From contig CAWGMQ010000006.1 in assembly GCA_963823665.1 (NCBI GenBank), positions 128,001-192,000 of the forward strand: a stretch of DNA of 64,000 nt, in the 5' to 3' direction. Numbering within the stretch: the first letter of the stretch is position 1; every line of letters begins with the position of its first letter. This DNA is from an uncultured Planctomycetota bacterium. Lineage in GTDB: Bacteria; Planctomycetota; Planctomycetia; Isosphaerales; Isosphaeraceae. Positions 1-64,000 of the stretch are shown in pieces. Under the pieces are notes generated by a model, which made no database searches, had not been told where the DNA came from, and worked only from the letters and a program-made list of their open reading frames with translations. A program made the translations under genes and the position numbers.

Positions 1-194
1 TATCTCAGCCACTCGGATGCAAGTCGTTCACGGTCGCGCGGGTCGCGAAGGTCAAGCTCCCGGTCTGGCATGTCTCGCCTCCCGATCGGGCCGACGGCAA
101 CCTCCCGGACACGGCGGCCTAGCAAGAGGCGAGCGCGAAAGCAGCTCGGCGGGAGCCTCGCAATCCCCAAAACGCGAAATGTCGCGATTACCTG

Positions 195-1391
195 TTATTT
201 GGCGCTGACTGGTCTTGAGGTGGGCACGAGTGCGGGGCCCGGAGGCCAGCTCACCCGAGTCATTTGTACGCCACGGAGTTTCCAAAGTCCACTCACTTCG
301 TGAAATGTGGCCGTGCATGTACTTTTCACCTGTTCAGACTCAAAATTAAGATCGATCATCGCTTTATCGCGGTTTTTGTTAAACTCAGGCGCCGTGTTTC
401 CTTTCCATTCCATATCAGATTTGAGTGCTATTACGACCCGTTTGCTCAGCTCCACGAGATTGCGGTCCACCAAAGGCCCTGGCTTCGATTTGACGTAGGT
501 GATCGCCTCGGAGGTGAACGAAGCAAGTTCCTCGTCGGTCGGCCGCAGTTCCTGAAGAATCTGCTGGCTTCTGGGTGAAGCGATGAGCATTAGCGTCTGA
601 ATCGCACTCCCCGCGATCTCACTGTTGTCATCTGGGTCATAATCTCCTGAGGCACACTTCTTGAGAAACGACCACTCGCGTTCTGTTCCCGGCTCGAGCA
701 TTGCAGCGACAAGTTCGCTAGCCCAAAGATCGTCCAGGATTTTCTTTTTGGGGGTGGGCATCTGTTCGGTGATCCACGCGAGATCTTCAGGTAAACCGAG
801 AAAGGCCAGCAGGCGAATCGCCTCAGTTTGAATAGCTGGGTCATGGACAAGATCACGAAGGACAGGCCGGAATGTGTGATCCAGCTTGAACAGTGCTCGA
901 GCCAGGCTGCCGCCCTTCAGAACGCCAGCCATCAGTTCCTTGAGCTCGCGCGCTCGCTCCTTCTCATCGAGTGCCGCGATCCGAGTCACGTCGCTTTCGC
1001 GGAACACTCGTTTGAGGATGTACTCTGGTTGAAAGGGACCGACGCGGGCCACTTGCTCGAAATCGTTCGGGAAGAATGGGAGCACCGGGAGGACGTCAAC
1101 GTAGCCTTCCTTGCTGAGCTCGAGGGTGATACTTCCGTCACCAGGGACCGCGGGGTGTTCAAAACTCCCTCGGACCACGCCGTTTTCGTCCGAACGCAAG
1201 GTGACGAGCTTTACCTCTCGGCCGGTTGTAAAATCTGCTCGGCGCTCACTCCACTTGATCTCTGCAACCACGTCGGAGAGAGGTCGTCCCAAGCCGTCAA
1301 CAATTCTGGTCGAGACGTCTTCACCGGAAAGCGTCGTCAGGCAGATGGTCGAGAGAATCAGGTGTGTAATCGGATGAAGAGTTATATTCAT
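195..1391 (-). CDS. Secreted hypothetical protein (signal peptide, beta-rich N-terminal part, helical C-terminal part)
   Basis: 398-aa ORF; hydrophobic N-terminus (HLILSTICLTTLSG); RIVDGLGRPLSDVVAEI resembles the start of carboxypeptidase-regulatory-like domains; GGAGG upstream. Confidence 0.7.
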   Translation of the reverse strand: MNITLHPITHLILSTICLTTLSGEDVSTRIVDGLGRPLSDVVAEIKWSERRADFTTGREVKLVTLRSDENGVVRGSFEHPAVPGDGSITLELSKEGYVDVLPVLPFFPNDFEQVARVGPFQPEYILKRVFRESDVTRIAALDEKERARELKELMAGVLKGGSLARALFKLDHTFRPVLRDLVHDPAIQTEAIRLLAFLGLPEDLAWITEQMPTPKKKILDDLWASELVAAMLEPGTEREWSFLKKCASGDYDPDDNSEIAGSAIQTLMLIASPRSQQILQELRPTDEELASFTSEAITYVKSKPGPLVDRNLVELSKRVVIALKSDMEWKGNTAPEFNKNRDKAMIDLNFESEQVKSTCTATFHEVSGLWKLRGVQMTRVSWPPGPALVPTSRPVSAK

Positions 1392-2016
1392 CTGAAGAGA
1401 CCTCCTTCGAGTAGTCGGTGTTTATTCTCGGCTCTCTTCCCATGCTCGGTGTGTCGGACGGCGGGCCATTACCGAGCGTTGCCGCGGAGACGACGATTGC
1501 GTCCGTGAAGTCGCCAAGAATAATCGTTTTGGCTCATTGGGCAATGCGAATCTGAGGGTCGGTTACATCAGGCGGTACCAGTTTGTCGAGCGGTTCAGCA
1601 CCGCTCTGCAAGGGATTACCGGGTCTATCTGGTGTTAATCGCACGAACAAGCGCGCCGGCCACTGGGACAGGAGGCGTTTCTGGCGACGCTTGAAGAGAA
1701 CTTTGGTAGAATCGTGAGGGAGCAAGAATTCGCAGGAAGCGACGGCGGAAGAATTGGGGATGGTGTCCGCGGAGCAAGACTGAACGGCGGTGCGGTGATT
1801 CACTTCTCCGCCAAACGACGTGTAAGCAAATGCCGACAACTTCGTTCGCCTGGGGTTCCGGTTGCGGATGTTTGTCGAGAGGATGCTGTACGCTGAGGTG
1901 TGCTGTAGAATGAATCAATACGTGCTGAAGATGGAAGGTTTGTACAGACGTCGGCGTACAGACCACGATTGATGTGCTCCGGGGAGCGGACTTTTCACAA
2001 GCACGAGAGTGAGCTC

Positions 2017-2349
2017 ATGGATCTCAAGACCACGGTCGTCTGTGGCATCCTCAAGAACGACGGCACGCTGGAACTCGACGAGAAACCCCAGCTTGCCCCT
2101 GGCCGGGTTCAGGTTACGATTCATGCGATTCCTGAGCCGGGCATCGCGGCCGGGCGCCGGACCATTCTCGAGGTGCTGGACGAGATCCAGGCGGCGCAGG
2201 AGGCGAGAGGTTATCGCGGTCGTTCGGTCGAGGAGATGAAGGCAGATGAGGCAGAGCGGGGAGCGGAGGACGAAGAGTACGAAGACCGCTGGCGCAAGCT
2301 CTGGCGCCAGACTTCGCCAAACAACCCGCCAGGCGAGTTGGCGGGCTGA
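2017..2349 (+). CDS. Putative antitoxin of a vapBC-like pair
   Basis: MDLKTTVVCGILKNDGTLELDEKPQLAPGRVQVTI...ILEVLDEIQAAQEARGYRGRS; small acidic protein directly followed by a PIN toxin fragment. Confidence 0.6.
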   Translation: MDLKTTVVCGILKNDGTLELDEKPQLAPGRVQVTIHAIPEPGIAAGRRTILEVLDEIQAAQEARGYRGRSVEEMKADEAERGAEDEEYEDRWRKLWRQTSPNNPPGELAG

Positions 2350-2446
2350 TTGTGCAGCAGCAGTCGGTCACGGCTTTGATCGGTTTCTCACAAATGATTT
2401 TGCGCTTAGACGCTTTCCCGATATCACGGTCGAGGTCTTGACGTGA
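2348..2446 (+). pseudogene. C-terminal remnant of a PIN/VapC toxin
   Basis: DCAAAVGHGFDRFLTNDFALRRFPDITVEVLT* matches the PIN C-terminal pattern AAA..G..FLTND; most of the N-terminal part is absent. Confidence 0.65.
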
Positions 2447-2773
2447 GCGGAAGTCACAGCACAGAGTCAACGGTGCGGTCGTAACAGTCGTCTGAGTAGG
2501 CAGCTTCGGCTTCCCAGTGCGGCGGCGGGCACCATATCCGTTCCGGCGGTTCTTGGCGAGTGGAGTTCAAGTGGAGCGCCTTGGAAATCCAACTGTTTCG
2601 TTACTCGCGAACAGGGCGAATGTGTCTTCGATGGAAGGTCAGCCCGATCTCCGGGCGCCAGCACCTTGCGATCAATGATCGTGTGATGTGCCCAGAACCC
2701 TCGCGGCCCAACGCCATCTGGAAATTATCCCCTTTCTTTTCGAGTCCCGTCGTTCGACAATCAGGCTACGGCG

Positions 2774-3316
2774 TTGGTGGTAGGTATCCAGAGGATTCTT
2801 GGGGGTCGATCCAATGAAGTTGCGCCGCGCACGGCATTCTGGTTGGTTTCGGGCTTGCTCATCGTGACCGTGGTGGCGGCCGGTTCAGGGCTGGTTGTGG
2901 CTCAGCCCAAGAGTGAGACTAAAACACCGGCCATCGAGACGGGCGAGGCAAACTTTGAATCACTGGGTGAACATAAGATTGTCAATATAAACACTATCGC
3001 TTACACAAGCGATGAGGGGGGAGTGTTCGATATTTTCTTTGCATGCTCATCTACCAGAGGAGAGGACCCTTTACGGTTAACCGATGAAAAAGATATAACA
3101 AAGGCGAGATCATACTTTAACGATGAGAAACGATATGGAAGACATTTTGTAAGAATCAACAAGCACCGTATCAAGGTGCGAAATATTGCATTCATCGAAT
3201 CCAATGATGATTCAATCGTTCTCTATTTCAATGCTCGAATATCGGATGCGTTTGTGCAGTTGAGGTTTTCTGGGGCGGATGCGGAGAGTTTCAGGAAGAA
3301 AATGCGAGAGTTTTAA
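2774..3316 (+). CDS. Exported hypothetical protein with two tandem ~55-aa repeats; start uncertain (possibly ATG 2814 with a frameshift)
   Basis: Hydrophobic signal FWLVSGLLIVTVVAAG; repeats FESLGEHKIVNINTIAYT..FDIFF and FVRINKHRIKVRNIAFI..IVLYF; AT-richer than its flanks. Confidence 0.65.
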   Translation: MVVGIQRILGGRSNEVAPRTAFWLVSGLLIVTVVAAGSGLVVAQPKSETKTPAIETGEANFESLGEHKIVNINTIAYTSDEGGVFDIFFACSSTRGEDPLRLTDEKDITKARSYFNDEKRYGRHFVRINKHRIKVRNIAFIESNDDSIVLYFNARISDAFVQLRFSGADAESFRKKMREF

Positions 3317-3398
3317 AGTTGGATCGGACAGGATCAAGCGGAGTGCCGGCCGCACGGGGAACGTCGTGCTCGTATCGCCCGCCGGGGCGAGTGAGTGT

Positions 3399-3445
3399 TA
3401 TTGGTCTCGGGTTTGAACAGAAGGGAACGAAGTTAACGAAGAAGA
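3399..3445 (+). repeat. Dispersed 47-bp repeat, copy 1
   Basis: TATTGGTCTCGGGTTTGAACAGAAGGGAACGAAGTTAACGAAGAAGA; differs by 2 mismatches from 9162-9208. Confidence 0.85.
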
Positions 3446-4140
3446 GGGAAAGTAATCGGATTGCGGGCGAGCCGGGTTTGAGTGCTTGGCGGGTGAATCT
3501 GGAGCTGTGGGCCGTTGCTGTATTCAGTTGATTCGTTGCGACGCTCGAGGATGAGTTGGGGATAATTCGGAGGGAGTTCAGCTCCTTGGATCGGCCACAA
3601 TCCATGTTTCATTCCTGGCGTTGGGTGGAACGTCGACCGTGAGTCGCCCGCAGTCGAATTCGCGCACCTTCGAGTTACGCTGGTGGCGGTCGCCTTCTCC
3701 GACGCGCAGGTCGATTCCGACTGAGAGCTGCACCCTCTCGGCCTTCGACGGGTGTGCCACCAAGTAGAGCCGGTTACTCAAGTCGACGTGTCCCACGAGC
3801 TGCTCGCCGGGTGCCAGCTTTCTCCATTGCGCCGGGGCCGGATCTTCCACGGGCAGCCCCACGACCAGGAACGGCCTTTCCACATTGACCTCCACAGCAT
3901 GCATGAAGGTCCAGGGGAGCCACTATTCGTCGACCCAAATTGCCTGGTTGCTGCTGTTCCGAATCGTGATATTCAGCGGAATCGTCATCCCGAATGTCGC
4001 ACCCCCGCGCGGGCGCTTGACCTCGATTGATATTGGAAACGACGGCTTGTAGTCGGCCGCGTTCTGTTTTTCCACAACCGACATCCGGAGCTGCTCGACG
4101 GGTGAATTCCGGGTCGCCGTAATGGGACCTTGATCGCTTA

Positions 4141-5808
4141 GTTCAGGTTTCGCACATTTCGCAGGCATTGGCCGCGTATACGTTGATGCGTGATTCGGCC
4201 GCGTCGCGACCTGTTCCGCGCCGGAAGGCGAGAGCCGCGTCGCGACAATTGATGTCGGCTTCCTTGCACACGTATGGCATCCTGTCTGGGGCTTACAAAC
4301 CAAATAGGCACCCAGGCAAGGAAGCCGACCAATGGAACTTACCGCTTCGTTCACTGAGCTGCTACATCAATTCGCCGATGTCTTCACGACCCCAACCTTC
4401 CTGACCTTCGTTGAAATCGTCACGGGTTGGTTGCTTTCGCACCGTCATCGTTACGTGACCGAGCTCATCTTTGCCAGCGGTAACATTGGCAACGGCCATT
4501 GGTGTCGGTTCCATCGCTTCTTCAGTCATGCCGCGTGGGACCCCGATCACTTCGCCTTGTGCTTGGCCAAACTGGTCGGCTCAATCCTGGCGCCTGGTGC
4601 TACCCTGTATTGGGCCGTCGATGACACGCTCTGCCGTAAACGAGGATTGACTCTCTACGGCGCGGGCATGCACTACGATCCGCTGATCTCCAGTCGCGCC
4701 AAGTCGCTGGTCAGTTGGGGCCACGACTGGGTCGTGCTTTGCCTGATCGTCGTGAACCCGTTTTGGGCACCCACCAAGGTCTTCGCCTTGCCAATCACCA
4801 TGCGTCTGTACCGCAATCGGCAAGGACTCACCAAGGGGAAGAAGGGTCGGGGTAAAGGTTGCAAACCCAATCCTGATCATCGCACTCGCCCTGAACTGGC
4901 TCGCGAGCTCATCCACTTGGTAGCTCAGTGGTATCCTGACGATGAGATCTTTCTTACCGGCGACAGCGCCTATGGGGGCAAGAGCATCCTGTCGCATCTG
5001 CCGACGAACGTTCATCTCATCAGCCATGTCCATCCCAAGGGTGCGCTTTACGAGCGTGCCCCCGTCGAGAAGAAAGGACGCAAAGGAGCGCCTCGAAAAA
5101 AAGGTGCCCGTCTGCCGAGCATGGCCCAGTGGGCCAATGATCCCAGCCAACCTTGGACTGAACTTAAATTCAACCAGTTCGGGTTGCATGCCAGGCTCGC
5201 CGTCAAAACGATCAAGGCCCTCTACTACAAGGCAGGTGGAGACCGCGAGCTGACGATCGTCTTGGTACATGATCTGGAAGGGAAACGCCCCGATCAGATG
5301 TTCTACTGCACCAAGCTTGATTGGAGCGCGCGGCAAATTCTGACGGTGTACTCCTATCGCTGGGCGATTGAATGCACCTTCGAGAATTGCAAACAGTTCC
5401 TGGGGCTCGAAGACCCAGCGAATCGTCTGCCGAAGGCGGTCGGGCGTACCGCGCCCATGGCGCTGATGCTCTACAGCTTGGTGATAGTGTGGTTCCACCA
5501 GACCGGACATCGATTCGTCCGATTTCCCATCCGCCCGTGGTATCAACGGAAGCAAGAACCCTCGTTTGCTGATCTATTGACCACACTGCGCCGTGTTAGC
5601 CTTGAAGAAAAAACTCGCGCAGTGCTTTTAGATCAGCGCACTATAAAAACCTGGCTTGCGCAGGTCACCGATCTTCTCAGCCGAGTGGCGTGATCGGCGT
5701 CGACCAGGCTAACTGAAGCTGCACCCGCTCCGTCGCGAGCAACCGAGTGACACGAAAATGCCGGCTCGGCCGATCGCAAAGCGCCTTCAGAATGTGCGAA
5801 ACCTGAAC
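4141..5808 (+). mobile_element. IS701-family insertion sequence (~1.67 kb)
   Basis: Perfect terminal inverted repeats GTTCAGGTTTCGCACATT (4141-4158) and AATGTGCGAAACCTGAAC (5791-5808); flanking direct repeat TTA (or CTTAG if each end is shifted 1 nt inward). Confidence 0.9.
4332..5693 (+). CDS. IS701-family DDE transposase
   Basis: 453 aa; FHRFFSHAAW, AVDDT, WGHDWV, GDSAYG, YSYRWAIECTFENCKQ (Y-x2-R-x3-E-x6-K). Confidence 0.9.
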   Translation: MELTASFTELLHQFADVFTTPTFLTFVEIVTGWLLSHRHRYVTELIFASGNIGNGHWCRFHRFFSHAAWDPDHFALCLAKLVGSILAPGATLYWAVDDTLCRKRGLTLYGAGMHYDPLISSRAKSLVSWGHDWVVLCLIVVNPFWAPTKVFALPITMRLYRNRQGLTKGKKGRGKGCKPNPDHRTRPELARELIHLVAQWYPDDEIFLTGDSAYGGKSILSHLPTNVHLISHVHPKGALYERAPVEKKGRKGAPRKKGARLPSMAQWANDPSQPWTELKFNQFGLHARLAVKTIKALYYKAGGDRELTIVLVHDLEGKRPDQMFYCTKLDWSARQILTVYSYRWAIECTFENCKQFLGLEDPANRLPKAVGRTAPMALMLYSLVIVWFHQTGHRFVRFPIRPWYQRKQEPSFADLLTTLRRVSLEEKTRAVLLDQRTIKTWLAQVTDLLSRVA

Positions 5809-5950
5809 TTAGGGTTCTACCGCAAACTGTCGCGAAGCATAACGTGGTCACAAGCATAGCGCAGCTTTCTTGCTCGCATTCGCGAGCCTTCCATGTTTGC
5901 GGTCGACCGTCTGTCTCCTGCCGCCCCCACTGATCGGTCCGAGATTCGCA

Positions 5951-6568
5951 TCACTTCACGCGAACGCATCGCTCTCGGCTGGTCTCAGGGAACAGCGTTT
6001 CGCCGCCTGTGCTCTTCAAGTGTTTGATCAACGCCGCCCGCATCTCAGCGGGTGTGCGCTTACCGTCGACCACCGCTGCGTAGGCTTTGTCACCTAAGTT
6101 TACCCCCCGCCACAGATCGAGGTGACCGTCGTTCAGGCGGTACTTCTCGACTGTAGCCCACTCGGTCATTGCGTCATTGGTCTCGACGCGATGGATCCAT
6201 TCCTTGTAACTATCTGGCGCACCGAGATCTTCGGACCGCAAAACGTTCAGGTAAGTGAAGTCCCCAAGGGTGGTCGTTGAGCAGTAGGCCGTTGACTCGT
6301 CGGTGTGATCCTTGTCTCTGTCGCGGTGCGAACTGAAAACGAGCTTGAGCAACACTGGATTGCCTTTGGCCTGGCTTTTTTCGATGAAAAGATACTGAGC
6401 CGGATCGGATTCGCCAGTCTCGAACCGCCAAACACCGCAAAGCTTCTCGTCAACAGGCGAAACGTAGGGATCTGAAAGCGGCTTGCCGTCCGGGATCAAG
6501 ATACACCCTGAGGCCGACAGCAGTGCTATGATTAGCGACGTGGTTTTGAAGTTCGCGACCAAAGCCAT
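5951..6568 (-). CDS. Hypothetical lipoprotein
   Basis: MALVANFKTTSLIIALLSASGC lipobox-like signal followed by PLSDP..VDEKLCGVW. Confidence 0.7.
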   Translation of the reverse strand: MALVANFKTTSLIIALLSASGCILIPDGKPLSDPYVSPVDEKLCGVWRFETGESDPAQYLFIEKSQAKGNPVLLKLVFSSHRDRDKDHTDESTAYCSTTTLGDFTYLNVLRSEDLGAPDSYKEWIHRVETNDAMTEWATVEKYRLNDGHLDLWRGVNLGDKAYAAVVDGKRTPAEMRAALIKHLKSTGGETLFPETSRERCVRVK

Positions 6569-6847
6569 TCGTGACCTCGCCGTCGGGGAAAGGGCCATCG
6601 CTCGAGTGTGAGCGTGCCTCGGTGGCAAATTCGGGCGGGAGTTTTCAATCGAGTCGCTGATACTCGTTTTGCTCGAACCAGTCAATGTGAAGGTGTCACG
6701 CGTTGCAGTGTTCAAGGTCTTACTCGACGATCCTTTTTCAGTGCCGCGCAACGGGATTCGCAGAATTTCTGAAAAATCCGGACACGCCGGACCTTCCCGT
6801 GACATTACCATCATGAAAGGGGACACACAGGGCGGGACGGGTTTCAC

Positions 6848-8964
6848 ATGGCCAAGACAAAGCACGGCATCGCCCTCCGGCACCTCGACACTCTGTTAAT
6901 CGTTGGTGCGGCCGGCGGACTGACGGACGCGCAGCTACTCGCGCTGTTTGCCACCGGGCGGGACGAGACCGCTGAGCTGGCATTCACGGTCCTGGTTGAT
7001 CGCCACGGACCGATGGTGCTCCGCGTCTGCCAGGTGGTGCTCCGCGACACTCACGACGCCCAGGATGCTTTTCAAGCTACCTTTTTGGTCCTGGTCGAAA
7101 AGGCTCGGGGACTGTGGGTGCGAGAGTCCCTTGGACCCTGGCTCCATCAGGTCGCCCACCGGATCGCGTCTGGTGTGAGGCTGGCCAAGGCCCGAAGACG
7201 TCGACACGAGAAGCACGCCGCCGCGTTGTCGGCTGATCTTGCTGCCGCTTCGAATCCGGATGACCTGGGGGAGGTTCTCCAGCGGGAGGTGAGCCGCTTG
7301 CCGGAGCGGTACCGCGCGGCAGTCGTGCTCTGCCTGCTTGAGGGCCTGACGCCGGAGCAAGCGGCTCGGCAATTAGGTTGGCCGGCCGGCACGGTGCATA
7401 GCCGGCTGGCGCGGGGCGCGAGCGGCTGCGGGGCCGGCTGACCCGGCAGGGCCTGGCCCGCGGGATCGTGGGGCTGGGTTTGCTACGGGCCGCCGAGCCG
7501 TCGGCGACAGTGCCGCCTGCGCTCGTCGCTGCGACGGGACGCGCCGCTTCGCGTGTCATCGCGGGGGAAATGATGGACGCAATCGTCTCCAACTCGGTCG
7601 CCGCACTCACAAAAGGAGCACTGAGAACCAAGATGATGACCAAGCTCATGACCGCGGGAGCGGCTATGCTGGCGGTCGGCGTTGCCTTTACCGGCGCGGG
7701 GACGCTGGGATACATAGGGCCGGGGCGGGACGATGCCTCCTCGCCCCCGGGCGGGCAGAAAGTACAAGGTGAGCGCTCGCCGAAATCAGCCGCTTTCAAC
7801 GCTCGGGCCCAAGAAGCGCCCGGGGATGGCGGGAAGAGCGACATCATTCAAGCCAAGCGATCTCCGCGAGTCGAGAAGGGGACCAAAGAAGCGCTTGTGC
7901 TGAAAGACCAGGCCCTATACCTGGCCATTTCTCCTAATGGCAAGACGCTTGCCGCCAGTTGCAGCGATGGCACGGTCCAGTTACTCGATGCACGCACCGG
8001 TGAAAAACGAGTCGCCCTGGCCGGCAGCATTCGTGGTTATATTCGTGCGTTAGCATTCACCCCTGACGGCAAGACCATCGCGGGTGCGGGAGACGAGAAT
8101 CAGTTGCGGCTCTGGGACGCGGCCTCGGGTCGATTGATGAAGGCGCTCCCCGCGCTCGGAAATCTCGAGCACGCCACCTTAAAGCCCGGTGCTAACTCGC
8201 TGGCGATCTCACCAGACGGCAGCCTGATCGCTGTCGGCGGTGCCGGATGCACGGACCATACCAATATGAATGGCACGAGCTTCTTCGACGTCCGGGTCCT
8301 GGACGCAAAGACTGGCGAGCTCGTGTGGTCGCACTTCGGCCGGCGGGGATACATGGAGCAGCTCGCCTTCTCGCCGGACGGCCACACGTTGGCCAGCGCG
8401 ACACACGGTGAAATCCGACTCTGGGATTCAAGGGGCGGTGACCTGAAGCAGACCCTGAAGCCCGTTGTGAGCTCCGGGACGATCCGGACGCTGGCATTCT
8501 CGCCCGACAACAAGTTGCTGGCTGGGTATGGGAACGCTCAAGTCCCGGGAGGGCGCGGGTGCCTTCTGACGCTCTGGGACGTGCGCACGGGCGCGATCGT
8601 CCGTTCGATCGATGCGGGTCCAGCGGCTGGCGTGACCAGTCCCGGGACGCTTGCGTTCTCACCCGACAGCAAGACGGTGGCGAGTGGCGGGCACGGGATC
8701 AAGGAAGGGCTGATCTCGATTGGCGGCGGGCCTATCGCCCGCGGCGCGAAGGTGATCAACTACGTCAAGCTGTGGAATGCCGCCACGGGAGCCCTGTTGT
8801 GGACCTCGGTCGAGGGTGACCTTGGGCTGGTGATGTCAATCGTGTTCTCACCGGATGGGACGTCGATTTACTGTTGCGACTCGTCGGCCACGACTCGCAT
8901 CGACGCACGGACCGGGCAGACCCGGCATGACTTGATGAAAGCGACCGACGGCCCGCCCAGGTAA
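6848..8964 (+). CDS. ECF sigma factor fused to a WD40 beta-propeller; frameshift near 7419
   Basis: Sigma regions DAQDAFQATFLVL, LGPWLHQVA, LPERYRAAVVLC, GTVHSRLARG; adding 1 nt restores ARGRERLRGRLTRQGL into the second ORF, which has a hydrophobic segment and repeated LAFSPDG..LWD motifs. Confidence 0.85.
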
Positions 8965-9161
8965 GTTGGCACTCCGGCGGGCTTGGATTTGCGGTCTACG
9001 CTCCGCACATCCCGGAGGGAGAGGGAGCGTTTGGTCATCACGTCGGATTCCCGAGCTCGGAGTTTCGAGCTCGAGTCGTCTCGAAATGAGATGCGGGCTC
9101 AGAAGTGTGCCGGCCTTACGCCGCTCGTGGTGCTGCTTTCTTCCTGGGGGCGAATGATTTG

Positions 9162-9208
9162 TATTGGTCTCGGATTTGAGCAGAAGGGAACGAAGTTAAC
9201 GAAGAAGA
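9162..9208 (+). repeat. Dispersed 47-bp repeat, copy 2
   Basis: Near-identical to 3399-3445. Confidence 0.85.
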
Positions 9209-9882
9209 AATTGCTGGCAGGCAGCCGTGCTGGTTCCCGGCGGGGTGTGGCTGACGGGAGGGTCGGCCGTATCGAGGCGCTCTTGGGGCGTGGGTTGTCG
9301 GGGGCGGCGCATCTGCGCTCGGGCTGCGCAGACTGGTAGAGAATGGCCAGGTGGCCGGGCAGCAGGCCAGTCGGGCTGCAGAGCACATCCGCGTGCCAAA
9401 GCGCGCAGAAAAAGGTGGATCTGCGCGTTACGACTGGTGTCATTCGTTAAATTGAGATTGCTCATCCCGTAATGTCTGCATAGTTAACGCATTTTGTCTT
9501 GCCGATTGCTGGCGGGCATGGTAAAGTTGCGCTCTGAGAGGGAGGGAGTGCGCTTCCGCATGCAAGCCGCGGCCGTCCTCTTGGCGACGAAAGGGTTCAC
9601 TGGTGAACCCACGGAGCGAGCCTCATCGATCGCCGGCCGAGGCGAGCAACTTGAATGGCCGCTCTTGATCGCAACGGTTCTTTTTAACACATCAAAGATA
9701 CATATCGTGCTTCATTGCCGCGTTCAATCAGGTAACTCTTTTACACTTCTTCAGTTACGCGTCGCCATTATTCGGGTCGCGGGGAGTGTCTCCATGCGGT
9801 TCCTCGAGAACGAGGAAGACCCTTCGCGGAGAGGCTGTCATCTTTTGGCCGCGTTGCGGTAACTCGGCCGTTGGGCCTAGTC

Positions 9883-11480
9883 GGCCGTGATTCACCGCTT
9901 GGTCGCTCGGTTAGTGCCGCCGATTCACGCCAGTTCTCCAATAGCCCAGCCGTTGACGCAAACGCGCTTTCCTATTTTGTCCCTTTTTTGCAAAGTACCG
10001 CTCATTCCGCCAGTTTGCCCATCGCTGGGCGCAGTCTCCCTGCGACAACCAGGTTGTGAGCAATTGCAAACAACAATGCGACGGCGCGGCAACGCGGTTG
10101 GCCACGCACGGGCATAAACCAGAATCCTCGATTGCGAGCCTGGGCGTTGACCCACTCGGCTGTTTGGCCTCGCAGCCGGTAGATCAGCTTCGCGGCCTCG
10201 GTCCCCATTCGGATCCGCCAAGCGGCAACTGCTTCGCTGTCGCCCTTCTTTGCGGTGTAGGGATCTTCTCCATTTGCCTGTTTCTTTTTCTCGTCTCTGA
10301 TCGGCCCGTATACGATGCAGCCGCGTTGGGCCGCCTGATCGATCGAGTCCTTGGTCGTGAAGCCACCGTCAACCAATGCCTCATCCGGAATTCGTTCGTA
10401 ACGCTCCTCCAACTGGTCGAGCATGGGCGGAAGTTCTTCGCCATCGTTCCCTGCGTTGGTCACCTCCACACCCACAATCACACCGCTTTCGGTGTCTGTT
10501 GTGAATTGAACGTTATATCCCGGCCGGAATCCTCCGTCTGGAAACTTCATGATCCTCGCGTCGGGGTCGGTGGTCGAAGCACGCGCTTCCCGCCCCTTGC
10601 GGCCGTAGGACTCGTCACGTTCGCGTTGCAGCTCCTCGCACTGCCGCATCGCTTCTTCGATCCGTTGCTGTCGCTTGTTGGCGGCACGCTCCCGCGCCGC
10701 TCGCTGCCGTCGAGTCAGCTCTGCTGTGTCCTCCTCGGCCAGTTTCTTCAGCGCCTCAACCTGCTCCTTCGCCGCTTTCAGGCACTCCTCCAGGCTACCG
10801 CGACGACGAAACGAGCTCTTGCCCGCGCTGGCACGCACTCTCATTCCGTCCTGAGCGACCCGGTCCATTTTCACCAACCCGGCATGGAGCAGGGTGCCCA
10901 CGATCTGCGTGAGCAGTTCGTTCAACTTCTCGCCCCCACAAGCGAGGAAGTGGGACAACATGCTGTGGTTGACGGTTACGCCGCCGCACAGCCACTGGTA
11001 CGGCAGACTCCCTTGGTTCTTTTCGCACAGCCGTTCGATTTCACGGGCGCTGCCGACTCCCTTCAATGTGGCGAAAACCCGCAATCCGACCAGCAAGCGC
11101 GGGTCGGTGGCATCTCGGCCGACATGTCGCTCGACGGCCTTGATCTCGCCGAGCCAGGCCTTCAGATCGAGCTTGCAGACCGCCGCCCAGACGACCCGGG
11201 CCGGATGGTCGGCCTCGAGCAATTCATCGAGCGATGCCCAGCGCATCTCGATCTGGTCGCGTACGGGACACCGCAGCCGCGGCTTGCCAGTTGGCATCGA
11301 CTGGGCAGCCTGGGCGGGAGAGGGCTGATCGGGCAAGTCTTCTGGGCTAAAGAGAGGAAGTGTCATGACGCTCGTCCTGCAACACCGGGGCTGCGTGGGG
11401 CTCATGCGGCGGACTACATGCATGGTATTAGAACGTGAACACTATACAAAATCAACCCCAACGCCGAAAAAATCACAGCC
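9883..11480 (-). mobile_element. IS1182-family insertion sequence
   Basis: Transposase bounded by short imperfect inverted repeats GGCCGTGATT (9883-9892) and AATCACAGCC (11471-11480); the ends are tentative. Confidence 0.7.
10002..11366 (-). CDS. IS1182-family transposase
   Basis: LDELLEADHPAR, YQWLCGG, VAQDGMRVRASA, STTDPDARIMK..G.F.PGYNVQ, LVDGGF, YRLRGQTAE. Confidence 0.88.
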   Translation of the reverse strand: MTLPLFSPEDLPDQPSPAQAAQSMPTGKPRLRCPVRDQIEMRWASLDELLEADHPARVVWAAVCKLDLKAWLGEIKAVERHVGRDATDPRLLVGLRVFATLKGVGSAREIERLCEKNQGSLPYQWLCGGVTVNHSMLSHFLACGGEKLNELLTQIVGTLLHAGLVKMDRVAQDGMRVRASAGKSSFRRRGSLEECLKAAKEQVEALKKLAEEDTAELTRRQRAARERAANKRQQRIEEAMRQCEELQRERDESYGRKGREARASTTDPDARIMKFPDGGFRPGYNVQFTTDTESGVIVGVEVTNAGNDGEELPPMLDQLEERYERIPDEALVDGGFTTKDSIDQAAQRGCIVYGPIRDEKKKQANGEDPYTAKKGDSEAVAAWRIRMGTEAAKLIYRLRGQTAEWVNAQARNRGFWFMPVRGQPRCRAVALLFAIAHNLVVAGRLRPAMGKLAE

Positions 11481-11633
11481 TCGGAGCGAAGGGCGACACT
11501 GGCGGAGCGAGACTGGCGATACTGGCGCCTTGTGTTGGCCGACCCGGGTTCGTTGCCGGGGCACTTTGTCTGGCTCTTTGTGTTAGCGATGAAGATTCAA
11601 GCAGAAGCCTTTCTATATACTGGGAGTGATATC

Positions 11634-13122
11634 ATGATCATGCAGGCAGAAGGCGGACAAACTTCACGGAACCCGAATAGGAGCACAGGGCCCCGGTCGG
11701 CTGAGGGTAAGGACCGCGTAAAATACAACGCTGTGCGCCATGGGCTCTCGGCGCGGAATGTGCTGTTGCCGGGGGCCGACGGAGATGTACGCGTCGCGAG
11801 ACTACGATCATAAACAGCCGCGGACTTCGGCGTCGGGGGAACCTGTTGACGAGGATCGGCCGTTCCGGGTGCTCGCCCAGCTCGAAGCCACGCTGCCGGG
11901 GTGCCAGGTGCTGCTGAAGACGTGGGGCGGGCTGGGGGGCTTGCTCCGAAGGGGACGCGGCTGGCAATCGCGGGATAAGCTCAAGGCGATCCGGCTGCTG
12001 GGTTATCAGCCGCTGTATGCTCTTAGCTCGGACGAGGTTGCGGTGATCTTTCTTGCCGCGCACGTGATCGAGCCTCAGTCTCGCTATGCGTTCCAGGAGT
12101 TGCGATGCGAGATTCCTGACGACCAGTTCAAGCAGTTCAAGGCGAGGGTCGAGCGGCGAGAGTTCGAAGCGATCACGCCGCCGGATGCCACGGCGGCCCG
12201 GGCGGTGCTGCTCGAGATCGTCGACGGGGCCACGGAACGCCTGCGGAAGCTTGAAGCCAAACATCAGAGAGTGGCCGATCAGCTCGAAGCGCTGCAACCG
12301 GAGATCCTGAAGCAGGACCGGAGCAAGTTCGGCGAACAGTACTATCGGCGCTGGGGGAGCTGCGACCGGGCGCACCATCGCCATATCGATGCCATCCACA
12401 AGCTTCGCCGCAATGAGGCACAGGGGTGGGGCACTGTGCGCAGCGAACGACAACAGCGGAGAGAGGCGAGACGGCGGCAAGAAGAGAGAATGCGTGCGGC
12501 TGAAGCCGATCCACGGCTCGTTCTGGACGAGCATGGGACGGTGCGCTATGCGTTTGATTACGAGGGAGATGTGGAGGCAGGGCTGGCGCGGTATGACAAC
12601 CCAAACAAGGCCCCAGCGGACCAGACGGATGCCGCGAGCGGGGCGATTGGTGCGGATGAGCACGTCCGGGGCGTGCCGGATCTTGTGCCGTCGGAACCGA
12701 CGGCTGTTGATGGTGGGTTGCCGTTGGGCGTGGCGGCGCCGCTGGACGCAGGCGGTGTGGAGGTCGGCGTTGAGGCGGTTCAGGACGAGGGCGGGGACGT
12801 GTGTCAGTCCGCTCATGCGGCGCTGGGATTCGAGGGTGACGTACGGGTTGGGAGGGCGGATGGGGGTGATCCCGTAGTCGTTGGTGAGAAAGGAGAAGGG
12901 GCAAATGTACAAAACAAAGTCCCGCCGGTGGCGAGGACGGAGGATGGAGGGCGGAGAGCGGACGATAGGGCGCGGGAGGCAGCGATCGATGAACCCCGGA
13001 GCGTCGCATCGAGTGCGATTGGCATCCCGGGTGCCGAGTCGGATCGGACTGATCCCGTAATTGTTGCGGGGACAGGAGAAGCGCCGAATGTACAAGATGA
13101 AACACGGATCGAACACGGATAA
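11634..13122 (+). pseudogene. Degenerate or frameshifted hypothetical gene of the STGPRT/SxEGK N-terminal family
   Basis: NRSTGPRSAEGKDRVKYNAVRHGLSARNVLLPG in one frame stops at 11813; a helical body with a low-complexity tail continues in another frame to 13122. Confidence 0.55.
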
Positions 13123-13430
13123 TACAATACTTTTTGGCAGCTTTCCGATTGTTGGCGAACTGGGCGCGATTCATTTTCGCCTATTCCACTAGTGAAGGCG
13201 TCGGGTTGCACCCACCCTACGGCGCTGTCCCGACGATGGCCACCGAAGAATTTCGGTCATGTTTGGGCGGGGCTCTTTCGCTGGCGGAGAACGCCTGGCT
13301 AGAATGGTCTGAGGTTTGTCAGGGGCTGGGAGTCCCGAGCCGATTTTACGGGCTGGTGCTGGAGCATGGCGGCCGGCCTGGATCTCACCTCAATTCAATA
13401 ACGACGCACATCGACGGCAGGAGTGAATGT

Positions 13431-14459
13431 ATGGAGCGAGGCTCGAGCTTGCCGGCCAAAGAGCGGATGAGCGAAAACGATGTCCAGGCGATCGATCATC
13501 TGCGGGATGCGTATGCCAAGCTGACCAAGGAACTGGGCAAGGTGATCGTCGGGCAGAAGGACACGATTGAGCGGCTGGCGATCTGTCTGTTTGCCCGCGG
13601 GCATGGGTTGCTGATGGGGGTTCCCGGGCTCGCCAAAACCTTGATGGTCAACAAGCTTGCCGAGACGATGTCGCTCAAGTTCAGCCGGATCCAGTTCACT
13701 CCGGATTTGATGCCGATGGACATCACCGGGACGGACATCTTGCAGGAAACGGCCGGTGGCCTTCGTGAATTTCAGTTTGTTCACGGGCCTGTTTTCGCCA
13801 ATATCGTCCTGGCCGATGAGATCAACCGGGCCCCGCCGAAGACGCAGGCGGCGATGCTCGAGGCCATGCAGGAACAGAATGTCACGGTGGTTGGCAAGCC
13901 GTTTCACCTGGAGGCGCCGTTCCTGGTGCTGGCCACGCAGAATCCGATCGAGCAGGAAGGGACTTATCCGCTGCCCGAGGCGCAGCTCGACCGGTTCATG
14001 TTCCTGATCGAGCTGGATTATCCCAACGAAGAGGAGGAGATCCGGATCGCGCGCACAACCACGGGGGATGCGCTGCCGCAGCTCGAGCATTTGATGACCG
14101 GGGCCGACATCATCCGCCATCAGAGCCTGGTGCGGCGGGTGCCGGTGCCGGACCACATTTACACTTATGCCGCCAAGCTGGTGCGGAAGACGCGTCCGGG
14201 CGGGTCGACGGCACCTGGTTGGCTGAAGCCCCTGGTTTCCTGGGGGGCCGGGCCGCGCGCGGTGCAGTACCTGATCCTGGGGGCCAAGGCGCGGGCGGCT
14301 TTGCTGGGGAGCTACATGGTGCGGCTGGAGGACATTCAGGAGTCAGCCGTGCCGGTGCTCACGCATCGGATCATCACCACGTTTGCGGCGCAAGCGGAGG
14401 GGATTGATTCGAAGAAGATCGTTCGGAGGTTGATGGAGGAAACGGAGGCGGAGCAATAG
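13431..14459 (+). CDS. moxR: MoxR-family AAA+ ATPase
   Basis: GVPGLAKT Walker A, RIQFTPDLMPMDITG, LADEINRAPPKTQAAMLEAM, ATQNPIEQEGTYPLPEAQLDRF; AGGAG RBS. Confidence 0.95.
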   Translation: MERGSSLPAKERMSENDVQAIDHLRDAYAKLTKELGKVIVGQKDTIERLAICLFARGHGLLMGVPGLAKTLMVNKLAETMSLKFSRIQFTPDLMPMDITGTDILQETAGGLREFQFVHGPVFANIVLADEINRAPPKTQAAMLEAMQEQNVTVVGKPFHLEAPFLVLATQNPIEQEGTYPLPEAQLDRFMFLIELDYPNEEEEIRIARTTTGDALPQLEHLMTGADIIRHQSLVRRVPVPDHIYTYAAKLVRKTRPGGSTAPGWLKPLVSWGAGPRAVQYLILGAKARAALLGSYMVRLEDIQESAVPVLTHRIITTFAAQAEGIDSKKIVRRLMEETEAEQ

Positions 14460-15371
14460 ATGTTTCCGGAGCGCAGTTCTCGTAGTTTTCTGGATCCGGG
14501 CGTGCTGGCGCGGCTGGCGGGGTTTCCGCTTTTGCCGCGGCGGCCGATGCAGGGGAACGTCTCGGGACGGCACCCGAGCCCGCATCGCGGCTCGAGCGTC
14601 GAGTTTGCCGAGTACCGGAAATACGTGCCGGGGGACGATCTGCGGCGGCTCGACTGGCGGGCGTTCGGCCGGTCGGACCGCTTCTTCGTCAAGGAATTCG
14701 AGGCCGATACGAACCTGCGGTGCTGCCTGGTGATAGACACCAGCGGGTCGATGGGGTTTGGCACGGTAGGCGTCAGCAAGCTCGAGTACGCGCGGAGAAT
14801 CGCCGCGGCGCTCGGGCAGCTTGCCATTCTGCAGGGCGACGCCGTGGGGCTGGCCTGCGTGGCGGGGGGCATCGTTCGAAATATTCCGCCGCGGCGGAAT
14901 CCTTCGCACTTGATGGCGGTCTTCGACGTGCTCGAGGAGACGGAGCCGCAGGGGCAGACTCAGATTGTCGGGGTGCTGCACGAACTGGCGGAGAGGATCT
15001 CGCAGCGCGCGCTCGTGGTGATCATCTCGGACCTCTTCGTCGAACCGGATGAGCTGCGCTCGTGCTTCCAGCACTTGAGGTTCAGGCGGCACGATACGGC
15101 GGTGTTTCATCTGCTCGACCCGCAGGAGATCGCGTTTGACTTCCGGAGGCCGATGCGGTTTCTGGATATGGAGGGAGGCCCGTCGATCTTTGCCGAGCCC
15201 AATGAGATCGCCGAGCGGTATCAGAAGGCGATCGGCGGCTATCTGGATGGGCTTCTTCAGGTGGTGCGGGAATCGGGGGTCGACTATCACCGGGTGTCGA
15301 TCGACGAGAGCTATGAGCAGTTATTGATCCGATTCCTGGTGGGCAGGACCCGGGTGCGAGGCCGCCAATGA
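14460..15371 (+). CDS. DUF58 vWA-type protein
   Basis: GSSVEFAEYRKYVPGDDLRRLDW, DTSGSM, VIISD; adjacent to moxR. Confidence 0.93.
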   Translation: MFPERSSRSFLDPGVLARLAGFPLLPRRPMQGNVSGRHPSPHRGSSVEFAEYRKYVPGDDLRRLDWRAFGRSDRFFVKEFEADTNLRCCLVIDTSGSMGFGTVGVSKLEYARRIAAALGQLAILQGDAVGLACVAGGIVRNIPPRRNPSHLMAVFDVLEETEPQGQTQIVGVLHELAERISQRALVVIISDLFVEPDELRSCFQHLRFRRHDTAVFHLLDPQEIAFDFRRPMRFLDMEGGPSIFAEPNEIAERYQKAIGGYLDGLLQVVRESGVDYHRVSIDESYEQLLIRFLVGRTRVRGRQ

Positions 15372-17347
15372 GCTTTCTGCAACCGATACTGCTGGCGGCG
15401 CTACCGCTCGTCGCACTGCCGATCATCATTCACCTGATCAACCAGCGCCGGTTTCAGACGGTGAAGTGGGCGGCGATGATGTTTTTGCTGGCGGCCAACC
15501 GGATGTCGCGCGGGTATGCGCGGCTGCGGCAGTGGCTGATCATGGCGATGCGGATGGCGGCGATCGCGACCCTGGTCTTCGCGGTGAGCCGGCCGCTGGC
15601 CGGCGGCTGGCTGGGACTGGCGGCCGGCGGGCGAGCCGATACCACGGTGATCCTGCTCGACCGATCGCCGTCAATGCAGCAGGCGGGAACGGCCACCCGC
15701 GGGACGAAGCTGGAGACGGGGCTCAAGCAACTGGCTGCAACGCTCGAGACGCTGGGCTCGGGGCGGTGGGTCTTGATCGAGAGCACGACGAACCGGCCGC
15801 GCGATCTGGCCTCGGCGGCGGATCTGCTCTCGTCGGCGAGTACGGGGCCGGTGAGCGCCTCGGCGGACTTGCCGGCCATGCTGCTGGCGGCTCGCGACTA
15901 CATCAAGACGAACAAGGCGGGGCGGACGGAGGTGTGGATCTGCTCGGACCTGCGGGAGAATGACTGGAATGCCGCGGGGGGCCGCTGGCAAGTGCTGCGC
16001 GACGGGTTCCTCGAGATCAGCCAGAGCGTGCGGTTTCACTTGCTCGCTTATCCGGAGCTTGCACCCCTAGACCTGGCGGTGCGGGTGACGGACGTGCGGC
16101 GGCGGAAGACGCGCGACGGGGCGGAGCTCTTGCTTTCGCTCAAAGTGACGCGGCAGGAGCAGACGAACGACGTGCAGGCCGTGCCGGTGCAGATCGAGAT
16201 CGATGGGGCACGGTCGGAAGTGACCTTGCAGGTGGCGGGCGAGGCGGAGCTCAAGGACCACCGGATCCCGCTGGAGAAGGGGCACGAGCGGGGCTGGGGC
16301 CGCGTGTCGATTCCGGCGGATGCGAACCCGGCGGACAACGACTACTGGTTCGTGTTCGAGCAACCGGCGCCCAGGCGGACGATCGTGGTCGTGGAAGACC
16401 CGCAGACGGCGCGGCCGCTTTCGCTGGCCGCATCGATTTCGCCTGATCCGGCCCTGCCGTGCACGGCGGAGGTCGTGCTGCAGAGCCAGGCGGCCACGGT
16501 GGACTGGGACCAGGTATCGCTCTTGCTCTGGCAGGCCGCGCTGCCTGAATTGGAGACATCGAAACAGATTCGCGCATTCATCGACCGCGGCGGGTCGGCC
16601 GTGTTCTTTCCGCCGCGCACGCCCGGAGGAGGCGGTGATCTGTTCGGCGTGCGGTTCACTTCCTGGACGGAGGAGAAGGCGGGAATTCCCGTGGTGAGCT
16701 GGCGCGGCGACGAGGACCTGCTCTCGCACACGGCAAGCGGGGCGCCCTTGCCGGTGGGCGCGCTCGAGGTGCGGCGATACTGCGGGCTGGCGGGGGACGT
16801 CACGGCGCTTGCGACCTTGCGCGACGGGCCGCCGCTGCTGGCACGGGCGGCGACGGATCACGGCGCGGTCTACTTCTGCGCGACGACTCCGGCCCCGGCT
16901 GATTCGTCGCTGGCGGCCGGCGGCGTGGTGTTTTACGTGCTGGTGCAGCGAGCGCTGGCCTCGGGGGCGGTCGCGCTGGGAAGCACGAGGCAGCTCATCG
17001 CCGGCGACAAGGGACAGGACCAGACGGTATGGCGACGTGTCTCGGGGGCGGCGGAAGCCCTGTCGACTGACTACGCGTTTCACGCGGGGGTTTATGAGGC
17101 GGGTGCGAAATTGCTTGCGGTGAACCGGGCGCCTGCGGAGGCACTTTCGCCGGTGCTGGGCGATGCGAAGGTGACGGAGCTGTTCCGGGGTCTGGATTTC
17201 GCCCGGGTGGATGATCGCGCGGGCAATTTGAGCTCGTTGATCCAGGAGATCTGGCGGATGTTCCTGGTGACGATGATGGCCGCGATGGTGTGCGAGGCCG
17301 CGCTCTGTCTGCCCAAGATCGCGCGGGCACGGGGGGCTGCGGCATGA
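15368..17347 (+). CDS. BatA N-terminal domain + vWA membrane protein
   Basis: MSFLQPILL..LPIIIHL..WAAMMFL, LLDRSPSM MIDAS-like motif, C-terminal EIWR-TM; ATGA overlap. Confidence 0.9.
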   Translation: MSFLQPILLAALPLVALPIIIHLINQRRFQTVKWAAMMFLLAANRMSRGYARLRQWLIMAMRMAAIATLVFAVSRPLAGGWLGLAAGGRADTTVILLDRSPSMQQAGTATRGTKLETGLKQLAATLETLGSGRWVLIESTTNRPRDLASAADLLSSASTGPVSASADLPAMLLAARDYIKTNKAGRTEVWICSDLRENDWNAAGGRWQVLRDGFLEISQSVRFHLLAYPELAPLDLAVRVTDVRRRKTRDGAELLLSLKVTRQEQTNDVQAVPVQIEIDGARSEVTLQVAGEAELKDHRIPLEKGHERGWGRVSIPADANPADNDYWFVFEQPAPRRTIVVVEDPQTARPLSLAASISPDPALPCTAEVVLQSQAATVDWDQVSLLLWQAALPELETSKQIRAFIDRGGSAVFFPPRTPGGGGDLFGVRFTSWTEEKAGIPVVSWRGDEDLLSHTASGAPLPVGALEVRRYCGLAGDVTALATLRDGPPLLARAATDHGAVYFCATTPAPADSSLAAGGVVFYVLVQRALASGAVALGSTRQLIAGDKGQDQTVWRRVSGAAEALSTDYAFHAGVYEAGAKLLAVNRAPAEALSPVLGDAKVTELFRGLDFARVDDRAGNLSSLIQEIWRMFLVTMMAAMVCEAALCLPKIARARGAAA

Positions 17348-19569
17348 ACGTATCACGGTCGCTCACGTTCATGACCACGCCCTTGGTGGCGGTGATCTCG
17401 ATCATCGCGGTGCTGGCGACCTCGGTCTTCTGCGCGATTGCCTGGCGGCGGAGTGGGTACCGGAAGTCGATGGGACTGCTCGAGCTTCTGCGGCTCACGC
17501 TGGTGACGGTCGTCGCGATCCTGCTCAATCAGCCCGAGTGGATCGAGGAATTCCGGCCCGAGGAGAAACCGGCGATCGCGGTGCTGTGGGATTCCTCGGC
17601 CAGCATGGATACGCGCGATGCGATTGCCGGCGGAGGCACGGCTGCCGCCGGGGCCACCAGCGCGGCGACGGGACAACCGGTCACGCGGCGCGAGGCGATC
17701 GCCAAGCTGACTGCCGATTCGACATGGCAGAAGCTGCGGGAGCGGATGAACGTGGTGATTCAGCCGTTTGCGGAGCCGAAGCCCGGGCATGGCACGGATT
17801 TGAACGACCCGCTCAACCGGGCGCCGCAGAGGATCCAGAACCTGCGCGGGGTTGTGCTGGCTTCCGACGGCGACTGGAACGAGGGGCAGCCGCCGGTGCT
17901 GGCGGCCGCGGCGCTGCGGATGCGGGGCGTGCCCATTTTTGCGGTGCCGGTGGGAAGCCGCACGAGATTGCCGGACGTCGAGCTCTTGAGCCTGGACCTG
18001 CCGACGTTCGGCATCACGGGCAAGTCGGTGCGCGTGCCGTTCTCGATCGAGAGCTCGCTGCCGCGCGAATTCACGACCACGGTGACGATGCGTGCCTCGG
18101 ATGGCGACGAAGTGACCAAGGAAGTGAAGATCTCCGCGATGACGAGGACGAACGACTTCCTGATCTGGAAGCCGAAGAGCGCGGGCGACTTCACGGTGAC
18201 GCTGTCGGTTCCCAAGCACGGCGAGGAGCTTGTTGCCGAAAACAACAAGATGAGTGCACCGATCTCGATCCGGCAGGAGAAGCTGCGGGTGCTGGTGGTG
18301 GAATCGTATCCGCGGTGGGAGTATCGCTACCTGCGCAATGCGCTTTTGCGCGACCCGGGGGTGGAGCTTTCGTGCTTGCTATTCCATCCGGGCCTTTCGA
18401 AGCCGGGGGGTGGAAACAAGGATTACATCAAGGCGTTTCCATCCGGGCGCGACGAGCTTTCCCGGTTCGACGTGGTTTTCCTGGGGGACGTGGGGCTCGA
18501 GGACGGCCAGTTGACGAGCGAGCAGTGCCACCTTTTGCGCGGTCTGGTCGAGCACCAGGCGAGCGGTCTGGTGTTCATGCCGGGGATGCAGGGGCGGGAG
18601 CTTTCGCTGATGGAATCGGAGCTGGGGGATTTATGTCCGGTCGTGATGGACTCGACGCAGCCGAGCGGGTGGGGCTCGCGGATCGCGAACCATTTCGAGC
18701 TGACGGAGCTGGGCCGGCGCAGCCTGCTGACCAAGCTCGCGGATACGCAGGACGACAATGCCGAGGTGTGGGAGGGGCTGCCGGGCTTCCAGTGGTATGC
18801 GCCGGTGCTGCGGGCCAAGGCGGGTACCGAGATCCTGTGCGTTCACAAGGATGCGAGCAACCAGTTCGGGCGGCTGCCGCTCTTGGTGACGCGAACGTTT
18901 GGCGCGGGCAAGGTGCTGTTCATGGGGACCGACGGCGCCTGGCGGTGGCGGAAGGGCGTCGAGGACAAGTATCACTACCGGTTCTGGGGCCAGGTGGTGC
19001 GGTGGATGGCCTATCAGCGCAATATGGCCAAGGGCGAGACGATGCGGCTGTATTACGTGCCGGACCAGCCGAAGCTCAACCAGACGCTGGCCCTGCACGC
19101 CAATGTGATGGAGCAAGGCGGGGAGCCGCTCTCCGGCGGTGAGGTGACTGCGCGGATCACGGCGCCTTCGGGCAAGTCGGAGCTGGTGCGGATGGTCTCG
19201 ACGGGTGAGGAATGGGGCGAATTCACGGGCCACTTCACGGCGCTCGAAGCGGGGAGCCACAAGGTCCGGCTCTTTTGCAAGGAGACCGGGGCGACGCTTG
19301 ACGCGACGTTCTTCGTGCAGGGAACGGCCGCCGAGCAGCCGGGAAAGCCGGCGAGGCCGGAAGTGATGGAGGAGCTGGCGCGGGTGACGCAGGGGAAGGT
19401 GGTGGAGGCCTCGAAACTCGACCAGGTGGTGCGGTCGCTGGAAGAGCTGCCGGAGCCGCCGCCCTTGGTCCGCCGGGTGCCACTCTGGTGCCATCCGGTG
19501 ACGGCCGCCTCATTAATTGGGTTGCTCGGCGTCTTTTGGGTGGGACGGAAGGTGATTGGTCTTGTATAA
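17344..19569 (+). CDS. Membrane-anchored vWA / glutamine-amidotransferase-like domain protein
   Basis: N-terminal TMs, WDSSASM, SDGDWN, PRWEYRYLRNAL, GAWRWR..FWGQVVRW, C-terminal TM. Confidence 0.85.
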   Translation: MNVSRSLTFMTTPLVAVISIIAVLATSVFCAIAWRRSGYRKSMGLLELLRLTLVTVVAILLNQPEWIEEFRPEEKPAIAVLWDSSASMDTRDAIAGGGTAAAGATSAATGQPVTRREAIAKLTADSTWQKLRERMNVVIQPFAEPKPGHGTDLNDPLNRAPQRIQNLRGVVLASDGDWNEGQPPVLAAAALRMRGVPIFAVPVGSRTRLPDVELLSLDLPTFGITGKSVRVPFSIESSLPREFTTTVTMRASDGDEVTKEVKISAMTRTNDFLIWKPKSAGDFTVTLSVPKHGEELVAENNKMSAPISIRQEKLRVLVVESYPRWEYRYLRNALLRDPGVELSCLLFHPGLSKPGGGNKDYIKAFPSGRDELSRFDVVFLGDVGLEDGQLTSEQCHLLRGLVEHQASGLVFMPGMQGRELSLMESELGDLCPVVMDSTQPSGWGSRIANHFELTELGRRSLLTKLADTQDDNAEVWEGLPGFQWYAPVLRAKAGTEILCVHKDASNQFGRLPLLVTRTFGAGKVLFMGTDGAWRWRKGVEDKYHYRFWGQVVRWMAYQRNMAKGETMRLYYVPDQPKLNQTLALHANVMEQGGEPLSGGEVTARITAPSGKSELVRMVSTGEEWGEFTGHFTALEAGSHKVRLFCKETGATLDATFFVQGTAAEQPGKPARPEVMEELARVTQGKVVEASKLDQVVRSLEELPEPPPLVRRVPLWCHPVTAASLIGLLGVFWVGRKVIGLV

Positions 19570-19614
19570 TCCTGCTTGATGTCTGGGGGGATGCGCTTTT
19601 CGTGGTGGAAAAGA

Positions 19615-19680
19615 AATCGTCAGGCTGAAGCCTGACCTACTCTAACTGGAATTGAATCGTCAGGCTGAATCCTGACCTAC
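19615..19680 (-). repeat. Tandem pair of REP-like palindromes
   Basis: AATCGTCAGGCTGAA(G/T)CCTGACCTAC at 19615-19640 and 19655-19680; hairpin GTCAGGC..GCCTGAC with GTAG at the 5' end on the minus strand. Confidence 0.8.
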
Positions 19681-19751
19681 GGCGCGGATGTGTTGTCCGT
19701 GCAATTTTTCCTGATACGCACCGGGAAGGCCGGCGCGATTGTGAGGTCGAC

Positions 19752-22700
19752 ATGAGCCTCGCCCACACTCCGGATCGAATGCAGCTTCCACAGGACCTGG
19801 AGCATCAGCTCCACGACTTCCGGCGCCTGGTATGGACGGTCAAGATTGTCGAGGCCCTCGCGGGGGCGTGCTTCGGCATTCTGGCTGCGTACCTGGTGCT
19901 GTTCGGGCTCGACCGGCTGTGGGATACGCCAGTGGCGCTGCGCGCTGTGCTCTTTCTCGTGGCGGCCTTGGCGTGTGCGAATGTACCGGTCTTTCTGCAT
20001 CGGTGGGTGTGGCGGAACCGGCGGATGGAGCAGCTAGCGCGGCTGTTATCGCGGCGATATCCGCGGGTGGGCGACCAGTTGCTGGGCATCATCGAGCTGG
20101 CTCACAACGAATTCGAGCAGGCGCGGTCGCCGGAGCTGTGCGCGGCAGCGATCCGGGAAGTGGCGCGTGATGCAGGGAAGGTGAATTTCAAGACGGCGGT
20201 GCCGCATCCCCGACATCGAATCTGGCTGGGGGTTGCGGGCGTGCCGCTCCTGGTGGCGGCGGTTTTGCTGGCGATGTTCCCGGCGGCGGCGGTGAATGCG
20301 TGGCAGCGGTTCCTGGCGCCCTGGGGGGGCACGCCGCGTTACACGTTCACGGCGCTCGAGAAGCTGCCGGACCGCCTGGTGGTGGCGCACGGCGAGCCGT
20401 TCAACGTGGACATGAAGCTCATGGACGGCACAGAGTGGCGGCCCGAACGCGGGGTCGCGCAGCTCGGGGCCCAGCAGCCGGTAGCTGCGAAGCTGGTGGA
20501 GAATCGGTACGACTTCGAGTTGCCGCCGCAGATCGATGCGGGGCAGCTTCACGTGAAGATCGGCGACGCCTCGCAGAGCGTGCGGGTTGTACCAACTTTG
20601 CGACCGGAGCTGACGTCGATCGTCGCTTCCGCGGCGCTACCGGCGTACCTGGGAATCGCGACGCCGCAGACGAAGGACGTGCGGGGTGGTGCGATTTCGC
20701 TCGTGCAGGGGAGCAAGGCGACATTCAAGGCGACGGTGAGCCGGGACTTAAGCGCGGCGAAGGTGGACGGCAAGCCGGTGACCCCGGCCGGAGCGATTGT
20801 TGCGAGCCCGCCGGAGCTGATCGAAAGCTCGCGCAAGATTGAGTTTCGCTGGGAGGACAAGCTGGGGCTGGAGGGCAAGGAGCCATTCTCGCTCGACGTG
20901 ACTGCGCGGGAAGATGAGGCACCCTCGCTCACGACGGAGGACCTGCCGCGGCAGAAGGTGGTGCTTGACACCGAGCAGCTCAGTTTCAAGGTGCGGGCCC
21001 AGGATGATTTCGGAATCAAGCACGTCGGGCTGGACTGGCAGGGCGTGGAGAGTGCGGTCGAGGGAAAGCCGGCCAAGGGCGAGCGAATCATTGCCGCCGG
21101 TGGGAACGAGAAAGACTCGCTCGAGCTTGCCGGGGCTTTTTCGGCCAAGTCGCTGGGCATCGAGCCGCAGCCGGTGAACGTGCGGATCTTCGTGGAGGAC
21201 TACAAGCCCGGGCGGGGGCGGGTGTATTCACCGACCTATACATTCTGGGTCTTGAATGCCGAGCAGCACGCGATCTGGGTGACGGAACAGCTCAGCAAGT
21301 GGCACCGGCAAGCCCTGCTAGTGCGCGACCGCGAGATGCAGTTGTTCGAAACGAACAAGCAGCTTCGGGACTTGAAGGGCGAAGAGCTTGACCAGCCGGA
21401 GAATCGTCGACGGATCGAGAACCAGGCGATGGCCGAGCGGGCGAACAGCCGGCAGCTTTCGGGGCTGGTTCTTTCGGGCGAGGACCTGATCAAGCAGGCG
21501 ATGCGGAACCCGGAGTTCGGCATCGCGCATCTTGAGAAGTGGGCGGAGATGCTGCAGATACTCAAGGACATCGCGGGCAATCGCATGCCGTCGGTGGCGG
21601 ACCTCTTGCGGGAGGCGGCCAAGTCCCCTGCCACGGCCTCGGCGACTTCGAAGAGCAATAACAAGTCGATGGTGGCGGGAAATGTTCGCTCGGGGAGCAA
21701 GGGGGTTCCCTCGGAGCCGAAGGATGAGAAGCCGAAGCCGCCGTCGGGAATTCCGACGATTGCGGACAAGGAATCGTCGCAACAGCCGCCGGATGAGAAG
21801 GGTCAGCAGCCGCCGCCGTCCAAGAGCAAGGCGAAGACCCCGCGGCTGACCTTCCCGGTGACGACGCTCGACGGCAAGCCGAGCGCGAAGAAGCAGGAGG
21901 AACAGCCGCCGGCGGAGGAACAGATTGAAGAGGCGGTGAAGCAGCAGCAGGACTTGCTGGCGGAGTTCGAGAAGATCGCCGACGAGCTGAACCGGGTGCT
22001 GGCGAGCCTGGAAGGAAGCACGCTGCTGAAGCGGTTGAAGGCGGCGTCGCGGCATCAGCTCAAGATCAGTGGGCGGATCGGCGATCTGGTCTCGGCGGTG
22101 TTCGGGGTCGAGGGCTACCGGGTTGGGTCGGCGCCGGCGAAGGTGATGGACGAGCTTGGCAACGAGGAAGGGAAGGCCAGCAAGGATGTCTCGTTCATCA
22201 TGGACGACATGCACGCTTATTTCGAGCGCCGGCGGTTCCAGCGGTTCCAGACGGTGCTTGACGAGATGCGGCTCCTAGACGTGGTGGGGAGCCTGCGGCA
22301 GCTTGGCGACGACCTGAACAAGGAGAACGGTCTGTCGATCGCCCAGTGCGAGTTCTGGTCGGACACGCTCGACCGGTGGGCGGAAGACCTTGTCGATCCT
22401 GCGGGGAGCGGGACGTGCAATGCGAAGTCGAAGAGCAGTCTGCCGCCGGCCCTGGTTCTCGAAGCGCTTCAGATCCTGGAAGGCGAGGTCAACCTGCGCG
22501 AGAACACGCGGGTTGTGGAGCAGGCGCGGCCGGGGCTCGAGACGGCCGCTTACAAACTTCAGGCCGTTCAACTCTCGGGGACGCAGAAGGGGCTGGTCGA
22601 CCGCACGAATGCGCTCGGCGAAGCCATCCGCAAGCTTCCCGACGGGGAGAGCGAGTTCGCGTATGAGATCGGGCTGCTGGGCGAGGTGTCGGGGGTGATG

Positions 22701-23030
22701 CAGGAGGCAGAGACGATCCTGGCACAGCCCGAAACCGGAAGCACGGCGATTGCGGCGGAGACGGAGGCGATCGAGCTGCTCCTCAAGTCGAAGCGGATCA
22801 ATCCCAAGGGTGGCGGTGGCGGCGGCTCGACGCCCGGAGGTGGTGGCGGCGGCAAGACGCTCGATTCGGCGCTGGCGCTTTTCGGCGGCGGCGTGAACGA
22901 TAAGGAAGTGCGAGAAGACCGGGGCGTGTCGCAGGCGACGGGTGAATCGGGTTCGGCGCTGCCGGAAGAGTTCCGCACTGGGCTCGACGAGTATTTCAAC
23001 CGGCTGGAACGCGGCTCGGGAGGGAAATAG
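19752..23030 (+). CDS. Large membrane protein with Ig-like and coiled-coil regions (DUF4175-like)
   Basis: 1092 aa; three N-terminal TMs, AQDDFGI, C-terminal LPEEFRTGLDEYF as seen in MoxR-operon proteins. Confidence 0.8.
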   Translation: MSLAHTPDRMQLPQDLEHQLHDFRRLVWTVKIVEALAGACFGILAAYLVLFGLDRLWDTPVALRAVLFLVAALACANVPVFLHRWVWRNRRMEQLARLLSRRYPRVGDQLLGIIELAHNEFEQARSPELCAAAIREVARDAGKVNFKTAVPHPRHRIWLGVAGVPLLVAAVLLAMFPAAAVNAWQRFLAPWGGTPRYTFTALEKLPDRLVVAHGEPFNVDMKLMDGTEWRPERGVAQLGAQQPVAAKLVENRYDFELPPQIDAGQLHVKIGDASQSVRVVPTLRPELTSIVASAALPAYLGIATPQTKDVRGGAISLVQGSKATFKATVSRDLSAAKVDGKPVTPAGAIVASPPELIESSRKIEFRWEDKLGLEGKEPFSLDVTAREDEAPSLTTEDLPRQKVVLDTEQLSFKVRAQDDFGIKHVGLDWQGVESAVEGKPAKGERIIAAGGNEKDSLELAGAFSAKSLGIEPQPVNVRIFVEDYKPGRGRVYSPTYTFWVLNAEQHAIWVTEQLSKWHRQALLVRDREMQLFETNKQLRDLKGEELDQPENRRRIENQAMAERANSRQLSGLVLSGEDLIKQAMRNPEFGIAHLEKWAEMLQILKDIAGNRMPSVADLLREAAKSPATASATSKSNNKSMVAGNVRSGSKGVPSEPKDEKPKPPSGIPTIADKESSQQPPDEKGQQPPPSKSKAKTPRLTFPVTTLDGKPSAKKQEEQPPAEEQIEEAVKQQQDLLAEFEKIADELNRVLASLEGSTLLKRLKAASRHQLKISGRIGDLVSAVFGVEGYRVGSAPAKVMDELGNEEGKASKDVSFIMDDMHAYFERRRFQRFQTVLDEMRLLDVVGSLRQLGDDLNKENGLSIAQCEFWSDTLDRWAEDLVDPAGSGTCNAKSKSSLPPALVLEALQILEGEVNLRENTRVVEQARPGLETAAYKLQAVQLSGTQKGLVDRTNALGEAIRKLPDGESEFAYEIGLLGEVSGVMQEAETILAQPETGSTAIAAETEAIELLLKSKRINPKGGGGGGSTPGGGGGGKTLDSALALFGGGVNDKEVREDRGVSQATGESGSALPEEFRTGLDEYFNRLERGSGGK

Positions 23031-23089
23031 CGGGGCGGGTGATCTCGGGGTTGGCTCTACTTCGATTCCCCCGTCTTGCGGAAGAACGC

Positions 23090-24273
23090 ATGAGACGAAC
23101 CATCGGGTCCTTGGCGATCAGCGGTCTCGTGGGTGCGTGCTTCACGTCGGCGATCGTGCTCGCACAAGCGGGAGGCGGCGCGCCTGCCCAGGCGCCCGCC
23201 ACGGCGCAGGCGAAGCCGGTCGAAGGGCCATTGCGGATCATCGAGGGGAAACTCGAGTCTCCGTTCGATGAGCCGAAGGTCGCGCAGGATAAGAAAGGCC
23301 GCCGTGCGGCGGACCAGAAGGCGGTAGAAGCCGCCGCGGCCGAGGCGGTGCCGGCAAACGGGCGGATCAGGGCCGTGGTTATCAAGGGGCGCAGCCGGCG
23401 CAGGCGAATCGCGCACCCTTGATCCAGCAGTTCACCAATCAAGCGAGGCCCTTGCTGAGGGCCGAGCTGTTGTTTGCGAGGAACGTGTGCCAGTTGAATC
23501 GTGAAGAGCTGCGGAAGATCAATCGAGAAGCGCAATCGATGCTGGACGAGGTTGTGGCGAAGCTTGTCGATGCGCAGTTCCAGCCTCGGGCGCGGGTGGT
23601 GGTGCAGGGGAAGATGCCGCAAGGCCTCGATTCGCATCAGCTCCTTCATGATGGCGTGATCACGGTCATGAAGAAGAACTTGAGCGCGGACCAATGGTCG
23701 CGCTACGACGCGGAGATGCAGAAGCGCGATGAGAACCGCAAGAGCGCAACGATTCGTTATTTCGTTGATGCGATCGACCGGGAGCTATACCTGACGCCCG
23801 AGCAGTGCGATCGGCTCGAGGCTGCCCTCAAGGACCAGTGGGATTCCGGCTGGACGATGTATCTGGAGAACCACCTCTTCGGCAACAGGTATTATCCGAT
23901 GACGATCGACCCGATCGTTACGCCGCTGCTCTCGGATGCACAGAGGAAGGTGTGGGGGGGAGTGCCGAAGGTGGGGGTGTACTGGGGCTTTTCCGGCATG
24001 CTGGCAGGTTTCGCCAATGATATGGACGGGCTAGAGGTCGAGCTGGGGGAGCCCGCGAGGCGGGGTCAGGGGGCGAACGCGGGGATGGGCGCGATGATGA
24101 AGATGCAGGTGCCGGCGGTCCAAGGGGTGATGGTTGAAACCACAGAGATTATCAGGGGTGCCCCGGCGAAGGTATCCAGCAAGAAAAAGGCGGCGGCCGC
24201 GGCGCCGGCTGCGAAGCAATTGAAGCGGGGAGCGGTGGACGGTCGCGAGAAGGCCGGCGATCCAAAACAGTGA
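23090..24273 (+). CDS. Secreted helical protein, paralog 1; frameshift in the G run near 23386-23389
   Basis: Signal peptide MRRTIGSLAISGLVGACF; one extra G restores IKGAQPAQANRAPLIQQF. Confidence 0.7.
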
Positions 24274-24285
24274 GCTTCCGGCCCT

Positions 24286-25410
24286 ATGGTTCAAGTCATC
24301 AAGCACGAGATGAGATCGGCTTCCGCGGGTTTTCCGTGCCGCGACGTGTGGAGCAAGAAACGCATCATGATTTCGCTCGAAGAAGCGATCCGCCGGCTGT
24401 TCTTCGTGGTCTCGCTGTTCTGCGCGACGGCTGCGGGCTCGGCGGCGTTTGGACAGGATGACGACGTGATCGATGACACGATTGCACCGGTGCCGGCGCG
24501 AGCGGGAGTGAGAGCGGCGGCGCGGGCGGAGGTCCAGTTCGTGGTTCCACCACCGATGGCGGCCCAGTTCAATCCGGAGCAGATCGATCAGTGGGTTTTT
24601 AACAGGCTGGGGGGCGCGGCTGGCGCGAGGAGCCGGCTGGACGCTAACCTGGCGCTGCGGATTGACGATCTCGATCGAATGTGCGCGATGACGGAGCTTC
24701 AGAAGAAGAAGCTGATGGTGGCGGGGCTTGGCGACATCAAGCGGTTTTACGACCGCGTCGACGACTTGAAGCGCAGGTACGCAAGCGGTGGGAACCCGGC
24801 GAATATGAACAACATCTGGCAGGAGATGCAACCGCTGCAGGTGGAGCTCGCGAACGGATTGTTCGGAGATCTATCGCTGTTCATGAAGACGGTGAAGAAC
24901 ACGCTCTCCGAGGAGCAATCGCAGCGTCACGAAGACCTGTCGCGGCGTCGCGGGACGGCGCGGCGGCGAGCGAGCATCGAGCTGTTCGTGGTTCAGCTCG
25001 ACAAGGCGCTTGGGCTTTCCGAGGCACAACGGGGGCGATTGATCGAGCTGCTGGTGGGCGAGACTCCGGCGCAGGCGAAGTATGGTCAGGCGGATTACTG
25101 GTATTTCATGTATCAGATGACGCGGCTACCGGAAGCGAAGATCACGGCGATTCTCGACGAGGCGCAGTGGCGGCTGCTTTCCCGGCAGTTCATGCAGGCC
25201 CGGGGGATGGAGCCGTGGCTCAAGAGTAATGGGATTCTGTCTTCGGTGGGTGGTTCGGCGCCCGAGCCGTCGCCGTCGCGAGTTGTGCCGATCGGCGCCG
25301 TGGAGGGGAAAACAACGATCATCAGGGTCGAGTCCGTAGCGAAACCGCAGAAGGGCGTGCTCTCGGTGGAGAAGGCCGCAACCGGCTCGCGAGTGGTCCC
25401 GCAGAAGTGA
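24286..25410 (+). CDS. Secreted helical protein, paralog 2 (start possibly 24367)
   Basis: Signal-like RRLFFVVSLFCATAAGSAAFG; LALRIDDLDRMCAMTELQKKKL. Confidence 0.75.
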   Translation: MVQVIKHEMRSASAGFPCRDVWSKKRIMISLEEAIRRLFFVVSLFCATAAGSAAFGQDDDVIDDTIAPVPARAGVRAAARAEVQFVVPPPMAAQFNPEQIDQWVFNRLGGAAGARSRLDANLALRIDDLDRMCAMTELQKKKLMVAGLGDIKRFYDRVDDLKRRYASGGNPANMNNIWQEMQPLQVELANGLFGDLSLFMKTVKNTLSEEQSQRHEDLSRRRGTARRRASIELFVVQLDKALGLSEAQRGRLIELLVGETPAQAKYGQADYWYFMYQMTRLPEAKITAILDEAQWRLLSRQFMQARGMEPWLKSNGILSSVGGSAPEPSPSRVVPIGAVEGKTTIIRVESVAKPQKGVLSVEKAATGSRVVPQK

Positions 25411-25573
25411 ACGATCTCAAGAACTGAGTTCTGGCGCCGAATGCGACATCGGTTGGCTGGGGATCGATCGTATGGAGTGGATACTTCTAAACTTGGTCCG
25501 ATCTATCTGCCTGGGGGCGAGGCGGGGATATCTCCCGGATTACGACGTGTCGGCTGCGACATCGCCCGCCCCC

Positions 25574-25607
25574 ACCCCCCCTGGCCCCCCCTTCTAAAGG
25601 GGGGGAA
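25574..25607 (+). repeat. REP-like palindrome
   Basis: ACCCCCCCTGGCCCCCCCTTCTAAAGGGGGGGAA; reverse-complement copies at 55740-55865. Confidence 0.75.
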
Positions 25608-25667
25608 AGGGACCGCATGCTCGCGCGAGCAATCGATTTTCCGTCGTCCCGTTCCAGGCGTTAACTC

Positions 25668-26600
25668 ATGAAATCAGTCGCACCGCTGCACTTCCGGAAG
25701 CTCGCGATCCCGGCGCTACTGGCAGTCGCTGCTGCGGGTGCGGGTGCTCGCGGGCAGCAGCCTGCCGGCGAGCGGCCGGTCGTGCGGGCGCCGCGGGAGG
25801 GTGTGATCGAGTTCGAGGAGGTCGATCCGATTGCGGTCACGGCGCAGTTTAACGTTCTGGCTTTCGGTCAGGGCGATCAGGAGACGGCGAGGAAGCGGCT
25901 GGAGTCGCGGCTCAGGTTGCGGATCGAGCAAATCGATCGGGTGTGCAAGCTCACGCCGGAGCAGCGGAACAAGCTGAACGCGGCCGGGAGGGGCGACATC
26001 AAGCGAGCGTTCGCTCGCGCCGTTGAGCTCAAGGGCAAGTATGCGGCTGGTCGACCGGGGATAGACCGCGGGCGGCAGCTTCTCGAGGATATCGGCGAGT
26101 ATCGCCGGGCGATGACCGAGCTTGATTGTTTTGGAGACGGGTCGCTGTTCTCCAAAGTTTTGCCAAAGACTCTCACGCCGGAGCAGACGGCGATCCGCGA
26201 GAAGTCGATGCGTGAAGCCGCGAACGCCGAGCATGTTTCGACGATCCGCTGGGCAGGGAGCAGCCTGGCTCTCTGGCTGCAACTGAAGCCGGAGCAGCGC
26301 CAGAAGTTCGAGAGCCTGCTCACCGCCCGGACGCGGCCGCCGCGGAGATTCGGCGAGTACGACTATTACGGTTTGATGTTTCAGGTGTCCAAGCTGGCGG
26401 AGGAGGATCTGAAGCCGATCTTCACCGCGGATCAATGGCAGAAAATGAAGCTTCAGTTTGCCGAGGCGCAGCGGCTTGAGAAGGTGCTCGAGGTCGGGGG
26501 CTTCCTGCCGGACGAGGGCGTGGCTCGCGCGGGGAGCAAGCCGCACAAAGAGCCGACTGCCGAGCCGGAAGGCCGGCGAAGCCAAGCAAATGATTTCTAG
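25668..26600 (+). CDS. Secreted helical protein, paralog 3
   Basis: Signal peptide; LRLRIEQIDRVCKLTPEQRNKLNAAGRGDIKR aligns with paralog 2. Confidence 0.75.
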   Translation: MKSVAPLHFRKLAIPALLAVAAAGAGARGQQPAGERPVVRAPREGVIEFEEVDPIAVTAQFNVLAFGQGDQETARKRLESRLRLRIEQIDRVCKLTPEQRNKLNAAGRGDIKRAFARAVELKGKYAAGRPGIDRGRQLLEDIGEYRRAMTELDCFGDGSLFSKVLPKTLTPEQTAIREKSMREAANAEHVSTIRWAGSSLALWLQLKPEQRQKFESLLTARTRPPRRFGEYDYYGLMFQVSKLAEEDLKPIFTADQWQKMKLQFAEAQRLEKVLEVGGFLPDEGVARAGSKPHKEPTAEPEGRRSQANDF

Positions 26601-26622
26601 ATGAGGCATCGTGAGAATCGTC

Positions 26623-27705
26623 ATGGCGAACAAATGCGGGACGGGGCGAACGCGCCGGCAGGGTGTTCTTGCGGTGCTCTGCGCGTCTCTCCTGGCGGCG
26701 GGAATGGTTGCTCCGGCGGCCGCGCAGATACCGACGTCGCGGTTCGGCGAGGCCGTGCCGCGCAACGTGCGCGAGATGTATGACCGTGGCTTGCAGTATC
26801 TGGCGAAGACGCAGTCGGAGAACGGTGACTGGCCGGGTGGTGGGGGCGAGAACGGTCCAGGAACGACAGGCATGGCGTTGATGGTGTTTCTGGCGTGCGG
26901 GGAGGACCCGAATTTCGGTCCCTACAGCAACCACATTCGCCTGGCAATCCGGAACATGATCAGGGCCCAGGACTCGAGCACGGGCATCATGGGGCCCTCC
27001 ATGTATCATCATGGCTTCGCGACGCTGGCGCTGGCGGAAGCCTACGGGACGGTGGACGAGCGAGGTCTGTGGCCTGACGGCAAGGGTGTGCGGACGATCG
27101 GGCAGGCGCTCGAGCTGGCGGTGCGCGGGGCGGTGACGTCGCAGAAGAAGAATCCGCTGGGTGCGTGGCGGTATTCGCCGGATGCGCGCGACGCCGACAC
27201 GTCCGTGAGCGGGGCGGTATTCGTGGGGCTCCTGGCGGCGCGGAACGCGGGGATCGAGGTTCCGGACGAATCGATCGACAAGGCGATCGCGTTTTATGCC
27301 CAGATGACATCCGCGTCGGGTGAAGTTGTTTATGCGCCAGGGATGGGGGGCTTCGGCGAGTCGCTGGCGCGGAGCTCGATTGCGACGCTGGTGTTCTCGG
27401 TGGCTCGTCGAAAGGATTTGAAGCAGTTCAAGGCGACGCTCGACTATTTGAGGCAGCGTGCCGATCAGGCCGGGAGCGGCCAGACGGGCTGGACGGAGTA
27501 TGCGCGGTACTACGAGGCGCAGGCGCTGTTTCAGGGCGACGTGACGGCCTGGGAGAAATGGAACCGGATGCTGGTGCGGCAGTTGAAGCAGGCACAGATG
27601 GCCGATGGCAGTATCCGCGGTCAGCAAGGCGCGGCGGTCGGAACGTCGCTTTCGCTGCTGGCGCTGGCGGTTAATTTTCGTTTCCTGCCGATCTACGAGC
27701 GATAG
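26623..27705 (+). CDS. Prenyltransferase/squalene-oxidase repeat protein (alpha-alpha toroid)
   Basis: GLQYLAKTQSENGDW, MYHHGFATLALAEAYG, GAWRYSP..ADTSVSG, QMADGS. Confidence 0.88.
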   Translation: MANKCGTGRTRRQGVLAVLCASLLAAGMVAPAAAQIPTSRFGEAVPRNVREMYDRGLQYLAKTQSENGDWPGGGGENGPGTTGMALMVFLACGEDPNFGPYSNHIRLAIRNMIRAQDSSTGIMGPSMYHHGFATLALAEAYGTVDERGLWPDGKGVRTIGQALELAVRGAVTSQKKNPLGAWRYSPDARDADTSVSGAVFVGLLAARNAGIEVPDESIDKAIAFYAQMTSASGEVVYAPGMGGFGESLARSSIATLVFSVARRKDLKQFKATLDYLRQRADQAGSGQTGWTEYARYYEAQALFQGDVTAWEKWNRMLVRQLKQAQMADGSIRGQQGAAVGTSLSLLALAVNFRFLPIYER

Positions 27706-27716
27706 GGTGTGAATCC

Positions 27717-30659
27717 ATGAGAAACCCAAGAGCAGCGTGCGGGAAAGCCAGGCGGTTGCTTCAAGCGGGATTGCTGTCGGTCCTGCTCTGCGGAGGAGCC
27801 GCGGCGCCTGAGCAGGACAAGCAACCCTCGGCGGTGCTCTCCCTGGACGACGGTGGTTTCGTCGCCGGCGAGCTGGCCGATTCGGACCGGCCGGGTGTTC
27901 TGCGGTGGCAGGGGGCGGGATTTGCCGCGCCCTTCGAATTCAAGCTGGGCCGGGTGAACGCCGTGCAGTGGACCGCGCAGGAGAAACCGGTGAAGCCGGA
28001 GGGCGAGTTCTGTTTTGAGCTGGGTGCGGGTGATGTGGTGTTCGGGTCGCTCGCCAGCCTCGACTCGAGTGCGGCCGTGATCGAAGTGCCGCGGGTCGGC
28101 CGGCTCGCCGTGGAACGAAACGCGGTCCGCCGCATCTACCGGTGGCGTGAGAGCGCCGACTTGATTTATCTCGGCCCGAACGGGCTGGCGGGGTGGCGGG
28201 ATGTGGACCGGCACCGGGGCCCGCAGCGGACGAAAGCCGCCGATCTTCCGGTGTTCGAGGCGAACGGCCAGATCAGGGATGCGGCTGCCGCGGGGACGGT
28301 CGATTCGCAGCCTGTTCCTAGAAGCTGGCGAGACGACGCCGGTCAGCTCATGACGGATCAGGAAGGGGCATCGATTCACGGCGAGTTCGGCATTCCGCCG
28401 CGGGCGACGATCGAATTCGAGATCTCGTGGAAGAAGAAGCCCGATTTTGTGTTCGCGCTGGGGACGAGCGAGCAGCCGGAATCGGTGAAGCGAGCGTTCC
28501 GTTTCGAGGCCTGGGGCGGTGATCTGATCGTGCAGCGCGAGCTGGAGAAGGAAGCCGATCTAGCCGTGGTGCAGGAGATCGGAACGGGCCCGGGGCGGGC
28601 GCACTTCCAGGTGTATCTGGACCAGGAGGCGAATCAGATCACGATCTTTTCCGCGCTGGGGAAGCAGCTCGCGAGCCTCAAGGTCGGGAGCTCGAAGTCG
28701 CCGGCGTTTTCGGGAGTGGACCTGACCAACCTGCGAGGCGACGTGCGGCTGGAATGGCTGCGAATCGTGCGCTGGAGCGGCGAGCCGCCGCGTGAGGTCC
28801 AGGCTGATCAGGCGCGGATTCACCGCGCCGACGGCACGATCGTGTACGGGCAGGTGACGCGGTTTGACGCCGGTTCTCGGGAGTTCGTGGTGAAATCGGT
28901 GGCCGGGGAAACACGGATCGCCCCCGAGAAGATCTCGAGCGTATTCCTGTCGCGTCCCGGCGACGAGAAGCCTGAGGGGCTTCGTGCGGTCTATCGGGAT
29001 GGCTCTCGCTACACCGGCAAGTTGCAAAAGGTGGAGAAAGGCATGCTGGTGTTCAAGTTGCCGGGCATTGCCGAATTACTCCGTCTGCCGGTGTCGGGCC
29101 TGCGCTCGCTGGTGATTTTGACCCAGGAGGACGAGGAACCGCCGGTGAAGGACGAATCGACCGGGCGACTGGAGATTCACGGAGTGCAGCTTGCGGGCAA
29201 GCTGGTGGACGCCGTAACAAAGGAGGGCGCGACCTGCCTTGCCTGGCAGCCCGCTGCGAGCGACACGGCCAGTCCGATGTCGAAGGGTGTCTCGGGGCGC
29301 ATCATCTACAAGGAGCCGCCGCCGCAGCCGCCTCCCACCCAGCAAATGACGCAGCAACAGCAGGGCATGATTATCCGGAGGCAAGCGCTTCAACTGGTCC
29401 AGCGACAGCAGGCCCAGGACCAGGGCGCCGGGGCCATGGCGGCTCGGTTCCTGTCGGCGATGGCAGAGCCGACGAGCGCACCGCATTCGGGGGACGCGGG
29501 CGACGAAAGGCGATCGCTCTACCTGCGCGACGGCGACGTGATTCCGTCGGTCGTGACCAAGATCGATGAAAACGGCGTCTGGTTCCGATCGAGTCTCTCG
29601 GCATCGACCTTTGTGTCCAACGAAAAGGTGAAGGCGGTTGAGCTTGCCCCGGACCCGGGCAACGGCAGTCCGCCACCGGTGCGTTTGACCCGCACCAAGC
29701 AAGAGCGATTGCTCATGCTTCCGCGCATGCAGAAGACGGATCCGCCAACCCACCTGATTCGCTCGAAGAACGGCGACTATCTGCGCGGTCGCGTGACCGG
29801 AATGGACGAGAAGACGCTGAAATTTGAGGTGCGGCTTGAGAGCAAGGACATTCCGCGCGACCGCATTTCGCGGATCATCTGGCTGCATCCCGATGAGCTC
29901 GACCCGTCCAAGAAGCCGCCGCCTTCGAGCGCCGGGACACGAGTCCAGGCACTGAGAAACGATGGCGTGCGGCTGACTTTCAACGCCGAGAAGTTCGCGG
30001 GGAACTCGCTCTCCGGGACGAGCGACGTGCTGGGCCCGTGCCAGGTGACGGTGAAGCAGATCGATCAGCTCTTGATCGGCGATGCGATCGAGAAGGCCGC
30101 ATCCGCCCTCTGGTTTGCCCAGTGGAAGCTGACGAACGCTCCCGATCCAAAATACGTGACGGCAGGGGATGGTGCAGAGGGCGGCGACAGCGGCTCGGAA
30201 TCGCCTCTGGTTGGGAAGCCAGCGCCTGACTTTGACCTTGCGCTGGTCGGCGGCGAACGATTCCGGCTGTCCGCAAGCAAAGGCAAGGTGGTGGTTCTCG
30301 ACTTCTGGGCAACCTGGTGCGGTCCGTGTATCCAGGCGATGCCCCAGGTGGAGCGGGCCGTCGGCGAGTTCAAGGACCAAGGTGTGAGGTTGGTTGCCGT
30401 CAACCTGCAGGAGACGGCCGAGCAGGTGACCGCCATGCTCGAGCGTCAGAAGCTGAAGGTGACCGTTGCGCTCGACCGCGACGGCTCGGTGGCGGATCGG
30501 TACAAGGCCGTCGCCATCCCGCAGACGGTGATCATCGACCGCGAAGGCAAGGTTGCGAGGGTGTTCGTCGGTGGAGGCGGGCATCTGGAGGCCCAGCTCA
30601 AGGACGCGCTCAAGGCGGTTTTGAGCGGCGAAAGGCCGAAGGAAGCCGAGAAGAAATAG
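27717..30659 (+). CDS. Large secreted protein with a C-terminal TlpA-like thioredoxin domain
   Basis: Signal peptide; LVGKPAPDF, VVVLDFWATWCGPC, IPQTVIIDREGKV. Confidence 0.88.
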   Translation: MRNPRAACGKARRLLQAGLLSVLLCGGAAAPEQDKQPSAVLSLDDGGFVAGELADSDRPGVLRWQGAGFAAPFEFKLGRVNAVQWTAQEKPVKPEGEFCFELGAGDVVFGSLASLDSSAAVIEVPRVGRLAVERNAVRRIYRWRESADLIYLGPNGLAGWRDVDRHRGPQRTKAADLPVFEANGQIRDAAAAGTVDSQPVPRSWRDDAGQLMTDQEGASIHGEFGIPPRATIEFEISWKKKPDFVFALGTSEQPESVKRAFRFEAWGGDLIVQRELEKEADLAVVQEIGTGPGRAHFQVYLDQEANQITIFSALGKQLASLKVGSSKSPAFSGVDLTNLRGDVRLEWLRIVRWSGEPPREVQADQARIHRADGTIVYGQVTRFDAGSREFVVKSVAGETRIAPEKISSVFLSRPGDEKPEGLRAVYRDGSRYTGKLQKVEKGMLVFKLPGIAELLRLPVSGLRSLVILTQEDEEPPVKDESTGRLEIHGVQLAGKLVDAVTKEGATCLAWQPAASDTASPMSKGVSGRIIYKEPPPQPPPTQQMTQQQQGMIIRRQALQLVQRQQAQDQGAGAMAARFLSAMAEPTSAPHSGDAGDERRSLYLRDGDVIPSVVTKIDENGVWFRSSLSASTFVSNEKVKAVELAPDPGNGSPPPVRLTRTKQERLLMLPRMQKTDPPTHLIRSKNGDYLRGRVTGMDEKTLKFEVRLESKDIPRDRISRIIWLHPDELDPSKKPPPSSAGTRVQALRNDGVRLTFNAEKFAGNSLSGTSDVLGPCQVTVKQIDQLLIGDAIEKAASALWFAQWKLTNAPDPKYVTAGDGAEGGDSGSESPLVGKPAPDFDLALVGGERFRLSASKGKVVVLDFWATWCGPCIQAMPQVERAVGEFKDQGVRLVAVNLQETAEQVTAMLERQKLKVTVALDRDGSVADRYKAVAIPQTVIIDREGKVARVFVGGGGHLEAQLKDALKAVLSGERPKEAEKK

Positions 30660-30676
30660 TACCGGCGGGAGCTAGC

Positions 30677-32363
30677 TCATTCATTCTGCGGACGAGCGAT
30701 CGCCGTGAGGGACCAGATCGCTCCCGTCGCAAACAGTCCGGCGCCAGCGACCACGAGGAGCACGATCAGGGCCACTCCGGCGACGTGACTATCGACGCCG
30801 GTGTGAAGCAGGCCCCAGATCACAACGGAGACCGGCGTCTGGCCGGACTTCATGGGTGGAGTGGCGATGTTGGTGGCGGGCAACTCGCCCAGGCCGATCG
30901 CGAAGGCGATTGCCCAGGCGGCGATGATCGGGCGGCGCGAGAGGGGAATCACGACTCGGAAAAGCTGCCGCGGGCGATCGAGGCCGTCGAGTGCGGCCGC
31001 GTCGAGATAATCCTGGGGGAATGAACGCAAGAAGGGCCACAGCAGCAACAGCGCGTAAGGCAGTGCGCGGAATGTCTGTGCCAGAACGATCATCGCCGGC
31101 GAGTCATAGAGTGCCTGAAACGGGCGGTATGCGAGCACGAGCGCCATTCCGGCGATGGGACCAGGCGTGGCCAGGGTCAAGCAGAGGGTGGCCATGGCGA
31201 TCAGGTTCCAGATTCCGGATCGGCGGGCGGCCCAGCCGAGCGTTAGAGCGAGCATGGTCGCGGCAGTAGCGGCGGCGGCGGTCCAGAGGAGGCTCCAGAG
31301 GAGCGGCTCGCCGATTGTGTCTACTGCGCGGCGGAGGGTGCCATCGAGGCCGTGGAGTGACCACTGGGCCGAGCGCTCGAGCGAAGCCTGGCCGCCGACC
31401 CTGCCGGCGCGCCAGACCAGGCCAAAAAGCGGGAGTGCGAAGGCATTACCGACGAACAGGCAGAGGAAGAGGCCGAGCGGGATTCGCCAGGTGCCCAAGT
31501 ACCAGACCCTGGCGCGGGAGAATGACGAAGCGATGCGCAGGATCGAGGTGCGAAAGGGACTTTCCAACCAGCAAAATCAGTACGCCCAGCAAACAGAGCG
31601 GAGGAATAGCTACCTGGGCAGCGTCACCAGGGCCGCGGCCTTGCGTATACTGCCAGTAGGACTCTTCAGCGTACGTCCGGATCACGAGCAGATCCGTGAC
31701 AGTCATATCACCGGCCGTGAGCACGGCGACCGCCAGCGCGGCGGCGGCGATTGCGGCGAGCGCCCTGCGGAGCGTGACTTTTCTGAGCACGCGGGCGGGC
31801 CCGTAGTCAAGAAGCGCCGATTCTTCCAGCTCGGGCTCAACAGCGGCGAGCCCCATGCCGGCGATGAGGATGACCCACGGCAGAGCGGCCATGGCGTGCA
31901 CGAAGGCAGCGCCTGAGCGGCCGACCAGGATCGGGTGCCGACCGAACAGTTGCTGGCGGCTCACATTTCCAAATGCGCCGAGCCACGAAGTTGCGTGAAG
32001 AGGGAGGGGGACGAAGGCAGCCAAGATGATGAGCGCGAGCAGGACTGTACGACCGAAAGCGTCGGTACGAAACAGGAAAAACGCCAGCAAGATTCCGAGG
32101 GGAAGTGCGATCGCCTCGGTTTCGAGCACGAGCTTGGTGGTCTCGAGTGCGAGCGATTTCTGTCGCGCGAGGGTTCCCGAGTCTCGAAGGAAGCTCGAGG
32201 CGCCTACGGCGTCGATTGCGTTACCTGAGGCGGGCTGTGCGTTTTCGTCGCCGGCGAGGGCACGCCGTGCTTCCTGGACGGTTGCGAGCGTGGGCCAGCC
32301 CACGACCGCTGCCAGAGCGATGGCGAGAAGGGCTCCGCCAGAGAAACTCAGAATCCGGCTCAA
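30677..32363 (-). CDS. ABC transporter permease (Fe3+/thiamine-type, two TM halves); frameshift near 31535
   Basis: Two EAA-like loops, ELEESALLDYG and DYLDAAALDG; the two halves lie in overlapping ORFs. Confidence 0.8.
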
Positions 32364-33184
32364 TCGCGCAATCCCGCTGCCCGCATGAGGGATGCGGTGT
32401 TCGTGTATGCCTCAGTGACCCACTCCACGATTCTATCGGGCTCGGGCGAATACTCCAATTCGATCGAAACTGCAGCGTTGGGAATGTCCAAGCGCTTGAT
32501 CGCGGCGAGATATGGGGGAAAGTCGACGACGCCGTGCCCGGGCGGGAGGTCGCCGTGCACCTTGCCGTTGCAATCAGAGATATGAACGTGAGCCACTTTA
32601 CCCTTGAGCTGATCGATCAATCCCGCCGGCTGGTGCGCGAGAGCGAGGTGGGAGATGTCGAGGTTGGCCTTGACCGACGGGCGGTCGACTTCGTGGAGAA
32701 ACCTCGCCATGCTGGCCACGTCGTTCAAGAGCGAAAGCGGGAACGGCTCGAGCTCGAGTGCGATCTCGATGCCGAGCTCGGTGGCGAGCTCTCCGAGTGT
32801 CTGGACGTGCGCGACGGCGGTTCGCCACTGTTCTTCGGGAGGGATGACTTCCTTCTGCCAGATATATTCACCGAGGACGAGGAGGACATTACTGGCCTCG
32901 AAGAGGAAAGCCAGGTCGAGGTAGGCGCGTACGCGGTCCAGGTGGAAGCGCTGGACGCTGGGGTTGAAGTCGATGAGTCCGACCGCGACGCAAGCCAGGC
33001 TGACGATCGGCAGGTTGGCTTTACGGCACTCGGACATGATGAGTTTCTTTTCGTCCACGTCGATGTCGAGCGGGTCTGCGAAAATGTCAATCGAATCGAA
33101 GCCGACCTTCCTGGTCTCACGGATTCCGAAAGCGGTTCCGCGGCCGGACTGGACCCAGGCCGAGTTGATGAGTCCGAGCTTCAT
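32360..33184 (-). CDS. Sugar phosphate isomerase/epimerase (TIM barrel)
   Basis: IALELEP, ANLDISH, HVHISD, HGDLPPGHG, SIELE metal ligands. Confidence 0.9.
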   Translation of the reverse strand: MKLGLINSAWVQSGRGTAFGIRETRKVGFDSIDIFADPLDIDVDEKKLIMSECRKANLPIVSLACVAVGLIDFNPSVQRFHLDRVRAYLDLAFLFEASNVLLVLGEYIWQKEVIPPEEQWRTAVAHVQTLGELATELGIEIALELEPFPLSLLNDVASMARFLHEVDRPSVKANLDISHLALAHQPAGLIDQLKGKVAHVHISDCNGKVHGDLPPGHGVVDFPPYLAAIKRLDIPNAAVSIELEYSPEPDRIVEWVTEAYTNTASLMRAAGLRD

Positions 33185-34743
33185 GATGCGTTCTCCGATT
33201 CGGTTGCCTGGGCGGCTTCCTGCTGGCGCCTGGAGCGGCGACGCCGCTCGGGATCGGGCTCGCGCGGGAGGCGAACGGTGAAACAACTCCCTTTTCCCGG
33301 CGTGGATTGCACGTCGATGGAGCCTCGATGTTCCTGGACAATGCCGTAGCTGATCGAGAGGCCCAGGCCGGTTCCTTCGCCCAGGGGCTTGGTGGTGAAG
33401 AACGGGTCGAAGATCCGCTCGCGGTAGGCCGGGTCGATGCCGGAGCCCGTATCGATGACCTCGATTCGCACGCCATCGGTTGCGGGCTCTGCTCGAGTGC
33501 GAACCGTGACGGAATCGTCGGATTTGCACGCGTCGATGGCGTTCATGAGCAGGTTGACGACGACCTGGTGGACCTTCGCGCCACGGCAGCGGACCGGGGG
33601 GAGCGGCTCGAGCTCGGCGGTCAGGCGAACGCCGCGTTTGCGGGCGTAGCCTTGGACCATGTTCATCGAGCTTTCAATTCCGGGATTCAAGTCGACTTCG
33701 TTCCACTCGCCTTCGTCGACCCTGGCGAAGAGTCGGAGGTCTTTGACGATGCGCTCGATGCGTCTCAAGCCTTCGCGGGTTCGCCCAATCAACTGGGGGA
33801 GGTTGTCCAGGGAATAGTCCAGATCGAGTGCTTCGCTCACCTGATCGATCTGGTCCAGGATCGCGCGTTCCTGGGGATCTTCGGACCTCTTCAAGTCGCG
33901 GTAGAAGCGGATCAAAGCGATCAAGTCTTTCAAGTCACGTTCCAGCACGGCGACGTTGTTGCTGACGAATGCGAGCGGGTTGTTGATCTCGTGCGCGACG
34001 CCGGCGACGAGCTGGCCCAGGCTGGCGAGCTTCTCGGTCTCGACCATTCGGCTCTGGGCGGCCTTGAGCGCTTCGTGGGCCTGGCGCTCGGATTCGGCCA
34101 GTTCCTGGAGCGTGATGTTCTGGCGTTTGAGGGTCTCTTCGGCGCGCATGCGCTCGGTGACGTTCCAGAAGATTCCCTGGACTCCGATGGGCGTTCCATC
34201 GGGACTGAAGAGGGGCGTTTTCATGACCTGAACATAGAGCTTGTCGCCCTTGGGAGTCACGTGCTCCTCGACGATGTCGATGGGCTGGCCCCTGGCGAGC
34301 ACGTCCTTGTCGTCCCGGCGGTATTTCTCGGCGAGCTCTTTGGGGAAGAAGTCGAGATCGGTCTTTCCCTTGATTTCATCGAGCGTGTGCCCGAGCTCGG
34401 CACAGAACTTCTGGTTGGCGAATGTGAAGCGGCCTTCGAGGTCTTTGCAGAGGATCATCTGGGGAATCGTCTCTACGAGCGAGTGATAGAAGACCTCGGT
34501 CTGCTGGGAAGTGCTGTCGGAGAATCTTCGATCCGCCGTGGAGAGTTGGGCCGACTCAAAGCGGCGCGACTGGCTAAGCCACCACCAGGCGTGAAGTGCG
34601 AGACTCGCCGAGAGCAAGAGGAAGAAGATGGTCCAGAGTACGGGCGACGGCGGTTCGACCACCGCCCATAAAGCGATGACAGGTGGTTCGAGGGTAAGAG
34701 CTGTGATTGCGAGTGCCACTTTGGGGTTATCCGGTGAACTCAT
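33181..34743 (-). CDS. PAS-domain sensor histidine kinase (start approximate)
   Basis: PAS KDLEGRFTFANQKF; H-box LVAGVAHEINNPL; NLLMNAIDA; DTGSGI; FFTTK..GTGLGL. Confidence 0.93.
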   Translation of the reverse strand: MSSPDNPKVALAITALTLEPPVIALWAVVEPPSPVLWTIFFLLLSASLALHAWWWLSQSRRFESAQLSTADRRFSDSTSQQTEVFYHSLVETIPQMILCKDLEGRFTFANQKFCAELGHTLDEIKGKTDLDFFPKELAEKYRRDDKDVLARGQPIDIVEEHVTPKGDKLYVQVMKTPLFSPDGTPIGVQGIFWNVTERMRAEETLKRQNITLQELAESERQAHEALKAAQSRMVETEKLASLGQLVAGVAHEINNPLAFVSNNVAVLERDLKDLIALIRFYRDLKRSEDPQERAILDQIDQVSEALDLDYSLDNLPQLIGRTREGLRRIERIVKDLRLFARVDEGEWNEVDLNPGIESSMNMVQGYARKRGVRLTAELEPLPPVRCRGAKVHQVVVNLLMNAIDACKSDDSVTVRTRAEPATDGVRIEVIDTGSGIDPAYRERIFDPFFTTKPLGEGTGLGLSISYGIVQEHRGSIDVQSTPGKGSCFTVRLPREPDPERRRRSRRQQEAAQATESENAS

Positions 34744-35831
34744 CGAAGCGCACAACGCGGTGCTCTCGCGCCGGCCAGGACGGCTTCGCAAAGAGCGATT
34801 GTTTTCAAGTTGTCGCTGCCGGGGATATCGGGCTCTTTGCCGGTCTCAACGGCGTGCAGCAAGCTTCCCATGGTGCCGGCGAAGGCGTGGGGAAACCAGG
34901 CTTCTTCCCACCGTGGGCGATGCCAGACGCCCAGGTCACGGATTGTCGAGTAGTCGATTGTGCTGGGGATTCGCTCCGGCCAGCCAGGCCAGCCGATCGC
35001 GCCGGAGGCCAATCCTTCGGTGCCCTCGAAGCGCCACTTCACGGCGATTTCGGACGCGGCGCCCTCGCGCGCGGGGCCGGCCCAGACGTCATCCCAGCCG
35101 GTCGCGCGAGCTCCGCCCTGGTATTCGAGCACGTAGAGGTTGATGCCGTCGGTATGCGGGAATCGAGTGCGCGGGTCGGGACGGGTGCTCGCGAGCACGC
35201 GAAGAGGGTCACCGAGCCAGTACCGGAAGGTATCCAGGTGATGAATGCTCATGAGGAAGGTGGAGAGAGAGCGGCCTCCCTGGGCCCAGGGCATCCAGTG
35301 GGGTATCGCGCGCATCTCGATCGACGCCAGCACCGGCTCTCCCAGTACGCGGTCGTCGATCAGAGACTTCAGCGCGCGCACCGATTGGTCGTATCGCATA
35401 TTCTGATTCACTTGCAGCAGAACACCCGCGCGGTCGCAGGCCGCGACAATGCGCACCGCCTCGGCGTAGGACATGGCAAGGGGTTTCTGGGCCAGAATTC
35501 CGCGGACCGTGCGGGCCCGATCGACCACTCGGTCGATGATCTTGGGCTGCTCGAGGGGAGGCACGGCGATGTCGACGATCTCGACCGCGTTGTCGTCGAG
35601 CAGCTCGTCGAGATTGCAGTAGACTCTGGGTATGCCCGCGAGCGCGGCGGTTTCCCTTGCGTTTTCGATCGATCGCGAGGTGAGTCCCACGACGCGAAAG
35701 CCGGCATCGGCGTAAGCGGGAAGATGGCAGTCGCGAACGATGAAGCCGGCGCCCACGACTGCGATCCCCAGTCCGCGTCCTTGCCGCGGTGGAGGCAGAT
35801 GTTTCAAGTTGATGGTTTGGTTTGTCGTCAT
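34740..35831 (-). CDS. Gfo/Idh/MocA-family oxidoreductase
   Basis: IAVVGAGFI, VDIAVPP, LAQKPLA, VNQNMRY, MSIHHLD; the C-terminus is probably frameshifted. Confidence 0.88.
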   Translation of the reverse strand: MTTNQTINLKHLPPPRQGRGLGIAVVGAGFIVRDCHLPAYADAGFRVVGLTSRSIENARETAALAGIPRVYCNLDELLDDNAVEIVDIAVPPLEQPKIIDRVVDRARTVRGILAQKPLAMSYAEAVRIVAACDRAGVLLQVNQNMRYDQSVRALKSLIDDRVLGEPVLASIEMRAIPHWMPWAQGGRSLSTFLMSIHHLDTFRYWLGDPLRVLASTRPDPRTRFPHTDGINLYVLEYQGGARATGWDDVWAGPAREGAASEIAVKWRFEGTEGLASGAIGWPGWPERIPSTIDYSTIRDLGVWHRPRWEEAWFPHAFAGTMGSLLHAVETGKEPDIPGSDNLKTIALCEAVLAGARAPRCALR

Positions 35832-35931
35832 CGCAGGCAGACCCACGCCGAAGCATGGGCGTCCTGCCCTCTTCGCGCATCGATCGTGGCGGTCATCGCA
35901 GTGCGAAGCAGACGCGACGCACAAGCTGAAG

Positions 35932-36821
35932 TTAGTGTGCGTGGACCTCCGTGTCCAGGGGGAGGCGTTCGGCGGCGCGCGTGTGGTGTGCGTCCACCCG
36001 GCCGACGGGCTGGAACCAGCGGGCGAACTCGGCTTCGACCGTGCGGCCACTGACCGCACGAGCGGCGCGGCCGATTGAAAGCGCAGGCGCAGAATTGCCA
36101 TGGTGATCACCGCGGCTTTCCACAGGAAAAGCCATGCCGGCGGGCTGGCGATTGAGATGAGTCCCAGCCCGAGGAGTGCCACGGTGACGACGTGGATTTC
36201 GCAGGCCTTGAACGCTGGCCAGGTCAATGCGGCGCGGCCGCTCGCTGGCCAGGGAGCGGGCTTCTGAGGACGGCCGCCTGCCCCGCCCTTGACCCGATAG
36301 TTTCCGTGTGTGATCTTCAATCGCTGGAAAAACGCCTTGTACCGGCAATCGTTGTGCAACGCGAGGCCCATCCATCCCAGGCCGATTGCAAACCCCGCGA
36401 TTGACCAGCGGGGCTCGGCGAGCCGGACTGCCAGACCGCATCCCAGTGCGAAACCGATTGTGAGATTCGCGACGTGGTGCATCAGGTAGTCGAGGTAGAC
36501 GCCGTCGAGGCTGGCGGTGCCTCGCCAGCGCGCGACCTGCCCGTCGACATGGTCGAGCCAGTACCCGAGTTGAGCGAGCGTGACGCCAATGACGAAGAAA
36601 AGCCGATCCCCGGTTCCGATCGCGACGGAGGACATGAGCCAGCAAAACAGAGCGGCCAGGGTCACCTGGTGAGCGGTCAATCCGAGTCGAACCGCGATCC
36701 AGCAGCCGTAGACCGCTGACGGGCGGGCGACTCTTCGAGCCAGCCAGTTTCCGATTTCTCGATGACGGTCCTTGTGCACCCGTGCTTTGAGCTCAGCGAT
36801 GGTTGGTCCAGGGACGGTCAT
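35932..36821 (-). CDS. CDP-alcohol phosphatidyltransferase family protein; frameshift near 36090
   Basis: TAHQVT, LDHVDGQVARWRGTASLDGVYLD; the C-terminus continues in ORF 35932..36645. Confidence 0.85.
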
Positions 36822-38741
36822 CGCGTGGCGGCTCCGGGCGGCCTGGTCGTGATCGTTTCGGCCGCGCAGAGCGCTCGTCGGGGCCGATCGATTCACAAGC
36901 TCATAAATGGAGTAGTGGCGAATGACACCATCGGCGTCGGCGAGCTTCTTCTGAAAGAGCGGCTGGCGGAGCGTCGTCCAGGATTGCAGAAGGCGCCCAA
37001 GAGTTGGGTCGAACTCGACGGAGAGGTCGTTCATCGGCGGGCAGAGCATCACGTGCGTGAAACCCGACCGGATCAGATGGGCGACGACTTCGCGGGCTGG
37101 CTCCCCACTCTTGCCCAAGCCAGTGCGGCGGCGATGGGCCAGCTCCATGGTGTAATCGCGGGGGATGTAGAAGCCGCGGTGGTCCTGGCCGATGATCCGG
37201 GCATCTGCCGGCAGGTTCGAGGCGACCCATTGCCCGACCGCGTAGGTTGGCTCACGTCGCGCGAGGAAATCCGAAACCGATTCGAGCCGAAACAGAACAG
37301 AAAGCCCATGCCGAGCCCGGACGGCCGCCAGGCTCGCCTCAAAGCCCAAGGCCAGGATCAGGCTACCCAGAAGGCAGCGAGTCGCCAGTGTTTTTCGTTG
37401 GCACCAGATGCTGGCAAGGTAGGCGACTGCGACGCACAGCGGTCCGAGCGCAATGAGCAGGAATCGCATGCTCTGGCGCTGCGTCATGCAGAGGGTCAGA
37501 AAGAGATAACCCAGGATCGCCAGCGCCCAGACGCGGCGCGGAGCGCGCTCGAAGAACAGCGCAGGAAGGAAGAGCAGGAAGATCGGTCCGAACTGGTGCG
37601 AGAAGCTGTCAAAACGATCGGGCGCGATCGAGAGCGGCACGATGGCAAGAAGCAGGTTGAGTGGGCTGACTGGGAGCGGGCGTTTGGCCGGGTCCAGTAC
37701 CTCGTCCAGACCTGCGCCGCCAAAGAAGCCACGGAAGAACGGATAGACCGGATTGCCGGTATGCATATAAGCCCGGAGGTACCACCAGACGCCCACCGCG
37801 AGTGTAGTCGCGACGAAGGTAAGCGCCAGGGCTGGCCAAGGGGTCCGTCGAACGGTTGGATCAGGAGTTCTGCGATCCAGGGTACGGAGCGCGATTCCGG
37901 CCGCGAGCAACGCGCACAAGACGAGCGCAGGATACTTAACACCGGCGGCGAGGCCTGCGAAGAGACCTGCGGTGATCGCGGCTCGATAGCTGGGCTCGCT
38001 GTGCAAACGGCTGCAGGCGAAGACGGCCGCCATTCCGAACGCGGCCAAGGCGACGTCATTGAGCGGCGCCGCCATCCCGTTCGAGACGGCCGGCACGAGG
38101 AGCATCAAGGCCCCGGCCCACCAAGCACGGCTGCCAAGGCTGGGCCTGGCAAGTGCCGTGACGTTGGCTGCGAGCGCGAGCCCCAAGAACCACTGGATCC
38201 CGCGACATGCCACCGGCCCTCGGATCTCGAGCGCGAGAGCATAGAGCAGCTCGGTCACCAGTGGATAGACGCTTTCGTGCAGATCTGGCAGAAACCCGAT
38301 CGAGCCTTTGATCAGGAATGCCTTGGGCACTTGGAGATGGTAGCACAAGGCATCGCCGTCGGTTACCGGGGCGACTGCCGCAACGGCGGTCGCCAGGAGG
38401 ACCAGGCTGGAAATGAGTGCGATTGCACCGCCAGGGAAGCGAAATGACTGTTGGCGGAAGAACTCGCGAGTGCAGGCGCCGAATCGACGGAGGAGGCGGA
38501 TCGCGCTGATCGCGCCAAGCTCGGTGAAGACCGCCAGCAGGATCGTCACGCCAAGCAGGTTGAGGCAGGATAGCTCACCCAGGGCGAGCGCACCGAGCGA
38601 GGCCGCACCCATTCCAAGCGGCATAGCCAGAGCAGCGGCATCGAGCGGGTGCTCGGGTGTTTGGCCGAGCCAGTCCAGAAGCCGTTTGCCGACTCCCAGA
38701 GTGATCAGCGTCAGTAGAGCGGCGAAGCCAAAATCGATCAT
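36818..38741 (-). CDS. GT-C fold (ArnT/PMT-like) membrane glycosyltransferase
   Basis: Many TMs; DGDALCYHL..P, GLAAGVKY, WYLRAYMHTGNPVYPF, RFLL; the natural stop is probably the TGA overlapping the next ATG. Confidence 0.8.
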
Positions 38742-38784
38742 GAGTGGTAGGCCGTCGGGTGGAGAGAATTCGGCTGCGGCTCGT

Positions 38785-39507
38785 TCAACAGTGCCGGTCG
38801 AGAACCGCAACGCAGAATTGCGACGCTCTTTGATCACGATCCATGGGAATCGGCCCGGATTCGCCCAGCTCGATCCCTCGGGCGCTGTACCAGGCAACCG
38901 TGTCGTAGCCGTAACGGTTATAGCTGCTGTCCGTTTCTTCGTTGTGGGCCGCGTATCGACGGGCCACCCGCAGCACCTCCTGGCGGATTGTCTCGGCCGC
39001 CGGCGGCGGGTTGTGGAGGATCACCGCGGAAGTGACGACCATGTCGAACGACCGATCAGGGAAAGGGAGTCGCTCCGCGCGTCCCAGCACGAGAGTGAAC
39101 CGGGATTCCGGCGCCAGAAAACCCCGCGCCGCTTCAAGCTGGGTTGGACTGAAGTCGATGCCGGTGAGCGGGACTTCAACCCGAGCGGCCAACTCGTGGA
39201 GCACCCGTCCGTAACCGCAGCCGATCTCCAGGATCGATTCGGGCTGATACGAAGCCAGCCGCTGCGCCACCCAGGCCGCACGCAGCACACGGGATTCCTG
39301 GCCTTCCTGTTCGCGAAAGTAATCATCGCCCCCGCGCAATGTCCAATACCTGCGGGGATCGGCGTATAGGAGTCGACGTTTCCAGGACGGCCAGCGGCGC
39401 AGTGAACGCCTCAGCGTTTTATGCCAAGCATACTCGATGCCGTGCGACTGAATTGCCTTGAGCGCTCGAGTCGGCAACGACGAGCGTGCGCGTGCGTGAA
39501 GAGCCAT
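38785..39507 (-). CDS. Class I SAM-dependent methyltransferase
   Basis: ILEIGCGYG, GIDFS, LPFPDRSFDMV. Confidence 0.9.
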   Translation of the reverse strand: MALHARARSSLPTRALKAIQSHGIEYAWHKTLRRSLRRWPSWKRRLLYADPRRYWTLRGGDDYFREQEGQESRVLRAAWVAQRLASYQPESILEIGCGYGRVLHELAARVEVPLTGIDFSPTQLEAARGFLAPESRFTLVLGRAERLPFPDRSFDMVVTSAVILHNPPPAAETIRQEVLRVARRYAAHNEETDSSYNRYGYDTVAWYSARGIELGESGPIPMDRDQRASQFCVAVLDRHC

Positions 39508-39780
39508 GCCACCATCCTCGGAAGACTGCGCTGCACTGTGACGCGACCTGCCGAACCCGGCCGGAATGGATGGAGCGGCAGACTCCTTGGCCGGCCAGGC
39601 AGGTACTCTGATCACGCGAGCGCGACGGGAGTTTACAGACGCGCCGGTAAGGGGTCAAGGCAGGCTCTCGCTGAGTCGCGAATGACAACTGAGGCCCGGA
39701 TACATAGAATGGAGCAACCGACGCATTCGGAACACAACATTGCGAAGCGGAGCGACAAAGCCGGAAAGGACGACTTGATT

Positions 39781-40337
39781 ATGGGAGTTGGTTTCGGACG
39801 ATCGAGTGTGGCGGACGTGACGTTTCAGGTGTTCAATCGCTCGTTACATCCCGAATGGTTCACGACGCGCGAATTTCGTAGGGTCGAACAAAAACGATGG
39901 TCGGCAGACGCGCGGATTGTTGAAGGTGGCCACGTCGTGGCTTTCTCGTGCGGTGCGGTTCGCCTGACCGAAGTCCTCTGCGGTCCTGAGACGGTCTTAC
40001 CGGAGCCTGGGCGACTCTTTCACTCCCATCTCCGCCGCGAACGATCGGCGATGCTGAGGCCTGACGGAACCGTCGAGTATCAATGTTGTCTCGAAGTCGA
40101 GCGAGTAGACGTCGAGATTTTCCTCCACCTTTGTGAAGAGATCGCGCTGACCGCATCCGGGAACCGGCTCTTCCGGCGTTTTCCGGCTTCGAATCGGCTG
40201 GCGCCCCCCCGATCAGCCACATTGAACTGAGCGCCTCCGGCGCCGTCCTGTCGATTCAGTGCTTCCACTCCTTTCCAAACGAATGCGCAATCGTTCGAAC
40301 GCAGTCGTTGTTCGAGTTCAAGACACGGTCGAATTGA
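39781..40337 (+). CDS. DUF2617-like protein; frameshift in the C run near 40205
   Basis: FQVFNRSLHPEWF, IVEGGHVV; the shifted frame gives ISHIEL..FHSFPNECAIVRTQSLFEF. Confidence 0.7.
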
Positions 40338-41139
40338 GTCGAGACAGAAACCCTGCTGAACGGATTGACGCTTCCCGTGTAGATTTCGATCATCGCGCCG
40401 TTGACACACGCGAACTTGCCAGGAAGCCATAATTTCAGCCTGCGCCGATCAGCTTTTTTCGCCGAGTGGGATCGATTGCGTCGCGAGCCCGCGTCCGGAT
40501 GCGTTTCGTGTGAGCCGACATGGTTGACTCGGCGCGACTTCGCTTGTAGATTGCCGCAAAGATTCTTCTTTTCTTCTTCAATACTTCGTCCGGGTGCCGT
40601 GTCACGAGATGACGTCCGGTGCGATTCCGTGCATCGCAGTGAACGATGCGGTTGCGCGACGCCAAACGTCGATCAAACCGAATTCGTTCCGTTCTCAATG
40701 GGAAAGTTAGATCAATAGCGTCGATAAAGGGTCAGTCGATTCGAACGATCGTTACAGGCGGTGATCCCGGCTCAGAAGCTGGCCCTGACCTCTGACGTGC
40801 GTTCGACCGTCGGGCAGAACCGCAGGGGGCTCGATTAGTGATCAGGCGGATACAGAACCGAAAATGATCTGAGTAGACATGTCCTTAGCCACTGAAGCAG
40901 ACGCCCCACCAGCGAAAAAAGTCGAAAAAATGTTGACGGCTGTTGCCGGCCATAAGTAACGACGGCGTCAAGCGCACGCAGTGTCACGAGGCCGTCGCAG
41001 CCGGCGTCGCGGCTGGTTTTTCGCCAAAATTCGGTTGGCGTGGTTCAGCCAGGCGATTATCTTGCGTACCGTTCAATTGAGTGTTGATTGCCCCCGGTGT
41101 CGCGGGTGTGCGAGTTGGCATCCCAGGAGCACTGCCAAG

Positions 41140-42331
41140 ATGCCTCATCTGTTTCGGGTTGACCGGGTTCGCGGGTGTTTGTTGGGTTTGGCGGTGGGGG
41201 ACGCTCTGGGCGCTCCACTCGAGGGGTTGAGCCCGCAGCAGATCAAGACACACTACGGTCGCGTCACGAACTACGTCGATGGCGTGGCGGCGTGGCGGCG
41301 GAAGCCGCATCGCTGGCGGATGCCCGGCTTGTACACTGACGACACGCAACAGGCCCTAGCTTTATGTTGTGTCCTGCTGGAGTGCCGCCGCGTCGACCAA
41401 GAACGGCTTGCCGATCTTTACATGAGCCTGATGACGCCGAAGGGTCCATTCTCAGGCGCGCATCGAGGCATTGGCCGTAGTTTTCGACACGTCCTCTCAT
41501 CCCTTGAGCAGGGCGTGCCCGCGAACTTGGCCGGCCAACCCACGGCGGGCATTGGGGCGGCGATGCGGATCGCCCCAGTGGCTCTCTACTTCGGTGATGA
41601 GAACCGGCTCAATGTTTGATTCGGTGATGGCAGCCAGTCTGATGACGCATCGCGACATTCGCAGCTTGAGCGGTGCACTGGCGGTTGCGCACGGCGTCCG
41701 TCGACTCGCCGCCGGCGAGCGACGAGAGCCCAGCCTGCTCTTCAGGGTTGCCGCCGATCTCCTGAAGGATGAGGCGCGGATCGCGGCGGATTTTGGCGTC
41801 CAAGTCTTGAAGTTCGACCGCCATGCAGGTGGTCTGTCGCGGGCAATCGCTCACGCCGAGGGGATACTGGATCTGCCGACAGAGCACGCTCTGCCTTCGC
41901 TTGTGACCGAAGCCAACCGCCACGGTGCGGATCCCGTCTGCCGCCGAGCGACAATGGGATTCCCACCCGCCTGCATCCCCACCTGCTTCTATCTCTTGAT
42001 GACCACCGACTCGTTTGAAGAGGCGATCACTGAGGTCATCAACCTGGGCGGCGATACGGACACTTCCGCCGCGATTCTCGGCGCCCTCGCTGGCGCCTAT
42101 TACGGCGTTGACGCCATCCCCGAGCGATGGCTCGACGGGCTCCAAAATCGTGAAGGCATCGATGCGTGGGCGATTGCGCTGGCCCATCGCTCGCGTCGAG
42201 GAATTCACATCCCGGACTTGATCAGTACCGAACGATGTCTCACCCAGAAGGAAGGGGAGAGCTTTGAGGCGTTCGCCTCGGTCACAAGAACGGCCGACGA
42301 CCGGGATGCCGAGGACCACCACATCCTTTGA
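41140..42331 (+). CDS. ADP-ribosylglycohydrolase (DraG/ARH family); frameshift near 41607
   Basis: GCLLGLAVGDALGAPLE, YTDDTQ, GAAMRIAP, GGDTDTSAAILGALAGAYYG; AGGAG RBS. Confidence 0.9.
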
Positions 42332-42617
42332 GCCCAACGATGCGGCGATCGGAGTTTTTCGTCCCAATCGCTTGGGCGGCAACCTTCTTGCCTCTATCCG
42401 GCGCCTGAGACGACCGAATTGTTTAGCGCACGGCGTGCCCTTTCCCGGATACCGACGCGCGGGTAGAATGCAAGAAACAAGTGCGATTGCGTGGGTGCGC
42501 CTGGCGGTATGAGCATCAGAGCCTGCTCGGCGTGCCACCACCGGGTAGCCCTGTTATGCCTGCCCAGAACCCATTTCTTCTCCCCGTTCGCCGGCAGTTC
42601 TGGGAGACTATTCGGCA

Positions 42618-43142
42618 ATGAGTCGGATCAGCGGCGACCAGGTCCGGAAGAAGCTTGACGAAGCCGAAGGCTACTTGATGCTCGACCTCGCCCCCCGGGC
42701 ACTCGAAATTCTCGAGAGTCAGCAAGATTGGTTGAGTATGCAGTTCGAGGCGAGCCTGCTCAAGGGGGAAGCGCTTCGCGCTCTCAACCGATACCGCGAT
42801 GCGCTTCGACCGCTCGAAATCGCGGCCACACTGCGACCCGGCGACTCACGGGTAGCGCTCGCCCTGGGCTGGTGCTTTAAGCGCACTAATCGCCTCGCTC
42901 AAGCGATCGATTCGCTTGAGCGCGCTCTGAGAGAACACCCCGACGAGGCGCTGTTGCACTATAATCTGGCGTGCTACTGGAGCTTGGCCGCGAACGGTCC
43001 GAAAGCGCTCGGGGAATTGTCCACCGCGCTTGATCTCGACCCTGCGCTTCGCGCCTTGGTCACAGGCGAGTCAGATTTCGACGGCCTGAGAGGCAATCCG
43101 GAGTTCGAGCGCCTCATATCTGGACGCGCGCCGCAAACCTAG
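42618..43142 (+). CDS. TPR repeat protein
   Basis: AEGYLML, ALGWCFKR, HYNLACYWSL. Confidence 0.88.
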   Translation: MSRISGDQVRKKLDEAEGYLMLDLAPRALEILESQQDWLSMQFEASLLKGEALRALNRYRDALRPLEIAATLRPGDSRVALALGWCFKRTNRLAQAIDSLERALREHPDEALLHYNLACYWSLAANGPKALGELSTALDLDPALRALVTGESDFDGLRGNPEFERLISGRAPQT

Positions 43143-43302
43143 CCCAGACAGATGTTTACATCGAGGATCGGTCTGCGGGCTCTGCCCAAGATGCGAAGAC
43201 ATTTCCGTGCCCCGCGCCCGCCCGCTGCACAATACTCGGCCGACTCGGCACCCACGTCTTCGGCGAACAACTCGGCGAACCGGTCGGACGTAACCTCCCG
43301 CC

Positions 43303-43632
43303 TCACGATTCATCAAGGATTCGCTGTGTGATCTCGCGTTCGCAGATCTTGCACCACTTCCAACGCTTGGTGCCGATCAATCCGTCCAGGTGCTCGATTG
43401 CCACCCGAACCGATTTGAACCAGATCTTCGTCTCGTTCTCGCCAACTCGTTCGAGCTTGCTGCATCGAGCGAAATGCAACAGATTGAGCGGAGCACGTGC
43501 GTTGCGGGGCTTTCCGTTGGATTCTGGGACCGCGCCGTGGAAAATGAATCCGATCGCCTCCAATCGCGTCTCCGAGAACTCTTCGGAAGATTCCAGGGTA
43601 CGAACCGCTGGTAACTTTTGTTGAGTCAGCAT
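43303..43632 (-). CDS. Small hypothetical protein, possibly Zn-binding
   Basis: 109 aa with HFARC and WCKIC. Confidence 0.6.
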   Translation of the reverse strand: MLTQQKLPAVRTLESSEEFSETRLEAIGFIFHGAVPESNGKPRNARAPLNLLHFARCSKLERVGENETKIWFKSVRVAIEHLDGLIGTKRWKWCKICEREITQRILDES

Positions 43633-43818
43633 GTATGGTCCCCGAATCCGCCCGGTTTCTCGATTTCAAGCATAAAAGATAATTTAACCAAACAGTCTGA
43701 TAACTGCAAGGTGAAGACGACCGGAAGTTGCCACCGCGATTCGAAGTCGCGAAGTATATCCTGTAGCGACAATGTTCTAGAATTTCTCGGCTTCGACCGG
43801 AGTCGAAAGGCGGACCAT

Positions 43819-45462
43819 GTGATTCCCGAGACCGTCAGCCATCTCCGAGATATTCCGCGATATGGTCAAATTCTCACGACGCTCGTTCGCTACGGCTACC
43901 AGGACGTGGTGACGGCACTTCATCTCGAGGGAATCGCCCGCCCTATCGAGCGAGTCGCCCTCGGTAACGCGCTGCCTCAACACGATCGTCCGCATCGGCT
44001 CCGCCTGGTATGCGAGGACCTCGGGCCAACCTTTGTCAAGCTCGGGCAATTGCTGAGCACGAGACCGGACCTGCTCCCCGAGGCCTACACCACCGAGCTC
44101 GCCTATTTGCGCGATGACGTCAGAACTTTTCCGTTCGACCAGGTCGAATCGATTCTCCGTGACGAATACGGCCAATCGCCTGCGCAGATCTTCGCATGCC
44201 TCGACGAAAAACCAGTGGCCTCTGCCTCGATCTCACAAGTACACCGGGCGGTGCTCCGCGATGGCCGCGTCGTCGCTCTGAAAGTACAGCGGCCTGACAT
44301 CGCCAAGGTCGTGCAGGCCGATCTCGACATCATAAAAAACCTCGCGCAGCTCATCGAACGCCGGATTCCTAATCTTGCCGTCTACCGGCCGCTCACGATG
44401 GCCCGCGAATTCGAGCGCACGATCAAGCGCGAGCTCGACTTCTCCCGCGAGCGCCGCACTATCGAGCGCTGCCGCCTCCAGTTCGCCGACGACAGCTCCG
44501 TCCACATTCCGCTGACTTTTCCCGAACTGTCCACGGCGCGTGTGCTGGCGATGGAGTTTGTCGAAGGTGTGCCGATCAACGATCTCGAGGGCATCCGCTT
44601 GATGGGATCCACTCCTGAGAAAATCGCAGTCGCCGGCGCCCGCCTGCTGCTCAAGCAAATCTTCGAGTTCGGCTTCTTTCATGCCGACCCCCATCCCGGC
44701 AATCTTCGCGTGTTGCCTTCAGGTCTCATCGTCCCACTTGATTATGGCGTATTCGGACATCTCGATATCCGAACACGAGAGCGGATCGCCGGCCTCTTGA
44801 CCGGCCTCTTGTCGCAAGATGCCGACCGCGTCATCCGCGCCCTCGAATCACTCGAGATCCGCCGCGACCACACGGACGCCCGCGGCTTCCGGCGAGACGT
44901 CGCCGAACTGGTTACTGCATATTCCGACCTGAGCCTCGACACCCTCGACCTCGGCGTTCTTCTTCGCGACCTGACAGGCATCATCCGGACCCACCGCCTC
45001 TCGATCCCGCCTGATCTCGTGCTCCTGATCCGCGCGCTCGTCACCATCGAGTCGGTCGGTCGCGGCCTCGATCCGCATTTTGACATCGCAGCACAGCTTC
45101 ATCCCTTCCTTCGCGACGAAATGCGCCGAAGATTCAAGCCCGACCGGATCTTGAGCCAGACCGTACGAACATCCGAAGACCTTCGGCGCATCGCCACCCT
45201 GATCCCCGATTTGCTCAGCCAGTCCCTCGAATCGATCAAGCGCGGTGAGCTGCGCGTCGTCTTCGATCTACAGGGCTTCGAACGCATGGTGCGCCAGTTG
45301 ACACGGGCGAGCAACAGCTTGACGCTCGGCATCGTCATCGCAGGCCTGTTTGTCTCCTCTTCGTTGTTGTTCCGCGTTGGACAGACCACCCTCGCGTTCG
45401 TAGGACTGACGCTGGCCATCACCTTGGGCGCGGCACTTGGCTGGAACATGACCCGAAGCTGA
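43819..45462 (+). CDS. ABC1/UbiB/AarF-family atypical kinase
   Basis: LGPTFVKLGQLLSTRPD, ASASISQVH, ALKVQRP, FFHADPHPGN, DYG; two C-terminal TMs. Confidence 0.93.
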   Translation: MIPETVSHLRDIPRYGQILTTLVRYGYQDVVTALHLEGIARPIERVALGNALPQHDRPHRLRLVCEDLGPTFVKLGQLLSTRPDLLPEAYTTELAYLRDDVRTFPFDQVESILRDEYGQSPAQIFACLDEKPVASASISQVHRAVLRDGRVVALKVQRPDIAKVVQADLDIIKNLAQLIERRIPNLAVYRPLTMAREFERTIKRELDFSRERRTIERCRLQFADDSSVHIPLTFPELSTARVLAMEFVEGVPINDLEGIRLMGSTPEKIAVAGARLLLKQIFEFGFFHADPHPGNLRVLPSGLIVPLDYGVFGHLDIRTRERIAGLLTGLLSQDADRVIRALESLEIRRDHTDARGFRRDVAELVTAYSDLSLDTLDLGVLLRDLTGIIRTHRLSIPPDLVLLIRALVTIESVGRGLDPHFDIAAQLHPFLRDEMRRRFKPDRILSQTVRTSEDLRRIATLIPDLLSQSLESIKRGELRVVFDLQGFERMVRQLTRASNSLTLGIVIAGLFVSSSLLFRVGQTTLAFVGLTLAITLGAALGWNMTRS

Positions 45463-45524
45463 TTCGGAGAACTCTAGGGCGCGAGGCCCGTCGGGCGCGA
45501 CCGTCGTCCGGAGTGCACTCGCGG

Positions 45525-45740
45525 TCAAGGAAACTGCGGTGAAGCCACGCCGGATGGAAGAACCTTGCTCACAGCCGGCGGTCCGGCGACCGAGTTGATC
45601 GGTCTGACCGCAGAAACCGCGCCGGCGCAAGGATCAACGCACTCCGCATAGCCGACAGCCTGCCTCTTCGGCCAGTGGTGGCAGCCGACGGAGGATGCGA
45701 GCAACACGGCGATCGAAGCGAACTCGAAGAAGCGTCTCAT
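45525..45740 (-). CDS. Small lipoprotein
   Basis: MRRFFEFASIAVLLASSVGC lipobox; AGAGGG upstream. Confidence 0.7.
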   Translation of the reverse strand: MRRFFEFASIAVLLASSVGCHHWPKRQAVGYAECVDPCAGAVSAVRPINSVAGPPAVSKVLPSGVASPQFP

Positions 45741-45918
45741 CAGTCGACCCTCTACGAAAAGGGGGTGAGTTGCTGACGAGAAAAGCTTGCATCATGAACC
45801 GCTTCCAAACGACAAAAATCACCCGATTGACATTGACGATTGTCATGAATCGCGCGCCCTGCCGGCTCAAGTTAAGATCGCATTCACACACCAGGAAGTC
45901 TCGTTGTAGCCTTTATTC

Positions 45919-47262
45919 TCAAGTGCGGATATTGTCCCACCGGAGCCTGGCGAATGTCCCGAACACGATCAGCGGAATCCACGCCGCCAGCGCGGGGGTA
46001 ACGATCTTGAATCCACCAAGATACTGGCAGAAGATAATCCCCCCATAAAACATCGCTGAATTCCCCAGCGCGAATCCCAGGTTGATGAACGTGTTGCGTC
46101 CGAAACCTCCCAGCACCAGCGGCAAGCTCATGAAGAGCAGGTTCATTGCCAGAAGCGGCCGCAACAGCCGCACGTGCACGAACATCCCCACGTCGTTCCG
46201 TTCCGAGCCCTCTTCCGTCGACGGGTCCGTCAGCCCCTGCAGCAGGTCTCGTGTCGTCGCAAACTGATACCAGTTGGTCTTCCGCGTCATGGCCTGAAAG
46301 CTCAGGCTTGTCTTCAAGAAATAATTGCCGCGGCCGACGTCGGTCTTTCGGTCGAGTGTGGCGTAAATCTTTGCAAACGCTGCGGTTGCATTGAACGGCA
46401 GAGGCGGAAATGCGGTGAAGCACGCGATTTCGGAGTGAGGCCGGTAGAGCCGCTCGGCTCCGGCGTCGGCTCCGAGCGCCGCTCTTTGGCCGGCTTTGGT
46501 CTGGGCCTCGGCTTTGGCTGGTGAAACGTACTGCTTCGGGAAGCCCTTCAGGTCGTAGACGAGGCAGAGCACCTTGCTGCTGTCCGCCAGCAACTCCTCT
46601 TCGATCACAGGGCTGACGGTCGCGTTGCGCACCAGCCACCCGCCTTTCAAGGGCGCGGTCGGATGGTCCGGCGGAATATACGTCGCCTGCACGCCTTTGA
46701 TGTCGCGAATCGAGCCGAAGACGCTTTTCGGAATGGTTGCCCAGAACGGGAACAGCGTCTTGCTCGCTCGGTCGGCATCCACCCCATGAATATAGATGTT
46801 TTGCCCGTCATAGCGGCCGGTCACGTGGACCGTGCGCTCGCCGTCATCGTCGTGCGTCTTCGCCAGCTCCTCCCCGAACATCGGCATGATGATCTCTTGG
46901 TTCGCTACAGTGATCCCTCCCACCAAGAAGGACGAGATGAGCACCGGGCGAATTGCCCGATGCGTGCTGATCCCCGCCGCCAGCATCGCAAGCTGCTCGT
47001 TGTTGCGCTGCATGAACGTCACCGTGAAAATCGCCGCCATCATCCCGATCACACCACTCAACTGGTCGAAGAACAGACTTTGGCGCACCAGGTAGAACCG
47101 GCCCATCACTTGCAGCGTCTCGACCGCACCTTCAGCTCGCTTGGAAAACTCATCCAGATTCGAAAATGCGTCGATCACGACGTACAGGCCCACGAGCGAA
47201 ACGTAACAGATCACGTACGCCTTCACGAATGCCCAGTACCGCTGCTTGTCGAGAATCCGCAC
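45919..47262 (-). CDS. lptG: LptF/LptG-family LPS export permease
   Basis: ILDKQRY..FVKAY, RNNEQLAMLAAGIS, LAAWIP; second gene of the tandem pair. Confidence 0.85.
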   Translation of the reverse strand: MRILDKQRYWAFVKAYVICYVSLVGLYVVIDAFSNLDEFSKRAEGAVETLQVMGRFYLVRQSLFFDQLSGVIGMMAAIFTVTFMQRNNEQLAMLAAGISTHRAIRPVLISSFLVGGITVANQEIIMPMFGEELAKTHDDDGERTVHVTGRYDGQNIYIHGVDADRASKTLFPFWATIPKSVFGSIRDIKGVQATYIPPDHPTAPLKGGWLVRNATVSPVIEEELLADSSKVLCLVYDLKGFPKQYVSPAKAEAQTKAGQRAALGADAGAERLYRPHSEIACFTAFPPLPFNATAAFAKIYATLDRKTDVGRGNYFLKTSLSFQAMTRKTNWYQFATTRDLLQGLTDPSTEEGSERNDVGMFVHVRLLRPLLAMNLLFMSLPLVLGGFGRNTFINLGFALGNSAMFYGGIIFCQYLGGFKIVTPALAAWIPLIVFGTFARLRWDNIRT

Positions 47263-47341
47263 GCTTGTCCCTCCAGAGCCGGCCGATCATGCCCGCCCGC
47301 CCCGACGATTCCTTACGAGCCTTCGCACCCCTCGACCGCCC

Positions 47342-48541
47342 TCAGTGCTTCACGACCGACGGCAAGACGAGCGCAGCTCCCAGAAGTAAAAGAACGTTTC
47401 CTATCCACAGTGAGAAATACGGCGCAAGCTGGCCTTCCTTGCTCATGTTCACTCCGCCGAGCATCAGCGGATAGTAGATCGCGATGATCGGCAGAAAACA
47501 CGTCATGAACGCGCTCAAGAAATCGCGCCGCGCAAATCGAATTCCAATCGGCGCTCCCACCAGCACGAACAGCAAACTCCCAAACGCCATCGAAACGCGA
47601 AGATGCCACTCGGTATTAAGCTCGTTGCAGCCCCTCACCCAGTCGCCGTGGTCTCGAAATACTTGGTGTACATCTGCCCATTTAATATCGTCGATGCGGC
47701 CCGTCGCGAATGCGAACGCGTCCTTGATGGCTTCTCGTTTCCGGGCAGTCGCAATCAAAAGACGATTCTTCGCCAGCTCCGCGTCAATCTCCGCGAAGGT
47801 TCGTTCCTGCGACTTGATTTCCATGTTGAACTTGCTGTCCGGCGGAATCGAGAACGGCAGCTCATTGTTGTTGATCAAGAACACATCGACATCCTGCGCC
47901 AATCGCTGAACTTCCGCATCCTCGAGATACACCCGCACCAGGTTCTCGTTCAGATGGAAATGCAACTCGGCCGTCCGCGCCTGGATGATCGCGTCGTATT
48001 CGTTGCTCCCTTTGACTTTGTGCTTGAATGTCGGGTCGATCATCTTCGAGCCCTGAACGTCGCGGACCTTGATCAAGAACGGCCACTTGGGATGGTTGAA
48101 TTCGCGGTCCCGCGCCAGCAGCTTGTAAAACATATCCTCTAGATCTTTGAACAGAACCATTTTCGCATTGTGCGTGCTGCGAGGGATCCAGCCTGAGCTC
48201 GCATAAAAGAGCCACCCCGATAGCACCATCCCCAGAAAAATCGTCGGCCAGAGCACCGTCCACACGCTCAAACCCGCACTCTTCACCGCGATGATCTCGT
48301 TGTCACCCGCCAGCCGGCCATAGACGACCGTTGCCGCAAACAGCAGCGACACCGGAATCGTGTACGGCAGCGTGCTCGGAATCACATACGGCACCAGATG
48401 GGCAACATCCGCAGGGGAGAGACCAATATCACGCGCTTGCGCCGCTACCATGAACAGCACGAAGATGGCGGTCATGGTCAACAGCGCGAGCCCGAACGAC
48501 CGCACAACCTCGCCAAATACATACCGCTGGAGAATTCCCAA
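47342..48541 (-). CDS. lptF: LptF/LptG-family LPS export permease
   Basis: ILQRYVFGE, YGRLAGDNEIIAVKSAGLS, GAPIG, WIGNV. Confidence 0.87.
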   Translation of the reverse strand: MGILQRYVFGEVVRSFGLALLTMTAIFVLFMVAAQARDIGLSPADVAHLVPYVIPSTLPYTIPVSLLFAATVVYGRLAGDNEIIAVKSAGLSVWTVLWPTIFLGMVLSGWLFYASSGWIPRSTHNAKMVLFKDLEDMFYKLLARDREFNHPKWPFLIKVRDVQGSKMIDPTFKHKVKGSNEYDAIIQARTAELHFHLNENLVRVYLEDAEVQRLAQDVDVFLINNNELPFSIPPDSKFNMEIKSQERTFAEIDAELAKNRLLIATARKREAIKDAFAFATGRIDDIKWADVHQVFRDHGDWVRGCNELNTEWHLRVSMAFGSLLFVLVGAPIGIRFARRDFLSAFMTCFLPIIAIYYPLMLGGVNMSKEGQLAPYFSLWIGNVLLLLGAALVLPSVVKH

Positions 48542-48635
48542 CTCGACGGCCTCCTGTCTTCGCTTCCTTGCCGCAGGCGATCGCCCTCGATCTCAATGGG
48601 TATCAGCGCCTCCCGCTTGGTCGGCCCCGCTTGCT

Positions 48636-49922
48636 TCACCCGACGTGCGCCAGGCACGCGCACAGAGCCTTGCCCAGCCGGCGGGCCCCTTCAACCAGTT
48701 CGGGCTCGCCGGGAACCCCGAACGTCAGCCGGATGTGATTCTTGGGCACCGGAGCAGGCTCGGGCGCAAACGCGTAGTCACCGGGTACGTAAATCACTCC
48801 CTCCCGTACGCACTGCGTGAAAAGAGGCCCGTCAAAACTCGTGTCGAGTCCCTCCGGCACCGTCATCCACACGAACAGCCCCCCCTGCGGCTCGGTCCAG
48901 CAAATCTCCGGATCGATCGGCCTGACATGTTTCTCAAGCGCCGACAGGAAAGCGCCACATTTCCTCCGGTAGATACCGATCAACCCGCGCACATGTCGTT
49001 CATACCGCCCATCCGCCATCATCTGATCGATCAGCCGCTGGTTGAAATTCGCTGACCCGAAATCGTGGTTCCCTTTGAGCGAAACGATCGTCTCGACCAG
49101 TGACCAGGGCAACACCCCGTACCCGGTCTTGAGCCCCGGGCTGAGCGTCTTGCTGAACGTCCCCGCAAGGATCACCGTCTCGCCCTCGCCGTCCAGACTC
49201 CATAGCGACGCCGGCTCGCTCCCCTCAAACCCCAAGCCTCGATAGGCAGCGTCCTCCAGTACGAAGATGCGGTGGTTCTTCGACCACTTTCTTGCCAGCT
49301 CCACCAGCGGCCGCCGCCGTGATTCCGCCAGACTGATTCCCGTCGGATTGGCATGCTCCGGAATCGTGTAGATGAGTTTGACACGATCGAGCTGACCCTC
49401 GCTCTCGAGCCGCTCGAGCGTTTGCTCGAGCTGCCCGATCTGCATGCCGCCTGCGTCGATCGGAATTCGAATCGCACGCGCACCTCGCGTTTCGATCGGG
49501 CCCAGAAAAACGAAATAGGTCGGCGACTCTACTAATACGATGTCTCCCGGGTCCAGGAGCGCTTCGCAGATGAGATAAATCAACTGCGCCGAGCCGGTCG
49601 TGACGATTGTTCGGGGCAGTGCATCCCGGTAAGCGCCGCTCGACTGGAAATCCTTCCGCTCGAGATACTCGAGCACACGTGCCCGAAGCCCCAGGTCGCC
49701 CCCCGTTGTCCCGTACTGAAGCGCCCGGCGGCCGCCAACCGGGTCGGACAGCACCTCGGCCACTGATCGCCCCGCCATCTCGACAGGCAATGACTGCTGA
49801 TCCACGAATCCGGCCGCCAGCGAGACGACTCCAGGATTAAGAAGGGCCGCTTGCATCAACTGAGTGATCGACGACGGTTGCGTCCGCCGCGCCGCCGCGC
49901 TGAGAGCAATCGGAACGGTCAT
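48636..49922 (-). CDS. PLP-dependent class I/II aminotransferase (LysN-like)
   Basis: SLAAG, LQYG, HANPTG, LEDAAY, GTFSKTLSPGLKTG, PQGGLFVW. Confidence 0.92.
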   Translation of the reverse strand: MTVPIALSAAARRTQPSSITQLMQAALLNPGVVSLAAGFVDQQSLPVEMAGRSVAEVLSDPVGGRRALQYGTTGGDLGLRARVLEYLERKDFQSSGAYRDALPRTIVTTGSAQLIYLICEALLDPGDIVLVESPTYFVFLGPIETRGARAIRIPIDAGGMQIGQLEQTLERLESEGQLDRVKLIYTIPEHANPTGISLAESRRRPLVELARKWSKNHRIFVLEDAAYRGLGFEGSEPASLWSLDGEGETVILAGTFSKTLSPGLKTGYGVLPWSLVETIVSLKGNHDFGSANFNQRLIDQMMADGRYERHVRGLIGIYRRKCGAFLSALEKHVRPIDPEICWTEPQGGLFVWMTVPEGLDTSFDGPLFTQCVREGVIYVPGDYAFAPEPAPVPKNHIRLTFGVPGEPELVEGARRLGKALCACLAHVG

Positions 49923-50554
49923 CGTCGGGATTTGCCGGCTCGTCAAAGGCGACCTCGATCCGCGAGAGTGCGTACTCTATCCAGCCAAGAGCGACTGTCA
50001 AGCTCGGTTGACTTCGCCCCGGCCGCCCGGGTGCACGCCAGCCTTTGCGCACGTCGTTGGAGGGGTGAATTCGTCAACGGGAGAATCCCAGATTCTATGG
50101 CACTCTGCGATGGCCAGCGCCCACCAGTTCGTTTTGTATTTTCGACGCGCGGCCTTTCTCCACAAGGATTAAGGGATCGAACCATTATGCCTCGACGGCA
50201 GTCCCGCCCGCCGTCAGTTCGTGATTGCTTCAGTGTCTTATCCCCTCATGTTGCCGGTCAAAGTGGTTCGCTCGGAAAATAAAATCCTCCGAGCGGTGCA
50301 TCTTCCCCCAAAAACGCCGGTGCGGCCATGAGCCGGCCCCACCGGCTGCAATTCACCCGCACACTAGGTCCTCATGTACAATACGCGATGACTATGCGGA
50401 TTCGCGGCTCGGTCGACCAGGAAATTTACAGAAAGATTCCGGGTTCCAGCGACGCGATCGATTAGCGAAGAAAATTGATTCTGTAAGCGCGCGCCGGCGT
50501 CAGTCACCCGAACTCGAAAAGGCCCCGATCGGACACCCACCTGACCATTCCGGT

Positions 50555-51972
50555 TCATTCTATCCGATCACGCCGCCCCGTCGCGACCTTGGGGTCGTTC
50601 GTCCCCTCCGCACACTGACGCAGCACCGATGCCGTCGGATCGGCCCGATACCGCTCCTCACCCGCACACCGCGGTAATACCCGGTTGTACAGCAAAATGA
50701 CCGACGCCTTGGGCCGGTAGCCCCGGTGCCGCTCGATCTCCTGCATCACCTCCAGCAGCGGCCGCCCCTTCACCGCGAACTGGTAGATTCCCATCCACGC
50801 CGGAGACCGGTCCATGCACCCGTGGCAATGCACCAGGATCGGCCACGCACTCTCATCCTGCGCAACCGCCAGGGTCTTGTCCAGAAATGCATTCGAGGCT
50901 TCTTCCGACGGCTCGCTCGGGCTGCCCAGGTACCGGATCTCGTGCTCACGCGCAAAATTGATCTCCGCCGGCGAGATCGGGCTCCCCTGCGCCGTCTCTT
51001 CCGGAAACAAGTTGATGATCGTCCGGAACGGAATCCGCGCGTATTCCACCTCGAGCCCCCGCACCGTTGGCATCGCGCTCATGTAGATCTTTCCCGGCTC
51101 GACCGCCTTGAATCGCGCCAGCGGCCGGTGATACCACGTCAGGTCGATCGCCCCGATCACAAGCACCAGCCACACCACCGACACCGCCGGCAGCACCAGC
51201 CACTTGCTCGTTCGCGATTTGAACAACGGCACAACTTCGATCAAAAGCGCCAGGTCCATCGCCAGCATCGCCCAGATCATCGCCCACCGCGGCCAGTACC
51301 CCGCCGGCTCGACCCCAGGAATCTCCACCTGCCGTAACAAGGCCAGAACTCCCGCCGCGACCCAGAGACCAAGCGTCCCCTTTCGATGCGCCGCCCGATG
51401 AGATCCCCGAGCTTGCTTCGTAGCAGGCACACTCCGTGTGCCGCCCGCTCTTTTCGATGCGCCTCCTCGATCGGGTCCCTCAGCTTGCGCCGTTGCACCC
51501 AAAGATTGCCCCCGATCACGCCTCCGATCGCAATCGCCGCCGCCAGCAGCCCCGCGCGCACCGCAGCGGGTGCGTCCGGGTTTGCAATCGATCGCCATCC
51601 CAGGCCGTACCAACCGTCAAACGTGGGCCCCGGCGTCCCGCTATACCACAGCGCCCCCGCCGCGAGCGCAATGGCTGCCGGCCAGCACCCGCCGCCGCGC
51701 GAAAGTGCCAGACCACTCGCCGCCATCACCAGCCCCGCCGCCGAGAAGTAGATCATGATCCGGTCGAGCGTATCCCCCGGCTCCGCCAGCCGGTACGCCG
51801 CAGCCGGCACTCGGCTGAACGTCGGCCGGATCACATTCGGGAACTCGACGTCGAGGTCTTCGTCGAAATCGACAACGTGCCACACCGCCGGGATCAGCGT
51901 GAGCAGAAGCACCAACCAAGGCCAGAACCGGCGTAAGAGGCGTCGCGCATTCATCCCGTCCTCGGTGCCCAT
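50555..51972 (-). CDS. Multi-TM membrane protein with a C-terminal dual-specificity/tyrosine-phosphatase domain; frameshift near 51390-51450
   Basis: VEPGKIYMSAMP, RTIINL, PILVHCHGCMDRS (CX5R); the N-terminal TMs are in ORF 51277..52155. Confidence 0.8.
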
Positions 51973-52009
51973 CTCATGTTCCTCCTTGAAGCAAATCAAT
52001 GTTGATGTT

Positions 52010-52936
52010 TTATGCAACTTGCGCGTCCAGTTCGCTCCAGAAGAAATAGTCGTTGCTGTTGGTTGGGTGCTTCCGAACCTGCTCTTCCAGCACTTCGAAG
52101 AAGTGCCCGACCCAGCGAGCGGCTTCGCCTCGCTCGGGCGCATCCTTGGGCACATGAAATGCCGGCCGGAACTCCATGTGATAGCGTCCGTTCGGTTCCA
52201 TCCGGCAGAAGACCATCACGACCGGCGCCTCGGTGAGCGCGGCCAGCACCACCCAGGTCGTCGAGAATCGCATCCGCCGGCCCAGGAATTCCGCAGTTTC
52301 GGTCAGCTTCCCCGTCCAGCGGACGTCTCCCGCCAGATACAGCAAAAGCCCCGCCCGGATCGCCCTCGTGGCGCGGAGGATCGAGCTCGCCGAGTCGGCC
52401 GGCACACCCTGTCTCGAAATGAACAGCTTGTCCTGTCCCAGCGGGCCGTCTGTCTGAAAATGCCGCGACATGTACCGCGAAATGTGCCTCGGACGCTCCA
52501 TGTAAAACCGAACCGGATAGCTCGCCCGGAAGAGCCAGTGCGCCGGCAGCAGATGGGCCCCGAAGTGGTTGGCCAGCACGATGCATCCCTTCCCCTCGCC
52601 CATGGCCGCTTCCAGATGCTCTTTACCCTCCACGGTAAACATCTCGAGCGCTCGTTCGTCGGGAACCCCGTCCAGCAAGAGGTCGCGTGTCCGCCACAAC
52701 ACGTGGTTGCCCGCAAGCTCGCGGCTGACCTGGCGCGCGTCCCAGTCTCCGGCAAGCACCGTTCGCCCTTGCGCAACCGCCGCGTCGAACGTCTGCCGGA
52801 GTGTGGGGCTTAGCCGGTACTCGAGCCGGCCGATTCCCGATACCACCCGCGACGCCATCGGAAGTGGCAGGGCCCTGAAGACCGGCAGCACGGCCTTGAG
52901 AAAAGTCTTGCGGATGTTGAGCCCCCGCCGTTCCAT
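52010..52936 (-). CDS. LpxL/HtrB-like lipid acyltransferase
   Basis: VEGKEHLEAAMGEGKGCIVLANHFG, LAGD, AEFLG, LEEQVRKHP. Confidence 0.85.
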   Translation of the reverse strand: MERRGLNIRKTFLKAVLPVFRALPLPMASRVVSGIGRLEYRLSPTLRQTFDAAVAQGRTVLAGDWDARQVSRELAGNHVLWRTRDLLLDGVPDERALEMFTVEGKEHLEAAMGEGKGCIVLANHFGAHLLPAHWLFRASYPVRFYMERPRHISRYMSRHFQTDGPLGQDKLFISRQGVPADSASSILRATRAIRAGLLLYLAGDVRWTGKLTETAEFLGRRMRFSTTWVVLAALTEAPVVMVFCRMEPNGRYHMEFRPAFHVPKDAPERGEAARWVGHFFEVLEEQVRKHPTNSNDYFFWSELDAQVA

Positions 52937-52947
52937 CGACGAACTCC

Positions 52948-53310
52948 TCACGCAACCACCGCGCGGCCCGCGGCTTCCGAAAATCGGCCAGCGTCGCCCC
53001 GCGACCCGTAGGGTCCGCCGTTGCGGACCATCCCCGCCCCGTTGCAGCCCGTATCCTCCCGCCTCGCCTCCAGATACTCCACAATATCGGCCACGCGGCA
53101 CAAGTTTGGCACAGCATCCTCATCAAAGACAACGTCAAAATGGTCCTGAACCGAAAGGACCAGACTGACCAGATCGAGCGAATCGATCGCAAGATCTTCG
53201 ACCAGCCGCGATTCCGGCCCGATCGCGATCTTCCCCGGTACCTTCGCAGACCGGCGCACAATCGCCGTGACTTGATCGATCAGGCTGTCGCGCTCACTTG
53301 CCGCGATCAT
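52948..53310 (-). CDS. Acyl carrier protein with a ~40-aa C-terminal tail
   Basis: LVEDLAIDSLDLVSLV phosphopantetheine site; ATGA overlap with the fabF-like gene. Confidence 0.88.
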   Translation of the reverse strand: MIAASERDSLIDQVTAIVRRSAKVPGKIAIGPESRLVEDLAIDSLDLVSLVLSVQDHFDVVFDEDAVPNLCRVADIVEYLEARREDTGCNGAGMVRNGGPYGSRGDAGRFSEAAGRAVVA

Positions 53311-54566
53311 GACGCCAGCCTCCTCAGAATCAAGGCATTGTTCGTTCCGCCGAACCCAAACGCGGCGCTCAGCACGTTCTCCAGCCGAGCCGCCCGCGCC
53401 TCCCCAGGCACATAGTCGAGATCAAGCTCCTCGTCCGGCAGAAAATTGATCGTCGGCGGGATGAGCTGTTCCCGCAAAGCCCGCACCGCGACCGCCGCTT
53501 CAATCGCCGACGCCGCCCCCAGACTGTGCCCGATTGCCCCTTTGATCGAGCTGATCGGTAACCGAGACGCCCCTTCGCCCCAGACGTCCTTGATGACCTG
53601 CGTCTCCACCCGATCGTTCACCACCGTGCTCGTGCCGTGCGCGTTGTAATAATCAATCGCTTCCGGTTTGATCCCTGCCCGCGCGATCGCCGTCTCCAGG
53701 CACGTCACAATCCGCTCCCGGCACGGCATCGCCATATGGTGGCCGTCCGAATTCGTCGCCCATCCCAGCAGCTCCGCCTGCGGCTCCAGTCCCAGCTTCG
53801 CCGCGGCCGATTCCGTCGCCAGCACGAGCGCCCCTGCCCCTTCCGCAAGCACAAAGCCCCCTCGGTCGCGGCTAAAAGGCCGGCTCCCCTGCCCCGGGTC
53901 GTCTTCCGACCGATCGCCCGCCTTGCGGCCCAAGAGCGCCTTCATGGTCGCGAACCCGTTGATGACTGCCGGCGTGAAGGCACTTTCCCCAGCGCCGCAG
54001 ATCGCCACATCGGCTTCGCCCGATCTCAGAAACATCGCCCCGATCACCACAGCATGCCCGCCCGACGCACACGCGTTCGCCGGCGCCGCACTCGGTCCAT
54101 ACAAACGAAGCTGCTGCGCGATCTGCCCTGCCGCTTGATTGATGATCATCCCCGGCACGAGATACGGGCTCGCCGCCAGACTCCGCCGATGGCTCATCCG
54201 CTCCTGTTCCGCCGACAGCAGATCGAGCCCTCCAAAAGCCGACCCAACCACAACCGCCACCCGCCCCCGGTCAATCCATTCTTCCTTCCGGTCCAGCCCG
54301 GCATCGCCATACGCCTGCCGCGCGGCCGCCATCGCCAGATGCAGGAACCGCGCCGATAGCTTCGCAATCGACGGATCCTCCGCCGCTGTACCCGGCCCGA
54401 AGTCCTCCACGATCCCACCCAGATCCTGCAAAAACTCCTCGCTCCTCAGCTCGGCGTGCCGCCGAACACCCGAACGCCCCTCGACCAGCCCCCCCCAGGT
54501 TGAGCCCATGTCCGATCCCAGACACGTCACAGCGCTGTGTCCGACCACGAAGATCCGCTCGGGCAT
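53307..54566 (-). CDS. fabF: Beta-ketoacyl-ACP synthase II-like
   Basis: Cys-His-His triad: ANACASG, NAHGTST, KGAIGHSLGA; FGFGGTN. Confidence 0.9.
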   Translation of the reverse strand: MPERIFVVGHSAVTCLGSDMGSTWGGLVEGRSGVRRHAELRSEEFLQDLGGIVEDFGPGTAAEDPSIAKLSARFLHLAMAAARQAYGDAGLDRKEEWIDRGRVAVVVGSAFGGLDLLSAEQERMSHRRSLAASPYLVPGMIINQAAGQIAQQLRLYGPSAAPANACASGGHAVVIGAMFLRSGEADVAICGAGESAFTPAVINGFATMKALLGRKAGDRSEDDPGQGSRPFSRDRGGFVLAEGAGALVLATESAAAKLGLEPQAELLGWATNSDGHHMAMPCRERIVTCLETAIARAGIKPEAIDYYNAHGTSTVVNDRVETQVIKDVWGEGASRLPISSIKGAIGHSLGAASAIEAAVAVRALREQLIPPTINFLPDEELDLDYVPGEARAARLENVLSAAFGFGGTNNALILRRLAS

Positions 54567-54804
54567 CCACGCCTCCTGATTCCGAAGGGCCGCGGTAACA
54601 AATGTTCCGCTCCGCACCGTCTGCGCAGTCGAATCCGTAGAATCGCCAGCTTCATCCTTTTCGGCACGCTTGCTCCATTCTCTTGAACTCTCTCTCGCCG
54701 TTTCCTCCACTAGCCGATTGACCATCGCCCCGTTCTCGACTAAAGGGAATGTCGATCCCATCAAATCCCGCCACGACGGTCGGCCCCCAGGACAGCGTAA
54801 CATC

Positions 54805-55657
54805 ATGCAGCTCATCAAGTTCACCACCGACGATTCACCCACGCCCTGCACCGGCCTCAAATCGGGCGATACCGTCACCCCGATCGGATCCGATCCTCAA
54901 TGCTTGACTGAAATCTTGCATGCGCGTGATTGCGCCGAGGAGATCAAACGTCGGACTGCGGCGGCGACTCGTACCTATTCGCTGGAGTCGGTTCATTTGC
55001 TGGCGCCTCTGGATGCTCAGGAGGTGTGGGGAGCGGGAGTGACTTACGAGCGGAGCAAGGTCGCTCGCGAGCAGGAGTCGGAGCAAGCGGCGACGTTTTA
55101 CGATCGGGTTTACCGCGCAGCTCGGCCCGAGTTGTTCTTCAAGGCGACCCCGAGCCGGGTCGCCGGCCCTGGCCAGCCGATCCGGGTGCGCCGCGACAGC
55201 CGCTGGTGCGTGCCCGAGCCCGAGCTGGTGCTGGTTCTGAGCCCCGCGCTCGAGATCGTCGGCTTCACGATCGGCAACGATGTGAGTGCCCGAGACATCG
55301 AAGGTGAGAACCCGCTCTACCTGCCTCAGGCGAAGGTTTATGACGCGTGTTGCGCCCTGGGCCCCGCGATCACACTGGTTAGGGCGATGCCCGCCCGCGA
55401 ATCGATCGGCATCAAGATGGAAATCGAGCGCGACTCGGCTGTCGCATTTCGAGGCGGAGACCAGCATCGCGAGGATGGCCCGCCGGTTCGAGGACCTGAT
55501 TGAATGGCTCGGCAGAGACAATATCTTCCCCTCCGGAGTCTTTCTTTTGACGGGAACGGGAATCGTCCCGCCCGATGATTTCACGCTCTGCGCCGGTGAC
55601 GTCGTACGCATCACGATCGACGGCATCGGTACCCTGGTGAACCCGGTTGTCCAGTAG
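54805..55657 (+). CDS. Fumarylacetoacetate hydrolase family protein; frameshift near 55455
   Basis: EVWGAGVTY, RPELFFK, VPEPEL, GNDVSARDIEGENPLYLPQAK, LLTGTG. Confidence 0.9.
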
Positions 55658-55689
55658 CATTCCTCCCCCCTTGTGGCTGGCCTGTCGAA

Positions 55690-55865
55690 AACTTGAAGAA
55701 TAAGGAGCGGAGATTTCCCGCCGCGAATGTTGCGCAAGCTTCCCCCCTTCAGAAGGGGCGGGCCAGGGTGGCCCATTGAGAACTTGCAGAGTAAGGAGCG
55801 GAGATTTCCCGCCGCGAATGTTGCGCCAAGCTTCCCCCCCTTTAGAAGGGGAGGCCAGGGGGGGT
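55690..55865 (+). repeat. Two tandem ~91-bp units, each ending in a REP-like hairpin
   Basis: AACTTG.AGA.TAAGGAGCGGAGATTTCCCGCCGCGAATGTTGCGC.AAGCTTCCCCCC..AGAAGGGG..GGCCAGGG at 55690 and 55781. Confidence 0.85.
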
Positions 55866-57090
55866 CCGTCCCGGCGGCCGCATACTGAGAGTCGCTCGAC
55901 CGCACCACTCCGACTCCTGCTCTTGCTCTTACTCCTACTCTTGCTCATCCTCCGCCCTCCGGGCTCTCAGTTCTTCGAATTTCGTACTTCGAGCTTCGGA
56001 TTTCGTCCCCAAGTTCGTTTTGTACATTCGTCGCGCGTCCTTTCCCAGCAAGGATTAAGGGAACAGCCCGTGTGCACTCCGTCCCCCTCGTTGGGGACTT
56101 GCCGCGTTCGGCGGCGGCGGCGGCGCACCGACGAGAAGCCGCCAACCTCGCCGCAGGCCGTCAGTTCGTTTTGTTGATTTGACGATGCTCTCTTGACTGT
56201 AAGGAGTAAGGGAGCGCACGGTCATCGCCGTCAGCGTGCCTGGGAGTGTCCGCGTGCCGGTTCTGTGCATTGACGCAGTTGGTCTCCTTTGCGCCGTTCC
56301 GCCTTTGTGTGAACTCATCTTCGACTTTCATCTCAAAAGTCCGGCTCGGCCGAGTCATTCCCTTAACCGGGCTCCGCTTCTTTGCGCCCTTGCGCCTTTG
56401 CGTGAGCTCATCTCTGCCAAGGCGGTCCGAATCTCCTCGAAACCAGCCCGAAAAACCAGTCCCCAAACATAGTGAACAACCCCAGCGAAAAAAAATGGCA
56501 ATCTTGAGTGACCATTGCCAAGATTGTTTGGCGCCTCCGAAAGAATGCATTGTTCTTGTCCTAGTCGATTACGCTCATTGCACTTGTAGAGAATAAGCGC
56601 CGTCCGAATCGCTCCCCACACGCCTGGAAAAAATGGCAAAAAGTGGCAATCCTACGAGGGTCTTCAAGCATTTGTACACTAGTGTATTCCTCCCCCTTTG
56701 TGGGGATGGTGCCAGTCGACGATGGACGGCCGGTGCGCGGAAGCCCGCGGAGACAACCTCCAGGGACACCGAGCCCGTCAACCAATCCAGATCCAAATTC
56801 AAAAACCAAAACACAGCTCCAGAATTGCTCCGCCCCAGAGACCCGCATGCCACACGCACTGGGCTCCCCTGGGGCATAACTTCCCCCTACGGAAATGATC
56901 TACAAAACCCCCGTCTTTTTTGCACTGCCTCGAAAAGAATTCCCGCTTTTCCATCAACCCCGGTCCGAATAAACGTGTCGTACCGCACAGCGCGAAAAAA
57001 CGGGCGCGCAAGCCGCAGCATTCCTCCCGCCCCGGTGGGGAGGTGCCGCCTAGGGCGCCGAAGACGGGCTCGCATGTGAGCCATGCGATG

Positions 57091-57185
57091 GGCGCGATTC
57101 TCCGACCCGCGCGTTGGGCGCGGGTCTCCGACCCCGCGTTCGGCGCGGGTCTCCGACCCCGCCCTGCCTTCGACCGAAGGTCTCC
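57091..57185 (+). repeat. Tandem ~25-bp palindromic repeats
   Basis: GGCGCGGGTCTCCGACCCCGC at 57117 and 57142, plus a degenerate copy at 57091. Confidence 0.8.
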
Positions 57186-58462
57186 ACTTCTTCGCCCGCT
57201 GTCGCCAGCACCGATTACCGTCCTCCGTCCTCCGCCCTCCGCCCTGATTCCTGCCCTCGGCGTTTACGCCCACGACACACGCATCGCACTTCCCAAATAA
57301 GCAGAAGTGAATGAGACAAAATGAGACGAAATGAGACGCCTGACCCAAAATCCGTCTCATTTTGACTGCCGTTTCGGGCCTCGTCCCACGGCTCGTAAAA
57401 ACACTCTTCGGCAGCATGGAAGTGCTAAGAAACAAAGAGGATAACGCCACCAATCCCGCTCGACGATCGCGCGGTCCGCCGGGTGAAAACCCATCCTCAG
57501 CGTCGGCCAGGGCCGTCTCACGCCCGTCTCCGCTCGAAAACGCACGGAATCCCGTCGCGCCAAGCTCGCCCATTCCAGACGCAATCCGACCCCTTCTTTC
57601 CCACTCCAAGCGGCTGTTGAGCACGCGCGCAGGACGCGCAGCATACGCAAGAATGAACAAATGAATCATTCCCCGGTTCCAGAGGGCGAGAGAGAAGAAG
57701 AGAAATAAGAAAATGAGGACGAAACGAACGAGGTGGTTGTCAATGCCCCGCGCCGACTCCGGTGTCAGCGATCGAGACTCAGATACATAGATTATATGAC
57801 GAACCCCGTGAATTGGCTCGTTTGTCGATCGGGAAATCTGGATTTCTCCTGCGGGTCAGAGCGACTACAACGATCAGCACGATCGCAATGAATAAACGGG
57901 AAAGCTCCGAGCACGGAGTCTGGCAGAAACTGGCGTTCCCAATCGCCCGGCAATCGAGGGCGAAGCTCGGCCTGATCTTGCCAGGTGACACCCGTGAGCC
58001 GCCTTCGGCCCGCTTGCCTCCTTCAACCGATGTCGCCCAGAGCCTGATCTCCGTGCCCGCGCGCCGCCCTGATTTCCATCCTCCGCCCTCCATCCTCCGT
58101 CCTCCGCCCTAGCTGCCATCCTCCCGCCGCACCCGCGGCGGCCACCCGCGCGGGAATTGCCCCATCCGTTCGGTGCGACCTCCTGAACGACATCGCTCCC
58201 GGAGAAACCATGCGGAAACAGCCGGTCAAATTCCTCGACGAGGAGCGCTTCAGGGTAAGAATTGAAGTCTGAATCGAGCATTGATTGACGACCTCGCAGA
58301 CAACTCGACGATACGCGTCAATCGCGACTCCTCGATAGACTTCACCATCGACGTGAAGGTTCACCACCGTGACCAGCGAATCCCGTGTCCAGAACCGCCG
58401 CAACCACCTTTTGAATCGACTTAGGGCGGACGGTTACCCGCCCAACCATCGCCGACCCATCT

Positions 58463-58783
58463 TCACGACGGCATACCGCCGAGCTCATCGATCACTTCAG
58501 CGATCGCCGGTCGCTGGCTCGGATCGAGCCGGATGCATCGCACGATTAGCTCCAGCCAGGACGAGAAAAACCGATCGCGCACCAACAGCTCGTGCGGATC
58601 TTCCTGGCCTATCGGCGGCGCTCAAAGTTCGAAACCGTCGGTCTTCGCAGCTTCGCGCAAATGTTCCAGCCACGATCGGTCGGGGTCGCATCACAACAAA
58701 AGCGGCGGCGGCGCAGACTTGTGGCCCAGAACCTCGTGAACGGTGAAGCAAAGCCAATCTCGAAAAGTACCGTGCGCTGACAT
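58463..58783 (-). pseudogene. Relic resembling a BREX PglZ N-terminus joined to a protein-kinase-like C-terminal tail
   Basis: Manual translation: MSAHGTFRDWLCFTVHEVLGHKSAPPPLLL*CDPDRSWLEHLREAAKTDGFEL*APP...ELIVRCIRLDPSQRPAIAEVIDEL; in-frame TGA at 58691-58693 and 58622-58624. Confidence 0.45.
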
Positions 58784-58838
58784 CGTTGGCCCGATTCTGA
58801 CCGACCCTCCCGTGGGAGTCTTTCGCTTGAGCGCTCAC

Positions 58839-59465
58839 CTACAACCCCGCCGCCTTCGCCAAAGCCAGCATCTCCTCGAGCATCGACCTCAAGTAAGGGC
58901 ACTTCGCGACCGCTATCGCCGGATCAAGCTGTGTGATCAGGCCTTTCCCGTCAGTTACCTTCTTGTAATTCTTCTTCAAGCGCCGTTTGTAAATCGCATC
59001 TAAGAGTTTTGCCGGTGGCTTGACAAAATTGACTTGCTCGGGCTTGGCGATTTTTCCAGGAAGTGCTTCTTTCACTTCGGTCGCGAAAATCTCCGGCTGA
59101 CTGAGCAACCAGGCCTCGAATTCGTGCACAGCGAAGAACATCCGAAACCTCGGCCGGCCAACCTGCTCCTGAAAATGCTGAACACCCCATTCGTATCGCT
59201 CTTGAGCAGAGCCCACGTTGCTCGGATAGAACGTCGGACCATACAGGTCGAGAAGCCCGATTACGGCGACGATGTCTGTTTGATCCGGCCCGTCCAGGAA
59301 GCTCTGAGCCTTTCGAACAAGCTTGCGAGCCAGTTCAGCCCAACCGTCGAACCGCACCACCTGCATTCCCACGCGCTGCGTGAGTTGCGGATCCAGCCAA
59401 CGTTTGAGAAACGCTGCCGCGGCTTGCTTCTCCGTCTCGCCTTCAACCACCAGGACAAACTTCAT
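58839..59465 (-). CDS. DUF4276-family (TOPRIM/RloB-like) protein
   Basis: VLVVEGETE, GLLDLYG, VHEFEAWLL, PEQVN..PPAK, YKKVTDG, KCPY. Confidence 0.85.
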   Translation of the reverse strand: MKFVLVVEGETEKQAAAAFLKRWLDPQLTQRVGMQVVRFDGWAELARKLVRKAQSFLDGPDQTDIVAVIGLLDLYGPTFYPSNVGSAQERYEWGVQHFQEQVGRPRFRMFFAVHEFEAWLLSQPEIFATEVKEALPGKIAKPEQVNFVKPPAKLLDAIYKRRLKKNYKKVTDGKGLITQLDPAIAVAKCPYLRSMLEEMLALAKAAGL

Positions 59466-60658
59466 TTCATCGCTTCCAGTTCACTCGAACGGTACAGTTC
59501 GCCGAGCGTATAGTCCTTCAGCCAGTACGAGAGAGTTTCACCCGAAACGACTCGCAGAACTGTTTCTCCATCCTGACGTTCCACGACAGTCGTGGTCGGC
59601 GGGTCGTCGCCAAATGCGTTAAGGAACTCAGGTGAATGTGTCGTCAGGATCACCTGAGCCTTCGTCGCGGCCTCGCGTGCATACTCCGCGACGATGGGCA
59701 GCATCGACGGGTGCAGCCCCGTCTCGGGCTCGTCAATCGCAATCAGGGGCGCCGGCGACGGATTGGCCAGCACGGCGAGCAAGAAAAGAAACCGCAACGT
59801 GCCGTCCGACAGGTCGGCGGCGGACTGTTCACGTTTCAGGCTTCGCCAGCGAATCCGCATCTGGATTCGCTGATCTGCGGCCGGTGGAAATACCAGCTTG
59901 TCGAAGTCATCCCCGAACGCTGCCCGCATCGCCTTATTGACCTCGTTTTCAAACTCGCGATCGCTCGTGTAGAGGCTGTGCAGGACGGAGACCAAGTTCT
60001 GGCCGTCGGCGCTCACTTCGGTCTCTGCGCGCGTCACCTGCGGTGCCCGGACCTGCGCGTCGCGATGAGTTTGAAAACCCTGGTGAATCTTCCAATCCGC
60101 CAGTTCCTGCTGGAACGCAGCCACGGACCGGTTCGCCGTGAACGGTCCTGCGGCCATGGAGAGCAGCGTTTCCTCTTCGGGTACGGATTCCGGCGGAGCC
60201 ACGAACTTTTGCGAGTCCATTGAGTACACAATCGCATGTTGCGGATCGCGCTGCAGGAACAAGAACGGGTGCAGGTTAGCACGCGTTTCCACGAAGAAGA
60301 AGTTTCCAAGAATCTCCTCATCGATCCGATACGCACTCGAAGTGCCGAGTCGCCCGAGCGTCAGTTCATATGTCACAGCCTCCTTCTCTTCGTCGGTATA
60401 CGGTGGAATCGGAGTCAGTTTCGCGCGCAGCCGTACCCGATCTACCTGGCCGTCCCACAAAATCGGGTCCATGCCACCTTCCTGCTGAACGTAACGCCCG
60501 AGTCCTCCACGCGCGGCTACGCTGAGCGTCTCGAGGACGCGCAGCAGATTCGACTTGCCGCTCGCGTTCGGCCCGATCAGGACATTCAAGTCACCAGGGC
60601 ACCACGTCTGCGATTTGAGCGACCGAAAGCCATCGACTACCAATTTGATGATCTTCAT
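59462..60658 (-). CDS. ABC/SMC-like ATPase (AAA_21 type)
   Basis: GFRSL, GPNASGKSN, LSDGT, IAIDEPETGLHP, TTHS; ATGA overlap with the DUF4276 gene. Confidence 0.92.
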   Translation of the reverse strand: MKIIKLVVDGFRSLKSQTWCPGDLNVLIGPNASGKSNLLRVLETLSVAARGGLGRYVQQEGGMDPILWDGQVDRVRLRAKLTPIPPYTDEEKEAVTYELTLGRLGTSSAYRIDEEILGNFFFVETRANLHPFLFLQRDPQHAIVYSMDSQKFVAPPESVPEEETLLSMAAGPFTANRSVAAFQQELADWKIHQGFQTHRDAQVRAPQVTRAETEVSADGQNLVSVLHSLYTSDREFENEVNKAMRAAFGDDFDKLVFPPAADQRIQMRIRWRSLKREQSAADLSDGTLRFLFLLAVLANPSPAPLIAIDEPETGLHPSMLPIVAEYAREAATKAQVILTTHSPEFLNAFGDDPPTTTVVERQDGETVLRVVSGETLSYWLKDYTLGELYRSSELEAMK

Positions 60659-61230
60659 CCTACGTCTCCGTTACCCGGCCCGCAAAGCGTAGAGCACGTT
60701 CTACGGCGACACGAATTCGGGACGATGAGCCCCCTCGCCGGATAAACGGCGATGTCGATCTGTCCGCAGCCAACGCCGGCATTGCGAAGGAACGCAACCA
60801 ACGTGTTCAGTCCAGCATTCTCGATAGTGCCAAGCTGCATAGTTCGACGGCGACGCATCCCCTCCTCAACAGTGCGCACCCGCACTTCCTACGAGTCTAT
60901 TCTCTCCGTGGAATCGTTCAAAGGCCACTGCAACGGCGGTTTGGCTCGTTTTTCACTTCAACCCCCTCCTTCAGGAGCGTCTCGACCGCCTCGTCGAGCT
61001 GCGGCCCTTGAATGTCCTTGTATCGGACGACACCCTTGCGGTCGGAAAAAGGTGCCACGAAACAAAGGTGTCAGGAACCTTTCTCGAAGCCCTGGGTTTC
61101 GACGAGAGCACAAGGAATTCTCTCGACGACCAAAGGCCGACACTGCGAACTGCATCGCCAACAGCGTTCGGCGATCTGGCTAACGACCGCTCACGACAGC
61201 GGCTCCGCGTTCCATCAGTACGATGTCCCG

Positions 61231-62781
61231 TCAACTGGACTCTTCACGGGGCCGAGCGGCCGCGGATCGAAGTTCGTGGGCTATGGCCACGTACTCCGAA
61301 ATCAACTCCAGCAACGGCTCCGTTCTTGCAGTCAGCAGGGCCGCCTCCTCCTTGGTGTCGATGTTGATGACGCCATACTCGCGGAACGAGTCCCCACTTA
61401 CCAGCGCTGGGACAACCGGAACGGGGACGGAGACGAACTGCACGTACGGACTTGCACGCTTTGGACCGGCCGCGTCCTGATAAAGGTCGCTAAGCGCGAG
61501 CTTTTCGCCGGCGGTCTTGGAAATGACGTCGGCGGACTTCAGCCCGCGCGACAGGAGGGGGTCTGCCTTCGGGTCGGTCGCCAGCAGTGCGTCCCGCACG
61601 CGGTCGTATTTCTTCAGCTTGCGCAGCCGATCGAAATCACACCTGCGGTCCTTGTCATGCGGCCAAGCCAGCAACCGGCCCTCAAGCAGCGCCCACGCGG
61701 CTACCGTTTGCGGGTAGCTGAACATCGAGTGTGCTGCCGATCGCGGCGCCAACATCCGATGGCGCAAGACCCGTCGGGGACCGCCAACGACCAGGGAGGC
61801 GAAGCTCACGCGAATCTGCCGGCCTGGGAAAACCTGGGTCTTGAGATAAACCGCGATGTCGTCCATGAACTCGTCCAGCTCCGTTACACTCCGGAGGGCC
61901 TGGAGGCGCGCCCGCACGTCCGTGGTTGACACCTGAACCGGCCCAGGTGCTGGGATCGACTCCAGGTATTTGGGCAGGTCGGTATACTCCTTTCCGTACG
62001 AGACTGGTTCGATTCCGAGCCGCCGCAACACGACGTGCTGCTCAGCCGACGGCGTCCCGTTCATCAGGAAGAAGTGGGCGGCAGAATTCTCGAGCAGCGG
62101 CCCGGCCACTCGAGAGAATTCCGCCAGAAGTGTGGACAGATGGGGGTCACTCACCCCGTCAAGGCTACACCCGACGAACAGCAGCACCCCGCTGTGAAAC
62201 ATGGATCGGACCACGGTCTCCTTGTCCGGTGCGGACAGCTTGATCCGCGCGTAATCATCGCCTGACAGGATAACCGATTTCGGCCAATCGTACCGCCCAT
62301 GCAAGTGGATGATTCCCGACCCCGTCCGCAGGACTTCCAACATTTGTTTGGGGTCCAGCCAGGTGGCCAGCTCGGCGTCAGGGATCACTGCCTGGTCCCT
62401 CAGGATCAGGTCGCAATTGGTAGTCAATATGATTCGGGAATCCAGGCCGCGGATAGCGGCGATCAGCCCGGTATCATTAACTGTCGGTGACCCAAGACAG
62501 GTCTGCAGAAACACCTCGTAGTCCTGTCCCTCCGCACCACCCAGGGCCTGCTGCAATTTCGTGAAGCCTAGCACGAGTTCTCCGGTTTCGTGCAAGACAT
62601 TGAGTGCCTTCAGGCTTTGCTCGGTGGTCCCCGGTCGCCTTGCAAGGAACTCGATTCCTTTCTTCAGGAGGCCGTTCCAGTCAGGCAAGTCACTCACCGC
62701 CCGGGACACACCCGCGCCAACGAGGGGCACGAGGTTCCGGTTCTGCCAGGCCTTGCGGATGCGGGGATCGACGATTGGCAT
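61231..62781 (-). CDS. SIR2-like (SIR2_2) NADase-family protein with a C-terminal GAF-like domain
   Basis: VPLVGAGVS, LPDW, ILTTNCD, IIHLHG, LLFVGCS..DP; the C-terminal FVSVPV..YGVINIDT..LLELISEYVAIA pattern resembles GAF. Confidence 0.85.
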   Translation of the reverse strand: MPIVDPRIRKAWQNRNLVPLVGAGVSRAVSDLPDWNGLLKKGIEFLARRPGTTEQSLKALNVLHETGELVLGFTKLQQALGGAEGQDYEVFLQTCLGSPTVNDTGLIAAIRGLDSRIILTTNCDLILRDQAVIPDAELATWLDPKQMLEVLRTGSGIIHLHGRYDWPKSVILSGDDYARIKLSAPDKETVVRSMFHSGVLLFVGCSLDGVSDPHLSTLLAEFSRVAGPLLENSAAHFFLMNGTPSAEQHVVLRRLGIEPVSYGKEYTDLPKYLESIPAPGPVQVSTTDVRARLQALRSVTELDEFMDDIAVYLKTQVFPGRQIRVSFASLVVGGPRRVLRHRMLAPRSAAHSMFSYPQTVAAWALLEGRLLAWPHDKDRRCDFDRLRKLKKYDRVRDALLATDPKADPLLSRGLKSADVISKTAGEKLALSDLYQDAAGPKRASPYVQFVSVPVPVVPALVSGDSFREYGVINIDTKEEAALLTARTEPLLELISEYVAIAHELRSAAARPREESS

Positions 62782-62847
62782 AGACCACCAGCCATTTCAT
62801 CTTGACCAACGGACCGCACCCGTCCCGATCGGGGTGCGGCTGCCGGT

Positions 62848-63402
62848 TTACTTCACCTGCTGTTTTACCCACCGCCGCGTCTCTGCCGGGGTGCGCAGCC
62901 GGACCACTCTGAAGTGAGGGTTTCCACTACCCGCAAGCAAGGACTCGTACTGGATGCGCCGCGGCCGATGCGATCGGAGAGCCCACCGCAGGACTGACCG
63001 CGGTCCGAGGACGCGGCGCAAGGTTTCCCGGTTGCCGTTGGAGAATGTTTCCCCTGTGCACAGCCGGCGGATCGTCCTGCGAAGGACCCGTCGGAGCACG
63101 ACGGGGAGTGAGTAGTCCATCCACAGGACCAGGTTCGCACGGGCCAGGATGGTATCCTGGACGATGGAGTAGTTGCCGTCGACCACCCATCGGTCGACAC
63201 CCGTCTGATCGTCAACGCGTGCCCGGAACTGCGCGTCGGGCACCTCGACCCAGTTCGGTTCGTACCGCAGGGCGTCCAACTCGATGTGGCGCAGTCCAAG
63301 GCGGCCGGACAGTAGCCGTGCGAGGGTCGTTTTGCCGCACCCAGTTGGACCCACGATGGCGATGCGCGAGTTGCTGGACTGATCATGAATTCCCGAGCGT
63401 AT
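62848..63402 (-). CDS. Adenylate-kinase-like P-loop kinase (FlaR/topology-modulation type); start uncertain
   Basis: RIAIVGPTGCGKTTLA, HIELD, WVVDGNY, VLWMD, NGNRE; an ATA at 63402 follows GGAGG. Confidence 0.85.
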   Translation of the reverse strand: MRSGIHDQSSNSRIAIVGPTGCGKTTLARLLSGRLGLRHIELDALRYEPNWVEVPDAQFRARVDDQTGVDRWVVDGNYSIVQDTILARANLVLWMDYSLPVVLRRVLRRTIRRLCTGETFSNGNRETLRRVLGPRSVLRWALRSHRPRRIQYESLLAGSGNPHFRVVRLRTPAETRRWVKQQVK

Positions 63403-63444
63403 ATGGACTGCCTCCGCCCCGTCCGCACTCGTATCGGTTCGTCG

Positions 63445-63999
63445 CTACGCCAGCGGGGAGGGCGTCGGCGGCCAGCGCCACATGATCTCCTCAATGTGCG
63501 CGAACGGCAGACTGTCGACAAGGGCTCGCAGTCGGTCATAGTATTCGCGCTGGGTGAGCCCTGCCGCGGAGGACCCGGCGGCGGCAACAATGTCATTGTA
63601 CTTCCCTTCGATGGCCAGGAACGGTTTCAGGGCCGACAACAACTCCGACGACCAATCGTCGCCGAGCCCGGCGAACGCTTCGCGGATGTCGACGGCCCGG
63701 TCCGGGCTCGGGTATCGGCCCAGCCGTCCCAGGACGCGGCGCATGAGGTGAATCGGGAAGCTCTCCGCCTGGGAAAGGAGACTTAACTGATCAGCGGTCA
63801 GCGAGCCGTCTGCGGCCAGTTCGAGTGTGTTGAACGGTTCCTGCGCCCACCGCGCACCTATGGTCGAGACGTATTTCAGAATATCGTCTTTTCGGACAAT
63901 CGGGTCGTCCTGGACCGCTGAGAGGAACCGCTGATGAAACTCACGCCAGGGATCACCCTTGCGGACCGCCAGGCTCCCGACGTGGTCGGAGAACCGGAG
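63445..63999 (-). CDS. C-terminal part of an unknown helical protein, running off the window edge
   Basis: The frame is open from the window end (LRFSDHVGSLAVRKGDPWREFHQRF...) to TAG at 63445. Confidence 0.7.
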   Translation of the reverse strand, partial: LRFSDHVGSLAVRKGDPWREFHQRFLSAVQDDPIVRKDDILKYVSTIGARWAQEPFNTLELAADGSLTADQLSLLSQAESFPIHLMRRVLGRLGRYPSPDRAVDIREAFAGLGDDWSSELLSALKPFLAIEGKYNDIVAAAGSSAAGLTQREYYDRLRALVDSLPFAHIEEIMWRWPPTPSPLA

Positions 64000-64000
64000 G

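Follow-up and report, generated by a model that had tools for sequence, protein, structure and literature searches.

The described systems closest to the locus analysed here are type I Thoeris, which pairs the SIR2-SLOG protein ThsA with the TIR protein ThsB, and Kongming, which comprises the deaminase KomA, the HAM1-like sensor KomB and the SIR2 protein KomC. Type II Thoeris is close through the NDT-like active site of its ThsB: as stated in the accessible part of one report, many ThsB proteins of TM-macro systems possess an NDT-like Tyr/Glu active site that performs base exchange (PMC11204291). The available text of the Kongming preprint proposes that the signal arises from nucleotide modification and kinase steps, for which phage and host kinases are borrowed, and presents KomC H146A as the inactive control. 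According to the sections available of a review, every sensor fold newly found in bacterial immunity by nucleotide signalling has until now brought a new messenger chemistry (gcADPR, His-ADPR, N7-cADPR, dITP and p3diT).

The window, a 64,000-nt stretch of a contig from an uncultured Isosphaeraceae bacterium (genome G000), ends in three co-oriented minus-strand genes. This arrangement had been described in an earlier note (61231–62781, 62848 to about 63400, and a third gene ending at 63445) and was confirmed. The third gene, which is cut at the window edge, was seen whole in the genome and encodes 316 aa (window-equivalent 63445–64395; G000:C6:191445-192395). Of the gaps claimed previously, the 66 nt between the kinase and SIR2 genes stood, but the 42 nt between the nucleotidyltransferase (NTase) and kinase genes holds only with an ATA start at 63402. 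Measured to the kinase ATG at 63386, the gap is 58 nt, and this ATG is 2 nt out of frame in the assembly. Two bases are absent at window position 63368 in a contig from run X3 (depth 2.7), the only one among the listed outside contigs that lies across the kinase 5′ site, and the ATG would then be in frame; the 5′ end is thus probably affected by a 2-nt assembly indel, or else the allele is frameshifted. None of the listed outside contigs, whose cover is patchy, bridges the NTase–kinase junction, and the outside soil runs may include the source of the window itself. The inner gaps (58 and 66 nt) are short relative to the outer ones (715 and 572 nt), which was counted in favor of a local NTase/kinase pairing. 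The GC3 values of the three genes (0.75–0.78) are not separated from those of host genes (0.73–0.82) by codon composition, and a scan for promoters and terminators of the locus stayed at chance level. No RNA dataset is listed for the locus, which has no bearing on expression.

Table 1. Features at the end of the window (positions in the window; P0002 continues beyond its edge).
Feature	Position	Strand	Basis
AAA_21 ABC-ATPase + DUF4276/TOPRIM-like, HEC-01-like candidate defence pair	58839..60658	-	Pfam, PADLOC
AAA_21 ABC-ATPase, 398 aa, HEC-01A-like	59462-60658	-	
DUF4276/TOPRIM-like	58839-59465	-	
16-nt dispersed repeat copy	61064..61079	+	
SIR2-GAF protein P0001, 516 aa	61231..62781	-	Pfam, AlphaFold2, Foldseek, alignments
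FlaR-like / 'adenylate kinase'-annotated P-loop kinase P0003, Walker A GPTGCGKT	62848..63386	-	AAA_18, NF005994
Pol-beta-superfamily NTase candidate P0002, 3′ part	63445..64000	-	motif, ESM Atlas

The last gene had been read as encoding a SIR2 protein with a GAF-like domain, and both halves were borne out, the former by a Pfam match to SIR2_2 (E 1e-12; 48.8 bits against a cut-off of 24.5) and the latter by the AlphaFold2 model of P0001 (pLDDT 91). The SIR2_2/SIRim NADase-type domain spans residues ~1–278 and contains N122, H161 and D212; H161 aligns with KomC H146, by position counted in the alignment. Among 17 aligned sequences H161 is invariant and N122 is conserved in at least 90%. P0001 carries TTNCD where TTNYD is usual; its SIR2-GAF frame and catalytic residues are intact. 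A Pfam scan of P0001 returned no GAF match. In the predicted structure, the C-terminal domain (residues ~280–510, with a helical insertion) was confirmed as a GAF fold, with the top Foldseek rows against GAF domains at probability 1.0 and a VIA-align comparison with 3trc giving Z 14.9 and rmsd 3.2 over 164 aligned residues. Residues Y356, W363, Q435, Q448, N473 and D475 of the GAF core are invariant across the family, and these polar and aromatic positions suggest a predicted ligand pocket. Of 66 conserved positions in the GAF domain, P0001 itself deviates at 15, compared with 0–12 in 14 clade relatives, and the deviations cluster at W437/V438/Q441/H445. Its SIR2 part is also the most diverged in the clade (10 of 74 conserved positions) and the excess of GAF over SIR2 substitutions was not significant in a hand calculation; hence, relaxed selection on P0001 would fit as well.

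The upstream enzyme that lay hidden behind the window edge looks like an NTase, as evidenced by a Pol-beta motif past position 64000 and by NTP_transf_2 as its nearest ESM Atlas assignment. The motif hG[SG]x9-13DhD occurs at residues 42–58 of P0002 (G43-S44...D55-x-D57, encoded beyond the edge), was reached in 54 of 20,000 shuffles and is kept in the single homologue of the protein. The nearest named ESM Atlas clusters scored 0.95 with 164 of 256 shared features, which is under the 170 that same-family matches typically share. P0002 had no match in Pfam, NCBIfam, PADLOC, PHROG or PDB sequences, nor to the cGAS/DncV-like CD-NTase models of PADLOC and NCBIfam, and a structure model built from two sequences (pLDDT 37) was unusable. 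We consider P0002 a candidate Pol-beta-superfamily NTase on the strength of its sequence. Besides P0002 itself, one homologue was found among 8000 candidates scored (173–553 aa); 400 other genomes of the phylum of the window gave weak partial matches alone (E of at least 2.9e-4, in 4 genomes), and no homologue was found in 361 genomes of the phylum of G794, in viral contigs or in plasmids. This sole homologue (89%) and the nearest SIR2-GAF protein (80%) have as their common source an ENA contig that is 122,827 nt long. On the basis of that shared size, the NTase and SIR2-GAF genes have probably stayed on one contig across 11–20% protein divergence, and the layout is probably common to one close relative beyond the genome of the window.

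The middle gene was correctly recognized as a P-loop kinase (AAA_18, E 4.5e-7). P0003 matches the FlaR-type model NF005994 at E 1e-20, with 74 bits against an equivalog cut-off of 215; by these matches it is a relative of the FlaR-like kinases (NF005994/NF005576), not the equivalog. No homologue at E<=1e-10 was found in 100 genomes of the same family. FlaR-like kinases are present in 32 plasmid records, and in both of the two that were opened NTase and SIR2 neighbors are absent. Such kinases are common stand-alone accessory genes, which counts against the trio as a unit.

The neighborhood had been called defence-like. This was supported on one side by the candidate AAA_21/DUF4276 pair 572 nt downstream, but not by the other upstream genes, which encode an ECF sigma factor and fibronectin-repeat and HEAT-repeat proteins (the latter recognized by reading translations). 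The GC3 of the AAA_21/DUF4276 pair is lower (0.67–0.70). A link between SIR2-GAF and this pair was rejected, the pair not being seen among the ORFs listed for other loci; it shares the accessory region and is not part of the SIR2-GAF unit. In G256, a genome of the same genus, the corresponding site lacks the trio region, and homology stops at the sigma-factor stop codon. A second exact, same-strand copy of the 16-nt repeat lies at window-equivalent 64715–64730, so that the two copies bracket the trio, which is a weak sign of a block. The repeat has 44 exact copies in the genome, and as a cassette boundary it was rejected since other bounded blocks carry unrelated genes.

The wider family of the GAF domain provided the main result. 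Among 73 stored proteins with this domain, 55 carry SIR2 (P0020 was placed among them by hand), one carries TIR_2, two carry a CAP12/Pycsar-type TIR, four have an unassigned N-terminus (P0024, P0026, P0055 and P0159) and 11 are fragments. In a quick tree the TIR-GAF fusions branch off separately from one another within the clade of SIR2-bearing proteins, and the TIR of P0025 matches a CBASS effector TIR model at E 1e-41. The earlier idea of the GAF domain as a sensor module is thus supported by its being swapped among NADase-type effectors (SIR2 and TIR). Nucleotide-handling enzymes adjoin the GAF gene in 12 of 13 non-redundant loci, the thirteenth being a 1.2-kb contig. At seven loci the partner of the GAF protein is a DUF4406/NDT-like glycosidase; at five, all those named being from actinobacteria, its partners are PP-loop, CMP-kinase, NUDIX, HAD and PLP enzymes. 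At one locus (L035) the NDT-like gene is still attached after a SIR2-to-TIR swap. Residues Y33 and E141 of the NDT-like partner are invariant in 6/6; its Tyr (strand 1) and Glu we take to be catalytic, going by NDT motifs. The partner matches DUF4406 in 5/6, below the cut-off, and PHROG 355 at E 6e-5. NDT-like genes also occur without SIR2-GAF (11 of 11 distant loci), as do PP-loop and NUDIX genes in genome G1014 (one of two matches). A GAF kinship of the TM proteins beside the distant NDT-like genes was not supported (hhalign probability 5.7%).

The proposal of a conserved three-gene system did not survive this comparison: NTase or kinase homologues were found in none of the 17 loci fetched (13 non-redundant), and the exclusion is firm in 7 of the 13, where enough sequence precedes the GAF unit or a different gene stands right before it. 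The earlier note had itself held that SIR2-GAF homologues without these neighbors would speak against it, and such homologues are what was found. Its nucleotide-signal idea fits the SIR2-GAF effector family and fails for a conserved trio. The GAF part was not found in 400 other genomes of the class of the window, where no match extends past profile position 323 of 521; no SIR2-GAF copy was found in viral contigs or plasmids, and longer fusions were not seen, which is weak evidence. PADLOC and NCBIfam models name no system with the composition of the trio; the earlier note had likewise known of no such named system. Literature searches returned no description of the SIR2-GAF sensor family in anti-phage signalling, though the 2015 nucleotide-centric conflict survey of Burroughs et al. 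may list it. We regard this family as a solid finding and the exact trio of the window as a rare, putative variant.

SIR2-GAF is best read as a Thoeris/Kongming-like effector family not described before. P0001 would be a ligand-gated, NAD+-depleting effector of ThsA-like build with GAF in place of SLOG. It appears likely that a small nucleotide-derived signal occupies the GAF pocket, that the signal-bound protein oligomerises and its SIR2 domain then hydrolyses NAD+, and that the loss of NAD+ stops the infected cell. The signal enzyme of one clade would be the Tyr/Glu NDT-like glycosidase, acting by base cleavage or exchange, and those of another clade would be the PP-loop/CMP-kinase/NUDIX/HAD/PLP nucleotide-modification set. 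P0001 sits in the NDT clade without an NDT-like partner, of which none was found in its genome, and with the most altered GAF domain. Chances are about even that the NDT-like partner was lost here and that the co-oriented NTase and kinase took its place. The two enzymes would produce or process a new ligand, a product carrying an added nucleotidyl or phosphoryl group, and the GAF pocket of P0001 would have drifted to suit it. With the partner replaced in this genome, as proposed, the trio would be a rare local variant rather than a conserved core. The explanation as a whole, that is, a ligand-gated effector family with exchangeable signal enzymes and a local NTase/kinase replacement, is offered tentatively, at a little short of an even chance.

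A somewhat unlikely alternative is that P0001 belongs to a signalling family and has itself become an orphan in a patchwork of cargo, drifting after the loss of its NDT-like partner, with the NTase and kinase as unrelated accessory genes (e.g. small-molecule-modifying). The lack of these genes at all 13 other loci would be expected if this were so, as would the long branch of P0001 (0.97 in the quick tree), the most conserved-site substitutions in both of its domains, the mixing of unrelated genes in repeat-bounded blocks elsewhere in the genome, a kinase family that is common alone and a kinase gene whose 5′ end, as assembled, is out of frame. A drifting orphan is harder to reconcile with an intact frame and catalytic residues, with the probable retention of NTase and SIR2-GAF on one contig, with two neighbors that share the nucleotide-handling theme of 12 of the 13 other loci and with the outside contig that suggests an intact kinase frame.

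The NTase could instead act as a guard or antitoxin, holding SIR2-GAF off through an inhibitory ligand (as CloB, HalB and OptS) or through nucleotidylation of the effector until disturbance by a phage frees the NADase. The gene order, in which the NTase comes first, would fit an antitoxin-first operon and, in the available portion of one report, the NTase mutants of Clover and Hailong are toxic, since it is the NTase that keeps the effector in check (PMC13434031); most GAF-family members, however, lack any NTase, and we consider this improbable. Equally hard to favor is a GAF domain that binds proteins or mediates oligomerisation (with a phage protein or partner enzyme, as in KomBC or SIR2-HerA), or a family engaged in metabolic control of small nucleotide-modifying clusters rather than defence. 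GAF folds have many uses and the fold alone shows no function; the unassigned N-termini fused to it are possibly regulator-like, the enzyme sets of the actinobacterial loci look like small biosynthetic gene clusters, one of which occurs without SIR2-GAF, and no copy was found in viral contigs or plasmids. Against this, the invariant GAF-core residues suggest a pocket, SIR2_2 and CAP12-type TIR are domains typically seen fused in cell-killing effectors, and genes of the SIRim clade show a 12-fold enrichment in the vicinity of defence genes, according to the part available of 10.1101/2024.09.18.613514.

Under the ligand-gated reading, the compact two-gene SIR2-GAF and NDT-like pair is directly testable, the TIR-GAF swap that occurs in nature serving as an internal control, and the predicted NAD+ read-out would allow isolation of the ligand; the actinobacterial enzymes point toward a modified nucleotide as messenger. 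The variant in the window would show one receptor rewired to a new synthase, and a first function would be gained for a DUF4406-like enzyme and possibly for a FlaR-like kinase. A bolder extension, which we regard as doubtful, would make the GAF family a new immune-signal receptor beside SLOG, SAVED, STING and Macro, served by at least three unrelated signal modules, namely the NDT-like glycosidase, the PP-loop/CMP-kinase/NUDIX/HAD/PLP set and, in the window, the NTase with the kinase. Each module would yield a novel nucleotide messenger, and in the window the partner would have been replaced recently and the pocket re-tuned.

Among proteins in the PDB, the one that the SIR2 domain matches best by sequence is human FAM118B (SIRal; profile E 5e-28; single sequence E 3e-11), ahead of KomC (8zsf, profile E 1.5e-16) and ThsA (2.5e-8). 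FAM118B ranks first on sequence score, not by tree, and lacks a GAF domain; in the accessible text of one study FAM118B alone is a weak NADase (PMC12700824). The Lamassu LmuA match covers residues 8–264 of P0001 only, and the nearby 398-aa ATPase is HEC-01A-like rather than an SMC-like LmuB. CBASS/Pycsar, Clover and Hailong share with the window an NTase, in the window a candidate one, beside a cell-killing effector, and CBASS/Pycsar, like the GAF family, shuffles its sensor domain among effectors including CAP12-type TIR. The NTase of the window, in contrast, hit none of the CD-NTase and other defence models in PADLOC and NCBIfam, the sensor is a GAF domain in place of SAVED, STING or a cNMP-binding module, and the effector is neither a dNTPase nor an ion channel. 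With Kongming the locus has the SIR2 effector in common; its sensor is fused instead of being a separate subunit, its kinase is encoded in the locus, and no KomA deaminase or KomB HAM1-like gene was matched among the five genes scanned. ThsA models match P0001 at residues 120–244 only, and the sensor is not SLOG or Macro. The DUF4406-like partner of the family has no PADLOC ThsB match, and the window, where P0001 is flanked by the kinase, NTase and AAA_21 genes, has the NTase and kinase instead of a TIR or NDT partner. SIR2-GAF resembles ThsA in joining a SIR2 domain, here a predicted NADase, to a C-terminal and putatively ligand-binding domain, and the main clade of the family has, like Thoeris, a two-gene arrangement with a small Rossmann-like protein, a putative glycosidase.

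The three co-oriented minus-strand genes reported in the earlier note were confirmed, and retrieval of the sequence beyond position 64000 completed the cut-off upstream gene (P0002) as a nucleotidyltransferase (NTase) candidate with a Pol-beta motif (G43-S44, D55-x-D57; reached in 54 of 20,000 shuffles). The gaps within the trio are 66 nt, as had been stated, and 58 nt, the latter becoming the 42 nt of the note only if an ATA start is assumed; outside the trio, an AAA_21 gene lies 572 nt away on one side and an ECF sigma gene 715 nt away on the other. In this assembly the kinase gene (P0003) has no in-frame ATG: the ATG at 63386 is displaced from the frame by 2 nt. The single outside contig displayed at that site (depth 2.7) is missing 2 bases at 63368. 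An assembly indel would be the simplest reading of the frame break, with a frameshifted allele as a possible alternative; a 222-nt contig spans the kinase-SIR2 junction with zero differences. A HEAT-repeat gene beyond the window is seemingly split into two overlapping frames, which suggests further indel errors in the assembly.

Features of the window, its contig and the fetched loci (L)
Feature	Position	Strand	Remarks
SIR2-GAF gene (P0001)	61231-62781	minus	516 aa
SIR2 domain	61950-62781		
Kinase gene (P0003)	62848-~63400	minus	
NTase candidate gene (P0002)	63445-64395	minus	316 aa, completed from genome past window edge
AAA_21 ATPase + DUF4276 pair	58839-60658		
16-nt repeat copy	61064-61079		
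HEAT-repeat gene	G000:C6:196873-201101		source genome, contig coordinates
SIR2-GAF + DUF4406/NDT-like pair	L004:7149-9343		
CAP12-TIR-GAF + DUF4406/NDT-like pair	L035:9275-11262		
SIR2-GAF + PP-loop set	L011:7128-11460		
SIR2-GAF + PP-loop set	L038:6956-12495		
PP-loop + NUDIX-HAD fusion + DUF6024/PLP-like + TPR-ATPase	L076:7590-13220		without SIR2-GAF

The SIR2_2 match of P0001 covers residues 117-259, with H161 aligned to H146 of KomC. Human FAM118B (E 5e-28), KomC (1.5e-16) and the unnamed NAD-dependent deacetylase 9v0g (9e-13) are the best PDB matches of the profile built from the P0001 family, DSR2-type entries and ThsA also being among them; as a sequence match, FAM118B/SIRal ranks well above KomC, DSR2 and ThsA. 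Nothing in Pfam matches the C-terminal 237 residues, which are predicted to form a GAF domain (pLDDT 91). The SIR2-GAF family is small; about 16 full-length clusters were among the best 150 matches of a homologue search, and a second search gave 50 proteins. Among 73 proteins with this GAF domain the N-terminus was SIR2 (55), TIR_2 (1), CAP12-type TIR (2) or unassigned (4), and 11 were fragments; the TIR fusions were placed separately among SIR2 forms in a quick tree of 75 GAF domains. Such effector swapping would fit a dedicated sensor module. The GAF domain of P0024, P0026, P0055 and P0159 is joined to N-termini to which neither Pfam nor PHROG gives a name and which may be regulators or novel effectors.

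SIR2-GAF pattern scans returned 11 metagenome and 6 GTDB loci, leaving 13 after merging of L006/L007/L036, L009/L014 and L039/L040; L010, too short to show neighbours, is counted among them, and the upstream position is informative in seven (six with at least 2 kb upstream, one with a HAD gene directly upstream). The co-occurrence of kinase and upstream gene with SIR2-GAF homologues that the note had put forward as a check was not borne out, since none of the 13 loci held a homologue of either, an E 0.012 match 9 kb off in L038 being set aside. Seven loci (L004, L005, L006, L008, L013, L035, L039) carry a DUF4406/NDT-like gene, a putative glycosidase of ~200-220 aa with invariant Tyr and Glu, which overlaps or adjoins the GAF gene. 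Its presence beside the TIR-GAF form in L035 indicates that the pairing outlives effector type. This Thoeris-like pair, in its SIR2-GAF or CAP12-TIR-GAF version, is absent from PADLOC and is the family's best test object. A PP-loop enzyme (motif SGGRDS) adjoins SIR2-GAF in five further loci (L009, L011, L012, L037, L038), actinobacterial where named, together with CMP-kinase-like (4/5), NUDIX (3/5), upstream HAD (3/5) and PLP (3/5) genes in varying order, a candidate modified-nucleotide signalling cassette.

Tight coupling is argued against by a PP-loop and NUDIX cluster without SIR2-GAF within 16 kb (one of two matches, 251 genomes) and by 11 distant NDT-like genes that belong to another operon, where close relatives of the GAF domain are absent. 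The latter operon (L053-L062, L067-L075, L048/L063), present in 10 of 200 genomes of the family of G794 and in G151, is separate and undescribed; it comprises a ~460-aa protein (no Pfam match, ATP-grasp-like by reading of its sequence), the NDT-like gene and a variable third gene (five multi-TM with a GAF-like C-terminal motif, four other TM, two AAA ATPases).

The NTase candidate has no HMM or PDB-sequence match; in the ESM Atlas the named clusters closest to it are NTP_transf_2, and a single homologue was found, at 89%. The kinase is FlaR-like, scoring under the equivalog cut-off, and its family is common on plasmids (32 records), the two plasmid regions examined having no NTase or SIR2 neighbour. 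The trio region is accessory, given that G256, of the same genus, matches at 90% to the sigma-factor stop and has other cargo beyond. An exact 16-nt repeat flanks the trio on both sides, and its 44 exact copies in the genome bound mixed cargo elsewhere. This dispersed, intergenic repeat forms several same-strand pairs 0.8-14 kb apart and lies once beside a duplicated gene start (L078/L083). The neighbouring AAA_21/DUF4276 genes, matching HEC-01A (E 2e-64) and HEC-01B (E 2e-15) and with GC3 below that of the genes around them, are a candidate defence pair.

By analogy with SLOG in ThsA, we consider it fairly probable that a nucleotide-derived signal would bind the GAF pocket and turn on NAD+ hydrolysis by SIR2, the signal enzyme differing from clade to clade. 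The NTase and kinase of the window would then serve as replacement synthases, a reading that we hold in even balance with an orphaned, drifting SIR2-GAF copy. In a quick tree, P0001 lies with P0004, an 80% relative, on a branch of 0.97 inside the NDT-associated clade (26 rows, SH-aLRT 90), and no NDT-like gene was found in the source genome (92% complete). In P0001, conserved positions are altered at 15 of 66 in the GAF domain (relatives 0-12) and 10 of 74 in SIR2 (relatives 0-6), the GAF changes clustering at W437, V438, Q441 and H445. P0004 shares the altered 439-445 stretch. A single ENA contig (122,827 nt) is listed for both P0004 and the NTase homologue, which makes it probable that one relative retains the NTase/SIR2-GAF pair. 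Guard logic, with the NTase inhibitory toward the effector, is a smaller rival. As for replacement synthases, the actinobacterial sets (adenylating enzyme plus NMP kinase) are not homologous to the window enzymes by tblastn and parallel them in theme only.

What lasts is an apparently undescribed family of effectors with a GAF sensor, in which the nucleotide-enzyme partners are exchangeable; this much of the earlier interpretation stands, and the trio as a conserved set does not, being a rare variant that may or may not form one unit. The claim that no named system has this composition agrees with PADLOC and NCBIfam, which gave nothing beyond partial SIR2 matches for the locus. No SIR2-GAF or TIR-GAF system appeared among the results of full-text literature searches, and subscription papers, bioRxiv supplements or the 2015 Burroughs survey may list it. 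The background literature comprised PMC11204291, 10.64898/2026.05.01.722283, 10.1101/2024.12.20.629578, PMC13434031, PMC12700824 and 10.1101/2024.09.18.613514; a Septu nuclease bears a GAF-like domain, according to PMC11381338. The window locus lacks a defining feature of each of Thoeris, Kongming and Lamassu, and the sensor feature of CBASS; the NTase candidate, which has no PADLOC or NCBIfam match, may or may not be a CBASS-type synthase. Whereas ThsA of Thoeris uses SLOG as the switch for SIR2, the window effector would use GAF in the same role.
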